From: a virus | UHGV virus genome: UHGV-0280597 | Strand: one strand, 5' to 3' | Length of the DNA stretch: 16,951 bases | Shown: in pieces, positions 1 to 16,951 of the stretch | Position numbering within the stretch: position 1 is the first letter of the stretch | Layout of the letters: every line of letters begins with the position of its first letter | Notes under the pieces: generated by a model | The model's input: the letters and a program-made list of their open reading frames with translations, nothing else | Databases searched by the model: none | What the model was told of the DNA's origin: nothing | Program-made: the position numbers and the translations under genes

Positions 1-529
1 ACGTAAACTTTTTCCGGTTGTTGTCGATAGCTCTATATCCCTCAACCGGAAAATAATAATAGTAAAATGCTTAGCCCTGCTAATAATCGCCTAATCCAAA
101 CGCCTCATTCATGTTCTGGTACAGTCGCTCAAATGTACTTCAGATGCGCGGTTCGCTGATTTCCAGGACATTGTCGTCATTCAGTGACCTGTCCCGTGTA
201 TCACGGTCCTGCGAATTCATCAAGGAATGCATTGCGGAGTGAAGTATCGAGTCACGCCATATTTCGCTATCAGGATTCTGTGTGATGGTTACATCGCCCG
301 GCCCAGGGCTGTTTAGTCATCAGCGCTTTCTGACAGTGCTGAGATTTCAACCTGTTGCAGTAAAAATGAGTAGATATAAGGCAAGTGTGCTGCCAAACCC
401 ATCTTTTACGGGGTGAAGGTAGATTTCGTTTGAAGGGTATCTGGTGTCCCCTGCAGACATCTACTTGAGGCGGCAGGGGATTGATTGGAATGGTGTTTTT
501 TAGATGTGAAAAATATTTTACCCGCTATT

Positions 530-730
530 TTACCCATTGGCGCGGCTTAAGAGCTTATTTTTGAATTCACAATGGTCACGATATAACCATCTTGCTCGTC
601 CGTGGATAACTTTGGCTTTAGGCAGGTCGCCGGACTTAATCCGGTCATAGATGAAGGTCTTACCGAAGCCAGTATCAGCCATGATGAATTTCAAATCAAC
701 CAGTGAATCAGGTTGTAGTTCGTGTTGCAT
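530..730 (-). CDS. AlpA/Xis-like small DNA-binding protein (putative excisionase or regulator), 66 aa
   Basis: ORF-track ORF; small basic protein with a central segment (TGFGKTFIYDRIKSGDLPKAKVIHGRARW) resembling AlpA/Xis-family helix-turn-helix proteins from recall; located at the left end of the early-left operon. Confidence 0.5.
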   Translation of the reverse strand: MQHELQPDSLVDLKFIMADTGFGKTFIYDRIKSGDLPKAKVIHGRARWLYRDHCEFKNKLLSRANG

Positions 731-852
731 GAGTGCTATCTCCGAATATGGAATCGAACCTGCAAATCAGGCAATAAAAAGCCGCATTGATGCAGCAATG
801 GTAGGTCTGGATATCTTGAGAAATGAACAGGCCTCATCGAGTGTGAGGCGGG

Positions 853-1197
853 TTAGTCCTTGCGTAGCTCGCTGATTCTTCTGTAAGTCTCTGGTTCTTT
901 GTTCCCGTACGTCTTCATTTCAGACTTCAACAGAGCAACGAGTGAATCCCATTCGTTGAGGATTCCTTTGAATGCCGGAACGCGCTTTGCAACCTTGTCG
1001 AATGAATCTCTGATTTCTGGAATCTGCTCAACAAGTGCAACGCATCGCCGAAAGTCTGCTGCGTCATGGGGAGCGCCGAAGTGATGACCATAGATATTCT
1101 TTTTCAGGCCACATGCGATTGAGGCAAGAGTTGCGCTACTGATGCCGACATCGCCAGTTGATTGCCATTTCAAAACCTTCATAGCCAAATCTGACAT
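853..1197 (-). CDS. hypothetical protein, 114 aa
   Basis: ORF-track ORF with ATG at 1197 and a GGAG 7 nt upstream; sits immediately downstream of tandem minus-strand terminators; no family recognised. Confidence 0.45.
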   Translation of the reverse strand: MSDLAMKVLKWQSTGDVGISSATLASIACGLKKNIYGHHFGAPHDAADFRRCVALVEQIPEIRDSFDKVAKRVPAFKGILNEWDSLVALLKSEMKTYGNKEPETYRRISELRKD

Positions 1198-1207
1198 TTC
1201 TTGTCTC

Positions 1208-1235
1208 CATAAAACAAAACTCGCCGTAGCGAGTT
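1208..1235 (-). terminator. intrinsic terminator (leftward), first of a tandem pair
   Basis: Perfect stem ACTCGC/GCGAGT (1219-1224/1229-1234) with loop CGTA; on the minus strand the hairpin is followed by UUUUGUUUUAU. Confidence 0.5.
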
Positions 1236-1238
1236 CAG

Positions 1239-1266
1239 ATAAAAGAAAACCCGCACTCGGCGGGTT
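1239..1266 (-). terminator. intrinsic terminator (leftward), second of a tandem pair
   Basis: Perfect 7-bp stem AACCCGC/GCGGGTT (1248-1254/1260-1266) with loop ACTCG; on the minus strand followed by UUCUUUUAU. Confidence 0.55.
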
Positions 1267-1545
1267 CGCATTCGTTCAAATTGCGTTTACTTCTTGGCGT
1301 TCTGTTCATCCATATCGATATACCATGGGTTGCTTCCCTTGGGCATGTTTAACGACTGCTCGCGATAGTATCTGATGCGCTCCATGAAATACTCGCGTGA
1401 GTGCTCAGGTTGCTCTCATGATACCTGCTCAGTGATAACAGGTATGTTAAGGCGCTCTCTGTACTCCATGCCTGATGCTGCAAGGTCAACGTTTACCTTG
1501 TTCTGTTTTTCTTTCGATTTCTCGGCGATGTTATGCCTGACATTG

Positions 1546-1788
1546 TCAACCCGCCTCCTTCTGAACATAACGGTTATAAATCAGTCCCTGAGGGCCATAA
1601 GGAAGCGGGATGTGCAACTCCTCTGGTTCAGAAACTATCCATTCTCCGGCCATCTCCGCTGGAGAGGTAATGATAAGTTGTTTGCTAATAAAAGGACCAC
1701 TCCTCTCAACAACAAGCTTACCATCTTCATTAATAAAAGCTTGGATGTCAGGTGTGCTTCCACACTTGGTGATGCAGCGTTTGAACAT
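1546..1788 (-). CDS. hypothetical protein, 80 aa from the ATG at 1788
   Basis: ORF-track ORF 1546..1830 trimmed to the in-frame ATG at 1788, which is preceded by GGGGGGA (Shine-Dalgarno-like) and lies downstream of an extended -10 element; the ATG at 1830 would lie upstream of that -10. Confidence 0.45.
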   Translation of the reverse strand: MFKRCITKCGSTPDIQAFINEDGKLVVERSGPFISKQLIITSPAEMAGEWIVSEPEELHIPLPYGPQGLIYNRYVQKEAG

Positions 1789-1811
1789 TTTGTGTCCCCC
1801 CATTTTATGTA

Positions 1812-1850
1812 CGGGGTAATTATAACACATTGAAATATAGTAATATTTGA
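1812..1850 (-). promoter_or_regulatory. candidate leftward promoter with extended -10 (TGtTATAAT)
   Basis: Minus-strand TGTTATAAT (reverse complement of plus 1819-1827) in an AT-rich intergenic segment directly upstream of the 80-aa ORF; the -35 is weak. Confidence 0.3.
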
Positions 1851-1914
1851 CGTAGATTTCTTTTGATCTATAAGCGATTTTTTAATGCTTTTAAGTTATA
1901 AATACTTGTTTTCA

Positions 1915-2586
1915 TCACCCATCTTGCTGCGGTGCTACTATTGAAAAGTGCTCACACCCTTTAGCCCAAATAGTTTTGATAGTTGTCCAACTGACTGGAA
2001 CCTTGATTTCGATTCTCCCGCTACAGTCACAAGTTTCGCAATCATCATCACCAAAGCATTCCGGGCAGCTTATAAACGTAGTTTCTGAAAATTCACCGGA
2101 TAGCACACCCTTAGCGCCGTTCTCGGCTGTTAGTCTCTTCGGCACCATGACCCAACCATCCGGAATTACCGGAGAGTTGCCGGGTTCTTTAATGTGCAAG
2201 CGAGGCTCACCATCTTTTGGCTCAGGCCACTGGCGCTCCATGTTGATCTTCAATTTATCTTCCATAGCAGCGGTAATTTCAGCATCGCTGATGCCAGCAC
2301 GGCGCTGTGAATCCCACAACAGAAACTGCATATCAGCCCACTCGCTAAGATCGTCTGGTTCGGCTGCGGCTTCCAGTGCCTCTTTTGAGAGGTGTTTCAG
2401 TGGACCAATGGGGCCAACGCAGCCAAATGTGGAGTCAGACCATTTGGCATGCTCGTGGCGAATCTGTTCGCGTTCCAGTGATGCCAGTGCAATTCGTGCC
2501 AGTTCCATTTGTTCGCCACGAGTAAGCCCGTTTTCAAGCGGATTTTTAATGAATAATTCGATACGTTCTTTGGTAATAGTGGTCAT
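1915..2586 (-). CDS. hypothetical protein with C-terminal Cys cluster (possible zinc ribbon), 223 aa
   Basis: ORF-track ORF; AAGGTG 8 nt upstream of the ATG at 2586; C-terminal motif CPECFGDDDCETCDC; tentatively similar to phage DUF551-type proteins from recall only. Confidence 0.55.
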   Translation of the reverse strand: MTTITKERIELFIKNPLENGLTRGEQMELARIALASLEREQIRHEHAKWSDSTFGCVGPIGPLKHLSKEALEAAAEPDDLSEWADMQFLLWDSQRRAGISDAEITAAMEDKLKINMERQWPEPKDGEPRLHIKEPGNSPVIPDGWVMVPKRLTAENGAKGVLSGEFSETTFISCPECFGDDDCETCDCSGRIEIKVPVSWTTIKTIWAKGCEHFSIVAPQQDG

Positions 2587-2588
2587 AG

Positions 2589-2780
2589 CTATTTCACCTT
2601 AATCTCAACATTTCGCAGCTTTAGCTCTACTGGCAGGTCTGACTTTCCTGTTAATGCTAATGCGAGATTTTCTGGAGTAATGAGAGCAGTTATTGTTTTC
2701 CCCCTCGCCAGACGAATAATCATTCGTATCTCGCAATCGTCACATGCTCCCGGTCGAACAATTGATATTTGTCCATTCAT
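2589..2780 (-). CDS. hypothetical small protein, 63 aa
   Basis: In-frame ATG at 2780 inside ORF-track ORF 2589..2942, preceded by GGAGAG and placed 1 nt after the upstream gene's TGA; the longer 117-aa form would overlap the Ea22-like gene by about 160 nt. Confidence 0.4.
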   Translation of the reverse strand: MNGQISIVRPGACDDCEIRMIIRLARGKTITALITPENLALALTGKSDLPVELKLRNVEIKVK

Positions 2781-2781
2781 C

Positions 2782-3411
2782 TCACTCTCCTTTGATGCGA
2801 ATGCCAGCGGCGCGCTCGGCTTCACTTTGTTCCCAAAACCACTTGTGAAGCGCCATAAGCTTTTCGTCAATCGGTGCATATTTGCGATTAAAGTAGGCCT
2901 GAGCATCTTTCTCAGATTCGTCCGGTAATTCGCCAGGGCCAAACAGTGTGTTATAAATCCATGCCAGTCCGCTTTTAGCGTCGCCAGTCGATTGCCATTC
3001 GATAATGGCAGCTTGCATGACCAGAATGTTTTTCCCGATTAATAGGTCCAGTTCTTTGTACCGGTTGCGGATGTATGCATTCTCGCTTTGTAATTTTGCG
3101 TTGCGATTCTCTGCTGCTTCCAGCTCAACACGCAGCTTCCCTACCGTTAGCGCAATTTCCTCGTTCTCCTGGTCGCGGGATTTGATGTATTGCTGGTTCC
3201 TTTCCCGTTCATCCAGTAGTGCCAAAGCAATCTTTGGATTAAAGGCAGCAATAAATTCAGCGTTGTTTTTCAGAACGTGTTGCGCAATGGCCTGACTACT
3301 TAGTCGGACCTCATAACCTCGTGCGCCACGGTGTGGTTTATATGAGTCCCAGTCTCCCCACGTTGCTTTCTCTGCCACATCACGCAGTGCCTGATAGTTA
3401 ATTTCGCTCAC
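2782..3411 (-). CDS. Ead/Ea22-like protein, about 209 aa
   Basis: ORF-track ORF 2782..3432; likely start is the GTG at 3411 preceded by AAGGAGG with a 6-nt spacer; coiled-coil segment ([33 protein letters not shown]) recalls lambda Ea22-family proteins. Confidence 0.55.
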
Positions 3412-3575
3412 TGGTTGCCTCCTTTGCGCCACATCGCATTCAGATATCTGTTGTCATTAACAGAACCGAAACTATTTCTTTTAAGCAATTCCTCTCTCGA
3501 TGGCATTGGTTTTACGCGTTGGCGAATAATCATTTCTGCCGGAAGAATGCCGGGATTGTATGCAAGTCCTCTCAT
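3408..3575 (-). CDS. hypothetical small protein, 55 aa (below the ORF-track cutoff)
   Basis: Manual translation [55 protein letters not shown]; ATG at 3575 preceded by AGAGGAA; its stop overlaps the downstream GTG start (GTGA coupling). Confidence 0.3.
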
Positions 3576-3591
3576 GGTAAATTCCTCTTTG

Positions 3592-3906
3592 TTAATTTAT
3601 TCGTATGCCTGCTCTTTCTTCATCGAGTTTTTTTAGCTTGTATCGCATAGCTCTTACTGAATAAATTGAGCGGCAGGTTGCAATTGCTATTTCTTCTGCG
3701 GAGAACTTACCGAAAAGTGATACTTCGGCTCTTGTCCAGCGTCTTCCACGAAGTCGGCTAACAATGTCAGCGCCAATCCTTGTTGCTTTCGCCATAACTG
3801 CTTTTTCAGTCCTTTCCAGTTTTTCAGCGATAACTTCAACTGGCATTGTCGCCGCTACTTCGCGCAAGAAATCGACTTCCCATTTCTCCCATGGAGTCTT
3901 TTTCAT
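3592..3906 (-). CDS. hypothetical protein with two internal W-x-x-x-E-V-x-F repeats, 104 aa
   Basis: ORF-track ORF; repeat segments [10 protein letters not shown] and [11 protein letters not shown] suggest a duplicated helical (possibly DNA-binding) unit; no family assigned. Confidence 0.5.
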
Positions 3907-3917
3907 AGGCGATACCG

Positions 3918-4400
3918 TTATTTGATAAGAAGTGAAGGTTTCCCAACTTTGAGTTGAGCACCGGGGATATTTAATCCTGCTTTTAGTTGGTGCTTGATTG
4001 CCAACTTGTCGGCTTTAATTGTCGTTTCAAACTCAACGTATTCAGGAGGAAGGGCGCTTGAGTCGATGATTTCTACAGTTTCTGACGGTTTGCGGATTGT
4101 TACCTGGTGAATACCTGCTCTAATCTTTTTCTTGCCAACCATTTCAAGCGATGAGGCTATATATGCCATAATGCTATCAATCTTATTTTGAATTACTGCT
4201 GCTCGTTCATTCAGTGACTTTGCCTCGTCCTTGAGGCGTTCAGCATAACCAGATTCATTTTTAATAATGGCGAGAAGTTGCTCTATTTTATCGGTAAATT
4301 CTCCTTCCATGCCTTCTATTGTGTCAGCAATCATCTCTGGTTCTAAATCTGAATCCATCAATTTTGCGTATTCATTGGCTATTTCATATAGTTTGCTCAC
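3918..4400 (-). CDS. Siphovirus Gp157-like protein, about 160 aa
   Basis: ORF-track ORF 3918..4406; likely GTG start at 4400 preceded by GGAGGT; N-terminus (V/M)SKLYEIANEY and coiled-coil character resemble the Gp157 family, which often accompanies phage recombinases (recall only). Confidence 0.5.
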   Translation of the reverse strand: MSKLYEIANEYAKLMDSDLEPEMIADTIEGMEGEFTDKIEQLLAIIKNESGYAERLKDEAKSLNERAAVIQNKIDSIMAYIASSLEMVGKKKIRAGIHQVTIRKPSETVEIIDSSALPPEYVEFETTIKADKLAIKHQLKAGLNIPGAQLKVGKPSLLIK

Positions 4401-5286
4401 TGGCAACCTCCAGTTTCGCTTTGCATTCTATGTAAATGGCTTGTACGTTCTGCTGCAATTTCATTCCAGATGTCAGGCGATATGCTTCTGCAAAATATCG
4501 TTTCAAATCATCCATGTTTTCTGCCTGAGCCATTTCATCACAAAGAAGTTGTGCTTTTTCCATTATTTCCTGCTGGCGTTTCCGTTCATCTTCGCGGATA
4601 TCTTCCTCTGATTTGTGCGGCATAACTGGTTCCTGATGCATACCTTCATCTTCGTTAAGCAGGTGAATGGCATTATCCAGTCGCTGGGCTTTAGGCCAGT
4701 ATTTGCTGGCGCGTTTAACTATTGTTTTACGCGCCATCTCTTCCCAGAATGTCTTCCACGGTCCATTCTTTGCCTTGCTCGTTGCTTCCACAGCTTTAAT
4801 TTCTGCCAGACTCATTTCTTCAGTCAGGTAGTCACCATCTGCTGTTTTAACCGTGCAATAACCACCAACAATAGAGCCTCGCTCACCAAATGCGTTGTAT
4901 TTGTGGGTTGGCGCTGAATCAAGGCCGTTTGATTCATAGGTGTCGTTTGAGTACACCAGTTTACATTGCCCCCACTTAATTGATCCTGTCGACTGTGCAA
5001 GGTGAAGTAATCCCATATAGCTGATATCAAGGCAAACCATGCCGTCGCGCGGAACTAGATAAGCAAGTTTGCTGGCCGGGTTTAAGGTGATGCCGATCGC
5101 CGCAACATTGATGATGGCGTTCTGTGCGCTGGTTGGATTTGCCAGTGCCGTTTTAGCCAGGTAATCATTTTTCTGGAAATACTGAATTGCAAACTGGCTT
5201 TCCTTAGCCCATGTCACCGTCTGTTCAGTCAATGCTCCGCAGAATAACTGCTCCTGCTGTTTAACGAATTCAACGATATTGCTCAT
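4384..5286 (-). CDS. recT: RecT-family single-strand annealing recombinase, 300 aa
   Basis: ORF-track ORF; size and sequence resemble RecT/Red-beta-type annealases (recall); occupies the lambda bet position; ATGA overlap with the upstream gene. Confidence 0.8.
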   Translation of the reverse strand: MSNIVEFVKQQEQLFCGALTEQTVTWAKESQFAIQYFQKNDYLAKTALANPTSAQNAIINVAAIGITLNPASKLAYLVPRDGMVCLDISYMGLLHLAQSTGSIKWGQCKLVYSNDTYESNGLDSAPTHKYNAFGERGSIVGGYCTVKTADGDYLTEEMSLAEIKAVEATSKAKNGPWKTFWEEMARKTIVKRASKYWPKAQRLDNAIHLLNEDEGMHQEPVMPHKSEEDIREDERKRQQEIMEKAQLLCDEMAQAENMDDLKRYFAEAYRLTSGMKLQQNVQAIYIECKAKLEVASEQTI

Positions 5287-5594
5287 GCTGCTTCTCCATA
5301 AATGTGTCTGCGTTTGAATATTGCGAAGGCATATTCAGCCTTAACTCTTTCGGTTATTGCATCCCAGAACCATTCAGCGGCTTTTTCCTGATAGTCACAG
5401 TCATCATCTTCCAGCCAGTCGATAGCGTCCTTAGTGTGTTCATCTGGCTTATATGAGCGAAGCATTTCGCTTATTGGGTCGCAGCGTTTGCAGAGGCGAT
5501 CAACTTCACTGTTGATTCGTTCGTAATCTTCATCAGTAAAACTTGCGATGATTTGCGATATTTCACGCTTATCATTCAGAGTCAGAATCATCAT
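5283..5594 (-). CDS. hypothetical acidic protein in the Gam/Abc slot, 103 aa
   Basis: ORF-track ORF; translationally coupled to recT (ATGA overlap at 5283-5286); position corresponds to the RecBCD-inhibitor slot of lambdoid phages, but no sequence-based assignment. Confidence 0.5.
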   Translation of the reverse strand: MMILTLNDKREISQIIASFTDEDYERINSEVDRLCKRCDPISEMLRSYKPDEHTKDAIDWLEDDDCDYQEKAAEWFWDAITERVKAEYAFAIFKRRHIYGEAA

Positions 5595-5675
5595 CTTTCT
5601 CCTGTTCTTTGTGCTGATTGAGCATTTTGTTCATCTGACGAATGAATTCTTCGTCTGACCAGTTATCTGTAAAAC

Positions 5676-5846
5676 TCATGGGCGGCCTTGTTGTTTCAAA
5701 ATATCCCAAAGCTTTTCGAGCAAACTTTTCATTCTTGGTTGTTTAAAGTCTGCTCCGGTTAGAATGTTTTTTCTTGAATGCTGTACCGATAAAATCGGGT
5801 TGAAAGGGCGAACCGATGCCGCCCCTGCAATAGCGAACTGTTGCAT
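5676..5846 (-). CDS. cIII: CIII-like protein (putative FtsH inhibitor), 56 aa
   Basis: Not in the ORF track (under 60 aa); manual translation MQQFAIAGAASVRPFNPILSVQHSRKNILTGADFKQPRMKSLLEKLWDILKQQGRP; AAGGAG 6 nt upstream of the ATG at 5846; N-terminal MQ-x-AIAG and C-terminal amphipathic L-x-K-L-W-D-I-L-x-Q-x-G-x-P match my recollection of lambda/P22 CIII. Confidence 0.5.
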   Translation of the reverse strand: MQQFAIAGAASVRPFNPILSVQHSRKNILTGADFKQPRMKSLLEKLWDILKQQGRP

Positions 5847-5921
5847 AGGATGCTCCTTCTGTTTGATTGCATAACGAAAACGCCTCGAGTGAAGCGTTAT
5901 TGGTATGCGGTAAAGCCGCGC

Positions 5922-6290
5922 TCAGGCGGCTTTGATAGTCATATCATCTGAATCAAATATTCCAGATGTGTCGATATCGGTAATTCTTATTCCTTCGCTA
6001 CCATCCATTGGAGGCCATCCTTCCTGACCATTTCCATCATTCCAGTCGAACTCACACACAACACCATATGCATTTAAGTCGCTTGAAATTGCTATAAGCA
6101 GAGCATGTTGCGCTAGCATGATTAATACAGCATTTAATACAGAGCCGTGTTTTTTGAGTCTGTATTCAGAGTCTGACCAGAAATTATTAATCTGGTGAAG
6201 TTTTTCCTCTGTCATTACGTCATGGTCGATTTCAATTTCTATTGATGCTTTCCAGTCGTAATCAATGATGTATTTTTTGATGTTTGACAT
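5922..6290 (-). CDS. hypothetical acidic protein, 122 aa
   Basis: ORF-track ORF; start at 6290 just downstream of a strong minus-strand terminator; acidic C-terminal region (DIDTSGIFDSDDMTIKAA). Confidence 0.5.
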   Translation of the reverse strand: MSNIKKYIIDYDWKASIEIEIDHDVMTEEKLHQINNFWSDSEYRLKKHGSVLNAVLIMLAQHALLIAISSDLNAYGVVCEFDWNDGNGQEGWPPMDGSEGIRITDIDTSGIFDSDDMTIKAA

Positions 6291-6310
6291 CTGTTCATAT
6301 CCTCATAGAT

Positions 6311-6338
6311 AAAAAATTGCCCTCACATTGGAGGGCAA
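6311..6338 (-). terminator. intrinsic terminator (leftward)
   Basis: Perfect 8-bp stem TTGCCCTC/GAGGGCAA (6317-6324/6331-6338), 6-nt loop; on the minus strand followed by UUUUUU (plus 6311-6316 AAAAAA). Confidence 0.6.
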
Positions 6339-6485
6339 AGAAGATTTCCAATAATCAGAACAAGTCGGCTCCTGTTTAGTTACGAGCGACATTGCTCCGT
6401 GTATTCACTCGTTGGAATGAATACACAGTGCAGTGTTTATTCTGTTGTTTGTGCCAAAAATAAAGGCCGACTATGCGTCCTGAAA

Positions 6486-6851
6486 TTACTTAACCAATGA
6501 TGCTGCATATTCGATAAGGTAAAGCTTTGGAGCCAACCAAATTTTTAGCCAGTCGAAATAATTGAAGAAAACAACAATAGAAGTAATCGCTATTCCTGAT
6601 GTGAAAAGTATCGATAAAATAACAATATCCGCATCATCTCCTTTATTGCATGCCAAAATCATCAGATAAACACACGCTATAATCACCAATACACAGAGAG
6701 CCTGAATTCCAGCTGATGATACGGCGTGCCACATCAAAAGCTGATGGATGACATCAGGAATCTGTGCCTGGCTAAATGAAACAGCCGCGTCTATTCCATT
6801 GCTGGCTTTTTGCAGTAGTTCTACGAGAATCTTGTTTGCTTGTTCTTCCAT
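6486..6851 (-). CDS. hypothetical integral membrane protein (about 3 predicted TM helices), 121 aa
   Basis: ORF-track ORF; ATG at 6851 preceded by AAGGTG; hydrophobic segments ALCVLVIIACVYLMILA, IVILSILFTSGIAITSIVVFF; flanked by terminator-like hairpins on both sides; located in the sieB/ral neighbourhood next to N. Confidence 0.6.
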   Translation of the reverse strand: MEEQANKILVELLQKASNGIDAAVSFSQAQIPDVIHQLLMWHAVSSAGIQALCVLVIIACVYLMILACNKGDDADIVILSILFTSGIAITSIVVFFNYFDWLKIWLAPKLYLIEYAASLVK

Positions 6852-6890
6852 ATATCACCTTGATTGTAATAAGCATGAAATTATTTACGG

Positions 6891-6922
6891 CTAAAAAATA
6901 AAGGCCACCATCAGGCAGCCTT
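6891..6922 (-). terminator. terminator-like hairpin plus U-run (leftward), candidate tL1
   Basis: Stem AAGGC/GCCTT (6901-6905/6918-6922) with inner CC/GG pairs; on the minus strand followed by UAUUUUUU; overlaps the stop codon of the 83-aa ORF. Confidence 0.35.
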
Positions 6923-7162
6923 GTTGTAAATGTTGCAGGTATCAAGTAAGTAATTAGATGGAGCGCCATAAATTATGAATTCATCGTTTGTCGGGTCCAT
7001 CTCCATCTCTTGGCCTATTGCCATTCTTGCGTCAGTGTCATCAGCGGCGAAGCATAAAACAGCCCACGCACCCATTGTTTTAAAAAGAACTGCAATTGGC
7101 TGTGGTTTTACTGAATTTGCGTTAGCGCGAAAATCACAAATCGCACTTTCATGAAACTCCAT
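6911..7162 (-). CDS. hypothetical acidic protein, 83 aa (first gene downstream of N)
   Basis: ORF-track ORF; position equivalent to ral/early accessory genes of lambdoid phages; no family recognised. Confidence 0.5.
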   Translation of the reverse strand: MEFHESAICDFRANANSVKPQPIAVLFKTMGAWAVLCFAADDTDARMAIGQEMEMDPTNDEFIIYGAPSNYLLDTCNIYNKAA

Positions 7163-7170
7163 ATCTCACC

Positions 7171-7470
7171 TCAAATAAGTGGTTTGCTGCCTAATTTCAT
7201 TTTCTGGCGACCAACACAAGTCACACCCATTTCACTGCGTGGCTTGCGGTAGTAAATACGGTTCTGTTTACTCTCGACTTCTTCTGCCTTCTTGCAGCGA
7301 AGGCTTCCGAGTGATGCTGCTTTATCTGCTCTGACGCAACCAGAGAGCTTTAGCGCAATTTTTCGCGCCAGTCGCTGCTCTTGCATTGCCTGTTCACGTT
7401 GAGCCTGTCTGCGTGCTCTGCGGCGATTTCTGGCGTTATCGTCAGCCAGATATGTAATGACTACTGTCAT
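7171..7470 (-). CDS. N: N-like transcription antitermination protein, 99 aa
   Basis: ORF-track ORF; GGAGG 5 nt upstream of the ATG at 7470; N-terminal arginine-rich motif (NARNRRRARRQAQ); C-terminus RKPRSEMGVTCVGRQKMKLGSKPLI resembles the lambda N C-terminus (recall); nut sites found in both operons. Confidence 0.8.
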   Translation of the reverse strand: MTVVITYLADDNARNRRRARRQAQREQAMQEQRLARKIALKLSGCVRADKAASLGSLRCKKAEEVESKQNRIYYRKPRSEMGVTCVGRQKMKLGSKPLI

Positions 7471-7782
7471 GTTGACCTCCGATGAAACAACTTTGGAATT
7501 TTTTTATTACAAAGTTGTTTCCATCCCCGCCAATTAGACGGGGATGGAAGAGCATTTATGAGCCTTTATGGACTCTGCTCGATCAGTTCTATTTAATTAA
7601 TCTCTCAATTGAATGTAAGTATTCACATAAATCCTCCTACCTCTTGTGCAGCTTTCTTGAATATGGTGGCGGCTGCATAACGCCTATGGAATTGACTTTG
7701 GCGGTGACGCGCCGGGTGCTTATCTTCCGGTTGCCGTCGTGCAGCTGCACTTCACGTCACCCCAAAGCCAACTACTCTTTGG

Positions 7783-7825
7783 TTCCCGCATTTCGGCGGG
7801 ACAATCCCATCAATGTTAAAGAGCC
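7783..7825 (-). promoter_or_regulatory. nutL (boxA-like GGCTCTTTAACA plus boxB hairpin)
   Basis: Minus-strand reading GGCTCTTTAACA-12 nt-TCCCGCCGAAATGCGGGAA; the boxB hairpin is identical to the one at 9479-9497 downstream of cro. Confidence 0.7.
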
Positions 7826-7872
7826 TACCAATCTGTTCCGTTTGGCTACCAGCGTCCTGCTGATGGCTAAAG

Positions 7873-7956
7873 AATACTGTAGGTATTTTATTGTGTAAAT
7901 ACCCAAGGTATTTATTTTGGTGAAATAATGATAAGCAAATGAATACAAAGGATATT
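7873..7956 (-). promoter_or_regulatory. OL operator cluster (three AATAC-N5-GTATT sites) with candidate pL
   Basis: Palindromic sites at 7873-7887 (AATACtgtagGTATT), 7898-7912 (AATACccaagGTATT) and 7942-7956 (AATACaaaggATATT); same motif as OR; candidate leftward -35/-10 (TTTACA-17-TATTCT) overlaps the first two sites. Confidence 0.6.
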
Positions 7957-8042
7957 TATTTTTTCGGTGTCTGCTTGTTCAGTGCTTTTTATGCGGGATA
8001 TGTGAAGTGGATCCCGATAGCTATTGCTGCCGGGATTATGGG

Positions 8043-8411
8043 TTAGTCAGCGAAGGTTAAGACGAGAATTACCTTAATGATGTCTGCTACAACAGACACG
8101 GCCATAGATAAACCAAAGACGATCCAAGCCATAGAGATGTCTTCACTACCATCGTATAGAGTTCCGTAATCACTGGTGTAAGGCGTAAATGTCGCGCCTT
8201 GATACAACAAGTATAAGCTTGATCCATAGAGGATAAATGCAGATATCCCTTGTATTGCTATGATCACTAGAATCATGAAACGAGCTGATCTATGCGCCCA
8301 AGCCTGGCTTATTTTTTCTGATAGAGATTTCGCAATAAAAGCATGCGCTAAGCCGTAAATTGTCGAGATTGCCAACATCCCCAAAAAGCTTGCTATAGCG
8401 GTTCCAACCAT
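8043..8411 (-). CDS. hypothetical small integral membrane protein (about 3 TM helices) in the rexAB slot, about 122 aa
   Basis: ORF-track ORF 8043..8432 (TTG start); more likely ATG at 8411 preceded by AAGGGG; begins 17 nt after the cI stop on the same strand with no intervening terminator seen; strongly hydrophobic segments. Confidence 0.6.
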   Translation of the reverse strand: MVGTAIASFLGMLAISTIYGLAHAFIAKSLSEKISQAWAHRSARFMILVIIAIQGISAFILYGSSLYLLYQGATFTPYTSDYGTLYDGSEDISMAWIVFGLSMAVSVVADIIKVILVLTFAD

Positions 8412-8428
8412 AATCGCCCCTTGCGTGA

Positions 8429-9145
8429 TCAAACCAGCCTTAGTTTTGTCTCAATTGCAACGCCTATAATCTTGCAGTTTCCATTGATTGGCACGAGAGG
8501 CCATGCAGGGTTAAGTCCCTTGAGGTATTTATTTCCGCCGTCGATTATCAGCTTCTTGAATGTTGCTTCGTTAGAGTCAGAAAGTTTTGCTATGACCAAG
8601 CTGCCGTTGATCGCCTCCCTTCCGGTATCGAAAAGAACGAATGTTCCCTCTGGAATGCTTAACCCAACCGGTGCCGTCATTGAATCACCTTCCACTTTAA
8701 GCCAGAACGCATTACCTTGAATATGCGCGTCAGACTCAAGCCAAACATCTATGTCTTTAATGGTGTATGGTTCGCATGCTTCACACCACGAGCCAGCCTG
8801 GATACTGCTTAACACCGGATACCTCTTTCCTGCTCTGTATTCCCCTGCATACCTTACGTTGGCATCGCTCTTAAGGCTTTCTGCCTGTTCTGCAACCTTG
8901 GCAGCAATTGACTGGCTAAAATCAGCAATTGAGACTTGCAACAATCGTGCAAAACCAGATGCAACCTCAACGTTTAGCGCGTTTCTGCCATTAAGATAAT
9001 GCCCTACCGCTCCTTGGGTGATACCCAGTTCATCAGCGATTGAGTATTGGGTTATTCCCAATTCTTTCTTTTTTGACTCATACAAAGCCTTAAGCCGCTT
9101 AGCGTCTTCGAGCTGTTCTGTCGTCAGTGATTTTTTATTTTCCAT
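8429..9145 (-). CDS. cI: CI-like prophage repressor (HTH N-domain plus LexA/S24-type autocleavage C-domain), 238 aa
   Basis: ORF-track ORF; N-terminus MENKKSLTTEQLEDAKRLKALYESKKKELGITQ parallels lambda CI (recall); GDSM serine motif in the C-domain; divergent from cro across a 106-bp operator region; no Shine-Dalgarno before the ATG (leaderless-type start). Confidence 0.9.
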   Translation of the reverse strand: MENKKSLTTEQLEDAKRLKALYESKKKELGITQYSIADELGITQGAVGHYLNGRNALNVEVASGFARLLQVSIADFSQSIAAKVAEQAESLKSDANVRYAGEYRAGKRYPVLSSIQAGSWCEACEPYTIKDIDVWLESDAHIQGNAFWLKVEGDSMTAPVGLSIPEGTFVLFDTGREAINGSLVIAKLSDSNEATFKKLIIDGGNKYLKGLNPAWPLVPINGNCKIIGVAIETKLRLV

Positions 9146-9151
9146 AGCTTA

Positions 9152-9220
9152 ATTCTAATAGCTAAGGTACTTAAACTAAAAATACCCTGAGTATTGATTG
9201 CTTTGAATACCTGTAGTATT
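9152..9220. promoter_or_regulatory. OR operator region (three sites) with pRM/pR
   Basis: Sites 9206-9220 (AATACctgtaGTATT) and 9181-9195 (AATACcctgaGTATT) are perfect; 9157-9171 (AATAGctaagGTACT) is degenerate; spacing 24-25 bp; minus-strand TAGAAT (plus 9152-9157) sits 6 nt upstream of the cI ATG. Confidence 0.65.
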
Positions 9221-9251
9221 CTTTGTTCATGGTTAATAACGGAGAGTGCAT

Positions 9252-9446
9252 ATGATTCGAATGACACTTGCCGATTACGCCAAAATCCATGGACAGGCTA
9301 AAGCAGCCAGTGACTTTGGTGTAATCCAGTGCGCTATCAGCAAGGCCATTCTGGCAGGCCGTAACATCATGGTTACGGTAAAGCCTGATGGCAGTGTGAT
9401 TGGAGAGGAAGTTCGTCCTTTCCCAAGCAACAAGAAAAACAAATAG
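9252..9446 (+). CDS. cro: Cro-like repressor, 64 aa from the ATG at 9252
   Basis: ORF-track ORF 9246..9446 (GTG); ATG at 9252 preceded by GGAGAG; sequence [62 protein letters not shown] parallels lambda Cro (recall). Confidence 0.85.
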
Positions 9447-9452
9447 TAACAC

Positions 9453-9497
9453 CGCTCTTTAACAGTCATGGTCCTCATTCCCGCCGAAATGCGGGAA
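9453..9497 (+). promoter_or_regulatory. nutR (boxA CGCTCTTTAACA plus boxB hairpin)
   Basis: CGCTCTTTAACA at 9453-9464 followed after 13 nt by hairpin TTCCCGC-CGAAAT-GCGGGAA (9478-9497); same boxB as nutL. Confidence 0.7.
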
Positions 9498-9503
9498 TAC
9501 AAC

Positions 9504-9537
9504 GCGCATAATTTGATGCGCATAACTTCTTATTTGT
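9504..9537 (+). terminator. tR1-like terminator candidate
   Basis: Stem GCGCAT/ATGCGC (9504-9509/9516-9521), loop AATTTG, followed by a T-rich tract (ataacttcttatttgtt); lies between nutR and cII. Confidence 0.35.
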
Positions 9538-9554
9538 TAAGGAAATACTTACAT

Positions 9555-9833
9555 ATGCAACTTACAAGTACTCGCAAGAAAGCGAATGCAATTACAAGCA
9601 ACATCCTGAATCGAATTGCTGTACGTGGTCAGCGAAAGGTTGCTGATGCATTAGGGATTAATGAATCGCAAATTTCGCGATGGAAAGACAGCTTTATCCC
9701 AAAGATGGCCATGCTTCTGGCCGTTCTTGAATGGGGTGTTGAAGACGAGGAGTTGGCGGAACTGGCTAAGAAAGTAGCCAGAATGCTGACAAAAGAAAAA
9801 GCCCCGAAGAACGGCGAATTCTTCGAGGCCTGA
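9555..9833 (+). CDS. cII: CII-like transcriptional activator, 92 aa from the ATG at 9555
   Basis: ORF-track ORF 9468..9833 trimmed to the ATG at 9555 preceded by AAGGA; segment QISRWKDSFIPKMAMLLAVLEWGVEDEELAELAKKVARML parallels lambda CII (recall). Confidence 0.85.
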   Translation: MQLTSTRKKANAITSNILNRIAVRGQRKVADALGINESQISRWKDSFIPKMAMLLAVLEWGVEDEELAELAKKVARMLTKEKAPKNGEFFEA

Positions 9834-9867
9834 TGTAGAAAGACTGGATCAATCCACAGGAGTCATT

Positions 9868-10029
9868 ATGACAAAACGTCGTAAGAAATACCAGGAAAAA
9901 GAAGAGATTCGACACCCTGATTCACCTGAGGGATTAGTGGTAGCCGCAGCAAATAACAGGGCGTTCGCAGAGCGCCTTGTTGGTGTTTACAGACTAGCCA
10001 AAGCAGGAGTGAAGCATGGGCGTCGTTAA
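9868..10029 (+). CDS. hypothetical small basic protein, 53 aa (below the ORF-track cutoff)
   Basis: Manual translation MTKRRKKYQEKEEIRHPDSPEGLVVAAANNRAFAERLVGVYRLAKAGVKHGRR; GGAG 6 nt upstream of the ATG at 9868; fills the gap between cII and the replication gene. Confidence 0.3.
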   Translation: MTKRRKKYQEKEEIRHPDSPEGLVVAAANNRAFAERLVGVYRLAKAGVKHGRR

Positions 10030-10906
10030 GTTAGCTGATTACAGGCATAACCCTGTACAACATCAGGAGGCATCCAGTATGGGGTATGTCTCTATACACC
10101 GCCAGTTTATGGACAGCAGGCTCTATAAGGACTCTCAGGCAGTACATCTTTGGCTTCACTTAATCCTCAAGGCTAATCACGAATCTACTGTCGTCAATAC
10201 GGATATCGGTCCGATAACTGTTGATCGCGGTCAGATGATAACTGGACGCCCGTCGCTGGTCAGAGAAACATTCATCCCCGACAACAAAGTTCGGAGCTTA
10301 TTACGGACTTTTGAGTCGAAAGGTATGCTTAATATTTGCTCGATGGGGAAGAAATTTAGCCTGTTTACAATCGTTAAATATGACGATTTTCAGGCAAAAA
10401 ATTGTCCAACGGTTGTCCAACGGTTGTCCAACGCAAACACCAGTAATGGCGCGGCTCTCAGCGGAGATTGTCCAACGGTTGTCCAACGGTTGTCCATAAA
10501 CAATAATATAAATAATATCTCTAATACTGACGTATTAGAGAGTGCCACAGCAGACAAAAAGTCTGACAAGAAAAAACCTTCCGTTAGCTGTCAGGATGTT
10601 GTCGATGCTTACCACGAAATCCTTCCTGAAGCGCCAAGAATCCGCGCACTGAATGACAAGCGTAAAAACCAGATCCGAACGTTCTGGCGCAAAGCCGGAG
10701 TGATAACCCGACAGCTTGACGGGCATGGTTTCACGATGCAGGACTGGAGAAATTATTTGAGCTACGTAGGCGAAAATTGCCGATGGATGTTCGAAGAGCG
10801 CCCAAACCATCAGCGCGGAACCGTCTGGCACAAAAAGGGATTTGATTTCCTGCTTAACGATAATACCTACCTGAAAGTTCGTGAGGGTGAACACGATGAC
10901 CGATAA
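10016..10906 (+). CDS. replication initiator (O-like) with origin iterons inside the coding sequence
   Basis: ORF-track ORF; alternative start ATG 10079 has a stronger Shine-Dalgarno (AGGAGG, 8-nt spacer); the iterons translate in frame as CPTVVQRLSN; stop overlaps the helicase start. Confidence 0.75.
   Translation: MGVVKLADYRHNPVQHQEASSMGYVSIHRQFMDSRLYKDSQAVHLWLHLILKANHESTVVNTDIGPITVDRGQMITGRPSLVRETFIPDNKVRSLLRTFESKGMLNICSMGKKFSLFTIVKYDDFQAKNCPTVVQRLSNANTSNGAALSGDCPTVVQRLSINNNINNISNTDVLESATADKKSDKKKPSVSCQDVVDAYHEILPEAPRIRALNDKRKNQIRTFWRKAGVITRQLDGHGFTMQDWRNYLSYVGENCRWMFEERPNHQRGTVWHKKGFDFLLNDNTYLKVREGEHDDR
10402..10530. repeat. ori iterons: six 11-bp direct repeats (TTGTCCAACGG) in two blocks of three, followed by an AT-rich tract
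   Basis: Units at 10402-10412, 10413-10423, 10424-10434 and 10468-10478, 10479-10489, 10490-10500 (last degenerate), then ataaacaataatataaataatatctctaatactg; lambdoid ori architecture. Confidence 0.75.
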
Positions 10907-12332
10907 TTTTTATGCGCCGCCCCATAGCATCGAGGCAGAGCAGGCGGTGATTGGTGGATTGCTTCTGGATGATGACAGCAGTGAGCGCGTCCAGAAGGTT
11001 CTGGCGATGCTGAATCCTGACTCATTTTACAGCCGACCACACAAAATCCTTTTCGAAGAAATAACCAGAATGCACCGGGAGCAAAAGCCAGTAGATGGCC
11101 TGACGCTTTTCGATGAACTGGAGCGTAAATCGTTAACGGCGTCTGTTGGCGGTTTTGCTTATATCGCTGAGATCGCAAAGAACACGCCAAGCGCAGCAAA
11201 CATCGTTGCCTATGCAATGCAGGTTCGTGAAACCGCAATGGAACGCTACGCCATCAACCGCATGACTGAAGCGACGGAATTGCTCTATTCCCGCAACGGA
11301 ATGACTGCAACGCAGAAGTACGAAGCTATTCAGGCGATTTTCACGCAACTGACAGACCATGCAAAAACCGGATCGCGTCGCGGCCTTCGCTCATTTGGTG
11401 AGGTCATGGAAGACTGGGTTAGCGACCTTGAGAAGCGATTTGACCCGTCAGGCGAACAACGAGGAATGAGCACAGGGATCCCATCGCTGGACAGGATGCT
11501 GTCACCGAAAGGTCTGGTGAAAGGCTCTCTGTTTGTCATTGGCGCTCGCCCTAAGATGGGGAAAACGACGCTATACAGCCAGATGGCAATCAACTGCGCA
11601 GTGCATGAGAAAAAGCCCGCTCTGATGTTCAGCCTTGAAATGCCCGGTGACCAGATACTGGAAAAACTGGTAGGGCAGAAGTCAGGTGTTAACCCAAATA
11701 TTTTTTACCTTCCGGTGACAAATGACGCTGATGACGGATATCAGGGTGATTACGATGGTGACTTCAACAGGGCGATCGAAACAGCCAATCGCTTGAGTGA
11801 AATCGACCTGCTTTACATCGACGACACGCCGGGATTATCTCTGGCTCAAATCGTCAGCGAAAGCCGTCGAATCAAGCGAGAAAAAGGATGTGTTGGCATG
11901 ATTCTGGTCGATTACCTGACACTAATGACTGCTGAGAAGGCCGATCGAAACGACCTTGCCTACGGCATGATCACCAAAGGACTGAAGAACCTTGCCAAAG
12001 AGCTTGATTGCGTTGTTGTGCTTTTGACACAGCTTAACCGCGCGCTGGAAAGCCGAACCAATAAACGCCCATTACCAAGTGACTCGCGAGATACAGGGCA
12101 GATTGAACAGGATTGCGATTATTGGGTGGGGATCCATCGGGAAGGTGCTTTTGATGACAGCGTTCCTCCTGGTGAAACCGAACTAATCCTTCGTCTCAAT
12201 CGTCATGGCAATACCGGCACGGTGTATTGCATTCAGGCAAATGGCGCTATTTATGACACAGACCAACAGTCTGCTGAAATGCGCCGCCGTGAACGCGAGG
12301 AACCGCAATCCAAGAAGAAAGGAGGATTCTGA
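10896..12332 (+). CDS. DnaB-family replicative helicase, 478 aa
   Basis: ORF-track ORF 10881..12332 trimmed to the ATG at 10896 (GAGGGTGA upstream); N-terminal SIEAEQAVIGGLL motif and Walker A GARPKMGKT typical of DnaB-like helicases (recall). Confidence 0.9.
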   Translation: MTDNFYAPPHSIEAEQAVIGGLLLDDDSSERVQKVLAMLNPDSFYSRPHKILFEEITRMHREQKPVDGLTLFDELERKSLTASVGGFAYIAEIAKNTPSAANIVAYAMQVRETAMERYAINRMTEATELLYSRNGMTATQKYEAIQAIFTQLTDHAKTGSRRGLRSFGEVMEDWVSDLEKRFDPSGEQRGMSTGIPSLDRMLSPKGLVKGSLFVIGARPKMGKTTLYSQMAINCAVHEKKPALMFSLEMPGDQILEKLVGQKSGVNPNIFYLPVTNDADDGYQGDYDGDFNRAIETANRLSEIDLLYIDDTPGLSLAQIVSESRRIKREKGCVGMILVDYLTLMTAEKADRNDLAYGMITKGLKNLAKELDCVVVLLTQLNRALESRTNKRPLPSDSRDTGQIEQDCDYWVGIHREGAFDDSVPPGETELILRLNRHGNTGTVYCIQANGAIYDTDQQSAEMRRREREEPQSKKKGGF

Positions 12333-12412
12333 TGACCATCTACATCACTGAGCTTGTAACAGGCCTGCTGGTAATCGCAGGCCTTTTTATTTGGGGGAGA
12401 GGGAAGTCATGA
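12332..12412 (+). CDS. hypothetical 26-aa hydrophobic peptide
   Basis: Manual translation MTIYITELVTGLLVIAGLFIWGRGKS; AAGGAGG with 6-nt spacer before the ATG at 12332; start overlaps the helicase stop and its stop overlaps the ninB start. Confidence 0.35.
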   Translation: MTIYITELVTGLLVIAGLFIWGRGKS

Positions 12413-12849
12413 AAAAACTAACCTTTGAAATTCGATCTCCAGCACATCAGCAAAACGCTATTCACGCAGTACAGCAAATCCTTCCAGACCCAACCAAACC
12501 AATCGTAGTAACCATTCAGGAACGCAACCGCAGCTTAGACCAAAACAGGAAGCTATGGGCCTGCTTAGGTGACGTCTCTCGTCAGGTTGAATGGCATGGT
12601 CGCTGGCTGGATGCAGAAAGCTGGAAGTGTGTGTTTACCGCAGCATTAAAGCAGCAGGATGTTGTTCCTAACCTTGCCGGGAATGGCTTTGTGGTAATAG
12701 GCCAGTCAACCAGCAGGATGCGTGTAAGCGAATTTGCGGAGCTATTAGAGCTTATACAGGCATTCGGTACAGAGCGTGGCGTTAAGTGGTCAGACGAAGC
12801 GCGACTGGCTCTGGAGTGGAAAGCGAGATGGGGAGATCGGGCTGCATGA
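12409..12849 (+). CDS. ninB: NinB (Orf-family recombination protein), 146 aa
   Basis: ORF-track ORF 12391..12849 trimmed to the ATG at 12409; sequence MKKLTFEIRSPAHQQNAIHAVQQILPDP matches my recollection of lambda NinB closely. Confidence 0.9.
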   Translation: MKKLTFEIRSPAHQQNAIHAVQQILPDPTKPIVVTIQERNRSLDQNRKLWACLGDVSRQVEWHGRWLDAESWKCVFTAALKQQDVVPNLAGNGFVVIGQSTSRMRVSEFAELLELIQAFGTERGVKWSDEARLALEWKARWGDRAA

Positions 12850-13373
12850 CTATCAAATCAAATACGCCAGCACACGACAAGGACTGCTGGCAAACGCCGC
12901 TTTGGCTTTTTGATGCACTGGATATTGAGTTTGGATTCTGGCTGGATTCGGCAGCGAGCGACAAAAATGCTCTGTGTGCTCACTGGCTAACTGAGGCCGA
13001 CGACGCGCTCAATTCTGAGTGGGTAAGCCACGGTGCAATCTGGAATAACCCACCGTACAGCAATATCAGGCCGTGGGTGGAAAAAGCCGCTGAGCAGTGC
13101 ATACAACAGCGACAGACGGTAGTTATGCTTGTGCCAGAGGATATGTCAGTCGGATGGTTCAGCAAGGCTCTGGAGAGTGTCGACGAAGTTCGCATTATCA
13201 CTGATGGACGGATTAATTTTATCGAACCATCGACAGGGCTGGAGAAGAAGGGAAACAGCAAAGGCTCCATGCTGCTGATTTGGCGACCGTTCATCAGTCC
13301 TCGACGGATGTTTACTACCGTATCCAAAGCGGCATTGATGGCGATCGGGCAGGGCGTCAGGAGGGCGGCATGA
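12846..13373 (+). CDS. phage DNA N6-adenine methyltransferase (Dam-like), 175 aa
   Basis: ORF-track ORF 12786..13373 trimmed to the ATG at 12846 (ATGA overlap with ninB stop); NPPY catalytic motif ([10 protein letters not shown]) typical of N6-adenine methyltransferases. Confidence 0.8.
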
Positions 13374-13546
13374 GGCGACAGCGACGAAGTTTCACCGACA
13401 TCATCTGCGAAAACTGCAAATACCTTCCAACGAAACGCTCCAGAAATAAACGCAAGCCAATCCCAAAAGAATCTGACGTAAAAACCTTCAACTACACGGC
13501 TCACCTGTGGGATATCCGGTGGCTAAGACATCGTGCGAGGAAATGA
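13370..13546 (+). CDS. ninE: NinE, 58 aa
   Basis: In-frame ATG at 13370 within ORF-track ORF 13280..13546; [52 protein letters not shown] resembles lambda NinE (recall); ATGA overlap with the methylase stop. Confidence 0.8.
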
Positions 13547-13908
13547 CAATGGATTATTCACAGTTAAGTGATTTTGAAATTAACGTGGCGGTATTCGAAG
13601 CCATTCATAACGGATCACCGGATTACAAAGAAGGTGAGAATGGCGATATGGTGTTTGTCTCATTTGAGGGAGACATTGTAAACGGAGACGCAGTTGAAGT
13701 AGAAGTTGAGCGCGGATCCTTTAACCCATGCGCAAACCCAGCAGACTCATGGCCGATTATTGAAAAATACAGGATTAGCATTATCAATCTCGATGAAGAC
13801 GAGTGGGGTGCACGCGGTGTGGCCTACTGTAAATCTAAGCGAGCTATACATGAAAATCCCCTCCGCGCCGCCATGATTGTCTTTCTCATGATGCAGAGAA
13901 TCCAATAA
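13543..13908 (+). CDS. hypothetical nin-region protein, 121 aa
   Basis: ORF-track ORF 13507..13908 trimmed to the ATG at 13543 (overlaps ninE stop); acidic; conserved position in nin regions but family not confidently recognised. Confidence 0.6.
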
Positions 13909-14087
13909 TGCTTAGCCCATCCCAATCCATTCAATACCAGAAAGAAAGCGTCGAGCGGGCTTTAACGTGCGCTAATTGCGGTCAAAAGCTGCATGTGCTG
14001 GAAGTTCACGTGTGTGAGCACTGCTGTGCAGAACTGATGAGCGATCCGAATAGCTCAATGTACGAGGAAGAAGACGATGGTGATTAG
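13908..14087 (+). CDS. ninF: NinF, 59 aa (below the ORF-track cutoff)
   Basis: Manual translation [59 protein letters not shown] matches my recollection of lambda NinF; start overlaps the preceding stop. Confidence 0.75.
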   Translation: MLSPSQSIQYQKESVERALTCANCGQKLHVLEVHVCEHCCAELMSDPNSSMYEEEDDGD

Positions 14088-14469
14088 CCGATACGGACAA
14101 ATAACGTTTAAACATTTTCAAGACAATCCAACATGGGCTGCTGCGGCTGGATATGACTTTAATTATTTTGATTGTCTGTCAGTCGCATGTATAGCAACTA
14201 CCAATGTTGCTAACAACATAATCGATGAATTCTTGGATTTTCCAGACTATCAGGTCAGAGAGTTGCCTGCATTTTTTGTGAAAGTATCTGTTGCTACAGT
14301 TCTGTTATTTATTTTGTTATTCGCATATCCATTGCTTGCCGTATTTGTTTATGTGAGATGCAAACACTCACAAAAGAAATACAGCGGAGAGCATACCGAT
14401 ATTACCAGCCAAAATATGCGTGTGTGGTTGAGGAGATGCCAAGAGAAATGGGGGAGACGTCATGGCTAA
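14077..14469 (+). CDS. hypothetical single-pass membrane protein in an AT-rich insert, 130 aa
   Basis: ORF-track ORF; ATG overlaps the last codons of ninF; one hydrophobic helix (VSVATVLLFILLFAYPLLAVFVYV) followed by a basic tail; local AT-richness contrasts with the flanks. Confidence 0.45.
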   Translation: MVISRYGQITFKHFQDNPTWAAAAGYDFNYFDCLSVACIATTNVANNIIDEFLDFPDYQVRELPAFFVKVSVATVLLFILLFAYPLLAVFVYVRCKHSQKKYSGEHTDITSQNMRVWLRRCQEKWGRRHG

Positions 14470-14752
14470 CCTACGCAAAGAAGCACGCGGCAGAGAATGC
14501 CAGGTTCGTATTTACGGCATATGCAATGGCAATCCTGAAACTACAGTTCTGGCACATTACCGGATGGCTGGAATTTGCGGAACGGGAATGAAACCTGACG
14601 ACCTGATCGGCGCATGGGCTTGTAGCGCGTGTCACGATGAAATCGACCGCCGCACCCATAATCTCGACAACAAAGACGCCAGGCTTTACCACCTCGAAGG
14701 CGTGATCAGGACGCAGGCGATACTGCTGAAGGAGGGGAAGATTAAGCCATGA
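14462..14752 (+). CDS. ybcO: YbcO-like protein (DLP12-type nin-region protein, putative nuclease), 96 aa
   Basis: ORF-track ORF; GGGGGAG upstream of the ATG; MANLRKEARGRECQVRI...CSACHDEIDRR resembles E. coli DLP12 YbcO (recall). Confidence 0.75.
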   Translation: MANLRKEARGRECQVRIYGICNGNPETTVLAHYRMAGICGTGMKPDDLIGAWACSACHDEIDRRTHNLDNKDARLYHLEGVIRTQAILLKEGKIKP

Positions 14753-15111
14753 ACGAATATCAGTTTGTGCTTCCATACCCGCCGTCGGTGAATACCTACT
14801 GGCGAAGACGGGGAAGCCAATATTACATAAGCGATAAAGGCCAGAAATACCGAAAAGACGTTCAGCAAATCATCCGCCAACTCAAGTTAGACATCTTCAC
14901 CAAATCACGACTCCGCATCAAAGTCATCGCAGACGTTCCAGACTCCCGCCGCCGCGACCTCGATAACATCCTGAAAGGTTTACTCGACTCCCTTATCCAC
15001 GCCGGATTTGCGGAAGACGACGAGCAATTCGATGACATTCGCGTAATTCGTGGTGTGAAAGTACCAGGCGGACGGCTTGGAATAAAAATCACCGAACTGG
15101 AGAACGCATGA
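14749..15111 (+). CDS. rusA: RusA-family Holliday junction resolvase, 120 aa
   Basis: ORF-track ORF; PYPPSVNTYWRRRG...DVPDSRRRDLDNILKGLLDSL matches RusA catalytic-core motifs (recall); ATGA overlap with ybcO. Confidence 0.85.
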   Translation: MNEYQFVLPYPPSVNTYWRRRGSQYYISDKGQKYRKDVQQIIRQLKLDIFTKSRLRIKVIADVPDSRRRDLDNILKGLLDSLIHAGFAEDDEQFDDIRVIRGVKVPGGRLGIKITELENA

Positions 15112-15296
15112 ACGCCACAATTCAAACGATACCAGAGCTTCTTATCCAGACACGAGGCAATCAGACCGAAGTGGCGAGGATGCTTTCCTGCGCAAGAGGA
15201 ACAGTGCTCAAGTACAACCGAGACAGCAAAGGCGAGCGTCATGTAATAGTTAACGGCGTCCTGATGGTCAAACAGGGCAAGAGGGGAAGACGATGA
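15108..15296 (+). CDS. ninH: NinH-like small DNA-binding protein, 62 aa
   Basis: ORF-track ORF; GNQTEVARMLSCARGTVLKYNRDSKGERHVIVNGVLMV resembles lambda NinH (recall); overlaps the rusA stop. Confidence 0.75.
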   Translation: MNATIQTIPELLIQTRGNQTEVARMLSCARGTVLKYNRDSKGERHVIVNGVLMVKQGKRGRR

Positions 15297-15916
15297 GACT
15301 CGAAAGCGTAGCTAAATTTCATTCGCCAAAAAGCCCGATGATGAGCGACTCACCACGGGCCACGGCTTCTGACTCTCTTTCCGGTACTGATGTGATGGCT
15401 GCTATGGGGATGGCGCAATCACAAGCCGGATTTGGAATGGCTGCATTCTGCGGTAAGCATGAACTCAGCCAGAACGACAAACAAAAGGCTATCAACTATC
15501 TGATGCAATATGCACACAAGGTATCGGGGAAATACCGTGGTGTGGCAAAGCTCGAAGGAAATACTAAGGCAAAGGTACTGCAAGTGCTCGCAACATTCGC
15601 TTATGCGGATTATTGCCGTAGTGCCGCGACGCCGGGCGCAAGATGCAGAGATTGCCACGGTACAGGCCGTGCGGTTGATATTGCCAAAACAGAGCAGTGG
15701 GGGAGAGTTGTTGAGAAAGAGTGCGGAAGATGCAAAGGTGTCGGCTATTCAAGAATGCCAGCAAGCGCCGCATATCGCGCTGTAACGATGCTAATCCCAA
15801 ACCTTACTCAACCCACCTGGTCACGCACTGTTAAGCCGCTGTATGACGCTCTGGTGGTGCAATGCCACAAAGAAGAGTCAATCGCAGACAACATTTTGAA
15901 TGCGGTCACACGTTAA
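15293..15916 (+). CDS. Q: Q late-gene antiterminator, 207 aa
   Basis: ORF-track ORF; sequence MRLESVAKFHSPKSPMMSDSPRATASDS...CRDCHGTGR...CGRCKGVG matches my recollection of lambda Q very closely; followed by a pR'-like promoter and terminator. Confidence 0.9.
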   Translation: MRLESVAKFHSPKSPMMSDSPRATASDSLSGTDVMAAMGMAQSQAGFGMAAFCGKHELSQNDKQKAINYLMQYAHKVSGKYRGVAKLEGNTKAKVLQVLATFAYADYCRSAATPGARCRDCHGTGRAVDIAKTEQWGRVVEKECGRCKGVGYSRMPASAAYRAVTMLIPNLTQPTWSRTVKPLYDALVVQCHKEESIADNILNAVTR

Positions 15917-15958
15917 CAGCATGATTGCCACGGATGGCAACATATTAACGGCATAATA

Positions 15959-15987
15959 TTGACTTTTTGAATAAAGTTGGGTAAATT
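15959..15987 (+). promoter_or_regulatory. late promoter pR' (TTGACT-17-TAAATT) with Q-utilisation region
   Basis: TTGACT at 15959-15964, 17-bp spacer, TAAATT at 15982-15987; same hexamers as lambda pR' (recall); immediately downstream of Q. Confidence 0.65.
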
Positions 15988-15994
15988 TGACCCA

Positions 15995-16186
15995 ACGATG
16001 GGTTAATTCGCTCGTTGTGGTAGTGAGATGAAAAGAGGCGGCGCTTACTACCGATTCCGCCTAGTTGGTCACTTCGACGTATCGTCTGGAACTCCAACCA
16101 TCGCAGGCTGAGAGGTCTGCAAAATGCAATCCCGAAACAGTTCGCAGGTAATAGTTAGAGCCTGCACAACGGTTTCGGGATTTTTT
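15995..16186 (+). ncRNA. 6S-like short late leader transcript (pR' to tR'), about 190 nt
   Basis: Interval from the predicted pR' start to the tR' U-run; length and sequence correspond to the lambda 6S RNA as I recall it. Confidence 0.5.
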
Positions 16187-16190
16187 ATTT
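16130..16190 (+). terminator. tR' intrinsic terminator
   Basis: Long compound hairpin TCCCGAAAC...GTTTCGGGA (16130-16138/16172-16180) with inner GCAGG/CCTGC pairing, followed by TTTTTTATTT. Confidence 0.75.
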
Positions 16191-16265
16191 GGGTCAGTCG
16201 TATAAAGGTCATTACGGAAGGCTGTTAACCTTCTTATCGTGGTTCGAGTCCACGCTGTCCCGCCA
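16191..16265 (+). tRNA. tRNA-like gene, anticodon GTT (Asn), 75 nt with encoded CCA
   Basis: Manual fold: acceptor GGGTCAG/CTGTCCC (one U-U mismatch), D-arm GTAT/TTAC (one mismatch), anticodon stem GAAGG/CCTTC with loop CTGTTAA, T-arm CGTGG-TTCGAGT-CCACG, discriminator G, CCA. Confidence 0.5.
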
Positions 16266-16270
16266 AATAT

Positions 16271-16346
16271 GCTGGTTTAGCTCCAATGGTAGAGCAGTCG
16301 CCTTGTAAGCGAATGGGTAGCGGTTCAAGTCCGTTAACCAGCACCA
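16271..16346 (+). tRNA. tRNA-like gene, anticodon TGT (Thr), 76 nt with encoded CCA
   Basis: Manual fold: perfect 7-bp acceptor GCTGGTT/AACCAGC, D-arm GCTC-CAATGGTA-GAGC, anticodon stem GTCGC/GCGAA (one mismatch) with loop CTTGTAA, T-arm AGCGG-TTCAAGT-CCGTT, discriminator A, CCA. Confidence 0.6.
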
Positions 16347-16568
16347 TAACTGAGCCGTAGCCACTGGCTATCCTGAATTCATCAGTGATAGTTATGCTGC
16401 GGCCTTCTACACATGACCTTCGTGAAAGCGGGTAGCAAGAGGCTGCGCTAACAACCTCCTGCCGTTTTGCCCGTGCATATCGGTCACGAACAAATCTGAT
16501 TACTAAACACAGTAGCCTGGATTTGTTCTATCAGTAATCGACCTTATTCCTAATTAAATAGAGCAAAT

Positions 16569-16584
16569 CCCCTCAATGAAGGGG
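16569..16584 (+). promoter_or_regulatory. stem-loop just upstream of the holin dual start (sdi-like translational control element)
   Basis: CCCCT-caatga-AGGGG hairpin ending 7 nt before the ATG at 16591; analogous position to the lambda S sdi structure (recall). Confidence 0.4.
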
Positions 16585-16590
16585 TAGAGC

Positions 16591-16794
16591 ATGTACCGTA
16601 TGGACAAAATCAGAGAATGGTTCAGTTACAGCTTCGGAGGACTGACTGCGATGGGTGGCATTCTCTCCCTGAATGACTGGGCTGTCATCATTGGTATTCT
16701 TTGTACTGTCGGCACATTTGGCATCAACTGGTACTACAAGCGCAAAGAGCGCGAGGACAGATTGAATGGCAATGTCACCGGCACTACGAAATAG
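16591..16794 (+). CDS. holin with dual-start motif (M1-Y-R-M4), two TM helices, 67 aa; pinholin-like
   Basis: ORF-track ORF; two in-frame Met codons separated by a basic residue (MYRMDK); two hydrophobic helices; immediately precedes and overlaps a SAR endolysin. Confidence 0.75.
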
Positions 16795-16951
16795 CGTAAT
16801 AGCGGCGATAAGTGGCGGGGCTATTGCTATAGCATCTGTGTTAATCACTGGACCAAGTGGTAACGATGGTCTGGAAGGTGTCAGCTACATACCATACAAA
16901 GATATTGTTGGTGTATGGACTGTATGTCACGGACACACCGGAAAAGACATC
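16766..16951 (+). CDS. SAR (signal-anchor-release) endolysin, N-terminal 62 codons; truncated by the window end
   Basis: Manual translation [62 protein letters not shown]; Gly/Ala-rich weakly hydrophobic SAR segment then lysozyme-like start, resembling phage 21 R21 (recall); overlaps the holin 3' end. Confidence 0.85.

Follow-up and report, generated by a model that had tools for sequence, protein, structure and literature searches.

Introduction

The accessory elements most similar to the locus described here are the morons of lambdoid phages, a class defined with examples such as gene 15 of HK97 and bor and lom of lambda (PMC3594210). An element of this type is expected to carry its own promoter just upstream of its cargo and its own factor-independent terminator, to be present in some related phages and absent from others while appearing on different backbones, to differ from its surroundings in GC content, and to be transcribed while the prophage is repressed. 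[quoted passage not shown]

Here we describe a locus that bears on both systems, found in the virus genome UHGV-0280597 (16,951 nucleotides, the whole of which is referred to below as the window). A sequence-only reading had delimited positions 1208-1914 as an independent promoter-to-terminator unit at the left end of the early operon, possibly a regulatory or toxin-type module with an antisense promoter, and each of the elements that it named is present where it was placed. Our analysis leads to a different account of several of them: in our reading, 1208-1957 is an accessory cassette of the moron type, located distally in the early-left (pL) operon of a prophage of the lambdoid group, with what appears to be a sigma-70 start and a terminator of its own, and we put the probability of this reading at roughly 0.6.

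Results

A mobile cassette lies beside the excisionase gene

The prophage is inserted beside dsdC, its excisionase is torI, and the region is oriented as the pL operon throughout. In this E. coli lambdoid prophage the cassette consists of a conserved putative promoter, a small gene (orf80), a dead gene of the theta/Hot family and terminators; apart from the cassette gene and the pseudogene, the region is ordinary prophage mosaic. The unit does not form the left end of the operon, as had been proposed, because a 114-aa gene and then torI follow on its 3' side. Expression of torI by itself suffices for excision (PMC2951348).

Across 1200-1950 the sequence is 100% identical in E. coli 1223 and CUVET20-1667, and ETEC4089 is a further strain with an identical cassette. 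Among 5426 genomes of E. coli, 84 contain the cassette at 98.5% identity or more. It is joined to three different int/xis modules and to varied upstream genes, and is missing from phage 2851 and HK022, both of which share the flanking 114-aa gene; members of the orf80 family are found, in addition, in the nin region or after the replication genes. This distribution, present or absent among related phages and placed on different backbones, is that of a moron. The last 14 codons and the stop of the upstream 223-aa gene (1915..1957, minus strand) travel with the cassette, and the junction in one locus (L020), together with the point at which homology ends in cassette-free genomes, places the right recombination boundary near 1957. 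The right edge of the E. coli cassette falls about 45 nt within the upstream ORF, and not at the spacer, a point against our reading. Base composition is another, as it does not set the coding part apart, with orf80 and the theta gene at a GC content of 0.42-0.49 versus 0.44-0.55 for their neighbours; the spacer alone is AT-rich, as first described, at 0.26 over 1801-1920.

orf80 is a rare, conserved cargo gene

The cargo gene, orf80 (1546-1788, minus strand), specifies an 80-aa protein predicted to form a small six-stranded beta-barrel. Its Shine-Dalgarno sequence, GGGGGGA (1801..1795, minus strand), stands 6 nt ahead of the ATG at 1788, so the ORF and ribosome-binding site of the earlier annotation are both in place, and PGAP calls an identical 80-aa product. 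Most alleles read GGGGAGA at this site, and a purine-rich Shine-Dalgarno sequence occupies the same position in all orf80 lineages.

The protein matches phrog_9613 end to end (E 2.6e-50, PHROG), a family that carries no annotation in PHROGs. Searching 1.84 billion proteins with a profile recovered three additional lineages, and the homologues share 45-63% protein identity. Comparison with the Citrobacter copy gives a dN/dS of about 0.15-0.19 (dS ~1.3), and an AF2 model with a pLDDT of 81.6 predicts a small, soluble beta-barrel. Together, the dN/dS, the three further lineages and the confidence of the model establish orf80 as a genuine gene. The family is very rare and prophage-restricted, with members in Escherichia, Citrobacter, Pectobacterium and metagenomes. 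No match was obtained in Pfam, NCBIfam or PADLOC, with the orf80 profile against PDB sequences, or by tblastn against 50,697 phage records, and no relatives were found among 185,579 species-representative genomes. The present work extends the membership of phrog_9613 to Citrobacter, Pectobacterium and metagenomes, and adds to it signs of purifying selection, a beta-barrel as the predicted fold, and a putative promoter that is conserved.

Polymorphism in orf80 among the near-identical copies of E. coli amounts to 6 synonymous versus 13 non-synonymous differences. The gene is disrupted in several alleles (L007, L014 and P0127-P0129), and selection acting on it nowadays may therefore be weak. The protein is hydrophilic and slightly acidic and contains no hydrophobic stretch of the kind expected of a small membrane-active toxin. 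These properties, the lack of a PADLOC match and the origin of a neighbouring 32-aa ORF in the theta gene (see below) leave the suggested toxin-type module without support.

A conserved promoter architecture precedes orf80

Extended -10 (TGn) sigma-70 promoters in which a regulator binds, in the class II manner, across the -35 position are well established in E. coli. The AT-rich regulatory spacer (1789-1914) appears to contain an orf80 promoter of similar layout. We confirm the minus-strand extended -10 element, TGTTATAAT, at 1827..1819, upstream of orf80; its TGnTATnnT pattern is kept in five lineages and would place the transcription start near 1811-1813. There is no recognisable -35 hexamer. 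The -10 motif by itself is not significant, since TGNTATAAT has a single occurrence in the 17-kb window where 0.55 would be expected, and at least one copy is present in 84 of 200 shuffles; likewise, a scan for consensus promoters returned fewer matches than the shuffles. The support for the promoter and its inferred start is thus comparative, not statistical within the window.

What the comparison adds is an 11-bp box, AATCTACGTCA (1848..1858, minus strand), that would span about -46 to -36 and be centred near -41, and that we presume to be a candidate regulator-binding site. Its CTACGTC core does not vary across five lineages, at a protein identity of only 45-63%, and always lies 29-30 nt upstream of the TG of the -10 element. 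A partner half-site, TAGAT, lies at 1866-1870. The box occurs a single time in the window, whereas Pectobacterium and a metagenome lineage (L075) have two copies of it at a distance of 21 bp. When IMG/VR was scanned with a loose box/-10 pattern, those matches that were listed were mostly chance occurrences, and under a stricter filter the full architecture was seen, among the 120 matches listed, only ahead of orf80-family genes. We know of no regulator motif that the box matches, and a literature search on its sequence returned unrelated primers only. The diversity of the spacer within E. coli is given no weight here, since a pattern taken from that same spacer served to choose the loci. Folding of the orf80 5' untranslated region is not unusual (z 0.0). 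An inverted repeat pairs 1816-1826 with 1895-1905, and is only partially conserved in the Citrobacter copy.

The placement of a promoter just upstream of the cargo agrees, at the level of sequence, with what is expected of a moron. The strongest competing account, which we nonetheless hold to be unlikely, dispenses with this promoter altogether: orf80 and the theta remnant would be ordinary distal pL genes that receive only antiterminated expression after induction, and the spacer would be a recombination junction or linker. The co-orientation of the whole region with the pL operon, the mosaic junctions on either side, and a promoter that lacks a -35 element and has a -10 motif at chance frequency are all as this account would have them. 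It does not explain, however, why the extended -10 element and its spacing from the box should be kept across five diverged lineages, or why family members that reside in other operons, in the nin region and after the replication genes, retain the same upstream sequence. In one Pectobacterium locus (L077), moreover, the upstream neighbours lie on the opposite strand and nothing co-oriented precedes the orf80 homologue, which indicates that the gene there needs a promoter of its own.

One of two terminators belongs to the cassette

Both of the tandem intrinsic terminators reported earlier are found on the minus strand, as hairpins at 1267..1247 and 1236..1217 that are each followed by a T-tract. 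Terminator 2, the first to be reached (hairpin 1247-1267 plus U-tract, 1237..1267; -12.4 kcal/mol, z -2.3), begins 20 nt past the theta stop codon, and terminator 1 (hairpin 1217-1236 plus U-tract, 1208..1236; -11.9 kcal/mol, z -3.4) lies upstream of the 114-aa gene. Two sites compare with 2.0 expected over the whole 2-kb scan. The comparative histories of the two differ. The sequence of terminator 1 recurs in phage 2851 and HK022, both without the cassette, and terminators that stand upstream of the 114-aa gene in this way are therefore not cassette-specific; judged by its distribution, terminator 1 is an element of the phage backbone and not of the cassette. In one locus (L070) it carries two substitutions, both of which produce G.U pairs. 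Terminator 2, by the same kind of comparison, is the cassette's own: it resembles AACCCGCCCTGTGCGGGTTTTTT, located directly 3' of the Pectobacterium orf80 homologue, and homology to cassette-free Stx phages ends at 1252. The orf80 homologues of Pectobacterium and of the metagenome lineage L075 are each followed immediately by an intrinsic terminator, so that a factor-independent terminator of the kind found in morons accompanies the gene in these lineages as well.

The proposal of an independent promoter-to-terminator unit is supported, and on firmer ground than the first reading could offer. The -10 element and box conserved in five lineages, the terminators directly behind the gene in two of them and the opposite-strand neighbours in the Pectobacterium locus speak for it; terminator 1, as a piece of backbone, has to be removed from the unit.

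An antisense RNA from the plus strand is not supported

The same spacer had been proposed to hold a plus-strand promoter, TTGACG-16-TATAAG, that would drive antisense transcription into the 223-aa gene. The hexamers are indeed present (1847-1874, with TTGACG at 1847-1852 and TATAAG at 1869-1874), but the pair is unsupported as a promoter: TTGACG is the reverse complement of the conserved box, and TATAAG lacks the critical final T and is not conserved, being replaced by TATGAG or TATGAA in relatives. A further, weak candidate, TTGAAA-17-TAGATT (1830..1858, plus strand), is arranged back-to-back with the orf80 promoter and is kept in three of five lineages, with degraded -10 hexamers in L075 (TAGGTT) and L079 (TAGAAA).

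These hexamer pairs are the basis for reading the locus as a toxin or regulatory module in which an antisense RNA from either pair controls the 223-aa gene or orf80. Both pairs exist, the conserved box overlaps both, and the second has persisted in three lineages; we nevertheless regard such a module as improbable. The invariant plus-strand GACGTAG falls mostly in the spacer of TTGAAA-17-TAGATT, and not in its hexamers. No plus-strand terminator was found before 2528, folding of the putative RNA is unremarkable (z -0.24), and Rfam yielded only two distant tRNAs at the gathering threshold and only sub-threshold chance matches in a permissive scan of 1100-2100. An antisense RNA with a conserved promoter and terminator, as in a type I toxin-antitoxin pair, was thus not seen. 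Upstream gene content, in addition, varies by lineage and so provides no common antisense target, and neither small ORF has the features of a toxin, orf80 being hydrophilic with no membrane segment and the 32-aa ORF being a theta fragment.

The stretch behind orf80 is a theta/Hot pseudogene

About 280 nt downstream of orf80 had been described as having no long ORF. This stretch is a pseudogene of the DNA polymerase III theta/P1 Hot family, whose 93 codons (1287..1568, minus strand, as a conceptual translation) form one frame that is open except for one in-frame TGA. When R is put in place of this stop, the translation matches Pfam DNA_pol3_theta (PF06440) at E 3e-29 (100.9 bits versus a cutoff of 34.6), and it matches the PDB entry for HOT, 1SE7, at E 2.7e-29. 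The TGA is codon 51 (1418..1416, minus strand); this codon is CGA (Arg) in three relatives (L014, L020 and L024), and R occupies the position in every 85-aa homologue. The possible 32-aa ORF (1287..1385, minus strand) is the C-terminal piece of the theta frame, read from an internal Met. RNA folding does not stand out here, the theta remnant having a z of -1.4.

Alignments of the DNA to intact theta genes, and likewise to the copy in Citrobacter, locate the ancestral start in the region 1534..1559 (minus strand), with a Shine-Dalgarno sequence AGGAGG at 1559..1554 and an ATG at 1543..1541. The Shine-Dalgarno sequence lies inside orf80, and the ATG sits 2 nt past its stop (stop-CA-ATG), an arrangement by which the theta/Hot gene is judged to have been translationally coupled to orf80 at one time. 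A 1-nt deletion, the loss of a C, after ATGTCAGG (codon 3/4) now puts the original start out of frame, such that a 16-aa product would result, where the homologues begin with MSGHNIAEK. On the evidence of these alignments, the gene is dead through this deletion and the CGA>TGA change at codon 51; no intact, translatable theta frame remains, and PGAP annotates the gene as "pseudo, internal stop" in all five genomes examined. One apparently intact theta protein with W at position 51 (P0001) was rejected, as it is the same TGA read under another genetic code.

Across 37 loci the theta frame is open in only one (L014), and orf80 is intact in about 33. The lesions in the remaining theta loci include TGA51, an extra TAG, a 2-nt deletion, a C-terminal frameshift and truncation, and their variety indicates that the gene has decayed independently. 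Polymorphism in theta, at 5 synonymous versus 15 non-synonymous differences, looks neutral-like. We consider it improbable that theta still functions, through UGA read-through at codon 51 from an ATG at 1568 or as a 50-aa N-terminal fragment acting on epsilon, within what would be an orf80-Hot replisome module. In favour of this account, TGA is the common allele and is spread across many prophages, the frame past it is still open, linkage of orf80 to theta is seen in E. coli and in Citrobacter alike, and P1 Hot sets a precedent for replacing theta and stabilising epsilon. Against it, the original start is out of frame, and the ATG at 1568, which is in frame, lacks a Shine-Dalgarno sequence. 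Most substitutions beyond the stop are non-synonymous, a second stop among them; other frameshifts are present in sister alleles, the copy in Citrobacter is cut short, and in Pectobacterium and the metagenome lineages the gene is missing entirely. The stop also removes the region aligned to the third helix of HOT.

Discussion

The reading that we favour, a moron-type cassette with its own start and terminator, suggests how the locus would operate. In a lysogen, sigma-70 RNA polymerase would initiate near 1812 with no need of pL, probably under the control of a factor bound to the upstream box. The resulting transcript would yield orf80 and end at both terminators, which would in turn shield the 114-aa gene and torI from this transcription. 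During lytic growth, antiterminated pL transcripts would traverse the entire region. The theta remnant would serve today only as a 3' untranslated region, with orf80 the cargo that has been kept.

An apparently ORF-free regulatory stretch is hereby reclassified as a pseudogene, and what the cassette really carries is a small protein, both rare and conserved, with a promoter architecture common to three enterobacterial genera. For phage biology, the cassette offers a compact and testable moron, composed of a 126-nt promoter fragment, one box and one 80-aa protein. It further presents a small natural experiment, in which a prophage copy of Pol III theta/Hot has been inactivated several independent times and its neighbour retained. 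More speculatively, and with correspondingly little confidence, the orf80 family could represent a regulated lysogenic-conversion gene that has so far escaped notice, in which a host or phage factor at CTACGTC (class II-type, near -41) activates a beta-barrel protein that acts on the host replisome or on incoming phages. Ancestral coupling to theta would then mark the proofreading complex of Pol III as the likely target, and theta would have been lost repeatedly because a phage theta made constitutively is selected against in lysogens.

Three known systems bracket the cassette. The putative promoter resembles extended -10 promoters with a class II-type site in its TGn and TATAAT-like hexamer with no -35 match, and in a conserved box whose centre lies about 41 bp ahead of the inferred start, but differs from them in that the box is not palindromic. 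The theta remnant is close to P1 Hot and E. coli HolE, with about 70% identity to Hot over the translation of 1287-1568 (tblastn, 71 aa), and differs in its frame, here broken by TGA51 and the shifted start; its position also differs, since two further E. coli prophages that were examined have their intact theta genes within the nin region, whereas the copy here lies beside xis. From the lambdoid morons the cassette departs in having a coding GC content that is not distinct from that of its neighbours, in residing in the early-left operon beside xis and not in a late operon, and in carrying a second, decayed passenger gene. It shares with them a small cargo gene with a promoter upstream and an intrinsic terminator downstream, presence or absence among close relatives, and movement between backbones and positions.

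Setting of the region in a lambdoid prophage

The window corresponds to the left arm of a lambdoid prophage and opens, at 1-344, with the 3' end of dsdC, a host gene. The excisionase gene torI (530-730, minus strand) comes next, then a 114-aa gene (853-1197; phrog_1229); beyond the studied region (1208-1957) lie early-left genes for a dATP/dGTP pyrophosphohydrolase-domain protein, Ead/Ea22, Gp157 and RecT, then a CI-type S24-peptidase/HTH repressor gene (8429-9145) and plus-strand replication and nin-region ORFs. Because torI and the 114-aa gene flank it on one side and early-left genes on the other, the region sits distally within the leftward early operon and does not end it. The 223-aa gene (1915-2586, minus strand) is a mosaic with a junction near 2170-2180: its N-terminus is the pyrophosphohydrolase (DUF550) domain, and its C-terminal ~80 residues share 90-100% DNA identity with Ead/Ea22-like, DUF550- or DUF551-annotated genes of other prophages, and 88% with a 269-aa protein of a different prophage type. 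Near the right end, two adjacent plus-strand tRNA genes (16191-16262 and 16271-16343; Rfam, 55 and 61 bits) lie downstream of a 207-aa ORF (15293-15916), assigned by position as late antiterminator Q.

A dead theta/Hot gene follows orf80

The roughly 280 nt that a sequence-only reading had described as free of long ORFs proved to be a pseudogene of the DNA polymerase III theta/P1 Hot family, 93 codons in a single frame (1568..1287) with one internal TGA; the 32-aa ORF proposed there is the tail of this frame, read from an internal Met. With the stop replaced, the frame scores 100.9 bits against Pfam DNA_pol3_theta (cutoff 34.6). It aligns with PDB 1SE7 (E 2.7e-29), and tblastn over 71 aa puts its identity to phage P1 Hot at about 70%; Hot can substitute for theta and stabilise epsilon (PMC2528190). 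In each of the five E. coli genomes opened, the NCBI pipeline carries it as 'DNA polymerase III subunit theta, pseudo, internal stop'. Codon 51 is TGA in the window versus CGA (Arg) in relatives. Intact theta genes and the Citrobacter cassette copy begin MSGH... at an ATG behind AGGAGG; the ancestral ATG in the window (1543..1541) lies 2 nt past the stop of orf80, the 80-aa gene at 1546-1788 (minus strand), as is classic for translationally coupled genes. A single base has been lost directly after ATGTCAGG, so that the ancestral start yields a 16-aa peptide, and the theta body is in frame solely with an ATG at 1568 that lacks a Shine-Dalgarno sequence and lies inside orf80. The copy in the window is dead.

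A protein database entry that shows Trp for codon 51 was rejected as an intact theta, being the same TGA read in another genetic code. At the metagenome locus L074 (ENA ERZ27268499 k141_77261, 493-774), a public gene call likewise reads the TGA as Trp and reports the pseudogene as intact, 93 aa long, apparently because a gene caller applied a TGA=Trp code to a short contig; annotation artefacts of this type can hide pseudogenes. Two other E. coli prophages (L008, 2435-2689; L009, 2432-2695) have intact theta genes of 84-87 aa. These lie in the nin region, flanked by replication genes and ninB/ybcN, and each overlaps an upstream 60-aa ORF that is not related to orf80.

Theta has decayed repeatedly and orf80 has been kept

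Across 37 cassette copies from E. coli genomes and IMG/VR contigs, most carry the codon-51 TGA, joined in L032 by a neighbouring TAG. Elsewhere codon 51 is CGA and the lesion is a 2-nt deletion (L020, L070) or a C-terminal frameshift (L024 and P0002), and the Citrobacter type (L033) is truncated after ~43 residues. The theta frame is open in L014 only, where orf80 has TAG at codon 58; about 33 of the 37 copies retain an intact orf80. Polymorphism in theta (5 synonymous, 15 non-synonymous) looks neutral. Theta has thus decayed repeatedly, and orf80 has been kept. Codon 58 of orf80 (window 1615-1617) is itself polymorphic, as TTG (Leu), TGG (Trp) or TAG (stop) (L014 / L067, IMG/VR 2737471863_000004). 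In L033, a 181-aa ORF (2327-2872, minus strand) that carries hydrophobic segments at both termini and has no Pfam or PADLOC match directly follows the truncated theta; a DinI-like gene (1332-1598, minus strand) lies further on, and an IS3-type transposase gene just upstream of the cassette.

The orf80 product matches phrog_9613 end to end and has no match in Pfam, NCBIfam, PADLOC or PDB sequences. Word-indexed searching of 5.8 billion proteins returned nine clusters, nearly all E. coli variants or fragments, and none of 185,579 species-representative genomes carries the gene. Comparison with the Citrobacter copy, 63% identical, gives a dN/dS of 0.15-0.19; synonymous sites are saturated (dS about 1.3). 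Three more lineages, at 45-50% identity (Pectobacterium and two metagenomic), came from profile searching of 1.84 billion representatives, and with these AlphaFold confidently predicts a small six-stranded beta-barrel (pLDDT 81.6). We conclude that orf80 is a genuine gene, though a very rare one. The suggestion of a toxin finds no footing, as the protein is hydrophilic and matches no defence or toxin family. A 152-aa plus-strand ORF (1375-1833), antisense to the theta remnant and orf80, is treated as a by-product of the opposite coding strand.

Comparison supports an orf80 promoter and not an antisense one

Every sequence element listed in the sequence-only reading is at its described position, including an AT-rich spacer (GC 0.26), a minus-strand extended -10 (TGTTATAAT, 1827..1819), GGGGGGA 6 nt ahead of the orf80 ATG at 1788, and a plus-strand TTGACG-16-TATAAG (1847-1874). 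The perfect extended -10 occurs once in 17 kb; since 0.55 occurrences are expected and 84 of 200 shuffles hold at least one, the motif alone proves nothing. An extended -10 is kept ahead of the start codon in all five orf80 lineages (TGTTATAAT, TGTTATGCT, TGTTATGAT in two lineages, and TGATATATT), with an invariant CTACGTC box 29-30 nt upstream of its TG (AATCTACGTCA in E. coli). The window contains a single copy of the box, which is doubled, 21 bp apart, in Pectobacterium and L075 and would lie at about -46 to -36 given a transcription start 7 nt past the -10; no usable -35 hexamer is present at this promoter. Because synonymous sites are saturated between these orf80 genes, conservation of the upstream non-coding sequence implies function, and the predicted promoter is supported by comparison. 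A loose box/-10 pattern in IMG/VR gave mostly chance hits among the matches listed (120); none of those listed placed such a promoter before another gene, and only orf80 loci passed a stricter filter.

The plus-strand element had been read as an antisense promoter. Its TTGACG is the reverse complement of the conserved box, and TATAAG lacks the critical final T of a -10, relatives having TATGAG or TATGAA. A second plus-strand candidate, TTGAAA-17-TAGATT, is weak: it is kept in three lineages and degraded in two, and most of the invariant box bases lie within its spacer. The putative antisense RNA would meet no plus-strand terminator before 2528, is unstructured (z -0.24) and matches no Rfam family. 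The ORF-free RNA, antisense promoter and toxin therefore all fall away; the core idea of a self-contained unit stands.

Terminators and cassette boundaries

The two minus-strand hairpin/T-tract terminators were confirmed at 1267..1247 (terminator 2, -12.4 kcal/mol) and 1236..1217 (terminator 1, -11.9 kcal/mol). Terminator 1 and the Shine-Dalgarno sequence of the 114-aa gene are common to Stx phages and HK022, both without the cassette, and phage 2851 has its own, different hairpin at the terminator 2 position; terminators before 114-aa/xis genes thus come with the phage backbone. The cassette's own is terminator 2. Two further terminator-like hairpins (849..831 and 796..781, minus strand) lie between the 114-aa gene and torI, so that four predicted terminators precede the excisionase within about 500 nt.

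The cassette extends from about 1205/1252 to 1957, its right junction ~45 nt within the upstream ORF. Of 5426 complete E. coli genomes, 84 carry it at ≥98.5% identity. Prophages with the cassette vary in their upstream genes and include three int/xis types; the coding GC content of the cassette is not distinct from that of its neighbours. At Pectobacterium locus L077 the genes upstream run on the other strand; the Citrobacter and L079 lineages carry the unit at other sites (behind replication genes and in the nin region) and keep the same sequence ahead of it; and in Pectobacterium and L075 a strong intrinsic terminator resembling terminator 2 directly follows the gene. These arrangements fit a putative autonomous unit. 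After the orf80 homologue and terminator, Pectobacterium loci L076-L078 (3284-3760) and the metagenome lineage L075 (1163-1639) carry a conserved 158-aa gene in the position of the E. coli 114-aa gene, followed in Pectobacterium by xis and int.

A probable moron-type cassette

We propose that the extended -10 promoter, probably under a box-bound factor, expresses orf80 in the repressed prophage, and that transcription would end at terminator 2 and then terminator 1. Such termination would protect torI, whose expression alone is enough for excision in the related KplE1 system (PMC2951348). After induction, antiterminated pL transcripts would read through the region. The conserved box and the 80-aa protein are useful leads. 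Set against the published definition of a moron (PMC3594210), the cassette, with its predicted promoter and expression, agrees in all respects but GC content.

Follow-up and report, generated by a model that had tools for sequence, protein, structure and literature searches.

An accessory membrane-protein gene directly upstream of a PreS homologue in the lambda-like early-left operon of virus UHGV-0280597

Introduction

The enterobacterial small RNAs CpxQ and SroC depend on Hfq and are derived from the 3' untranslated regions (UTRs) of mRNAs. Phage lambda encodes a small RNA, PreS (also LPR1), between ea10 and ral; its 3' end lies at tL2a, described as 'one of the termination sites' (bioRxiv 10.1101/2024.10.31.621285). 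PreS requires Hfq, appears only in the lytic cycle and is silent in lysogens. It activates translation of dnaN and aids phage DNA replication, and shorter processed forms occur alongside the full-length RNA, with species of about 88 and 68 nt in lambda (bioRxiv 10.1101/2024.10.31.621285).

The window analyzed here is a stretch of 16,951 nucleotides from the virus genome UHGV-0280597. The original prediction for this DNA described a moron-like cassette, bracketed by terminators, that encoded a small membrane protein and carried an operator-like inverted repeat in its 3' UTR. That finding is now largely explained: the terminator, the presumed 3' UTR and the repeat make up the tL2a/PreS locus already described in lambda. 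What remains is the membrane-protein gene itself, here called orf121, which is an ordinary accessory gene in a lambda-like early-left operon, just upstream of PreS. In this report we describe how the locus compares with those of lambda and other phages, and we weigh what the stem-loop in front of PreS and the orf121 protein may do.

Results

The downstream end of the region, in which all genes are read from the minus strand, contains three features.

6310..6397, minus strand: PreS (LPR1) homologue, ~88 nt, with its seed at ~6345-6363 and its 3' end at tL2a
6309..6338, minus strand: tL2a, an intrinsic terminator with a GC-rich 8-bp stem (6338 to 6317) followed by U6; the Hfq-binding 3' end of PreS
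5922-6290, minus strand: ea10/DUF2528, the next gene after tL2a

A strong terminator had been predicted at the downstream edge of the cassette. The terminator scan recovered it, with a stem of eight pairs and a U6 run, but it is the tL2a of lambda and not part of any cassette; the homologous hairpin carries that name in the records of Sf6 and O276. The ~150 nt that had been read as a 3' UTR of orf121 proved to be a block almost invariant in lambdoid phages, one that encodes PreS/LPR1. From the published 5' end, which was taken from the cloning primer P810 (GAGCAATGTCGCTCGTAACT) and the northern-blot size rather than from mapped ends, to the U-tail, the window and lambda are identical at 88 of 90 nt, without gaps. 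Both differences fall in the terminator hairpin, where one of them adds a base pair. The seed around CUUGUUCUGAUUAUUGGAAAUC is identical to that of lambda, including the nucleotides altered in mutants M1 and M2. As in lambda, the sequence is followed directly by ea10 of the pL operon and ends in the same GC-rich terminator and U-run; the gene upstream of it is orf121 here and ral in lambda. By alignment and position, 6310-6397 can be identified as a homologue of lambda PreS. No Rfam family was matched in a search of 5800-8000 (evalue mode), indicating that PreS is not yet in Rfam 15.

Immediately 5' of PreS on the transcript is a further structure.

6397..6428, minus strand: stem-loop holding a 9-bp inverted repeat; its 3' foot abuts the first PreS nucleotide

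The perfect 9-bp repeat reported previously is indeed there, as GTGTATTCA (6399-6407) and TGAATACAC (6418-6426) with a 10-nt loop between them, and as RNA the pairing extends to a stem of 14 bp (dG -18.8, z -6.6). Perfect 9-bp inverted repeats with loops of 3-12 were found at three loci in the whole window, amounting to 5 overlapping positions, as compared to an average of 0.88 positions in mononucleotide shuffles. One reading makes this repeat an extra operator, tying expression of the cassette or of downstream genes to the phage repressor. Its arms do hold GTATTC and GAATAC, the operator hexamers of UHGV-0280597, and GAATAC is over-represented in the window (16 observed, 6.7 expected). However, the order of the two half-sites is reversed and their spacing is 12 instead of 5. 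The operator pattern RAATAC-N5-GTATTY (17 bp) gave six matches, five of them in OL (7872-7957) and OR (9180-9221), and missed the repeat (GTATTC-N12-GAATAC) even when two mismatches were allowed. The stem-loop is base-for-base identical in lambda, the Stx1 phage, Sf6 (434-type operators), HK106 and N7, despite differences in the annotated operators or repressors among the first four. In ES18 and E. coli SW4848, by contrast, its position is occupied by 8-bp hairpins of unrelated sequence that end 2 nt before GAGCAAU. Control by the repressor through this repeat is thus highly improbable. Being identical across immunity types, wrong in geometry for an operator and exchanged in ES18 and SW4848, the repeat is best explained as an RNA stem-loop that abuts the 5' end of PreS; we read 6399-6426 as a hairpin in the RNA where PreS begins, not as a site for the repressor.

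Three unrelated stem-loops (the lambda, ES18 and SW4848 types; z -3.3 to -6.3) are now seen directly upstream of GAGCAAU. A stable stem-loop thus always precedes PreS, while its sequence and the gene upstream can be swapped, a pattern that suggests a rule for cutting PreS from the pL transcript or insulating PreS from it. Judging from its position and from the conservation of structure without sequence, the stem-loop most likely serves to divide the upstream mRNA from PreS, as a protector of the mRNA 3' end, a processing determinant or both. Alternatively, the stem-loop may have no role in PreS and be either left over from the tL2 cluster of terminators or simply the point at which the upstream module, whichever it is, ends. 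Each of the three hairpin types does come with a different upstream module, and termination sites are known to cluster here. We nonetheless consider this origin doubtful: the stem-loop lacks a U-run and is therefore not an intrinsic terminator; the mosaic joint in 933W-like phages lies just upstream of the hairpin (in the 933W-like P32, homology begins 5 nt upstream of the stem-loop), which indicates that the hairpin travels with PreS; and the stems of all three types end within 1-2 nt of the PreS 5' end.

The comparison covers only three hairpin types, a small number, and any of them might simply mark where a different upstream module ends. A scan of genome contigs for diverged PreS sequences revealed no new hairpin type. 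It returned mostly lambda-identical sequences on low-coverage contigs of unrelated genera, which are likely the result of contamination with lambda DNA.

Moving upstream from the stem-loop to N, the following features were located (listed in transcript order).

7171-7470, minus strand: N, an early-left operon gene
6911-7162, minus strand: orf83, the gene preceding orf121
6892..6922, minus strand: hairpin T and U-run, terminator-like, with a stem of 9 pairs (6922 to 6901) followed by UUUAUUUUUU
6894..6906, no strand assigned: left-hand copy of the 13-bp direct repeat AAAAATAAAGGCC, located by repeat finder and comparison with lambda, Stx1 and HK106
6855..6861, minus strand: Shine-Dalgarno sequence AAGGTGA, 3 nt before the orf121 ATG, read directly
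6486..6851, minus strand: orf121, an ATG open reading frame (ORF) of 121 aa encoding a predicted inner-membrane protein of family phrog_3054
6456..6468, no strand assigned: right-hand copy (in transcript order) of the 13-bp direct repeat, located by repeat finder and reading GGCCUUUAUUUUU on the minus strand

The minus strand also carries a cI-like repressor (238 aa), cIII and RecT, with kil and cIII as neighbors.

The hairpin and U-run predicted at the upstream edge of the cassette were found both by the terminator scan and by folding (dG -13.9 kcal/mol, z -2.5), but they close orf83 rather than open a cassette. The TGA stop of orf83 (6911-6913) lies in the loop of hairpin T, and the same hairpin stands behind ral in lambda and behind orf b61 in the Stx1 phage, two phages without orf121. 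Hairpin T is part of the operon backbone and not of the cassette. When related prophages were compared, as the original prediction had proposed, lambda, the Stx1 phage and HK106 were found to lack the cassette, with hairpin T joined straight to the PreS block. The orf121 cassette is a 438-bp insertion/deletion (from repeat start to repeat start) flanked by the 13-bp direct repeat. The right-hand copy of the repeat makes up the 3' half and U-run of another hairpin, T' (6456-6485), located 3' of orf121, in which the U-run follows a weak stem (dG -6.6, z -0.9). Recombination at this repeat, the 3' half of terminator-like hairpins, probably accounts for the gain or loss of the cassette. A 615-bp query had a partial match in 2,245 of 5,426 complete E. 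coli genomes and was at least 80% covered in only 43.

A consensus scan, which weak promoters may escape, detected no sigma-70-like promoter between hairpin T and the orf121 ATG (6852-6925). TACAAT, a -10-like sequence, is present 7 nt upstream of the Shine-Dalgarno sequence, without a -35. Among carriers of orf121, no conserved upstream sequence was found beyond the Shine-Dalgarno-like GGTGA/GAGG common to all; the homologue in HF4s begins 8 nt after N, and in Salmonella phages homology stops 10 nt before the ATG. The HK633 slice in this alignment had wrong coordinates and was disregarded. With a ribosome-binding site of its own and no recognizable promoter, orf121 most likely encodes a delayed-early protein, translated from that site after N has carried RNA polymerase past hairpin T. 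The order of elements on the pL transcript would be N, orf83, hairpin T, orf121, the stem-loop, PreS/tL2a, ea10, cIII and the recombination genes. Hairpin T' is weak, and transcripts of orf121 may run on into PreS. The promoter scan also returned a promoter-like site inside orf83 (6999 to 6972); it was set aside as a driver of orf121 because hairpin T stands between the two.

The competing reading treats orf121 as an autonomous moron that brings along its own promoter and terminators, is expressed in the prophage and keeps superinfecting phages out. Part of the moron-like layout described originally holds: a small membrane protein is encoded by a cassette that is present in some phages and absent from others, as an accessory part of the pL operon in its N-ral-ea10 portion. 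The homologue in Salmonella phage 118970_sal4 adjoins a gene annotated sieB, the homologue in PhiR46_1 occupies the classic late moron slot between Rz and Nu1, near the lysis genes, and the TACAAT sequence could be counted in favor of a promoter. The rest of the layout is not supported. The cassette has no detected promoter of its own or conserved upstream region, in HF4s its gene follows N almost directly, and the two strong hairpins are parts of backbone modules. Strictly virulent phages often carry the family, which therefore does not have a function specific to prophage morons. PADLOC gave no significant match for the protein, and SieB is not related to it. Finally, the silence of the downstream PreS in lambda lysogens argues against constitutive transcription of this slot, at least in lambda. 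We consider an autonomous moron unlikely. In terms of architecture and transcription, the region is probably a stretch of the N-dependent pL operon and not an autonomous, repressor-controlled moron.

The 121-aa ORF at 6486..6851 was confirmed by the ORF list and translation. Whereas the original prediction had allowed that conservation analysis might show it to be non-coding, the opposite was found. In the conserved termini, as compared with HK639 and PhiR46_1, pS is ~0.8 and pN is ~0.12-0.19; synonymous sites are saturated, yet the termini are conserved. On this evidence, orf121 can be taken as a genuine gene under purifying selection.

Its product had been described as having about three transmembrane (TM) helices. 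A Kyte-Doolittle scan supports only two, TM1 at residues ~47-67 (peak 2.8) and TM2 at ~76-96 (peak 2.5). Hydropathy in the C-terminal segment (99-121) reaches a maximum of 1.07, which is why we interpret that segment as an amphipathic helix and not as transmembrane; the amphipathic N-terminus, also described earlier, was borne out. The protein begins with a conserved helical region of 45 aa, continues with TM1 and TM2, which are joined by a short acidic loop, and closes with an amphipathic helix of 23 aa that is likewise conserved (FDWLKIWLAPKLYLIEYAASLVK). In an AlphaFold2 model (mean pLDDT 71, low confidence at the termini) there are three helices, and the long N-terminal helix runs on into TM1. 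Topology signals based on charge bias conflict: the K/R flanks of TM1 suggest a cytoplasmic loop, and the short acidic loop of the orf121 allele suggests a periplasmic one. The protein is predicted to form a two-pass hairpin in the inner membrane, with its conserved N- and C-terminal helices on one and the same side.

The family phrog_3054 matches orf121 at full length (E 2.5e-46; residues 1-121 on profile positions 1-137 of 137). A word-indexed search returned 572 homologues, and a profile search of 1.84 billion representative proteins returned 4,503 clusters. The phages concerned infect several orders of bacteria and include temperate lambdoid phages as well as virulent N4-like phages, phi92-like phages, Vibrio phages and a jumbo phage of Ralstonia; in the jumbo phage RsoM2USA, three places match. 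In the lambdoid, N4-like, phi92-like and Vibrio phages, the gene sits at early or accessory positions. The termini are almost invariant among phages of Escherichia, Pectobacterium, Vibrio, Pseudomonas and Ralstonia. Alignments place both family motifs in orf121, G-I-D-x-A-V-x-F ... Q-I-P-D-V-x-x-Q-L-L-x-W at the N-terminus and W-L-K-I-W-x-A-P-K-L-Y-L-x-E-Y at the C-terminus, and even distant phages keep F26 and A107-P108-K109 unchanged. Like orf121, the members Sf6 gp34, HK639 gp44, phi92 gp220 and the 'TM helix-containing protein' of HF4s have conserved termini around two TM helices, and Sf6 gene 34 occupies a slot, between ral/N and tL2a, equal to that of orf121. The window carries a short allele, with 121 aa and an 8-aa loop; other members are 140-150 aa long with loops of ~30-40 aa. 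Against the Sf6 allele, the ends are ~80-83% identical at the DNA level while the central third cannot be aligned. These comparisons identify orf121 as a further member of a catalogued family of uncharacterized proteins.

Scans of orf121 against Pfam, NCBIfam and PADLOC gave nothing significant, the best PADLOC matches (E 0.011-0.065) being to generic 2TM or membrane models. Pfam searches with 35 members of phrog_3054 returned only scattered chance matches to membrane families. The family profile found no solved structure among PDB sequences (best E 0.69), and Foldseek searches with the orf121 model returned only family members from BFVD and nothing below E 1.5 from PDB. An hhalign comparison with the lambda protein annotated SieB gave a probability of 0.2%, and Ral is likewise unrelated. 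No partner gene co-occurring with orf121 was found across the phage types examined, and no publication on the orf121 protein emerged from literature searches on phrog_3054, Sf6 gp34, the boundary sequences and tL2/ral.

Discussion

What the orf121 protein does can be addressed only tentatively. Our best guess, offered as a working idea, is a protein of a superinfection-exclusion or membrane-protection type, directed early on against some conserved function of the host or of entry at the inner membrane. A related possibility, somewhat less probable, is a factor for host takeover or anti-defense, in which the termini bind and inhibit a conserved inner-membrane protein of the host such as a protease, a transporter or the membrane effector of a defense system. 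Its place in an early operon, next to genes directed at the host (kil and cIII in the window, ral in N7 and Sf6), would suit such a role, near-invariant termini across phages of five host genera fit a conserved target, and the three matches in RsoM2USA can be read the same way. Speaking against it, there is no homology to known anti-defense or inhibitor families, and no partner gene accompanies orf121 from one phage type to another.

It is distinctly unlikely that the protein is an oligomer of the holin, antiholin or viroporin kind that alters membrane permeability or the timing of lysis. It is small, it has two TM helices, its predicted N-terminal helix is continuous with TM1, its weak and non-significant PADLOC matches are to 2TM effectors, and the PhiR46_1 homologue is found near lysis genes. 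In nearly all phages examined, however, the gene belongs to an early operon and is not beside an endolysin; there is also no Pfam holin match, and the C-terminus is not the highly charged tail of a holin.

More speculatively, phrog_3054 as a whole might represent a very large, pan-proteobacterial class of early phage inner-membrane proteins whose invariant N- and C-terminal helices engage a conserved host membrane function while a hypervariable loop diversifies under conflict, making it a new exclusion or anti-defense factor; orf121 would then be one of several interchangeable parent mRNAs of PreS, with the stem-loop balancing the two products. The family is large and has no Pfam model, solved structure or reported phenotype, so a single experiment on exclusion, toxicity or interaction would annotate many genes.

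Among characterized phage proteins, SieB of lambda and P22 is, like orf121, a small, early inner-membrane protein, and sieB is adjacent in some Salmonella phages. The hhalign result leaves no sequence relationship between orf121 and lambda SieB, although both occur together in 118970_sal4. The T4 protein Imm, which we take to be small, early and equipped with two transmembrane helices, presumably offers another likeness. With the lambdoid morons (bor and lom of lambda, gp15 of HK97), orf121 shares the status of an optional gene for a small membrane protein that is absent from the same junction in relatives; it differs from them in having no detected promoter of its own, in being flanked by strong hairpins that are those of the backbone, and in belonging to a family found also in virulent phages. 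The RNA element downstream invites comparison with the CpxQ/SroC type, as that type is generally known. In both cases the small RNA is the last part of an mRNA, and a single intrinsic terminator serves the two. PreS departs from the CpxQ/SroC type in that its parent gene is interchangeable (ral, orf121 or others) and in that a strong stem-loop stands exactly at the boundary between mRNA and small RNA.

Genomic Setting

The sequence covers the early genes of a lambdoid phage whose relatives include HK140, mEpX2, and HK620. The genes around orf121, the membrane-protein gene under study, are listed below in order of transcription.

Features of the early region
8429-9145, minus strand: cI-like repressor gene (HTH + Peptidase_S24)
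8043-8432, minus strand: small membrane ORF (phrog_6534)
7171-7470, minus strand: N, early region, transcribed before orf83
6911-7162, minus strand: orf83, 83 aa (phrog_2471)
6486-6851, minus strand: orf121 (phrog_3054)
5922-6290, minus strand: ea10/DUF2528 gene, downstream of orf121 in transcription order
5676-5846, minus strand: cIII, after ea10/DUF2528 in transcription order
4384-5286, minus strand: RecT, after cIII in transcription order

Operator sites in this phage are 17 bp long and follow the pattern RAATAC-N5-GTATTY; OL (7872-7957) contains three of them and OR (9180-9221) two. The leader of N, from pL/OL to the N start codon (7471-7640, minus strand), is very strongly structured (z -6.4), with hairpins at 7522-7548 and about 7480-7515; it includes a perfect 9-10-bp inverted repeat (CCATCCCCG/CGGGGATGG) and may represent a nutL-region or N-leader regulatory structure. 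A 138-aa plus-strand ORF (7482-7898) shares sequence with the pL/nutL leader and with part of OL; its PHROG match (phrog_6589) covers 20 residues only, and it is probably not a gene.

The Downstream Block Is the tL2a/PreS Locus

The original prediction described a moron-like layout with orf121 bracketed by terminators and a ~150-nt 3' UTR carrying a repeat that raised the possibility of repressor-linked control. Positions 6280-6500 were aligned with lambda, an Stx1 phage, Sf6, HK106, HK633, and N7, and a block of about 150 nt that takes in both terminator and repeat proved almost invariant throughout. The strong downstream terminator is real (stem 6338 to 6317) but is the backbone tL2a, and the supposed UTR, which does contain the 9-bp repeat, is this nearly invariant lambdoid block. 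The homologous hairpin is labelled tL2a in the Sf6 and O276 records, and in the Sf6 record the block carries the further label of a mosaic 'boundary sequence'.

In lambda, the sequence separating ea10 from ral gives rise to an Hfq-dependent sRNA, LPR1, since renamed PreS, which is about 88 nt long, yields a processed form of about 68 nt, and terminates at tL2a; it is expressed in the lytic cycle and absent in lysogens, activates dnaN translation, supports phage DNA replication, and has been reported in 2,537 genomes (bioRxiv 10.1101/2024.10.31.621285, 2024 preprint). The 5' end defined by the cloning primer in that preprint, GAGCAATGTCGCTCGTAACT, falls at position 6397 (minus strand) here. From this nucleotide to the U-tail, 88 of 90 nt match lambda; the two mismatches are confined to the terminator hairpin, and the seed is identical. 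The terminator, UTR, and repeat are the known tL2a/PreS locus. A scan of Rfam 15 returned no entry for PreS.

Several incidental observations concern PreS itself. A 29-codon ATG ORF (MSLVTKQEPTCSDYWKSSLPSNVRAIFYL; 6303-6392, minus strand) starts at PreS nucleotide 6, lacks a Shine-Dalgarno sequence, and is probably untranslated. Salmonella phage ES18 (L019, about 340-520) has a diverged PreS-like copy, about 84% identical in the 5' part and seed region, with a different terminator stem and upstream hairpin; blastn found the same copy in epsilon34, SE16, SI5, and SE1Spa, and it could serve covariation analysis of PreS. Genome contigs with the exact PreS core pattern (L022-L043) were mostly short or roughly 48.5-kb, low-coverage, and lambda-identical, from assemblies of unrelated genera (Shewanella, Pseudomonas, Neobacillus, Oceanobacillus, Bradyrhizobium, Kitasatospora, and others); they are likely lambda DNA contamination.

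A Stem-Loop at the mRNA/sRNA Boundary

The 9-bp inverted repeat (6399-6426) is perfect and its arms do contain GTATTC/GAATAC, but relative to the operators of this phage the hexamer order is inverted and the spacing is 12 nt instead of 5. A search with RAATAC-N5-GTATTY, allowing up to two mismatches, did not recover it. An identical copy occurs in lambda, the Stx1 phage, Sf6, and HK106; the annotated operators of the first three differ from one another and from those of this phage, and the immunity region of HK106 is different as well. This geometry, the identity across immunity types, and the unrelated hairpins that occupy the position in ES18 and E. coli SW4848 all argue against a link to the repressor.

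As RNA, the repeat folds into a 14-bp stem (dG -18.8 kcal/mol, z -6.6) whose 3' end is the first PreS nucleotide. The diverged PreS of ES18 is preceded by a hairpin with arms AAUGCGGA...UCCGCAUU, and the identical PreS of SW4848 by an 8-bp hairpin with arms AUAGCAGA...UCUGCUAU; both end 2 nt before GAGCAAU. All three types, that of lambda included, are stable folds (z -3.3 to -6.3). In 933W-like phages homology begins 5 nt upstream of the hairpin, and therefore hairpin and PreS travel together. As these comparisons indicate, conservation applies to a predicted stem-loop where mRNA and sRNA meet and does not extend to the GTATTC sequence. The stem-loop may shield the upstream mRNA at its 3' end, help to define the PreS 5' end, or both. 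The structural rule of interest is that a stem-loop abuts PreS regardless of the upstream gene.

Insertion and Expression of orf121

Comparison of related phages did reveal presence and absence of the gene: Sf6, CUS-3, and HF4s carry it as longer alleles, and lambda, Stx1, and HK106, which lack it, read ...CCAAAAATAAAGGCC followed immediately by ACCATCAGGCAGCC..., the upstream hairpin being joined directly to the PreS block. That hairpin and its U-run are real (stem 6922 to 6901), but since the hairpin occurs with or without orf121 it belongs to the neighbouring module; the TGA stop of orf83, the preceding gene, lies within it. The hairpin directly 3' of orf121 is weak (dG -6.6, z -0.9). A 13-mer, AAAAATAAAGGCC, flanks orf121 at 6456-6468 and 6894-6906, 438 bp apart. 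Because on the transcribed strand it constitutes the descending arm and U-run of a hairpin, the insert looks like a recombination product between terminator-like hairpins. SW4848 carries two further small ORFs between orf121 and PreS (L017, about 1596-2080; compare 6398-6455 here), which bring a different hairpin; the site just upstream of PreS is therefore one at which accessory genes have inserted repeatedly.

The unrelated genes orf83 and lambda ral (L004, about 860-900) share the final codons K-A-A-stop, with the TGA in the loop of the same hairpin (6901-6925), which places the mosaic joint within the last part of the coding sequence, at its 3' end.

A consensus scan found no promoter between the upstream hairpin and the orf121 ATG. 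Upstream, carriers have the ribosome-binding site alone in common: the HF4s homologue starts 8 nt after N, homology in Salmonella phages stops 10 nt before the ATG, and HK639 and Pectobacterium prophages have unrelated leaders. The simplest reading is that orf121 would belong to the pL operon as a delayed-early gene dependent on N. A moron that is self-contained, bracketed by terminators, and linked to the repressor is not supported as an interpretation.

The orf121 Protein and Its Family

The predicted ORF, its coordinates (6486..6851), and its length (121 aa) are all correct. Apart from the helix count, the sequence observations in the original prediction are real; hydropathy gives two membrane passes (residues about 47-67 and 76-96) where about three had been proposed, and the C-terminal 23 residues form an amphipathic helix below transmembrane hydrophobicity. 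In the AlphaFold2 model (pLDDT 71), three helices span residues 2-70, 74-97, and 100-120. A full-length match (E 2.5e-46) marks orf121 as a new member of the catalogued family phrog_3054. No relatives were found in Pfam, NCBIfam, PADLOC, or PDB, and fold searches returned members of its own family only. Lambda SieB and Ral were considered as kin, and orf121 is unrelated to both; its family and sieB co-occur in Salmonella phage 118970_sal4.

A word-indexed search yielded 572 relatives, and a profile search of 1.84 billion representatives 4,503 (E<=0.001). By tblastn the family occurs in 178 phage records, including virulent N4-like (FSL SP-076), phi92-like, and Vibrio phages and Pseudomonas phage Bjorn, and its position in such carriers is early or accessory. 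The PhiR46_1 homologue lies between Rz and Nu1; that of Pectobacterium prophages again follows N. Ralstonia jumbo phage RsoM2USA (MG752970.1, 344 kb) has matches at three places, which suggests paralogue expansion. HK633 (L001, JQ086377 27913-28278) has an intact 121-codon homologue, of which the record annotates a 59-aa ORF only (HK633_044), in what looks like an annotation error.

In family alignments the termini hardly vary (F26 and A107-P108-K109 are invariant), and the two TM helices that they enclose, joined by a loop of 8 to 74 residues, are poorly conserved. Comparison of the termini with HK639 and PhiR46_1 gives saturated synonymous sites (pS about 0.8) and a pN of about 0.12-0.19; this conservation therefore reflects selection on the protein, and orf121 is coding. 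K/R residues are clustered on the side of TM1 that faces the loop, which would place the loop in the cytoplasm; in the present allele, however, the loop is short and acidic and looks translocated, the opposite signal.

Possible Function

Expression among the earliest genes, occurrence in phages that differ in injection machine and host, and conserved extramembrane helices that share one side of the membrane led us to a tentative guess, itself rather unlikely, that orf121 is an exclusion or protection factor whose target is a conserved function of the host inner membrane or a conserved step of entry. Nearly as likely is an anti-defence or host-takeover factor; a holin-like role is less likely. 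The remaining interest is modest and lies in the size of phrog_3054 and the stem-loop rule at PreS.

The small membrane ORF at 8043-8432 (minus strand; about 122-129 aa) has several hydrophobic segments and a 4-nt overlap with the stop of the repressor gene. As it is probably co-transcribed with that gene, a membrane protein made in lysogens is more plausibly this one than orf121. It fills the slot held by rexAB in lambda and by gene 38 in Sf6.

Follow-up and report, generated by a model that had tools for sequence, protein, structure and literature searches.

The N gene of the 16,951-nt window (the whole stretch of DNA analysed here, from UHGV virus genome UHGV-0280597) is preceded by an ordinary lambda-type N leader plus a 206-nt non-coding, highly folded cassette, which is placed between the leader stem and the N ribosome-binding site. 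Judging from comparison with related phages and prophages, this cassette is a discrete, dispensable and recombining unit, and it probably tunes the amount of N protein made. N itself is a 99-aa protein encoded on the minus strand (7470-7171) that matches phrog_271 ('anti-termination protein N-like', E 1e-36).

The promoter pL, nutL (boxA and boxB) and the 21-bp bulged stem at 7773-7690 are all homologous to their lambda counterparts. In HK620, pL/OL (OL1-3) is annotated at the homologous place. The start of the transcript was placed at approximately 7864 (AUCAGCAGG...) by homology with the 5' end of the lambda pL RNA, giving a complete 5' UTR of approximately 394 nt, versus approximately 222 nt in lambda and 188 nt in HK620. 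The original prediction had described an unusually long leader, with about 310 nt between boxB and the N start, and a highly structured one; we measured a boxB-to-N-ATG distance of approximately 313 nt, and the leader (7870-7451) folds well beyond shuffled sequences (MFE -142.5 kcal/mol versus -107.7 +/- 4.9; z = -7.1, 0/100). The inverted repeats, palindrome and AGGAGG start-stop that it listed are each present where it placed them, on the minus (N-sense) strand. GGTGACG (7703-7709) and CGTCACC (7755-7761) form part of the basal stem, which encloses the palindrome GTGCAGCTGCAC (7739-7750), and TGCAGC (7647-7652) and GCTGCA (7673-7678) are found in the cassette together with the start-stop and both of the hairpins called perfect. 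The features are collected in Table 1.

Table 1. Features of the N leader in the window.
Feature	Position	Strand	Remarks
pL promoter	7871..7899	-	-35 TTTACA, 17-nt spacer, -10 TATTCT
nutL	7784..7824	-	boxA, spacer, boxB hairpin; same sequence annotated nutL in HK620
boxA	7824-7814	-	GCTCTTTAACA (RNA GCUCUUUAACA)
boxB hairpin	7801-7784	-	UCCCGC-CGAAAU-GCGGGA
Basal ('boxC') stem	7690..7773	-	AGUUGGCUUUGGGGUGACGUG (7773-7753) pairs with CGCGUCACC-(G bulge, 7702)-CCAAAGUCAAUU (7711-7690)
Accessory non-coding cassette, 206 nt	7485..7690	-	repeat CCAAAGU... at both borders (7701-7691, 7495-7485)
Degenerate N-start copy and short uORF	7637..7685	-	AGGCG-UU-AUG (ATG 7678-7676); uORF MQPPPYSRKLHKR*, stop TAG 7639-7637
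Hairpin P1	7677-7672 / 7652-7647	-	UGCAGC / GCUGCA; hides UG of the degenerate-copy AUG
Invariant 18-nt core	7621..7638	-	AGGAGGAUUUAUGUGAAU; perfect SD then AUG-UGA (AGGAGG 7638-7633, ATG 7628-7626, TGA 7625-7623)
AU tract	7591..7600	-	UUAAUUAAAU; invariant, single-stranded
Hairpin P2	7550..7580	-	outer GAGCA/UGCUC (7580-7576 / 7554-7550), inner GAGUC/GGCUC
Hairpin P3 (GC hairpin; 7521-7547 in the original prediction)	7519..7549	-	TTCCATCCCCG/CGGGGATGGAA; RNA UUCCAUCCCCG(UC)/(GG)CGGGGAUGGAA; 11-13 bp
Hairpin P4 (AU hairpin)	7484..7521	-	GAAACAACTTTG/CAAAGTTGTTTC; RNA GAAACAACUUUG/CAAAGUUGUUUC; 12-bp stem
N ribosome-binding site and N gene	7171..7480	-	SD GGAGG 7480-7476; ATG 7470; stop 7173-7171

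The basal stem begins 11 nt past boxB, i.e. between boxB and the N start, and consists of 21 bp and a 1-nt bulge enclosing GUGCAGCUGCAC and CCGG..CCGG hairpins. Its two strands, GGCUUUGGGGUGACGUG and CGCGUCACC-G-CCAAAGUC, align with GGCUUUGGGGUGUGUG and CACACACC-A-CCAAAGCU of lambda, and across nine lineages (including P22) the stem is 16-21 bp long, the position of the bulge is kept and the inner helices covary. By this homology, the stem is a member of the lambda N-leader stem element, whose lambda representative is a known RNase III site that also affects N translation. Canonical RNase III substrates span approximately two helical turns, a length reached by the basal stem (21 bp) and by neither P3 (11-13 bp) nor P4 (12 bp). 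The basal stem is the best RNase III candidate in the leader, and cleavage is predicted here. RNase III-type processing or translational control of N, as originally suggested, is plausible for the upstream third of the leader, where the lambda-homologous stem is located. The two hairpins and the start-stop, which were offered as the main evidence, are not part of that element and sit in the separate, dispensable cassette.

It is very unlikely that P3 and P4 are themselves RNase III sites or directly mask and unmask the N ribosome-binding site, as was first proposed. P2, P3 and P4 abut one another, P4 ends 3 nt ahead of the N SD, and stacking of P3 on P4, both of which show conservation with compensatory changes, could give a helix of approximately 24 bp. 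Each is nevertheless short for a canonical substrate, and a far better, lambda-homologous one lies upstream. Both hairpins are present and perfect in the window, with stems longer than originally given (P4 12 instead of 11 bp, P3 11-13 instead of 9 bp), but this perfection is peculiar to the window copy: among 93 cassette copies, the GC stem is perfect in two and the AU stem in seven, and a single mismatch or bulge interrupts each stem in most copies (an A.A mismatch or 1-nt bulge in P3; in P4, a C.U mismatch in 80/93). The N SD and AUG are outside the hairpins, and in the predicted ensembles the SD is not occluded. Simple masking or insulation of the SD by the cassette is not supported by these models, as predicted accessibility does not differ consistently between leaders with and without it, either at full length or after a notional RNase III cut.

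Evidence that the cassette is a separate unit comes from close relatives that differ by its presence. In HK620, mEpX2, HK630 and HF4s, ...GCCAAAGTCAAT is joined directly to CATCGGAGGTCAACATG, while the window, CUS-3 and HK140 have 206 nt between them (the HK620-type deletion junction reads ...CCAAAGTCAAT to CATCGGAGG). In E. coli 19KM, the cassette is bounded by an exact 11-bp repeat, CCAAAGTCAAT. A second, independent case is provided by Cronobacter phage ENT47670, which has no cassette and shares 98% identity with L053 on either side of the site; the perfect 14-bp repeat CAAAGCCATTTCAC that flanks the L053 cassette is present in ENT47670 as a single copy. This flanking direct repeat (11-14 nt) is the CCAAAG... 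end of the stem strand, and its right-hand copy forms the 3' arm of P4. In cassette-less relatives, the basal stem ends 4 nt before the N SD. An IS- or MITE-type mobile element was considered and rejected: the cassette has no terminal inverted repeats, occurs in a single genomic context and has no second copy in the window.

The cassette was found in 159 of 5426 E. coli genomes, in three identity bands. This leader is present in 525 E. coli genomes, of which 153 have the cassette and approximately 70% do not. It sits behind at least five basal-stem variants and precedes window-type N, P22 gp24-type N and 933W-like N, and every true copy lies in a pL leader, immediately ahead of the first gene of pL. 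Among 50,697 records, with distant mode included, CUS-3 and HK140 were the only phage matches. A scan of species-representative genomes with the core returned only seven unrelated Firmicutes/MAG matches, which is the level expected by chance, and three further pattern scans found no new diverged alleles. No description of the cassette was found in the literature.

These recombination features are also what would be expected if the cassette were a neutral fossil, i.e. a decayed translation start and other remains of misaligned boundary recombination that are functionless, harmless and lost via the flanking repeats. CCAAAGTCAATTCCATAGGCGTTATG, at the left end of the cassette, and CCAAAGTTGTTTCATCGGAGGTCAACATG, at the N start, are paralogous; this junction is present in L070 as a stack of three copies, and different inserts occupy the site in L050 and L113. 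Presence and absence with direct repeats is seen in two lineages, most prophages with this leader do not have the cassette, and the only label given to the interval by the CUS-3 authors is 'bsq5; boundary sequence'. We nonetheless consider this explanation doubtful. Phage genomes usually shed useless DNA quickly. The cassette has spread to several N types. Its alleles are approximately 74-80% identical, and their loops diverge freely, yet every stem is kept, partly by compensatory changes, and the 18-nt core and 10-nt AU tract are invariant in all of the approximately 110 copies. No invariant run in the cassette is longer than the core (permutation p ~1e-4), and 18/18 metagenome copies recovered with probes excluding the core have it intact.

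Covariation across related phages, the check proposed with the original prediction, supports the structures. The cassette alone folds better than its shuffles (z = -5.3, 0/200), and in the cassette alignment 99.3% of pair cells hold standard pairs. Compensatory change is seen in six pairs, versus 0-2 in slid controls; these represent few independent events, because the diversity of the cassette is limited to approximately four to five alleles. The covariation score is 0.111 versus 0.054 in shuffles, a control that related sequences can outscore without any structure. Invariant columns make up 75% of paired versus 33% of unpaired positions (Fisher p = 1.6e-9, with the structure predicted from the same alignment). 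P2 has compensatory changes in three inner pairs and one outer pair, where one allele has CCAU/AUGG in P3 the others have CUG/C(C|U)AG, and P4 of the P22-type allele shows C-G to U-A and A-U to G-C changes.

The invariant core contains the start-stop, AGGAGG-AUUU-AUG-UGA, in which an SD at proper spacing is followed by a start codon and an immediate stop. Its UGAAU (7625-7621) pairs with AUUCA (7614-7610). An alternative pairing, between the core SD and a pyrimidine island, CAUAAAUGCUCUUCCAUC (in the window, 14 Watson-Crick pairs and one wobble out of 18), is speculative, being favoured neither in the MFE nor in the alifold structure and only partly available to other alleles. The upstream uORF is not conserved: past MQPP its peptide varies between alleles because of a 2-nt indel, and the stop is missing in L095.

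It is extremely unlikely that the region encodes a protein, whether the 138-aa plus-strand ORF (7482-7898) or a small sense-strand peptide. PGAP calls an antisense 'hypothetical protein' of 129-138 aa in NU14, UTI89 and other genomes, a 42-aa sense ORF is annotated in HK140, and the plus-strand ORF has a 20-residue match to phrog_6589. However, alleles differ by indels of 1, 2 and 6 nt, and the 1-2-nt indels break every frame; the longest open stretch among copies is 32-80 aa (sense) or 40-79 aa (antisense), and substitutions are mostly non-synonymous. The 206-nt indel is not a multiple of three, and the antisense ORF would cross both nutL and pL. No conserved in-frame ORF was identified on either strand, and the sense ORFs have no PHROG match. 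The antisense 'hypothetical protein' that RefSeq annotation places over this region is very probably an artefact.

An embedded small RNA, also raised originally, finds no counterpart among known small-RNA families: with Rfam 15 at both gathering and permissive thresholds, the leader had no match (nothing better than E = 2 in 7300-8100), and neither did the second, M9-type insert. The sole Rfam matches in the window are two tRNAs (16191-16343). Known prophage small RNAs (AsxR, AgvB and Pas) map near Q/pR' rather than in the N leader. With respect to the features of an independent small-RNA gene, the cassette has neither its own promoter (pL was the only sigma-70-like site in the promoter scan) nor a terminator: P3 is followed by AAACAACUUUG, and no intrinsic terminator was predicted on the minus strand between 7100 and 8100. 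The same scan gave one plus-strand terminator-like site, at chance level. Two other identities were rejected. P3 as a mimic of a CRISPR repeat (an RNA anti-CRISPR) scored 16 bits (E = 7), which we treat as chance, and alleles B-D differ in the stem. The other was a second nut site: its boxA candidate, GCUCUUC at 7553, is only a 6-7-nt partial boxA inside a stem, this loose motif occurs 18 times in the window, and the loops of P3 (UAAUU, AAUUC, UUAU) are unlike the CGAAAU of boxB.

The cassette might still act in trans as a payload freed by cuts at the basal stem and near the N start, for instance a small regulatory RNA, a decoy that draws off a host factor or defence system, or a sponge for ribosomes or RF2. 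It is part of the first RNA made after infection or induction, independently of N; it folds compactly and extensively, leaving some invariant segments single-stranded, and it is accessory and portable in the manner of a moron. The leader of P22 yields a stable 96-nt RNA, P22B, whose 3' end, ...CCAAAGCCAUUUCA, is 16 nt before the start of gene 24 (PMC13397905). This end corresponds to the base of the homologous stem, an indirect hint of processing there in a relative, and exactly to the insertion point of the cassette, and it is repeated in the 3' arm of P4, such that a second cut could release the cassette. Against this, the cassette has no promoter or terminator-type 3' end of its own, its sole resemblance to a known RNA is the chance-level match of P3 to a CRISPR repeat model, and it occurs in a single context, immediately before the first gene of pL, a placement that fits a cis role at least equally well. 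A function in trans is, on balance, unlikely.

We consider it quite improbable that the cassette is an attenuator, i.e. a Rho- or structure-dependent termination or pause signal by which N stimulates its own transcription, with modulation by a ribosome on the uORF or start-stop. The position downstream of nutL would allow N-modified polymerase to read through, and both a ribosome-loading site and a C/A-rich, G-poor P1 loop are present. However, no hairpin is followed by a U run, and the cassette (A 71, U 55, G 42, C 38) is A/U-rich overall and mostly base-paired, making it poor Rho-loading RNA. No such terminator is known in any N leader.

Our tentative reading is that the cassette is an accessory cis-acting 5'-UTR module for N that shifts the amount or timing of N. 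It would have arisen via misaligned recombination at the conserved 'boundary' sequence before N and have been retained for its action in cis as the 5' UTR of the N mRNA. Following an RNase III cut in the basal stem, the N message would start with the cassette, and the start-stop, as a putative high-affinity ribosome-binding decoy, would together with several stacked, stable hairpins separate the new 5' monophosphate from the N start. The cassette also adds 206 nt to the distance at which nutL and the processing stem lie from that start. The most likely targets would be N mRNA stability and N translation: the cassette could block 5'-end-dependent attack by RNase E, and it could loosen the autorepression by nutL, Nus factors and N, which works over a short structured leader. 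The net result would be a shift in the amount or timing of N. Several observations speak against a cis module: approximately 70% of the prophages with the same leader and the same N dispense with it; predicted accessibility of the N SD is unchanged by it, leaving no simple occlusion or insulation effect; and the fossil translation initiation region (TIR) at its left end, together with the stacked TIR copies in L070, indicates that such DNA can be a by-product of recombination.

We assign only a low probability to a broader proposal, in which the cassette would be an undescribed accessory RNA module of lambdoid phages that is immediate-early and leader-embedded. Its invariant SD-AUG-UGA would load a ribosome, and it would either act after RNase III cleavage as a device setting N dosage, and with it the outcome of the lysis-lysogeny decision, or be cut out and act in trans on the host. 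If so, moron-like RNA cargo would have, in addition to the known site downstream of pR', a second place of insertion in the N leader.

Lambdoid phages express N before any other gene, and the amount of N feeds into the choice between lysis and lysogeny; lambda sets this amount within the leader, through nutL, RNase III and repression of translation. Natural N leaders are modular: the conserved RNase III-type stem is followed by the cassette in approximately 30% of one common E. coli prophage group, and other phages have either a gene for a small membrane peptide or no insert at this joint. Ready natural isogenic variants (the window, CUS-3 and HK140 versus HK620; L053 versus ENT47670) are available for asking how leader architecture tunes N. 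If the cassette is inert, it offers a clean example of boundary-sequence recombination that stacks and decays translation starts.

Among known systems, the closest to this leader is that of lambda. The lambda N-leader RNase III hairpin is situated like the basal stem, after boxB and before the N start; both strands, GGCUUUGGGGUG... (5') and ...CACC-N-CCAAAG (3'), are recognizably shared, and the bulge is at the same position. This hairpin and the nutL-dependent autoregulation of N translation were reportedly described by Kameyama in 1991 and by Wilson in 1997 and 2002. In lambda, HK620 and P22, the N ribosome-binding site is approximately 4-16 nt past the stem, whereas the window has 206 nt of extra structured RNA between the two. 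Lambda N translation is repressed in a nutL-dependent manner across 'highly structured' intervening RNA (PMC5725501). P22B is derived from the homologous gene 24 (N) leader, and its end sequence is the same as the cassette flank in L053, but P22 has no cassette and P22B represents the 3' half of the basal-stem structure.

The start-stop resembles minimal (start-stop) upstream ORFs and the two-codon 'bar' minigenes of the lambda pL transcript, the latter of which are known from their toxicity in pth mutants. As in the cassette, a strong SD, an AUG and a stop are found in an untranslated part of the pL transcript; the bar minigenes have two sense codons and are located near attP and elsewhere, while the cassette has none after the AUG, is located in the N leader and is only putatively translated. 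As with the boundary sequences or moron sites of lambdoid phages (HK620 and CUS-3 annotation), recombination uses as its joint a short stretch conserved at the border of a gene, and other inserts use the same joint as the cassette. A typical moron carries a gene together with a promoter and a terminator for it, whereas the cassette has none of these and no ORF. The two abutting stem-loops in a lambdoid pL leader are reminiscent of the HK022 put RNAs, although put acts in phages without N and the phages with the cassette have both N and nut sites. Stabilizers in 5' UTRs include 5' hairpins of the ompA type, elements of the STAB-SD type and obstacles to RNase E scanning. The likeness of the cassette to these is architectural only: the real start is preceded, at a long distance, by a strong SD and stable hairpins, with a 5' monophosphate to be expected after RNase III.

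The window holds a lambdoid early region (see table). HK620 is ~98% identical around pL and has tIMM, OL1-3, pL and nutL annotated at homologous places. Transcription from pL should start at approximately position 7864, since the RNA then opens with AUCAGCAGGACGC..., as lambda pL RNA does; the 5' untranslated region of N is ~394 nt in length, with ~313 nt between boxB and the N ATG. Between the repressor gene and OL/pL, the hkaS-like ORF occupies the place that hkaS has in HK620 and rexAB in lambda. The two tRNA genes follow the Q-like region close to the window's right-hand end, an arrangement known from Stx-type lambdoid phages.

Features of the early region and N leader, and the tRNA pair (window positions)
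Feature	Position	Strand	Remarks
cI-type repressor gene	9145-8429	same as N	upstream of N
hkaS-like ORF, 129 aa	8432-8043	(-)	
pL	7899-7871	(-)	-35 TTTACA / -10 TATTCT
boxA	7824-7814	(-)	
boxB hairpin	7801-7784	(-)	
Basal stem	7773-7690	(-)	MFE: 7773-7753 pairs with 7711-7690; 21 bp, G7702 bulged
Cassette	7690-7485	(-)	206 nt
Invariant core (start-stop)	7638-7621	(-)	18 nt
AU tract	7600-7591	(-)	
P3 (GC hairpin)	7519-7549		
P4 (AU hairpin)	7484-7521		
N gene, 99 aa	7470-7171	(-)	phrog_271 "anti-termination protein N-like", E 1e-36
tRNA gene	16191-16262	(+)	Rfam tRNA, 55 bits
tRNA gene	16271-16343	(+)	Rfam tRNA, 61 bits

The original prediction of a highly structured leader is borne out by folding (-142.5 kcal/mol vs -107.7 +/- 4.9 for dinucleotide shuffles, z = -7.1; z = -5.3 for the final 254 nt folded separately), and every inverted repeat, hairpin, palindrome and start-stop that it listed is found where it had been placed. 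The stems of the two hairpins described as perfect had been given as too short, at 11 and 9 bp; the AU hairpin has a 12-bp stem, and that of the GC hairpin can be extended to 11-13 bp. Both hairpins, TGCAGC/GCTGCA and the start-stop lie inside a 206-nt segment, the cassette, with hairpins P1 to P4 in 5' to 3' order; GGTGACG/CGTCACC and GTGCAGCTGCAC lie outside it, in the part of the leader common to HK620.

The cassette is a discrete, accessory and portable module. In a megablast search of phage genomes, HK620, mEpX2, HK630, HF4s and several Stx phages align to the query as two pieces, and CUS-3 (98.6%) and HK140 (87.8%) align across the leader plus an extra segment. The indel is clean by alignment: HK620 reads ...GCCAAAGTCAAT followed directly by CATCGGAGGTCAACATG, and the window has its 206 nt at this joint. 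Distant BLAST found the cassette in CUS-3 and HK140 only, among 50,697 phage records, and in 159 of 5426 complete E. coli genomes, with identities in bands of 96-100%, ~80% and ~74%. It is present in 153 of the 525 genomes having this leader; the majority of the remainder have a 245-nt cassette-less form (strain H19 among them). An IMG/VR pattern scan with the invariant core yielded 68 loci, ~65 in pL-leader context, and with two independent probes (P1; AU tract plus P2) the loci found were the same, apart from a few chance matches. Species-representative genomes gave chance matches only, and no paralogue was found elsewhere within the window. The cassette stands 5' of N genes of the window type, the P22 gp24 type (loci L024, L053, L071 and L085) and the 933W-like type (locus L070); in locus L050 it is followed by a 66-aa ORF (MSSRISNEQ...) and then N. 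At least five different basal-stem variants are found ahead of it.

Its boundaries are best seen in L053, which is 98% identical on both flanks to the cassette-less Cronobacter phage ENT47670: perfect 14-bp direct repeats (CAAAGCCATTTCAC) bracket the cassette, and ENT47670 has a single copy. E. coli 19KM has an exact 11-bp flanking repeat (CCAAAGTCAAT); the window's right-hand copy has diverged to CCAAAGTTGTTT. At its left end (CCAAAGTCAATTCCATAGGCGTTATGCAG), the cassette is paralogous to the N start (CCAAAGTTGTTTCATCGGAGGTCAACATGACAG). The interval is labelled "boundary sequence" by the authors of CUS-3 (genome annotation), and boundary-sequence recombination is exemplified by the L050 ORF and by L070 (IMGVR_UViG_3300034682_000410), which has three stacked CCAAAG...GGAGG...ATG junctions between the cassette and N. 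We infer that the cassette was born of misaligned recombination at the boundary sequence and is lost via recombination between its repeats. The exact joint of the cassette is occupied, in E. coli "numer 3" (L113:~590-710, NZ_CP141863), by a 39-aa hydrophobic ORF (MLDIMTNPILGGLVTTFAICFGFTIWSEVDDWMWERKNK) with its own RBS, which lacks PGAP annotation and matches phrog_7482 (E 8e-25, unknown function); its location suggests that the joint of stem and N RBS is a moron insertion site.

The same leader can hold another, independent insert of ~250 nt, placed after boxB and before the basal stem (E. coli M9, L007:868-1122; loci L041, L044, L052, L062, L063, L075 and L115 have it too). This insert has an AGGAGG of its own ahead of a 3-codon mini-ORF (AUGGUGCACUAA). 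It is found alongside the cassette (L007) and without it (L115), and showed no unusual structure (z = -0.74) and no Rfam match.

Conservation was assessed on an alignment of 37 distinct cassette variants, for which the RNAalifold consensus comprises P1, a small hairpin including the UGA, P2, P3 and P4. Standard pairing is retained in 99.3% of cells of the curated structure, the covariation score is 0.111 (0.054 +/- 0.004 in shuffles), and six pairs have compensatory changes, compared with 0-2 in controls with partners displaced by 1-3 columns; there are only ~4-5 cassette alleles and therefore few independent compensatory events. Read with the structure, P3 changes from CCAU/AUGG to CUG/C(C or U)AG between alleles, and in P4 the P22-type allele has U-A in place of C-G and G-C in place of A-U. 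Invariant columns number 108 of 219 and make up 75% of paired vs 33% of unpaired columns (Fisher p = 1.6e-9), the structure itself having come from these same aligned variants. No invariant run is longer than the 18-nt core, AGGAGGAUUUAUGUGAAU (permutation p about 1e-4); one IMG/VR set was ascertained on it, but the E. coli genomes, independent-probe scans and metagenome copies were not, and the core is intact in 18/18 copies from a metagenome scan that left it free.

The window copy is atypical. P3 is perfect in 2 of 93 copies, with an A.A mismatch in the other copies of the window's own allele (39 of 42) and a 1-nt bulge in alleles B-D; P4 is perfect in 7/93, and 80/93 have a C.U mismatch. 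In the window copy, the invariant SD-AUG stretch of the core (7626-7643) is complementary to an invariant pyrimidine island, CAUAAAUGCUCUUCCAUC (7543-7560; P2 3' arm and P3 start), at 14 Watson-Crick plus 1 wobble of 18 positions, and CUCUUCC of the island could also pair with the N SD. An alternative-pairing switch is possible, although predicted structures do not favour it. P3 (7517-7546 (-)) has a weak Rfam match to CRISPR-DR18 (16 bits vs a gathering score of 50, E = 7), and it has CCCCG...CGGGGAU in common with the E. coli type I-E CRISPR repeat. The resemblance is probably due to chance, since the stem differs in other alleles.

A protein-coding cassette was rejected on either strand. 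Indels between alleles are 1, 2 and 6 nt, and the longest open stretches vary widely among copies on both strands. The uORF that opens at the fossil AUG (7678) reads MQPP followed by residues unrelated between alleles. It has 13 codons in the window; alleles B and C have 17, with the start-stop UGA as their stop, L070 has a longer open frame (translated there as 52 aa), and in locus L095 the stop is mutated. An antisense ORF of 129-138 aa spans the whole N leader, nutL and pL (window 7482-7898 (+); L004:1030-1419 and L009:1030-1446 in two other loci), is a PGAP "hypothetical protein" in several RefSeq genomes (e.g. WP_011478232.1) and matches phrog_6589 over 20 residues. Other alleles interrupt the ORF, its frame is not conserved and as a gene it would cross nutL and pL; the annotation is very probably spurious. 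Scans of the leader region found no promoter besides pL and no terminator, and an Rfam search of the leader gave no match.

By sequence and predicted fold, the part of the leader shared with relatives is the lambda N-leader stem, the "boxC" or RNase III-processed hairpin that modulates nutL-dependent repression of N translation. The lambda leader folds as GGCUUUGGGGUGUGUG / CACACACC-A-CCAAAGCU, with sequence and bulge as in the window, where the palindrome hairpin and a CCGG hairpin lie within the MFE stem; the P22 leader also folds into this stem. Across nine lineages compared, the stem retains 16-21 bp with the bulge position unchanged, and its inner helix covaries (GGUGACGUG/CGCGUCACC, GAUUGGAUG/CAUCCAAUC, GGUGUGUG/CACACACC, GAUGCGGUG/CACCGCAUC, ACUGGCG/CGCCAGU). 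That repression, and the "highly structured" RNA that intervenes, have been described (PMC5725501). P22 makes a 96-nt RNA, P22B, ending 16 nt before the gene 24 start (PMC13397905); by sequence, this end falls exactly where the 3' strand of the P22 basal stem finishes. P22B (L117:351-446, P22-like phage As3 / P22 leader) thus corresponds to the 3' half of the structure formed by the basal stem in the gene 24 leader; its authors drew no relation to the lambda RNase III hairpin (PMC13397905).

The suggested RNase III processing thus fits the basal stem, where it is already known biology. P3 and P4 are unlikely to be RNase III or masking hairpins themselves: they are short, they are imperfect in most copies, and a better site lies upstream. 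Going beyond the anatomy and conservation of the cassette established here, we infer that it most likely acts in cis on the stability and translation of N mRNA. Were the basal stem cut as in lambda, N mRNA would begin a few nt before the cassette; the cassette would then offer, in this order, a decayed start with its AUG sequestered by P1, the perfect SD and its AUG-UGA, a single-stranded AU-rich stretch and three abutting hairpins ending 3 nt ahead of the N SD. A ribosome held on the start-stop and the stable hairpins would stand in the way of 5'-end-dependent RNase E, and the distance from the N start to nutL and to the stem that mediates N/Nus repression would grow by 206 nt. Modelling gave no support for this cis role: the predicted accessibility of the N SD is the same with and without the cassette. 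Its main rivals are that the cassette is a harmless recombination fossil, or a processed or trans-acting immediate-early RNA.

The upstream third of the leader is the lambda-type RNase III stem and as such a known element. Beyond it lies an accessory non-coding cassette that is apparently undescribed, making this leader a new variant within a known type.

What the first reader, a model, noticed from the sequence alone, without database searches (positions are those of the whole stretch)
8043..8411. Uncharacterised 3-TM membrane protein in the rexAB slot, apparently co-transcribed with cI
The gene starts 17 nt after the cI stop on the same strand, has its own AAGGGG ribosome-binding site, and I see no terminator between cI and it. 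In lambda this slot holds rexA/rexB, an abortive-infection system expressed from pRM in the lysogen. Here it holds a single ~122-aa protein with about three hydrophobic helices and no recognisable family, a prime candidate for a prophage-encoded exclusion or abortive-infection function.
Basis: partly seen in the sequence, partly recalled or inferred. Interest (0 to 1): 0.75.

Follow-up and report, generated by a model that had tools for sequence, protein, structure and literature searches.

The report
HkaS: repressor-linked prophage membrane protein
This is a real, conserved gene (hkaS, first listed in coliphage HK620 in 2001) for a small three-helix inner-membrane protein that follows the prophage repressor gene and is almost certainly made with it in lysogens; its function has never been tested, and blocking other phages at the membrane is the best guess.

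Summary
A 122-aa ORF (8043-8411, minus strand) starts 17 nt after the cI stop codon. It has an AAGGGG ribosome-binding site and no terminator or promoter in between. It encodes three transmembrane helices.

It is not unknown to databases. It is hkaS of phage HK620 (96.7% identical, annotated "unknown") and matches PHROG 6534 over its full length. It has no Pfam, NCBIfam, PADLOC, PDB or fold relatives, and no detectable relation to RexB or SieA.

- The family is tiny: one 50%-identity cluster among 1.84 billion representative proteins, all from Enterobacterales lambdoid or P22-like prophages.
- Every copy I examined lies 17-20 nt after a cI-type repressor and is followed by a hairpin.
- It is under purifying selection (dN/dS 0.13) and shares cI's synonymous divergence.
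- It was intact in 80 of 80 viral contigs. It occurs in 146 of 5,426 complete E. coli genomes, the same count as its cI.

Downstream of related repressors in other species the slot is empty or holds unrelated genes, as expected for the known cI-N mosaic hotspot that also holds rexAB and bstA.

The architecture is therefore well supported. The anti-phage function remains a positional inference with no direct evidence. It is an already catalogued orphan gene and a tractable candidate, but not a surprise.

The parts
8043..8411 (-). hkaS: 122-aa inner-membrane protein with three transmembrane helices. Predicted topology is N-terminus in the periplasm and C-terminus in the cytoplasm.
   Evidence: ORF and translation. 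It is 96.7% identical to HK620 HkaS and matches PHROG 6534 over its full length. Hydropathy and the AF2 model at pLDDT 91.6 give three helices. Loop 28-44 carries net +3 to +5 and loop 71-91 net -1 to -4 in six divergent homologues. dN/dS is 0.13.
8412..8428 (-). 17-nt cI-hkaS spacer carrying the Shine-Dalgarno sequence AAGGGG.
   Evidence: Sequence. Spacers of 17-20 nt with AAGGGG, AAAGGA, CAAGGA or CAGGGA at the same distance occur in all orthologous loci. The spacer is too short for a terminator or promoter, and the scan found none.
8429..9145 (-). cI repressor (238 aa), HK620 immunity type; the first gene of the inferred operon.
   Evidence: Pfam HTH_3 plus Peptidase_S24. It is 99.6% identical to HK620 cI.
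9152..9157 (-). Candidate pRM -10 hexamer TAGAAT. It would start transcription at the A of the cI ATG (9145), giving a leaderless cI as in lambda.
   Evidence: Read from the sequence. The cI start lies 10 nt from OR3 in both HK620 and lambda. That this is pRM is inference by analogy and was not tested.
8011..8036 (-). GC-rich hairpin 7 nt after the hkaS stop codon; best candidate for the 3' end or terminator of the cI-hkaS transcript. It lacks a U-run in this window.
   Evidence: RNA fold -14.1 kcal/mol, z = -3.0. A hairpin occupies the same position in all five divergent loci despite unrelated sequences. In the Buttiauxella locus it is a canonical terminator followed by UUUUUAUU.
7871..7957 (-). 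OL operator palindromes (7941-7957, 7897-7913, 7872-7888) and pL (TTTACA 7899-7894, TATTCT 7876-7871). These form the downstream boundary of the slot.
   Evidence: Promoter scan. Mapped from the HK620 annotation of OL1-3, pL and tIMM. The block is conserved across divergent loci.

Best explanation
hkaS is an accessory ('moron') gene of the HK620-type immunity region. It is transcribed with cI from the maintenance promoter (and from pRE during establishment), translated from its own strong ribosome-binding site, and inserted in the inner membrane as a three-helix protein with its N-terminus in the periplasm and its C-terminus in the cytoplasm.

Shown here:
- The gene is real and under purifying selection.
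- The protein has membrane character and a consistent predicted topology.
- Tight linkage to cI is conserved, with no intervening signals and a hairpin after the stop.
- The family is an orphan.

Inferred:
- It is expressed in the lysogen.
- Its job is to protect the lysogen from other phages by acting at the inner membrane. I favour a constitutive block of incoming DNA or ejection-protein passage (superinfection exclusion, like P22 SieA, HK97 gp15 or T4 Imm) over a triggered suicide response. The reasons are that it is a single small protein with no sensor partner and that it must be harmless when made continuously.

The confidence figure refers to the anti-phage function. The gene, membrane and operon part I rate at about 0.85-0.9.
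For: Architecture:
- A 17-nt gap with an SD, no minus-strand terminator or promoter.
- The HK620 record places tIMM, 'termination of cI transcript', after hkaS.
- A hairpin follows the stop in five divergent loci, canonical in one.
- The geometry matches lambda cI-rexA-rexB-OL.

Linkage and selection:
- 146 of 5,426 complete E. coli genomes carry hkaS and 146 carry this cI, with 147 places each and adjacent wherever both lists show the same strain.
- Orthologues at 82%, 60%, 54% and about 55% identity all lie 18-20 nt after a cI-type gene.
- dS is equal for the two genes (0.75 against 0.74) and dN/dS is 0.13.
- 80 of 80 viral-contig copies are intact.

Membrane protein.

Position:
- The cI-N interval is a published hotspot that holds rexAB and bstA, transcribed from one of the most active prophage promoters (PMC8585504).
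- Downstream of 80 related repressors the slot is empty or holds unrelated cargo.

Independence from immunity specificity: the Buttiauxella copy follows a repressor with a different DNA-binding domain and a different cro. HkaS is therefore not tied to one operator set.
Against: - There is no functional datum of any kind.
- There is no similarity to any characterised exclusion or defence protein: PADLOC none, RexB 0.3% and SieA 0.25% hhalign probability, and only generic helical bundles from fold searches.
- The invariant residues (Q36, W38, H40, A43, R44, F45, D110, K113, VLTFAD-COOH) cluster at the cytoplasmic face rather than the periplasmic side. That does not particularly favour an entry block.
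- The post-gene hairpin in this window lacks a U-run, so the transcript end is uncertain.
- Position in a hotspot is a weak predictor, because such slots also carry non-defence cargo.
Confidence: 0.4

Rival explanations
1. RexB-like abortive infection. HkaS would be a latent pore or ion-channel former that depolarises the membrane when an infecting phage triggers it, killing the cell before the phage matures.
For: It occupies the same slot and the same transcript position as lambda rexB (PMC8585504). It is a small multi-helix membrane protein with polar and charged residues inside helices: Q54, and an invariant D110/K113 pair in TM3. The conserved cytoplasm-facing motif could receive an intracellular trigger.
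Against: There is no rexA-like sensor gene. The slot holds one gene, bounded by cI and OL. There is no homology to RexB. The protein has three helices where RexB is a 144-aa protein reported as an ion channel. No PADLOC effector model matches. Only 17 cytoplasmic loop residues are available for sensing.
Confidence: 0.15
2. A function other than defence. HkaS might modulate host membrane physiology or the phage's own lysis-lysogeny circuitry. Because it is also on the pRE transcript, it could act on a membrane protease such as FtsH/HflKC that controls CII. It could also give the lysogen a fitness trait unrelated to phages.
For: It is retained with the cI C-terminal domain across deep divergence, at the same dS as cI. 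It persists even when the DNA-binding domain and cro are swapped. The invariant residues lie on the cytoplasmic face. Slots like this also hold lipoproteins and other non-defence-looking cargo.
Against: Related cI genes at 64-76% identity lack hkaS altogether, so it is dispensable for repressor function and for lysogeny. No motif or homology points to a protease partner. This reading is speculation from position and topology.
Confidence: 0.2
3. A hitch-hiking or decaying ORF with no present function, kept only because it lies between cI and the operators, which must be inherited together.
For: Tight physical linkage inside the immunity cassette. The protein evolves about four times faster than cI (dN 0.098 against 0.022). 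A few database variants have a frameshifted N-terminus that destroys TM1 (P0005, P0008, P0009).
Against: dN/dS is 0.13 at dS 0.75. Length is an invariant 122 aa with no indels across homologues 52-100% identical. 80 of 80 viral-contig copies are intact with conservative changes only. The SD and the post-gene hairpin are conserved.
Confidence: 0.05
4. A lytic-cycle membrane protein (holin or antiholin-like) transcribed from an unrecognised promoter rather than with cI.
For: Three helices with the N-terminus out and the C-terminus in is the class I holin topology (established knowledge).
Against: It sits in the immunity region, not the lysis cassette. A lambda-family holin is annotated at the lysis position in a prophage carrying the identical gene. 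There is no holin Pfam or PHROG match, no charged C-terminal tail, and no promoter-like site upstream on its strand.
Confidence: 0.03

Closest known systems
HkaS of coliphage HK620 (AAK28867; PHROG 6534)
   Same: It is the same gene: 96.7% amino-acid identity, the same 122-aa length, and the same position 17 nt after cI and upstream of OL/pL. It is also present in HK630, HK140, mEpX2, HF4s, HZ41, phi296, phi367, 611R6 and two Stx2c phages.
   Different: There are only a few conservative substitutions. Nothing is known about function; the record says 'unknown'.
Lambda RexB (with RexA), the abortive-infection system downstream of cI
   Same: The slot (between cI and OL), the strand and the presumed pRM transcript are the same. 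Both are small multi-helix inner-membrane proteins (PMC8585504).
   Different: There is no sequence or profile similarity (hhalign probability 0.3%). There is no RexA partner. HkaS has three helices and 122 aa, against 144 aa for RexB.
P22 SieA, HK97 gp15 and T4 Imm: inner-membrane superinfection-exclusion proteins that block DNA entry
   Same: Each is a small phage-encoded inner-membrane protein, sufficient alone and harmless when expressed constitutively (SieA: PMC10883804; gp15 and Imm from my own knowledge). This is the mechanism I favour for HkaS.
   Different: There is no similarity to SieA (hhalign probability 0.25%). sieA has its own promoter in the immI region. gp15 and Imm were not compared directly; no PHROG other than 6534 was hit.
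BstA (Salmonella prophage BTP1)
   Same: It is a single gene immediately downstream of the prophage repressor, presumed to share its promoter, and is highly expressed in lysogens. Its synteny with cI is conserved (PMC8585504).
   Different: According to that paper BstA localises to sites of phage DNA replication and carries its own anti-BstA DNA element. HkaS is a small integral membrane protein, and no PADLOC model matched it.
HK022 Nun
   Same: It is an exclusion function encoded in the immunity region of a lambdoid phage and expressed in the lysogen (Oberto et al. 1989, seen in the reference list; details from my own knowledge).
   Different: Nun is a soluble RNA-binding transcription terminator, not a membrane protein.

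Membership tests
HkaS / PHROG 6534 | Full-length sequence match to the family profile and to HK620 HkaS | tested here: met
   phrog_6534 E 1.1e-78, residues 1-122 on profile positions 1-122. 96.7% identity to HK620 hkaS.
HkaS / PHROG 6534 | Position immediately downstream of a cI-type (HTH plus S24) repressor on the same strand | tested here: met
   Gaps of 17-20 nt in the window, HK620, HK140 and the Hafnia, Salmonella, L013 and Buttiauxella loci, and in IMG/VR copies.
Lambda RexAB | RexB homology | tested here: not met
   hhalign of the HkaS profile against lambda RexB gives probability 0.3%. No PADLOC or Pfam hit.
Lambda RexAB | Two-gene system with a cytoplasmic RexA sensor | tested here: not met
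   Only one conserved ORF lies between cI and OL. The small opposite-strand ORF at 7939-8046 is not conserved.
Lambda RexAB | Located between cI and OL on the cI strand and transcribed from pRM | tested here: inconclusive
   The position and the lack of intervening signals are met. Transcription itself is not testable here.
P22 SieA | Sequence or profile homology to SieA | tested here: not met
   hhalign probability 0.25%.
Superinfection-exclusion membrane proteins (functional class) | Blocks DNA entry of superinfecting phage when expressed alone | not testable with these tools
   This needs plating, adsorption and DNA-entry assays.
Known anti-phage defence systems (PADLOC-DB v2.0.0) | Match to any defence protein model | tested here: not met
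   0 families at E <= 1.
Class I holins | Three transmembrane helices with N-out/C-in topology, a charged cytoplasmic C-terminal tail, and a location in the lysis cassette | tested here: not met
   The topology is similar. However, the C-terminus ends two residues after TM3, the gene lies in the immunity region, and there is no holin family hit.
Lysogen-expressed moron in the cI-N hotspot | Variable cargo at this position among related phages | tested here: met
   Of 80 loci with cI relatives, one carries hkaS. The others are empty or hold unrelated ORFs. The hotspot is described in PMC8585504.
Lysogen-expressed moron in the cI-N hotspot | Expression in the uninduced lysogen | not testable with these tools
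   No transcriptome data are available here, and no paper was found.

The most novel reading that the evidence does not exclude
HkaS would be the founding member of a new single-protein, three-helix inner-membrane anti-phage family with no sequence or fold relative. It would work without a separate sensor, either plugging the inner-membrane step of DNA delivery or acting through its invariant cytoplasm-facing motif (W38, H40, R44, D110, K113, C-terminal TFAD). It would travel with the repressor's C-terminal domain across immunity types.
Probability: 0.3. Interest if true: 0.6.

Novelty: new member of a known kind. Interest (0 to 1): 0.4.

Why it matters
The interval downstream of the prophage repressor is transcribed continuously in lysogens and has yielded RexAB, Nun and BstA. 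HkaS is an uncharacterised occupant of that slot. It is present in about 2.7% of complete E. coli genomes, including Stx-converting phages, and in easily handled model phages (HK620, HK630, HK140, mEpX2, some of which grow on K-12). If it excludes phages, it would add a new minimal membrane-acting protein family, which matters for phage-therapy host range and for prophage competition. If it does not, it is one more orphan moron. Either way the gene was already annotated, so the gain is a sharpened, testable hypothesis rather than a discovery.

Tried and rejected
1. Homology to known families. Pfam gave only sub-threshold hydrophobic matches (Cation_ATPase_C at 19 bits against a cutoff of 27, and TssN). 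NCBIfam and PADLOC gave none. I rejected these as compositional.
2. Distant relatives. A profile search of 1.84 billion representatives returned only the family itself, one fragment, and a 5,949-aa YD-repeat protein. A nine-times-repeated motif in that protein, ATFQTYSSGYTTLYEWKG, resembles HkaS residues 71-96. I treat this as a short-motif and repeat-summed artefact.
4. Direct profile comparisons with lambda RexB and P22 SieA were negative.
5. A second gene in the slot. The 35-aa hydrophobic plus-strand ORF 7939-8046, convergent with hkaS, is not conserved in the Salmonella locus. I rejected it as a gene.
6. My early idea that the periplasmic loop is the most conserved part, which would favour an entry block. 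I dropped it after adding the Buttiauxella and P0012 sequences, because the invariants cluster at the cytoplasmic face.
7. The tIMM site of the HK620 record. It maps onto an AT-rich, operator-like palindrome at 7941-7957. The GC hairpin at 8011-8036 is a better candidate for the 3' end.
8. Literature. 'hkaS' alone returns only herbarium acronyms. Combined with HK620 it returns nothing, and no paper on HK620 lysogen transcription or mEpX2 exclusion mentions the gene.

Full report
**1. What is there**

On the minus strand, cI (238 aa; HTH_3 plus Peptidase_S24) occupies 8429-9145 and ends with TGA at 8431-8429. Seventeen nucleotides later (TCACGCAAGGGGCGATT), an ATG at 8411 opens a 122-codon frame that stops at 8043.

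The ORF listing extends the frame to a TTG at 8432, giving 129 aa. Comparison with orthologues shows that the ATG is the real start. All of them keep a purine-rich Shine-Dalgarno sequence 6-9 nt upstream, and the Salmonella orthologue has an in-frame TAA immediately before its ATG.

The consensus scan finds no terminator-like site on the minus strand between 7100 and 9500. The only minus-strand promoter-like site is pL (TTTACA-17-TATTCT, 7899-7871).

**2. Identity**

The region is the HK620-type immunity region. Window 7400-9500 is 96-99% identical to HK140, HF4s, mEpX2, HK620, HK630, phi296/phi367 and two Stx2c-converting phages.

In the HK620 GenBank record the ORF is hkaS, product 'unknown'. 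That record annotates a terminator, 'tIMM; termination of cI transcript', downstream of hkaS and just before OL3. The operon reading was thus already made by the annotators in 2001.

The protein is 96.7% identical to HK620 HkaS and matches PHROG 6534 ('unknown function') end to end at E 1e-78. RefSeq calls the identical gene WP_000233129.1, 'hypothetical protein'.

The window as a whole is a mosaic E. coli lambdoid prophage segment. No phage record covers more than half of it.

**3. It is a real gene, and a membrane protein**

Selection was measured against the Hafnia orthologue (82% amino-acid identity):

| Gene | dS | dN | dN/dS |
|---|---|---|---|
| hkaS | 0.75 | 0.098 | 0.13 |
| cI (same pair) | 0.74 | 0.022 | 0.03 |

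The two genes have therefore diverged together as one block. HkaS is under purifying selection but changes about four times faster than the repressor.

All 80 copies recovered from IMG/VR are intact at 122 aa. They form 24 alleles that differ by conservative changes such as L10F, I50V, I51M and S93T/M94V. Homologues from 52% to 100% identity align without a single indel.

Hydropathy gives three segments, 1-27, 43-70 and 92-120. AlphaFold2 on a six-sequence alignment gives helices 2-29, 31-38, 41-74 and 89-121, with a short hairpin at about 78-86, at mean pLDDT 91.6.

In six divergent homologues the 28-44 loop carries net +3 to +5 and the 71-91 loop net -1 to -4. By the positive-inside rule this puts the N-terminus in the periplasm and the C-terminus in the cytoplasm.

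The invariant residues are Q36, W38, H40, A43, R44 and F45 at the cytoplasmic start of TM2, and D110, K113 and the C-terminal VLTFAD in the cytoplasmic half of TM3.

**4. How wide is the family**

It is very narrow.

- The word-indexed search of 5.8 billion proteins found 11 clusters, from E. coli, Hafnia, Salmonella and metagenomes.
- A full HMMER profile search of 1.84 billion 50%-identity representatives found one genuine representative, one fragment, and a giant YD-repeat protein that matches only a short repeated motif.
- There is no Pfam, NCBIfam or PADLOC family, no PDB sequence relative, and no fold match beyond generic helical bundles.
- Direct profile comparisons with lambda RexB and P22 SieA are negative, at probability 0.3% and 0.25%.

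**5. Linkage to the repressor**

In 5,426 complete E. coli genomes, hkaS occurs in 146 genomes (147 places), and this cI also occurs in 146 genomes (147 places). All are chromosomal, and the two genes are adjacent wherever the same strain appears in both listings.

The Hafnia-type (82%), Salmonella (60%), L013 (54%) and Buttiauxella (about 55%) homologues all lie 18-20 nt downstream of a cI-type repressor and roughly 350 nt upstream of N.

The Buttiauxella locus is informative. Its repressor has a completely different N-terminal DNA-binding domain and a P22-type cro, but the same S24 C-terminal domain followed by hkaS. HkaS therefore travels with the 3' half of cI, not with an immunity specificity, so it is not tied to one operator set.

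The converse also holds. Of 80 species genomes carrying cI relatives at 40-76% identity, only that one has hkaS. In the others the downstream slot is empty or holds unrelated ORFs, including putative lipoproteins, a four-helix membrane protein, and soluble proteins of 100-400 aa.

This is the behaviour of a cargo hotspot. It agrees with the published description of the cI-N interval as a mosaic hotspot that houses rexAB in lambda and bstA in BTP1-like prophages (PMC8585504).

**6. Transcript architecture (inferred)**

Upstream of cI, the spacing between the start codon and OR3 is 10 nt in both HK620 and lambda. A TAGAAT hexamer lies at 9152-9157, six nucleotides before the A of the cI ATG. This mirrors lambda pRM, whose transcript is leaderless (established knowledge).

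If that holds, cI would be translated without a ribosome-binding site while hkaS has a strong one.

Downstream, a GC-rich hairpin (8011-8036, -14.1 kcal/mol, z = -3.0) begins 7 nt after the stop codon but has no U-run. A hairpin sits at the same place in all five divergent loci, although the sequences are unrelated. In the Buttiauxella locus it is a textbook intrinsic terminator, AACCCGGA...UCCGGGUU followed by UUUUAUU.

I take this as evidence that the transcription unit ends immediately after hkaS. The efficiency of termination in this window is unknown.

The site labelled tIMM in the HK620 record maps to an AT-rich palindrome (7941-7957). It matches the operator consensus AAATAYC-N4-GTATTY and is conserved with the operators, so it may be an operator rather than a terminator.

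**7. What it most likely does**

Nothing in the sequence or structure names a function, and I found no publication on the gene. The argument rests on position and protein class.

The position is a continuously transcribed slot known for exclusion and abortive-infection genes (lambda rexAB, BTP1 bstA, HK022 nun). The protein class is a small integral inner-membrane protein encoded alone.

Characterised phage proteins of that class, namely P22 SieA (PMC10883804), HK97 gp15 and T4 Imm (own knowledge), mostly block DNA entry. Such a mechanism needs no sensor and is compatible with constitutive expression.

My estimates are as follows:

| Reading | Probability |
|---|---|
| Anti-phage function, all forms (includes the next row) | about 0.4 |
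| RexB-like triggered depolarisation (within the anti-phage figure) | about 0.15 |
| Non-defence or regulatory role | about 0.2 |
| Functionless passenger (unlikely given selection) | about 0.05 |
| Lytic-cycle holin-like role | about 0.03 |

An entry block is the favoured form within the anti-phage figure.

The cytoplasm-facing cluster of invariant residues is mildly awkward for a pure periplasm-side plug. It keeps both the triggered-depolarisation and the regulatory rivals alive.

**8. Novelty and verdict**

The feature is genuine and correctly described, but it is an already annotated orphan gene in an already recognised hotspot. Finding an unknown membrane protein there would not surprise a specialist.

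What this analysis adds:

- strict co-inheritance with the cI C-terminal domain across immunity types;
- equal synonymous divergence for the two genes;
- purifying selection on hkaS;
- a positionally conserved terminator-like hairpin;
- a consistent topology;
- a defined set of invariant cytoplasm-face residues;
- formal exclusion of relatedness to RexB, SieA and PADLOC models.

It is a good, cheap experimental candidate because model phages carry it. I score interest at 0.4.

Noticed in passing
window 7939-8046 (+): A 35-aa strongly hydrophobic ORF (MNTKDIYFFGVCLFSAFYAGYVKWIPIAIAAGIMG) lies convergent with hkaS and overlaps its stop codon. It superficially resembles a type I toxin. It has no clear ribosome-binding site, and the frame is not conserved at the equivalent place in the Salmonella locus L003.
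   Followed up: partly
window about 7471-7680 (-), between nutL and N: An insertion of about 200 bp relative to HK620, shared in diverged form with HK140. It contains AGGAGGATTTATG followed at once by a stop codon, and a strong hairpin CCATCCCCGTCTAATTGGCGGGGATGG just upstream of the N ribosome-binding site. It might be an N-leader regulatory or processing structure. HK140 annotates a 41-aa ORF there.
   Followed up: no
window 6486-6851 (-): A second small membrane protein (121 aa, about 2-3 hydrophobic helices) lies in the pL operon downstream of N. It matches PHROG 3054 (unknown function) and gives only weak sub-threshold PADLOC '2TM effector' hits at E about 0.01. It is another uncharacterised candidate accessory gene.
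   Followed up: no
L041 2507-3543 (uncultured Buttiauxella sp.): A domain-level mosaic in the repressor. The N-terminal DNA-binding domain and a P22-type cro are unrelated to the window's, joined to a closely similar S24 C-terminal domain plus hkaS and a canonical terminator. This implies a recombination joint inside cI.
   Followed up: partly
proteins P0005, P0008, P0009 (database variants of HkaS): These variants start at the upstream TTG and carry a frameshifted N-terminal stretch of about 30 residues that abolishes TM1, then return to frame. P0005 is on four contigs, including a 687-kb E. coli assembly. They could be natural truncation or frameshift alleles, or assembly errors.
   Followed up: no
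protein P0014 (5,949 aa, metagenomic YD-repeat protein): It contains nine copies of a unit beginning DADIASATFQTYSSGYTTLYEWKG, which resembles the HkaS periplasmic loop QGATFTPYTSDYGTLYDGSE. This is probably a chance short beta-hairpin motif amplified by repetition.
   Followed up: partly
window 7941-7957 (-); HK620 record 7901-7931: The site annotated 'tIMM' in the HK620 GenBank record is an AT-rich palindrome matching the operator consensus AAATAYC-N4-GTATTY, and it is conserved together with OL1 and OL2 across divergent loci. It may be the true OL3, or a fourth operator, rather than a terminator.
   Followed up: partly
L016-L095, downstream of cI relatives: Cargo in the repressor-downstream slot of other Enterobacterales is diverse. 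It includes 135-aa signal-peptide or lipoprotein-like proteins shared by Citrobacter and Erwinia loci (L078, L069), a 260-aa four-helix membrane protein in Tatumella (L019), a 122-aa three-helix zinc-ribbon protein in Ewingella (L086, unrelated to HkaS), and several 250-400-aa soluble proteins. None was characterised.
   Followed up: no

Follow-up and report, generated by a model that had tools for sequence, protein, structure and literature searches.

GenBank annotation, peptide identity and a match to the published terminator identify the 81 nt between the replicative helicase gene and ninB in a 16,951-nt stretch of the virus genome UHGV-0280597 (the window) as the lambdoid ninA-tR2 cassette, an element that has already been described. 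Judged from the same sequence comparisons, the dominant role of these 81 nt would lie at the RNA level, as the tR2 intrinsic terminator. We favor, with a little better than even confidence, the view that the ninA reading frame is a translated linker laid over the tR2 terminator within the interlinked chain of nin genes, and that its peptide is incidental. An earlier, sequence-only reading of this DNA had described a 26-aa hydrophobic micro-ORF at 12332-12412 between helicase and ninB, which the sequence, the ORF list and Pfam bear out, and had offered two roles for it, a translational-coupling spacer or a genuine small membrane peptide. As detailed below, the first fits the data, and the second finds little support in view of a variable tail and a transmembrane likeness that is specific to one allele.

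The early region and the anatomy of ninA

The region is a standard lambdoid early region. The genes and sites that surround the reading frame are as follows.

7171..7470, minus strand: N-like antiterminator gene (PHROG 271 'anti-termination protein N-like', 3.5e-36)
8429-9145, minus strand: CI-type repressor gene
9246-9446: Cro gene
9453..9497, plus strand: putative nutR, directly past cro, with boxA CGCTCTTTAA at 9453-9462 and then a hairpin at ~9478-9497
Between the putative nutR and the next ORF in this list: CII gene
10016-10906: ORF in the lambda O position, with a homologue in mEp234 that bears the annotation 'replication protein O'
10896..12332, plus strand: DnaB-type replicative helicase gene, the equivalent of P22 gene 12 (Pfam DnaB 5e-31, DnaB_C 3e-60)
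12409..12849, plus strand: ninB (orf) recombination mediator gene (Pfam NinB 1e-54)
Past ninB: Dam-type methyltransferase gene, then RusA gene
15293-15916: Q-like antiterminator gene
Past the Q-like gene: two tRNA genes

The longest ORF of the helicase begins with a GTG at 10881; in relatives the annotated start is the ATG that corresponds to 10896, and the mEp234 homologue is annotated as 1437 nt. The NinB protein encoded here is 100% identical to phage 21 NinB by tblastn. The nutR assignment is one of position and consensus, boxA-like matches being no rarer than chance. An N system lies upstream, and the terminator falls within the pR operon, with the replication genes on one side and ninB/Q on the other. 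This is the position that tR2 has in lambda, and from it, on this evidence, tR2 would make expression of the nin genes and Q depend on N antitermination. The N-like product, judged by its family match, should enable RNA polymerase to pass tR2, and tR2 in this phage is presumably N dependent.

The reading frame itself is tied closely to both of its neighbors by the following elements.

12319..12325, plus strand: Shine-Dalgarno sequence AAGGAGG of ninA, within the 3′ end of the helicase gene
12332..12412, plus strand: ninA micro-ORF, 26 codons plus stop, product MTIYITELVTGLLVIAGLFIWGRGKS
12396..12403, plus strand: likely ninB ribosome-binding site, the purine-rich GGAGAGGG, in the 3′ tail of ninA

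A spacer of 6 nt, ATTCTG, separates AAGGAGG from the ATG at 12332-12334, and the AAGGAGG-6 nt-ATG arrangement noted earlier is indeed present at 12319-12334. The helicase stop TGA occupies 12330-12332, and A12332 is common to this TGA and to the ninA ATG (TGATG, 12330-12334). At the other end, the ninA TGA (12410-12412) and the ninB ATG (12409-12411) overlap as ATGA, 12409-12412. Both overlaps had been read correctly from the sequence before, and the same interlinked start and stop of ninA are seen in lambda, phage 21, P22 and mEp234. As for the likely ninB site, the phage 434 record annotates a ribosome-binding site at the position equivalent to GGAGAGGG, and this stretch is retained even in loci in which ninA/tR2 has been replaced. 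A 26-codon ORF by itself is within chance expectation, because the ORF listing for the surrounding 600 nt has 13 ORFs of ≥20 aa. What is beyond chance is the recurrence of ninA across many mosaic contexts.

Identity of the cassette and its terminator

In an alignment with lambda 40567-40647, which runs from the ATG through the ninB start, all bases are equal except 3, and the homology to lambda starts precisely at the ninA ATG. An exact cluster look-up reveals that the peptide has been deposited as Sf101 NinA and as ES18 gp63 (26/26 identical), while it differs in one residue (I9V) from the NinA of lambda and of phage 21. The I9V haplotype is found in at least 16 viral and at least 18 metagenome contexts. 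The ORF has the further marks of NinA, which are a length of 24-27 codons, 26 in this case, a beginning with MTIYITEL, and a place directly 5′ of ninB, as here, or of the first nin gene. GenBank annotates ninA in phage 21 (CAB39987), mEp234, P22 (AAM81429/Q38675), Nil2 (CAC95090) and Sf101. Several records also register the terminator: that of P22 carries ninA with a terminator feature inside, that of Nil2 lists 'ninA' plus 'tR2 terminator', that of phage 434 lists 'Orf26' plus a terminator, and that of HK75 has a terminator annotated at the tR2 site. The lambda names ninA and 'orf26' reportedly go back to Kroger and Hobom in 1982. Pfam holds no family for the 26-aa peptide, and PGAP annotation of the ninA ORF is found in none of the 25 E. 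coli records listed. For annotation, the value of these identifications is that an apparent novel small membrane protein, an ORF that RefSeq omits, turns out to be a textbook terminator read in frame. The suggestion that the ORF occupies the place of lambda ren is incorrect, because lambda carries both genes; in lambda, 434 and phage 21, ren is followed by ninA (40567-40647 in lambda), whereas in this phage the helicase is joined straight to ninA.

The terminator lies inside the reading frame, and its parts, from a consensus terminator scan and the sequence, are as follows.

12361..12384, plus strand: tR2 hairpin, with stem AGGCCTGC at 12361-12368, loop TGGTAATC at 12369-12376 and stem GCAGGCCT at 12377-12384
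12384..12392, plus strand: tR2 U-tract TTTTTATTT

The stem has 8 bp, 6 of them GC pairs, and the loop has 8 nt; the predicted fold is -15.7 kcal/mol, and T12384 can also pair with A12361. Both the GC-rich hairpin (12361-12384) and the T-run (to 12392) had been overlooked in the sequence-only reading. Positions 12358-12391 match in 34/34 positions the TR2-cut oligo that was used to clone lambda tR2 (Li et al. 2015, Table S2). The geometry agrees as well with that report (PMC4824070), in which tR2 lies 30 bp past the NinA AUG and 16 bp ahead of the NinA stop. The fold z-score of the 66-nt region is -0.69 against shuffles, which indicates no excess stability, and for this reason the terminator call rests on the consensus scan, the tR2 identity and the compensatory alleles described below, and not on fold energy. 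The centroid fold of the same 66-nt region contains the terminator hairpin only, with no alternative antiterminator structure, and Rfam has no family that matches at the ninA/tR2 site. In the literature, lambda tR2 works as an intrinsic terminator both in vitro and in vivo, and in vitro studies of termination use it as a model. Given this identity, release of transcripts at tR2 would be expected in this phage also, with N-modified polymerase reading through. Transcripts released at the U-tract end before the ninA stop codon.

The overlap of terminator and frame also explains the appearance of the peptide. The supposed transmembrane helix is the tR2 hairpin plus U-tract read in frame 0: the hairpin encodes NinA residues 11-18, hairpin and U-tract together encode residues 11-21, and the hydrophobic core GLLVIAGLFIW is these elements spelled in the ninA frame.

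Distribution, junctions and hairpin alleles

Among 5426 complete E. coli genomes, 2062 (~38%) carry the ninA/tR2 element, at 3051 places in all, and it also occurs in 415 phage records. Our comparative set comprised ~185 distinct viral and 90 metagenomic contexts. The element is just 2-14% diverged, and its conservation is therefore largely recent shared ancestry. Frameshift or loss of the ORF in relatives, which the earlier reading would have counted against it, is not the rule; the ORF is kept in most, and the canonical architecture is kept in ~93% of the 185 distinct contexts. About 7 of the 185 copies are either fused in frame or carry a frameshift, caused by a 1-nt indel in the G-run or T-run, and these copies reside in apparently intact prophage regions.

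Every context anchored on the ninA 5′ end has the hairpin plus T-run (0/168 without it), and the hairpin occurs without the ninA start in 5/185 viral and 3/90 metagenome contexts. In these the ninA start is missing because the TAA of an HNH endonuclease gene sits 1 nt ahead of the hairpin; terminator-only copies of this HNH type are found in Stx2 phage 1717, PA28 and similar contigs. The terminator is bracketed by the BLAST boundaries, which fall at ORF nt 30-81, 30-76, 1-70 and 1-76. Across these sequences, the terminator appears as the indispensable constant core of the cassette.

The junctions on both sides follow a common pattern. On the left, 8 unrelated upstream genes end at the same ninA ATG, with stops that overlap or abut it; an SD-like motif stands 4-18 nt ahead of the ATG in 7 of these 8 unrelated classes, and the upstream stop lies 29 nt ahead of the hairpin in all ATG-type junctions. 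On the right, at least 6 unrelated downstream contexts have the ninA-frame stop overlapping the next start (ATGA/GTGA), and the remaining junctions are mostly within 14 nt, with overlaps of 8-14 nt or gaps of ≤10 nt. It is with these recurring junctions that the earlier proposal of a translational-coupling spacer is in good agreement. About 15 ninB loci might be read as being without ninA/tR2, a reading that we rejected; a gene of 70-75 aa is inserted there, and an HK97 gp56-type ninA and terminator stand ahead of it, displaced upstream by ~200 nt. No ORF-embedded terminator was found directly 5′ of diverged ninB in a Yersinia phage, Stx phage ST2-8624, mEp515, Enterobacter or Pseudocitrobacter. 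A NinB scan of genome contigs returned mostly lambda DNA contamination in unrelated taxa, with little divergence.

Three hairpin alleles are present in the set: tR2 itself, GGGCTATT-TACAC-AGTAGCCC (IME10, HK97 gp56), and GGGCCACT-TACAC-AGTGGCCT, with compensatory changes separating the second from the third. The T-run is present in all three, the folds range from -12.6 to -15.7 kcal/mol, and the ninA frame is open through each of them; across the hairpin, 2 of the 3 reading frames are open. Variants in the tR2 stem are mostly C-to-T, preserving G-U pairs. Variants in the loop are tolerated, among them the recurrent L13Q, with at least 13 copies.

Proposed translation across tR2 and comparison with known systems

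In the mechanism that we favor, tR2 would halt pR transcription past the replication genes, and N loaded at nutR would modify RNA polymerase and so extend transcription into ninB and on through the remaining nin genes and Q. Ribosomes that end the helicase would restart at the overlapping ninA ATG, aided by AAGGAGG. On read-through RNA, these ribosomes would cross the hairpin, halt at the ATGA and could restart on ninB, and the nin chain would stay translationally interlinked with no untranslated gap. On tR2-terminated RNA, ribosomes on ninA would need tmRNA rescue, because ninA has no stop codon there, and the message would be destabilized. SD-like motifs in 7/8 upstream classes, recurring stop/start overlaps and a frame that is open in all alleles support such a linker, and from these we infer that coupling may be the role for which the ORF is selected.

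Experiments with lambda tR2 bear on this mechanism. On a plasmid, the NinA start site proved active and 'not weak' (Li et al. 2015, PMC4824070), and it halved an upstream RFP; mutating the NinA RBS or AUG restored RFP, and the loss was attributed to non-stop translation on tR2-terminated RNA. NinA translation cut tR2 termination efficiency by just ~10%. In that construct the upstream stop stood apart from the NinA AUG, unlike the native overlap. The same paper cites a lambda ribosome-profiling paper on NinA translation, and it modelled a ribosome exclusion/interference distance of 27 nt. Since the helicase stop is 29 nt from the stem, beyond these 27 nt, helicase-terminating ribosomes should not suppress tR2, and presumably the hairpin could be reached only by ribosomes that translate ninA. 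A phage with the nin5 deletion, from which ren-ninA-ninI is missing, is viable (PMC3349717).

Because its start is fused to any upstream stop and its stop to any downstream gene, ninA can be viewed as a ribosome carrier across tR2. A more ambitious proposal, which we put forward tentatively and rate well short of even, is that ninA is a selected device placing translation over tR2, combining ribosome carriage on N-antiterminated RNA with non-stop, tmRNA-dependent decay of terminated RNA. The preservation of the layout over three alleles and many junctions leaves room for a contribution of translation across tR2, through coupling or through non-stop decay of terminated RNA, to the timing of lambdoid early genes. 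If translation over tR2 were indeed selected, replication-gene expression would be tied to N activity. Some lambda-P22 hybrid phages depend on tmRNA, an old observation, and selected translation over tR2 might bear on this dependence.

An alternative that we consider very unlikely is that NinA is a genuine small membrane peptide, acting in exclusion, membrane perturbation or modulation of host membrane proteins, and that the terminator merely shares its sequence. The best 19-residue Kyte-Doolittle window of NinA here is 2.03, against a classical transmembrane threshold of 1.6, and to this extent the transmembrane helix predicted earlier stands for the present allele. However, the mean for the hairpin-encoded segment, 2.5 in the allele here, is lower in the two others, at 1.3 and 0.96, and the transmembrane-like character is therefore allele-specific. 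The basic tail of the same prediction does not hold up as a general feature, as the tails seen are GRGKS, GRGKT, GRGK, GRVNRG, GRGKCG, GRGIGGFKK, CGGEK, the acidic IKNEGDPDGHR of the HK97 gp56 allele, and none at all; across these sequences the C-terminal tail appears to have no conservation. A strong SD, an active start site and the absence of any charged residue from the hairpin-encoded segment in the two commonest alleles would all suit a membrane product, but L13Q recurs in that segment, the terminator is kept without the ninA start in some phages, a Pfam family is absent, the nin5 deletion phage is viable (PMC3349717), and full-length NinA could come only from read-through RNA, because the ORF has no stop on tR2-terminated transcripts. 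Selection tests were carried out on codons 2-10, which lie outside the hairpin constraint. A first sample gave 8 synonymous and 6 non-synonymous distinct variants (P=0.013-0.025), and an independent metagenome sample gave 5 and 9 (P=0.38), so the synonymous excess was not reproduced. Upon pooling, 18/19 variants are synonymous or BLOSUM62-conservative vs 65% expected (frame 0, P=0.003); the two other frames give no signal, and in frame 1 four of the variants would read as stops. These counts favor the membrane peptide to a degree: they suggest a weak, frame-specific coding signature in codons 2-10 and hint at some constraint on the peptide or the nascent chain, which counts against a pure linker, because a pure linker would need none. 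Taken together, the case for a functional peptide is a weak one, and the peptide itself is probably without a separate function.

The same observations can be set against two further explanations. One, which we regard as unlikely, makes ninA a regulatory ORF whose translation tunes tR2 or the fate of terminated RNA, either through melting of the hairpin by a ribosome coupled from the gene upstream, which would raise read-through, or through tmRNA/RNase R decay triggered by non-stop ninA, which would limit the replication genes when N is low. Such regulation would agree with an upstream stop that lies outside the 27-nt distance, at 29 nt from the hairpin, such that only a ninA-restarting ribosome arrives, with the ORF-over-terminator layout in three hairpin alleles, and with the start site that halved an upstream reporter until it was mutated (PMC4824070). 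It is harder to reconcile with a drop in termination efficiency of just ~10% in the same work, with a fold that is free of an antiterminator structure (z=-0.69) and with the absence of regulatory codon runs, and our literature search gave a tR2-tmRNA link in Li et al. alone. The other explanation, in our estimate the least probable of those considered here, holds that ninA is an unselected by-product, an open frame carried along with a conserved terminator, with the SD and ATGA reflecting the general style of nin junctions. This would sit well with the commonness of short ORFs (13 with ≥20 aa within 600 nt), the two open frames of three across the hairpin, the largely recent shared ancestry of an element that is 2-14% diverged, the failure of the synonymous excess in the second sample, and the omission of the ORF by PGAP in the 25 records listed. 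It would leave unexplained the SD-like motif at the right distance in 7/8 unrelated upstream genes, the in-frame stop/start overlaps in at least 6 unrelated right junctions, the 18/19 synonymous or conservative variants in frame 0 only, with four of the variants stops in frame 1, and a start site that is experimentally active (PMC4824070).

Among known systems, type I toxins and membrane proteins of <50 aa are comparable to ninA in a length of ~26 aa and in a single hydrophobic stretch of transmembrane length; ninA differs from these in a core that the terminator dictates and that lacks conservation between alleles, and in a variable tail. The trpL, hisL and pyrL attenuators likewise place a short translated ORF over an intrinsic terminator, where ribosome position could affect folding. 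In contrast to them, ninA has neither an antiterminator stem in the fold nor a run of regulatory codons in the peptide, and it lies mid-operon rather than in a 5′ leader, under what would be N control. The 32-aa ORF of the HK97 gp56/IME10 type, often mis-named 'histone H1', has the same first 32 nt as ninA and an intrinsic terminator at the equivalent place inside the ORF, in the same frame. It differs in its 22-nt hairpin GGGCTATT-TACAC-AGTAGCCC, in a less hydrophobic core, AIYTVALFYW, in its acidic tail, and in being followed by a gene of 70-75 aa and not directly by ninB. Lambdoid NinA in general has start and stop overlaps like those seen here, with no difference of substance. In the case of lambda tR2 (lambda ~40596-40627), the hairpin, loop and U-tract are identical to those in the window, and they occupy the same place in the pR operon, past the replication genes and before ninB, with an N-type gene present here too; the cassettes differ in their upstream gene, which is ren in lambda and a DnaB-type helicase here, and in two bases of ninA codons 8-9.

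Terminator hairpins in other gene contexts

In Stx2 phage 1717, phage PA28 and an IMG/VR contig (loci L123, L124 and L059 of the comparison), the 5' end of the micro-ORF ninA is replaced by an HNH endonuclease gene, which lies directly upstream of the hairpin of the intrinsic terminator tR2, with a gap of only 1 nt between its TAA stop codon and the stem. By the distance rule of Li et al. (2015; PMC4824070), a ribosome sitting on this TAA should suppress termination at tR2, and the terminator may therefore be weak in these three HNH-type phages. A different arrangement is seen in another IMG/VR contig (L195), where the third hairpin allele is contained within a 109-codon ORF. As the ninA frame of this contig continues in frame into the downstream gene, the terminator falls close to the start of an extended reading frame.

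Database names and contaminating lambda DNA

The 32-aa peptide of the HK97 gp56 type, MTIYITELITGAIYTVALFYWIKNEGDPDGHR, is encoded by a terminator-spanning micro-ORF and is named 'histone H1' in many NCBI records, an evident annotation error that has spread through E. coli, Salmonella and Shigella genomes. In the phage ECP1 record (KY979108.1; L004), the product names are off by one gene: the helicase is labeled 'NinA protein', the 81-nt ORF 'NinB protein', and ninB 'DNA N-6-adenine-methyltransferase'. The scan of genome contigs also returned near-identical lambda ninB/ninA DNA, with NinB identities of 95–100%, on low-coverage contigs (L006–L019, L023 and L026–L033) of assemblies labeled Pseudomonas, Oceanobacillus, Bradyrhizobium, Psychrobacter, Nocardioides, Kitasatospora, Veillonella and others. 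These sequences are almost certainly lambda DNA contaminating the assemblies.

Other regulatory and RNA elements of the window

The following features were located in the window.

Additional features of the window
7816-7825 (-), putative nutL: boxA-like GGCTCTTTAA, upstream of the N-like gene
9453-9497 (+), putative nutR: boxA CGCTCTTTAA, then hairpin TTCCCGC-CGAAA-TGCGGGAA, directly after cro
9799-9831 (-), terminator-like site: 14-bp stem and T-run, from the terminator scan
16191-16262 (+), tRNA gene 1: Rfam tRNA, 55 bits
16271-16343 (+), tRNA gene 2: Rfam tRNA, 61 bits

Because boxA-like matches occur at a frequency not below chance, the nutR and nutL assignments are based on position. The terminator-like site, the top-scoring one of the scan, is found at the 3' end of the CII gene, where lambda has the terminator of the antisense OOP RNA; Rfam gave no match at this site. 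Both tRNA genes follow the gene for the Q-like antiterminator, a position at which Stx-type lambdoid phages carry tRNAs.

Follow-up and report, generated by a model that had tools for sequence, protein, structure and literature searches.

What is the AT-rich stretch between ninF and ybcO in the viral genome UHGV-0280597, does it encode a protein, and what might such a protein do for the phage? We analysed a 16,951-nt stretch of DNA from this genome, and this whole stretch is called the window below. The only long open reading frame (ORF) of the segment is 130 aa long. It belongs to the early (nin) operon of a lambdoid prophage from E. coli. The genes of this operon are ordered NinB, methyltransferase, NinE, NinX, NinF, the 130-aa ORF, YbcO, RusA, NinH and Q. 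A preliminary description of the window had pointed out an AT-rich segment between ninF and ybcO in which one long frame overlaps both neighbours, and our analysis confirmed its coordinates, its overlaps and its composition. The 130-aa ORF and its surroundings are as follows.

13507-13908: NinX gene (Pfam).
13908-14087, + strand: ninF, the upstream neighbour (Pfam PF05810, E=1.9e-12; neighbour clustering).
14064-14068, + strand: Shine-Dalgarno-like GAGGA within the 3' end of ninF, separated by 8 nt from the ATG of the 130-aa ORF (direct reading of the sequence).
14077-14087, + strand: 11-nt overlap of ninF and the 130-aa ORF, ATGGTGATTAG..., the left mosaic junction (ninF stop TGA at 14085-14087).
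14077-14469, + strand: coding sequence, stop codon included, of a predicted membrane protein belonging to phrog_2638 (ORF list; PHROG match, E=1.9e-55; dN/dS 0.03-0.3; annotation in RefSeq E. coli genomes).
14462-14469, + strand: 8-nt overlap of the 130-aa ORF and ybcO, ATGGCTAA, the right mosaic junction (sequence, ORF list, and homology that resumes exactly at 14462).
14462-14752, + strand: ybcO (DUF1364, putative nuclease), the downstream neighbour (Pfam PF07102, E=2.8e-44).
14749-15111: RusA gene (Pfam).

The ATG of the 130-aa ORF at 14077 lies 11 nt within ninF, and its TAA at 14467-14469 lies 8 nt within ybcO, which starts with the ATG at 14462. In the other frames across the segment there are only short ORFs (36-77 aa), which overlap real genes. 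Nin genes are normally packed tightly in the ATGA manner, with overlapping stop and start codons (PMC8022706). By its position in the early right operon and by this packing, the 130-aa ORF is a nin-region gene. It resembles the lambdoid nin genes (ninA-H, ninX/Y/Z), which are non-essential and delayed-early, in its position between a tR2-like site and Q, in its packing by codon overlaps and in its variable presence, but it shares no homology with those nin genes that were identified next to it in the window.

It had been proposed that the segment encodes a protein. In nearly all of about 90 related loci, retrieved from collections of viral sequences and of genomes, the same frame is intact and encodes 117-130 aa; shortened versions of 111 or 120 aa occur in a few prophage alleles. 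Homologue pairs with moderate divergence gave dN/dS values of 0.03-0.3, and in comparison with homologues that are 50-58% identical dS was saturated and dN was only 0.34-0.48. The identical protein sequence was also found in public E. coli assemblies, RefSeq E. coli genomes included, where it is always annotated as "hypothetical protein". These comparisons show that the 130-aa ORF is a genuine protein-coding gene under purifying selection, as had been proposed. A non-coding spacer and a segment that codes in another frame were considered as well, and both were ruled out by the conservation, the dN/dS values and the intact ORFs across loci.

The segment had further been described as compositionally distinct and horizontally acquired. 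The 130-aa ORF has a GC content of 0.394 and a GC3 of 0.366, whereas the neighbouring nin genes have 0.45-0.53 and 0.45-0.57, respectively. In the rightward operon (9600 to the end), 0.76% of 393-nt windows are equally AT-rich and each of them overlaps the 130-aa ORF, which is the most AT-rich stretch of this operon. For the entire window the corresponding figure is 6.5%, because the leftward arm carries other AT-rich patches. The description of the segment as compositionally distinct was upheld. The GC3 of alleles that are 50-58% identical is 0.42-0.60 (0.45-0.60 in most of them), closer to the GC3 of their host phages. The low GC3 is peculiar to the allele group of the window, and this fits a recent horizontal acquisition with a lower-GC phage pool as the source.

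Comparison with related phages gave the boundaries of the segment. Homology to other E. coli prophages ends at 14085/86 and restarts at 14462, and the DNA in between is specific to the cassette.

14087-14461, + strand: cassette-specific DNA, missing from prophages that have another gene in the slot (blastn breakpoints against two loci, L006 and L007).

Because homology breaks at these two points, the 130-aa gene is one of several alternative cassettes in the slot between ninF and ybcO or ninG. The other occupants are unrelated soluble ORFs of 89 aa and 70 aa in related prophages, and a KilAC antirepressor or an HNH gene in other genomes; the earlier statement that related phages carry other genes at this place was therefore borne out by the comparison of nin regions. 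Most homologues that are at least 48% identical stand directly after a NinF-like ORF with the same 11-nt overlap, the exceptions being a few with a 14-nt overlap and three that follow a NinE-like ORF. On the other side, most of these homologues and of the clade A loci are followed directly by a YbcO-like or NinG-like gene, again with an overlap of 8 nt. The gene is exchanged between phages as a cassette, and the ends of the cassette coincide with the overlapping stop and start codons of ninF and ybcO/ninG. In this respect the locus is a clear example, fit for a textbook, of nin-region mosaicism at gene boundaries.

The cassette is rare in E. coli. Among 5426 complete E. coli genomes, its DNA was found at an identity of at least 95% in 37, ST131 strains among them, and at 60-80% identity in 4 further genomes; the full arrangement from ninX to rusA is common to only 3 genomes. 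The flanking nin genes occur without the 130-aa gene in more than 2000 E. coli genomes. Judging from this distribution, the 130-aa gene would be non-essential for phage growth, as other nin genes are.

When would the gene be expressed? A consensus scan of 12300-16400 gave two sites on the + strand, one on either side of the nin genes.

12361-12384, + strand: terminator-like hairpin upstream of ninB (the sole + strand terminator-like site in 12300-16400).
15959-15987, + strand: promoter-like site just after the Q gene (the sole + strand promoter-like site in 12300-16400).

The hairpin is at the position where lambda has tR2, and the promoter-like site is where lambda has PR'. Between 12384 and 15959, the scan found no promoter-like or terminator-like site on the + strand, although weak or non-sigma-70 promoters could escape a simple consensus scan of this kind. 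The 130-aa gene would be transcribed from PR only after N-mediated antitermination, and its translation would be coupled to that of ninF and ybcO. Since transcription would come from PR after antitermination by N, the product would be expected during lytic growth or induction and not in a resting lysogen.

The encoded protein can be divided into three parts.

14077-14268, + strand: N-terminal region, residues 1-64 (alignments A1 and A2, AlphaFold2 model, family hydropathy profile).
14269-14358, + strand: predicted transmembrane (TM) helix, approximately residues 65-94, with a conserved proline (Y84-P85) (Kyte-Doolittle, family profile, model).
14359-14466, + strand: basic tail at the C terminus, residues 95-130, in which residues 108-128 are predicted to form an amphipathic helix (alignment A1, charge count, AlphaFold2 model).

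The AlphaFold2 model of the full-length protein (pLDDT 85, pTM 0.71) consists of a beta-hairpin at residues 2-9, two short helices at 11-23, a helix at 30-53, a continuous helix at 60-101 and a helix at 108-128. Residues 1-64, which are acidic (net charge -5), contain the beta-hairpin, the two short helices, a conserved motif and the amphipathic helix 30-53. The hydrophobic stretch at about 65-94 reaches a Kyte-Doolittle maximum of 2.73 over 19 residues, and in the hydropathy profile of the family, residues 65-93 form the only strong peak. From residue 96 on, the tail has a net charge of +6, and N113 and W117 in it are invariant among the closer homologues (alignment A1). A single hydrophobic helix of membrane-spanning length was found, as is expected of a bitopic protein. 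The 130-aa protein is thus a predicted inner-membrane protein with one TM helix; the outline given earlier, an N-terminal domain, a single TM helix and a basic tail, agrees with charge, hydropathy, model and family profile alike. To our knowledge, a membrane protein is not predicted for any other nin gene.

Helix 30-53 was considered as a second TM segment throughout the family and was rejected, as it has amphipathic periodicity and a smoothed hydropathy of about 1 at most. In a few distant members the hydropathy of this helix goes up to 2.2. When residues 1-64 were modelled alone, confidence was low (pLDDT 62.6, pTM 0.31), and the region was therefore left out of fold searching. On this modelling, the N-terminal region may not be an independent domain.

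Conservation is concentrated in the N-terminal region. The conserved residues of the 130-aa protein are T10, H13, F14, D16, P18, W20, the run AAAGYDFN, D32, C33 and S35, and the motif common to its close relatives is HF.D.P.WAAAGYDFN..DC.S. In the family alignment P18 and G25 are invariant, and F14, A21, Y26 and D32 are kept in at least 90% of the members. A conserved V-R-E-L-P stands just before the hydrophobic helix, and a proline within this helix is conserved as well. The core of the family is the N-terminal motif together with the TM helix, and the long basic C-terminal helix is limited to closer relatives.

The orientation of the protein in the membrane was predicted from its charges. 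Over 40 members, the net charge averages -1.65 on the N side of the TM helix and +3.4 on its C side; the net charge is positive on the C side in 34 of the 40 and negative on the N side in 30, and the C-side flank is the richer in K/R in 26. Most of the basic residues follow the TM helix, and the positive-inside rule predicts an N-out/C-in protein whose basic tail would be cytoplasmic and whose conserved acidic N-terminal region would be periplasmic. Two observations speak against the N-out orientation. Proteins can, but seldom do, move a 64-residue N-terminal region through the membrane when no signal peptide is present, and the N-terminal region has only one invariant cysteine, which would be unusual for a periplasmic domain.

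Homology searches placed the protein in a catalogued family. It matches phrog_2638 ("unknown function") with E=1.9e-55, residues 9-127 aligning with profile positions 2-120 of 120, and all 40 of the aligned homologues match this PHROG family and no other. Relative to phrog_2638, the lambdoid subgroup has 8 extra residues at the N terminus (MVISRYGQ), and its basic C-terminal helix is longer. When 1.84 billion representative proteins were searched exhaustively with a profile, only 43 clusters were found, nearly all of them proteins of about 100-130 aa. The family has no name, function or structure, and its membership therefore says nothing about mechanism. No meaningful match to the 130-aa protein was found in Pfam or NCBIfam, and a Pfam scan of the 40 homologues gave only chance-level matches to TM helices, such as LapA_dom and ATP-synt_C. 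A profile search of the PDB found no relative by sequence, and three fold searches returned generic long-helix matches and nothing informative. PADLOC returned 0 families at E<=10, and no match to a known exclusion or defence family was found in PADLOC or Pfam; Pfam contains models of Imm and SieB. In a phage collection, tblastn gave no match in the lambda or P22 records, and searches of viral contigs with two distant members (P0052 and P0037) gave no loci. A search of the literature for phrog_2638 and for a ninF-linked transmembrane protein found nothing relevant. Already on record are the gene's annotation as hypothetical in many genomes and its entry in PHROGs. The new findings are the architecture of the family, the boundaries of the cassette and a range that extends from lambdoid prophages to phages taken as virulent.

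Beyond lambdoid prophages, relatives with 36-40% identity are carried by P1-like phage-plasmids, including RCS47 and SJ46. A relative was found in 251 P1-like plasmids, which are mostly non-mobilizable and, among the matches listed, about 80-130 kb in size. In Yersinia phage P840 the homologue is located between recombination genes (exodeoxyribonuclease VIII) and Dam methylase, and in Proteus Gorganvirus phages it is found among helicase, exonuclease, nuclease and primase genes. A distant member in Kagunavirus coliphages has its ATG overlapping the stop codon of the helicase(-primase) gene (ATGA), and another is in the early replication module of the jumbo Dickeya Salmondvirus phages. We take Kagunavirus, Gorganvirus and Salmondvirus to be virulent genera. 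The presence of relatives in P1-like phage-plasmids and in phages taken as virulent, beside replication and recombination genes, points to a role in the lytic programme and not to a lysogeny-specific one.

What could this role be? As a whole, we read the locus as a translated accessory gene of the delayed-early nin operon that encodes an inner-membrane protein of phrog_2638, with a proposed action at the envelope, and we regard this complete reading as evenly balanced between right and wrong. Within it, we are far more certain of the anatomy and of the expression logic than of the exclusion or envelope function. Early in infection, the 130-aa protein would act on the cell envelope, perhaps through a block on the entry of superinfecting phage DNA, in the manner of T4 Imm, or through a change to a host inner-membrane component. 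Such an exclusion or envelope-directed early function is our best guess, and it is a tentative one that is more likely wrong than right. The toxin, exclusion and lysis-modulating roles put forward in the preliminary description are candidates, and the computations count neither for nor against them. As far as is known, most small early phage membrane proteins of established function act on the envelope, and T4 Imm is an example. The likeness to T4 Imm is one of kind only: T4 Imm sits in the inner membrane as a small, non-essential protein that is produced early in the lytic programme and is patchily distributed, but it has no similarity in sequence or fold to the 130-aa protein, and exclusion is only proposed here. 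The patchy, cassette-like distribution of the 130-aa gene fits an envelope function. Its constant neighbours from replication and recombination fit a DNA-related role equally well.

These neighbours are the main attraction of a different proposal, in which the protein is a membrane tether or organiser of phage replication or recombination that anchors the replisome, a recombination protein or DNA through the basic tail or the N-terminal motif. In its lambdoid setting the gene stands between NinB/NinX/NinF and YbcO/RusA or NinG, in Kagunavirus-like phages it is ATGA-coupled to the replicative helicase-primase, in Gorganvirus it lies among exonuclease, nuclease and primase genes, and in Yersinia phage P840 it adjoins exodeoxyribonuclease VIII and Dam; the Arg/Lys-rich tail is, in addition, predicted to be helical. 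Adjacency is, however, barely informative, because in small phages most early-operon genes serve replication and recombination anyway. Moreover, the basic C-terminal helix is missing in distant members, and only the N-terminal motif and the TM helix are family-wide. The gene is not needed for replication, since more than 99% of otherwise similar E. coli nin regions are without it, and the fold searches revealed no similarity to any DNA-binding fold. A precedent in principle is phi29 p16.7, an early protein of the same length class (130 aa) with one TM helix that is encoded among replication genes. However, in p16.7 the TM helix is N-terminal and is followed by a C-terminal DNA-binding domain, whereas the 130-aa protein has a central TM helix and is conserved in its N-terminal part, and no homology between the two was found. 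We consider a tether of this kind decidedly unlikely.

Very unlikely, too, is that the protein is an anti-defence factor, made as an early accessory protein to neutralise an effector or sensor of host immunity that is associated with the membrane. Patchiness, an early-operon setting and a foreign composition are typical traits of counter-defence genes, and the 130-aa gene has a patchy, cassette-like spread in the early operons of temperate phages and of phages taken as virulent, as well as a foreign-looking composition. Against this, the protein has no homology to any known anti-defence protein, and membrane-embedded examples are rare among those that have been characterised.

A regulator of lysis timing, or a holin-like or antiholin-like protein that forms or modulates membrane lesions, agrees with a loose description of holins: the protein has 130 aa, a single TM helix and a highly basic tail that is predicted to be cytoplasmic. 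The gene, however, is upstream of Q in the early operon, outside the late lysis cassette, and a closely related prophage with the same gene has its own genes for holin, endolysin/lysozyme and a lysis protein downstream of Q. None of the 40 members had a meaningful Pfam match, and no holin family is included in the weak matches at E<=1. The strongly conserved N-terminal motif suggests a specific partner rather than generic hole formation. A lysis function is highly improbable.

The preliminary description had also called the gene a moron, and this label did not hold. Two observations are in its favour, namely a GC content unlike that of the neighbouring genes and the fact that the gene is extra relative to phages in which ninF directly abuts ninG, as in P22. 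A classical moron or a gene for lysogenic conversion, active in the repressed prophage to the host's advantage, is nevertheless a scarcely credible reading: its borders carry no promoter-like or terminator-like site on the + strand, its start and stop codons overlap both neighbours, and homologues occur in Kagunavirus, Gorganvirus and Salmondvirus, genera taken as virulent, to which lysogenic conversion therefore cannot apply. By definition, a moron is an independent transcription unit with its own promoter and terminator that is expressed from a repressed prophage (PMC3594210). The 130-aa gene has the deviating base composition, but in the consensus scan it has no promoter or terminator of its own, and it is therefore not a moron in the strict sense. 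It resembles morons of the HK97 gene 15 type (PMC3594210) in being extra DNA relative to related phages, in its deviating GC and in encoding a small membrane protein, but differs from them in that it is without its own promoter and terminator, is embedded in the operon by codon overlaps and is not expected to be expressed from a repressed prophage. The locus thus carries a caution: AT-rich composition and a small membrane protein alone do not make a moron.

Returning to an early protein that acts at the envelope, a bolder version of this reading can be formulated. In it, phrog_2638 would be a new functional class of early phage membrane protein, in which the N-terminal motif (F.xF.D.P..A...GY.P...DC.S) binds a specific inner-membrane or periplasmic host target and so provides a new mechanism of exclusion or host takeover, or links the phage helicase or replisome to the membrane. 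We regard this as unlikely. Such a class would span temperate lambdoid phages, P1-like phage-plasmids, small phages taken as virulent and jumbo phages of Enterobacterales.

In summary, the locus is a tidy but fairly ordinary piece of phage mosaicism, and the family to which its product belongs is catalogued but unstudied. A function, if found, would annotate this family across lambdoid prophages, some of them in ST131 E. coli, across hundreds of P1-like phage-plasmids and across several further phage genera, and it might reveal a new way for phages to act on the host envelope early in infection.

The window represents a lambdoid early region with strong mosaicism; it carries RecT-type recombination genes as well as genes for a LexA-family repressor, replication protein O and a DnaB-like helicase. 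None of the complete E. coli genomes searched carries at least 80% of the 16.9-kb window at a single site; in the best match, 10 separate pieces together account for 68% of it. Besides the phrog_2638 gene in the ninF-ybcO slot (window 14077-14469, + strand), four stretches are equally AT-rich (GC ≤0.394 over 393 nt):

Window 1554-2124, AT-rich stretch
Window 3997-4637, AT-rich stretch
Window 5892-6997, AT-rich stretch
Window 7853-8289, AT-rich stretch

All four fall in the leftward or immunity part of the window and may be further exchanged accessory cassettes. At the other end, two tRNA genes are located just downstream of Q and a PR'-like promoter site:

Window 16191-16346, tRNA-Asn (GTT) and tRNA-Thr (TGT) genes

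The same tRNA-Asn/tRNA-Thr arrangement was observed in the related ws5-3 prophage.

A junction was found next to the gene in Klebsiella phage phiKp_30 (L001:4320-5277), where the gene has 97.5% nucleotide identity to the window. Upstream of the gene, this record leaves the 3' portion of ninF unannotated. Homology to the window runs 28 nt past the ybcO start and then switches to a 'DNA-binding protein' gene, after which the real DUF1364 gene follows. This junction resembles a scar left by recombination at the boundary between genes.

Some prophage alleles of the gene have an early stop and encode 111 or 120 aa rather than 130 aa, lacking part or all of the predicted basic C-terminal helix (residues 108-128). 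The shortened alleles are as follows:

L017:4001-4336, shortened allele
L018:4001-4336, shortened allele
L030:513-875, shortened allele
P0002, shortened protein

Either the tail is dispensable or the host prophages are decaying. At the other end of the protein, the N-terminal region (residues 1-64; window 14077-14268) gave a pLDDT of 62.6 and a pTM of 0.31 when modelled alone, compared with a pLDDT of about 85-90 inside the full-length model. This gap has a bearing on topology; in the predicted structure the N-terminal region may pack on the long helix, or a shallower alignment may be responsible for the low stand-alone score.

GenBank names of two phrog_2638 members are misleading: the Yersinia phage P840 protein (OQ716682.1 ORF53; L003:3998-4357) is called 'conotoxin', and that of Proteus phage 2207-N35 (QHJ72807.1) 'ribonucleotide reductase large subunit'.

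In E. coli HS, the ninF-ybcO slot is occupied by an 89-aa ORF (L006:1078-1347). Loci of P1-like phage-plasmids carry another ORF immediately upstream of the phrog_2638 homologue (e.g., L064:3602-3991), and the HS ORF shows 42% identity to the C-terminal part of this upstream ORF (E=7e-23). Because of this resemblance, lambdoid and P1-like phages seem to draw small early genes from a common circulating pool.

Follow-up and report, generated by a model that had tools for sequence, protein, structure and literature searches.

The two adjacent tRNA genes in the late leader of this lambdoid genome probably form a functional cassette, which supplies nuclease-resistant replacement tRNAs together with the late transcript. 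Annotation of such genes is routine; it is their context that matters. The window, i.e., the whole stretch of 16,951 nt that was analysed, contains exactly two tRNA genes according to ARAGORN, both on the + strand. The features of the region are as follows:

15293–15916, + strand: late antiterminator Q of the lambda type, 207 aa (ORF list; alignment to lambda Q and its flank)
15959–15987, + strand: late promoter pR', TTGACT-17-TAAATT (promoter scan; aligns almost identically with the lambda pR' region)
16130–16190, + strand: terminator tR', end of the 6S-type leader (RNA fold, identity to lambda, raw sequence)
16191–16265, + strand: tRNA-Asn(GUU), 75 nt, discriminator G, encoded CCA (ARAGORN, Rfam)
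16266–16270, + strand: spacer AATAT between the tRNAs, 5 nt (raw sequence)
16271–16346, + strand: tRNA-Thr(UGU), 76 nt, discriminator A, encoded CCA (ARAGORN, Rfam)
16348–16590, + strand: lambda-like late leader, from AACTGAGCCGTAGCCACTG up to the holin ribosome-binding site (alignment to lambda, Kapi1 and Sf6)
16591–16794, + strand: holin, first late gene downstream, 67 aa, different from lambda S (ORF list)
16766–16951, + strand: start of the endolysin, an RrrD-type lysozyme, which continues past the end of the window (raw sequence)

A sequence-only reading of this DNA had described two tRNA-like genes with the anticodons GTT and TGT at this position, and our data confirm this. In addition to the ARAGORN calls, both passed the gathering score of 29 of the Rfam model RF00005, with 55.3 bits (E = 8.9e-10) for tRNA-Asn and 61.5 bits (E = 1.8e-11) for tRNA-Thr, and inspection of the raw sequence confirmed that the CCA ends are encoded in both genes. 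The pair also starts immediately after tR', as had been proposed: the hairpin (16130–16180) folds as expected and is followed by the U-run (16181–16190), the last base of which directly precedes G1 of tRNA-Asn. A five-way alignment verified that the pair replaces a segment of lambda. The window follows lambda through the U-run and then contains about 160 nt of unrelated sequence, at the position of a 163 nt filler in lambda. Similarity to lambda is back at 16348, starting AACTGAGCC / AACTGAGCCGTAGCC, in agreement with the predicted position of about 16350. An attP or integration-site remnant was considered for the two genes and rejected, since both tRNAs are complete, including CCA, and are located in the late leader at a great distance from any integrase.

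The window Q shares 99.5% identity with gp54 of HK446, a protein annotated as lambda-Q-like, and the site homologous to the window pR' is labelled lambda PR'-like in the HK446 annotation. The promoter scan revealed no promoter-like site between pR' and the tRNAs, so that Q-dependent readthrough of tR' would be the natural expression route for the pair, as judged from its position. Homology to lambda stops just upstream of the holin start. The holin is small, with a size like that of phage 21, and may belong to class II as read from its sequence; matching E. coli prophages label it 'phage holin family protein'. The endolysin is labelled 'rrrD: lysozyme RrrD' in these prophages, and its N-terminus looks like what we take to be a SAR signal-anchor. 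Overall, the window represents a mosaic lambdoid prophage with an early region like that of HK140, mEpX2, and HK620 and a recombination module of the RecT/Gp157 type.

Both tRNAs have a 7 nt anticodon loop (CUGUUAA in tRNA-Asn, CUUGUAA in tRNA-Thr) with U33 and a purine at position 37, and canonical T-loops (T-arms GUGGUUCGAGUCCAC and GCGGUUCAAGUCCGU). Their 3' ends are G-CCA and A-CCA, respectively. The identity elements for recognition by the cognate synthetases are well established, and applied to the window sequences they are found as G73 and GUU for AsnRS in tRNA-Asn and as G1-C72, C2-G71, and G35-U36 for ThrRS in tRNA-Thr. The anticodon arm is GAAGG/CUGUUAA/CCUUC in tRNA-Asn and GUCGC/CUUGUAA/GCGAA in tRNA-Thr. 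The latter includes a G27-A43 mismatch and a U28-A42 pair. The U-U mismatches that had been noticed in tRNA-Asn are real and were assigned to U4-U68 in the acceptor stem and U13-U22 in the D stem. The second tRNA had been described as folding cleanly, which has to be corrected, since the G27-A43 mismatch tops its anticodon stem.

The Asn/Thr pair is already known and routinely annotated, which the sequence-only reading had missed. Both tRNAs show no difference (100% identity) to the alleles of coliphage 21, phage Sf6 of Shigella, and Kapi1, and the whole 156 nt pair has an exact match in HK446. A 251 nt region including the pair matches 77 phage records, and GenBank and RefSeq records of the phage 21/Sf6 group annotate tRNA-Asn and tRNA-Thr. 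Among 5,426 complete E. coli genomes, 369 (about 7%) contain the pair, labelled as tRNA-Asn and tRNA-Thr by PGAP. In phage 21, Sf6, HK446, Kapi1, BTP1, and their relatives the order of the genes, the 5 nt spacer, and their position between the late terminator, which they directly follow, and the lysis genes are as in the window. P22 lacks these tRNAs (PMC8022706). To survey IMG/VR we used an anchor on the conserved sequence just downstream of the pair, which is present in at least 120 loci. The pair was found in 58–59 of 117 informative loci, and the other 58 lack any tRNA. In these 117 loci the two genes occur together with constant spacing or are both missing, and a single gene was never observed. 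The pair can follow either type of Q, as a 21-type terminator precedes it in about 44 loci, and the lambda-type tR' arrangement of the window is shared by about 13 of the 58 pair loci surveyed. The window thus resembles HK446 and Kapi1, with the pair behind a lambda-type Q/pR'/tR' and not behind the 21-type. E. coli prophages exhibit presence or absence of the pair between identical Q and lysis flanks. In the window the pair precedes the small holin and the RrrD-type endolysin, and this exact combination of three modules is present in only 2 complete E. coli genomes. The lambdoid Klebsiella phage ST101-KPC2phi6.1 has an Asn-Phe-Thr-Arg array in this slot, flanked by antiterminator and holin; its Asn and Thr copies are true homologues of the window pair.

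The tRNA-less loci have their own structure at this place. All 58 share a frame consisting of TTGTGNTGA, a hairpin, and C(R)(S)CACAAC-CCA directly abutting the same downstream anchor. At the junction where the CCA of tRNA-Thr ends in pair-bearing loci, the fillers end in CACAAC-CCA. About five insert types can be distinguished, and the closing stems covary. No Rfam family was detected in the alternative fillers at the gathering threshold, and an ARAGORN call in intron mode was forced and unconvincing. The commonest filler type (e.g., locus L009, 2865–2991) reaches 26.7 bits (E = 0.0012) with the Rfam tRNA model; it retains intact acceptor, D, and T arms and has a 74 nt insertion in place of the anticodon arm. 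The slot therefore appears to be occupied either by a pair of true tRNAs or by an element of tRNA origin. The 163 nt filler of lambda was also considered as a decayed form of the pair and rejected, since the global alignment is only z = 1.2 above shuffled sequences; no tRNA signal was found in this filler even at E ≤ 10.

For tRNA-Thr, one member of the pair, a function is already published (2025–26). P2 Old, the effector of the classic P2-lambda interference, kills by cutting the host tRNA-Thr(UGU), encoded by thrU, which is the sole UGU tRNA of E. coli. Cleavage occurs after C28 and C40, both of which lie in paired CNG motifs within the anticodon stem (Govande et al. 2025, PMC12445682). Phage alleles of tRNA-Thr(UGU) rescue cells attacked by Old, and the tRNA-Thr of phage 21 (Thr21) protects Old+ Gam+ cells and resists Old in vitro, nearly completely at site 1. 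In Thr21 the anticodon stem is shortened, and base pairs close to the two cut sites are changed (PMC12445682). In an independent study, HK446 Thr(UGU) brought the plating of HK97, HK542, and Bas34, all sensitive to OLD, back almost to the wild-type level (Derzhaev et al. 2026, bioRxiv 10.64898/2026.07.10.737580). These rescue experiments used plasmid-expressed tRNA, and extra host thrU, unlike the phage alleles, gave little or no protection against Old (PMC12445682; bioRxiv 10.64898/2026.07.10.737580).

The tRNA-Thr of the window is identical in sequence to the tested alleles Thr21 and HK446 Thr(UGU), without any difference. It thereby joins a set of Old-resistant tRNA-Thr(UGU) molecules that comprises the alleles tRNA-Thr6, Thr21, T4, Bas32, Bas33, and HK446, and its shortened anticodon stem and altered CNG motifs are the described determinants of resistance. 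Where the host tRNA has CUG/CAG and U39, the window tRNA-Thr has UCG/CGA and G39, and its U28-A42 pair matches the C28U/G42A swap that was tested in thrU (PMC12445682). The in vivo rescue by the identical sequence implies that this tRNA is functional. The earlier hint at an anti-defence role is hence backed for tRNA-Thr by published experiments on the very same sequence (PMC12445682; bioRxiv 10.64898/2026.07.10.737580). Thr(UGU) is P2 OLD's primary target, a prime target of AriB, and a secondary target of HepS. Besides Thr tRNAs, HepS of Gifsy-1 also targets those for Ile and Ser, but not Leu tRNAs (PMC13043305).

For tRNA-Asn a comparable function can be suggested from its sequence. AriB, the effector of PARIS, cuts at 40|41 in Lys(UUU) and Thr(UGU), and less strongly in Asn(GUU), and a change of U39 in tRNA-Lys abolishes this cleavage (Belukhina et al. 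2025, PMC12409363). In comparison to the host tRNA, the tRNA-Asn of the window has AAG/CUU instead of CGG/CCG, by which both CNG motifs are lost, and C39 instead of U39. Both window tRNAs thus lack U39 and the CNG motifs of the host. Asn(GUU) is a secondary target of AriB and is cut more slowly by OLD. We infer that tRNA-Asn may do for this secondary target what tRNA-Thr does for Thr(UGU). The set of tRNAs that OLD depletes more than 2-fold does not include Asn (bioRxiv 10.64898/2026.07.10.737580), and the Klebsiella homologue of tRNA-Asn regained a paired CNG motif (CAG/CUG).

Phage T5 needs its trio of Lys, Thr, and Asn tRNAs to neutralise PARIS (PMC12409363). Thr(UGU) and Asn(GUU) of this trio are shared with the window, and in both phages these tRNAs have lost the U39 beside the AriB cut site. 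T5 however has Lys(UUU) and a near-complete tRNA set that is expressed early, compared to two late-leader tRNAs here. Since tRNA-Lys(UUU), the main target of AriB, is missing from the cassette, the cassette cannot neutralise the characterised PARIS system alone. In a uniform draw of two anticodons from about 40 classes, both would be among the three main targets of AriB in about 0.4% of cases (by arithmetic), but the uniform draw is a generous assumption, given how often Thr(UGU) and Asn(GUU) occur in the tRNA sets of phages.

Another view of the pair would be that of a neutral or decaying passenger, i.e., hitch-hiking tRNA pseudogenes without current function. The two U-U mismatches of tRNA-Asn fit this view, as do a few damaged singleton alleles (U33A, a G>U change of the discriminator, and a 1 nt deletion in the anticodon stem in locus L058), and the first tRNA had indeed been suspected to be weak or decaying. 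To judge this, we can compare nucleotide diversity over 57 loci, which was 0.008 for the tRNA-Asn body and 0.014 for the tRNA-Thr body, but 0.10 for the 5 nt spacer and 0.12 for the downstream non-coding DNA. Variability is about 10-fold lower within the tRNA bodies than in the flanking sequence, and the commonest polymorphism of the pair region is a T>C change in the spacer AATAT. The mismatches U13-U22 of tRNA-Asn and G27-A43 of tRNA-Thr are fixed in all 57 loci each, and U4-U68 of tRNA-Asn is present in 55 of them, with U-C in the remaining two. In the acceptor stem of tRNA-Thr a compensatory exchange of G5-C68 for U5-A68 was found in 4 loci. The Klebsiella homologues show compensatory changes at pairs 6-66, 7-65, and 28-42 of tRNA-Asn and at pairs 3-70 and 6-67 of tRNA-Thr, and keep the U4-U68 mismatch of tRNA-Asn and the entire anticodon arm of tRNA-Thr. 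With 55 bits, low diversity, and mismatches that are fixed or nearly so, the suspicion regarding the first tRNA does not hold: both genes are real, constrained tRNAs, and tRNA-Asn is not decaying. The complete sequence identity across otherwise mosaic phages and the rescue of cells by tRNA-Thr in the published experiments also argue against a passenger. This interpretation is largely refuted by the constraint data, and we regard it as hardly credible.

Codon supplementation, which had also been suggested, is a more serious alternative to the supply of nuclease-resistant tRNAs, but still an unlikely one. It assumes that extra decoders of ACA and AAC/AAU speed up translation of the late structural proteins, with no defence system involved. 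Such an effect would fit a host with thrU as its only UGU tRNA, and 24 of the 25 Asn codons in the capsid gene of phage L are AAC (PMC8022706). The phage genes contain 11.9–13.8 ACA codons per 1000, compared to 3.5 in 31 genes for ribosomal proteins and elongation factors and 9.5 in 20 ordinary K-12 genes. However, the late genes downstream of the slot in 22 pair-bearing loci and 23 pair-lacking loci do not differ in their use of ACA (11.9 versus 12.3 per 1000, p = 0.59) or Asn codons (42.5 versus 40.3 per 1000, p = 0.28), and the same comparison revealed no difference in the AAC fraction or in AAA (p about 0.28 or higher throughout). The Asn codon use of the phages (42–44 per 1000) is that of the host (33–43; about 43 in ordinary genes). 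The host has several tRNA-Asn genes, four of them in K-12. Moreover, sequence matters and not dose alone, because the phage alleles protect against Old where extra host thrU barely does or does not. Codon use thus lends little support to the earlier hint at supplementation, which is compatible with our main explanation and may add a benefit for ACA decoding, but does not explain the pair. We consider it even less probable that the pair merely punctuates RNA processing, with decoding being incidental. A tRNA-shaped site for RNase P and 3' processing in the late leader would separate the 6S-type leader from the mRNA for lysis and structural proteins and set the 5' end of this mRNA. The structured element that occupies the same slot with the same junction in all 58 tRNA-less loci would agree with this, and so would the tRNA-model score of the commonest filler, which has no anticodon arm. 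This mechanism leaves unexplained, however, why anticodons, identity elements, and the unusual anticodon arm of tRNA-Thr are conserved in phages of Escherichia, Salmonella, and Klebsiella, and why a tRNA expressed in trans rescues cells; furthermore, no tRNA signal is detectable in the lambda filler.

We therefore return to a cassette of nuclease-resistant tRNAs, for which the following scenario can be drawn. The pair would be transcribed from pR' only when Q allows RNA polymerase to pass tR', and RNase P and 3' trimming would release the tRNAs, as suggested by their position. The encoded CCA ends should make the released tRNAs immediately usable. OLD-family Toprim nucleases cut the anticodon stem of the host tRNA-Thr(UGU) and thereby halt translation at ACA codons. 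The phage tRNA-Thr is a resistant substitute for the tRNA from the single-copy thrU of the host, as published for the identical sequence, and would sustain ACA decoding during late protein synthesis. Its resistance would be due to the shortened anticodon stem (G27-A43), U28-A42, UCG/CGA, and G39. The tRNA-Asn may do likewise for the secondary target of the same nucleases. A boost of ACA decoding would be a secondary benefit, ACA being a rare codon that is more frequent in phage than in host genes.

Several observations do not easily fit this scenario. Expression and processing of the tRNAs from the native late leader are not known (PMC8022706). The timing is awkward for counter-defence, since Old is triggered early and the cassette is Q-dependent and thus late; Q and the N-like gene contain 4 and 2 ACA codons, respectively, and both have to be translated before the cassette can be expressed. 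The viral Thr(UGU) tRNA alone failed to rescue lambda or recB toxicity, and the escape of HK446 itself from Old was credited to the protein Oad2 (bioRxiv 10.64898/2026.07.10.737580). A homologue of Gam, the trigger of Old, was not found in the window by tblastn, Pfam, or PHROGs, nor were homologues of Abc2, Erf, or Oad2, and the window holds only a 21 aa Gp33-like fragment.

Taking the pair and the slot together, a broader view is possible, which we put forward tentatively and do not regard as the probable outcome. The pair would be a two-component counter-defence cassette against OLD-family Toprim tRNases, and the slot a tRNA-derived site. The targets would be P2 Old, AriB of PARIS, and their relatives, and tRNA-Asn would be a nuclease-resistant replacement as much as tRNA-Thr. 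Such a role of tRNA-Asn would explain the strict co-inheritance of the pair. The tRNA-like element of the sister phages that lack the pair could then act as a processing signal or as a nuclease decoy.

Temperate lambdoid phages and, through their prophages, about 7% of the complete E. coli genomes carry a tRNA that is resistant to P2 Old. This helps to explain which lambdoid phages can spread among carriers of P2-like prophages or PARIS satellites. If tRNA-Asn is also nuclease-resistant, the cassette would represent a natural "tRNA repair kit" for Toprim tRNases in its minimal form, and some natural variants of Old or PARIS are predicted to depend on cleavage of Asn and Thr tRNAs, not of Lys tRNA. 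Novelty remains in the putative role of tRNA-Asn, in the fact that the pair is strictly co-inherited, and in the tRNA-like elements of the sister phages.

Similar tRNA cargo is found in other phages. Stx phages of the 933W type harbour ileZ-argN-argO between Q/pR' and stx, i.e., likewise in the late-leader slot of a lambdoid phage and co-expressed with late genes. These isoacceptors read rare Ile and Arg codons, and their traditional explanation is codon supplementation. Phage P1, like the Klebsiella phage a temperate phage of enterobacteria, has an Asn/Thr tandem with the same two isoacceptors in the same order, but in a different genomic context. The P1 copies are only distantly similar to those of the window (79.7% identity for tRNA-Thr) and, unlike these, retain the host-like motifs CUG/CAG in tRNA-Thr and UAAUCA in tRNA-Asn.

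The slot between the tR' terminator and the lysis genes is filled by other sequences in lambda and in the 58 sister loci that lack the tRNA-Asn(GUU)/tRNA-Thr(UGU) pair. All of these fillers, including that of lambda, share one frame, GCACAAC...GTTGTG(N)TG...C(N)(N)CACAAC-CCA, which forms two long-range hairpins enclosing variable inserts.

L003:960-1145 (lambda 44760-44945), together with all 58 loci that lack the pair (within L008-L127): framed fillers

The inserts are of about five types and 88-221 nt long. The closing stems covary, with GTGCTG/CAGCAC and GTGGTG/CACCAC in one set and GCCGG/CCGGC, GTCGG/CCGAC, GTTGG/CCAAC and ACCGG/CCGGT in a second set. The framed fillers matched no Rfam family.

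A tRNA-like element was observed in this slot in sister phages without the tRNA pair (IMG/VR loci).

L009:2865-2991: tRNA-like element; the same type in L022, L023, L028, L031, L052, L062, L070 and others

With the Rfam tRNA model the L009 element scored 26.7 bits (E=0.0012), slightly below the 29-bit threshold. It has intact acceptor, D and T arms and a 74-nt insertion in place of the anticodon arm, and its terminal CCA meets AACTGAGCC at the same junction.

Related tRNAs are found in three other phages.

L131:401-717: Klebsiella phage ST101-KPC2phi6.1, array of tRNA-Asn(gtt), Phe(gaa), Thr(tgt) and Arg(tct)
L130:381-452: Salmonella phage L, second tRNA, annotated as tRNA-Leu(TAA)
L132:1425-1578 (AF234173 69029-69182): phage P1, tRNA-Asn(gtt) followed by tRNA-Thr(tgt)

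The four tRNAs of ST101-KPC2phi6.1 lie in the homologous slot, with an antiterminator on one side and a holin on the other. Two of them, Asn and Thr, are truly homologous to the window pair; they show compensatory changes in the acceptor stems, and the Thr anticodon arm is the same as in the window. The "tRNA-Leu(TAA)" of phage L, for which ARAGORN gave no call, is a rearranged homologue of the window tRNA-Thr: it shares the acceptor and T arms with it, and small indels have altered the D and anticodon arms. The P1 tandem has the order seen in the window, with a spacer of 2 nt; its sequences show only distant similarity to the window pair and retain host-like motifs (CUG/CAG in Thr, UAAUCA in Asn).

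A few copies of the pair appear damaged. The Asn anticodon stem carries a 1-nt deletion in one IMG/VR locus (L058), another locus combines the singleton alleles Asn U33A and Thr G1A, and the Asn discriminator is changed from G to U in a further singleton allele. These few copies look like occasional decay in single prophages, against a strongly conserved background.

Downstream of the pair, lambda homology stops just 5′ of the holin ribosome-binding site.

16560-16951: lysis region, 67-aa small holin and RrrD-type endolysin

These two genes stand where lambda has S and R. Only 2 complete E. coli genomes gave full coverage of exactly this arrangement of Q, the tRNA pair and the lysis genes.

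Elsewhere the window encodes the following features.

3918-5286, minus strand: recombination module, RecT and a Gp157-family protein
4384-5286, minus strand: RecT
3918-4406, minus strand: Gp157-family protein (PHROGs label "Mu Gam-like end protection")
5617-5679, minus strand: start of a short ORF, beginning at 5679
1915-2586, minus strand: 223-aa ORF of the early left operon (PF04447)

No homologues of lambda Gam, Abc2, Erf or Oad2, the HK446 protein credited with escape from the P2 nuclease Old, were found in the window. The match between the start of the short ORF and HK446 Gp33, the reported Old trigger, is confined to the first 21 aa of Gp33. The 223-aa ORF is a predicted nucleotide-metabolism accessory gene, with a PF04447 domain (dATP/dGTP pyrophosphohydrolase) scoring 142 bits.
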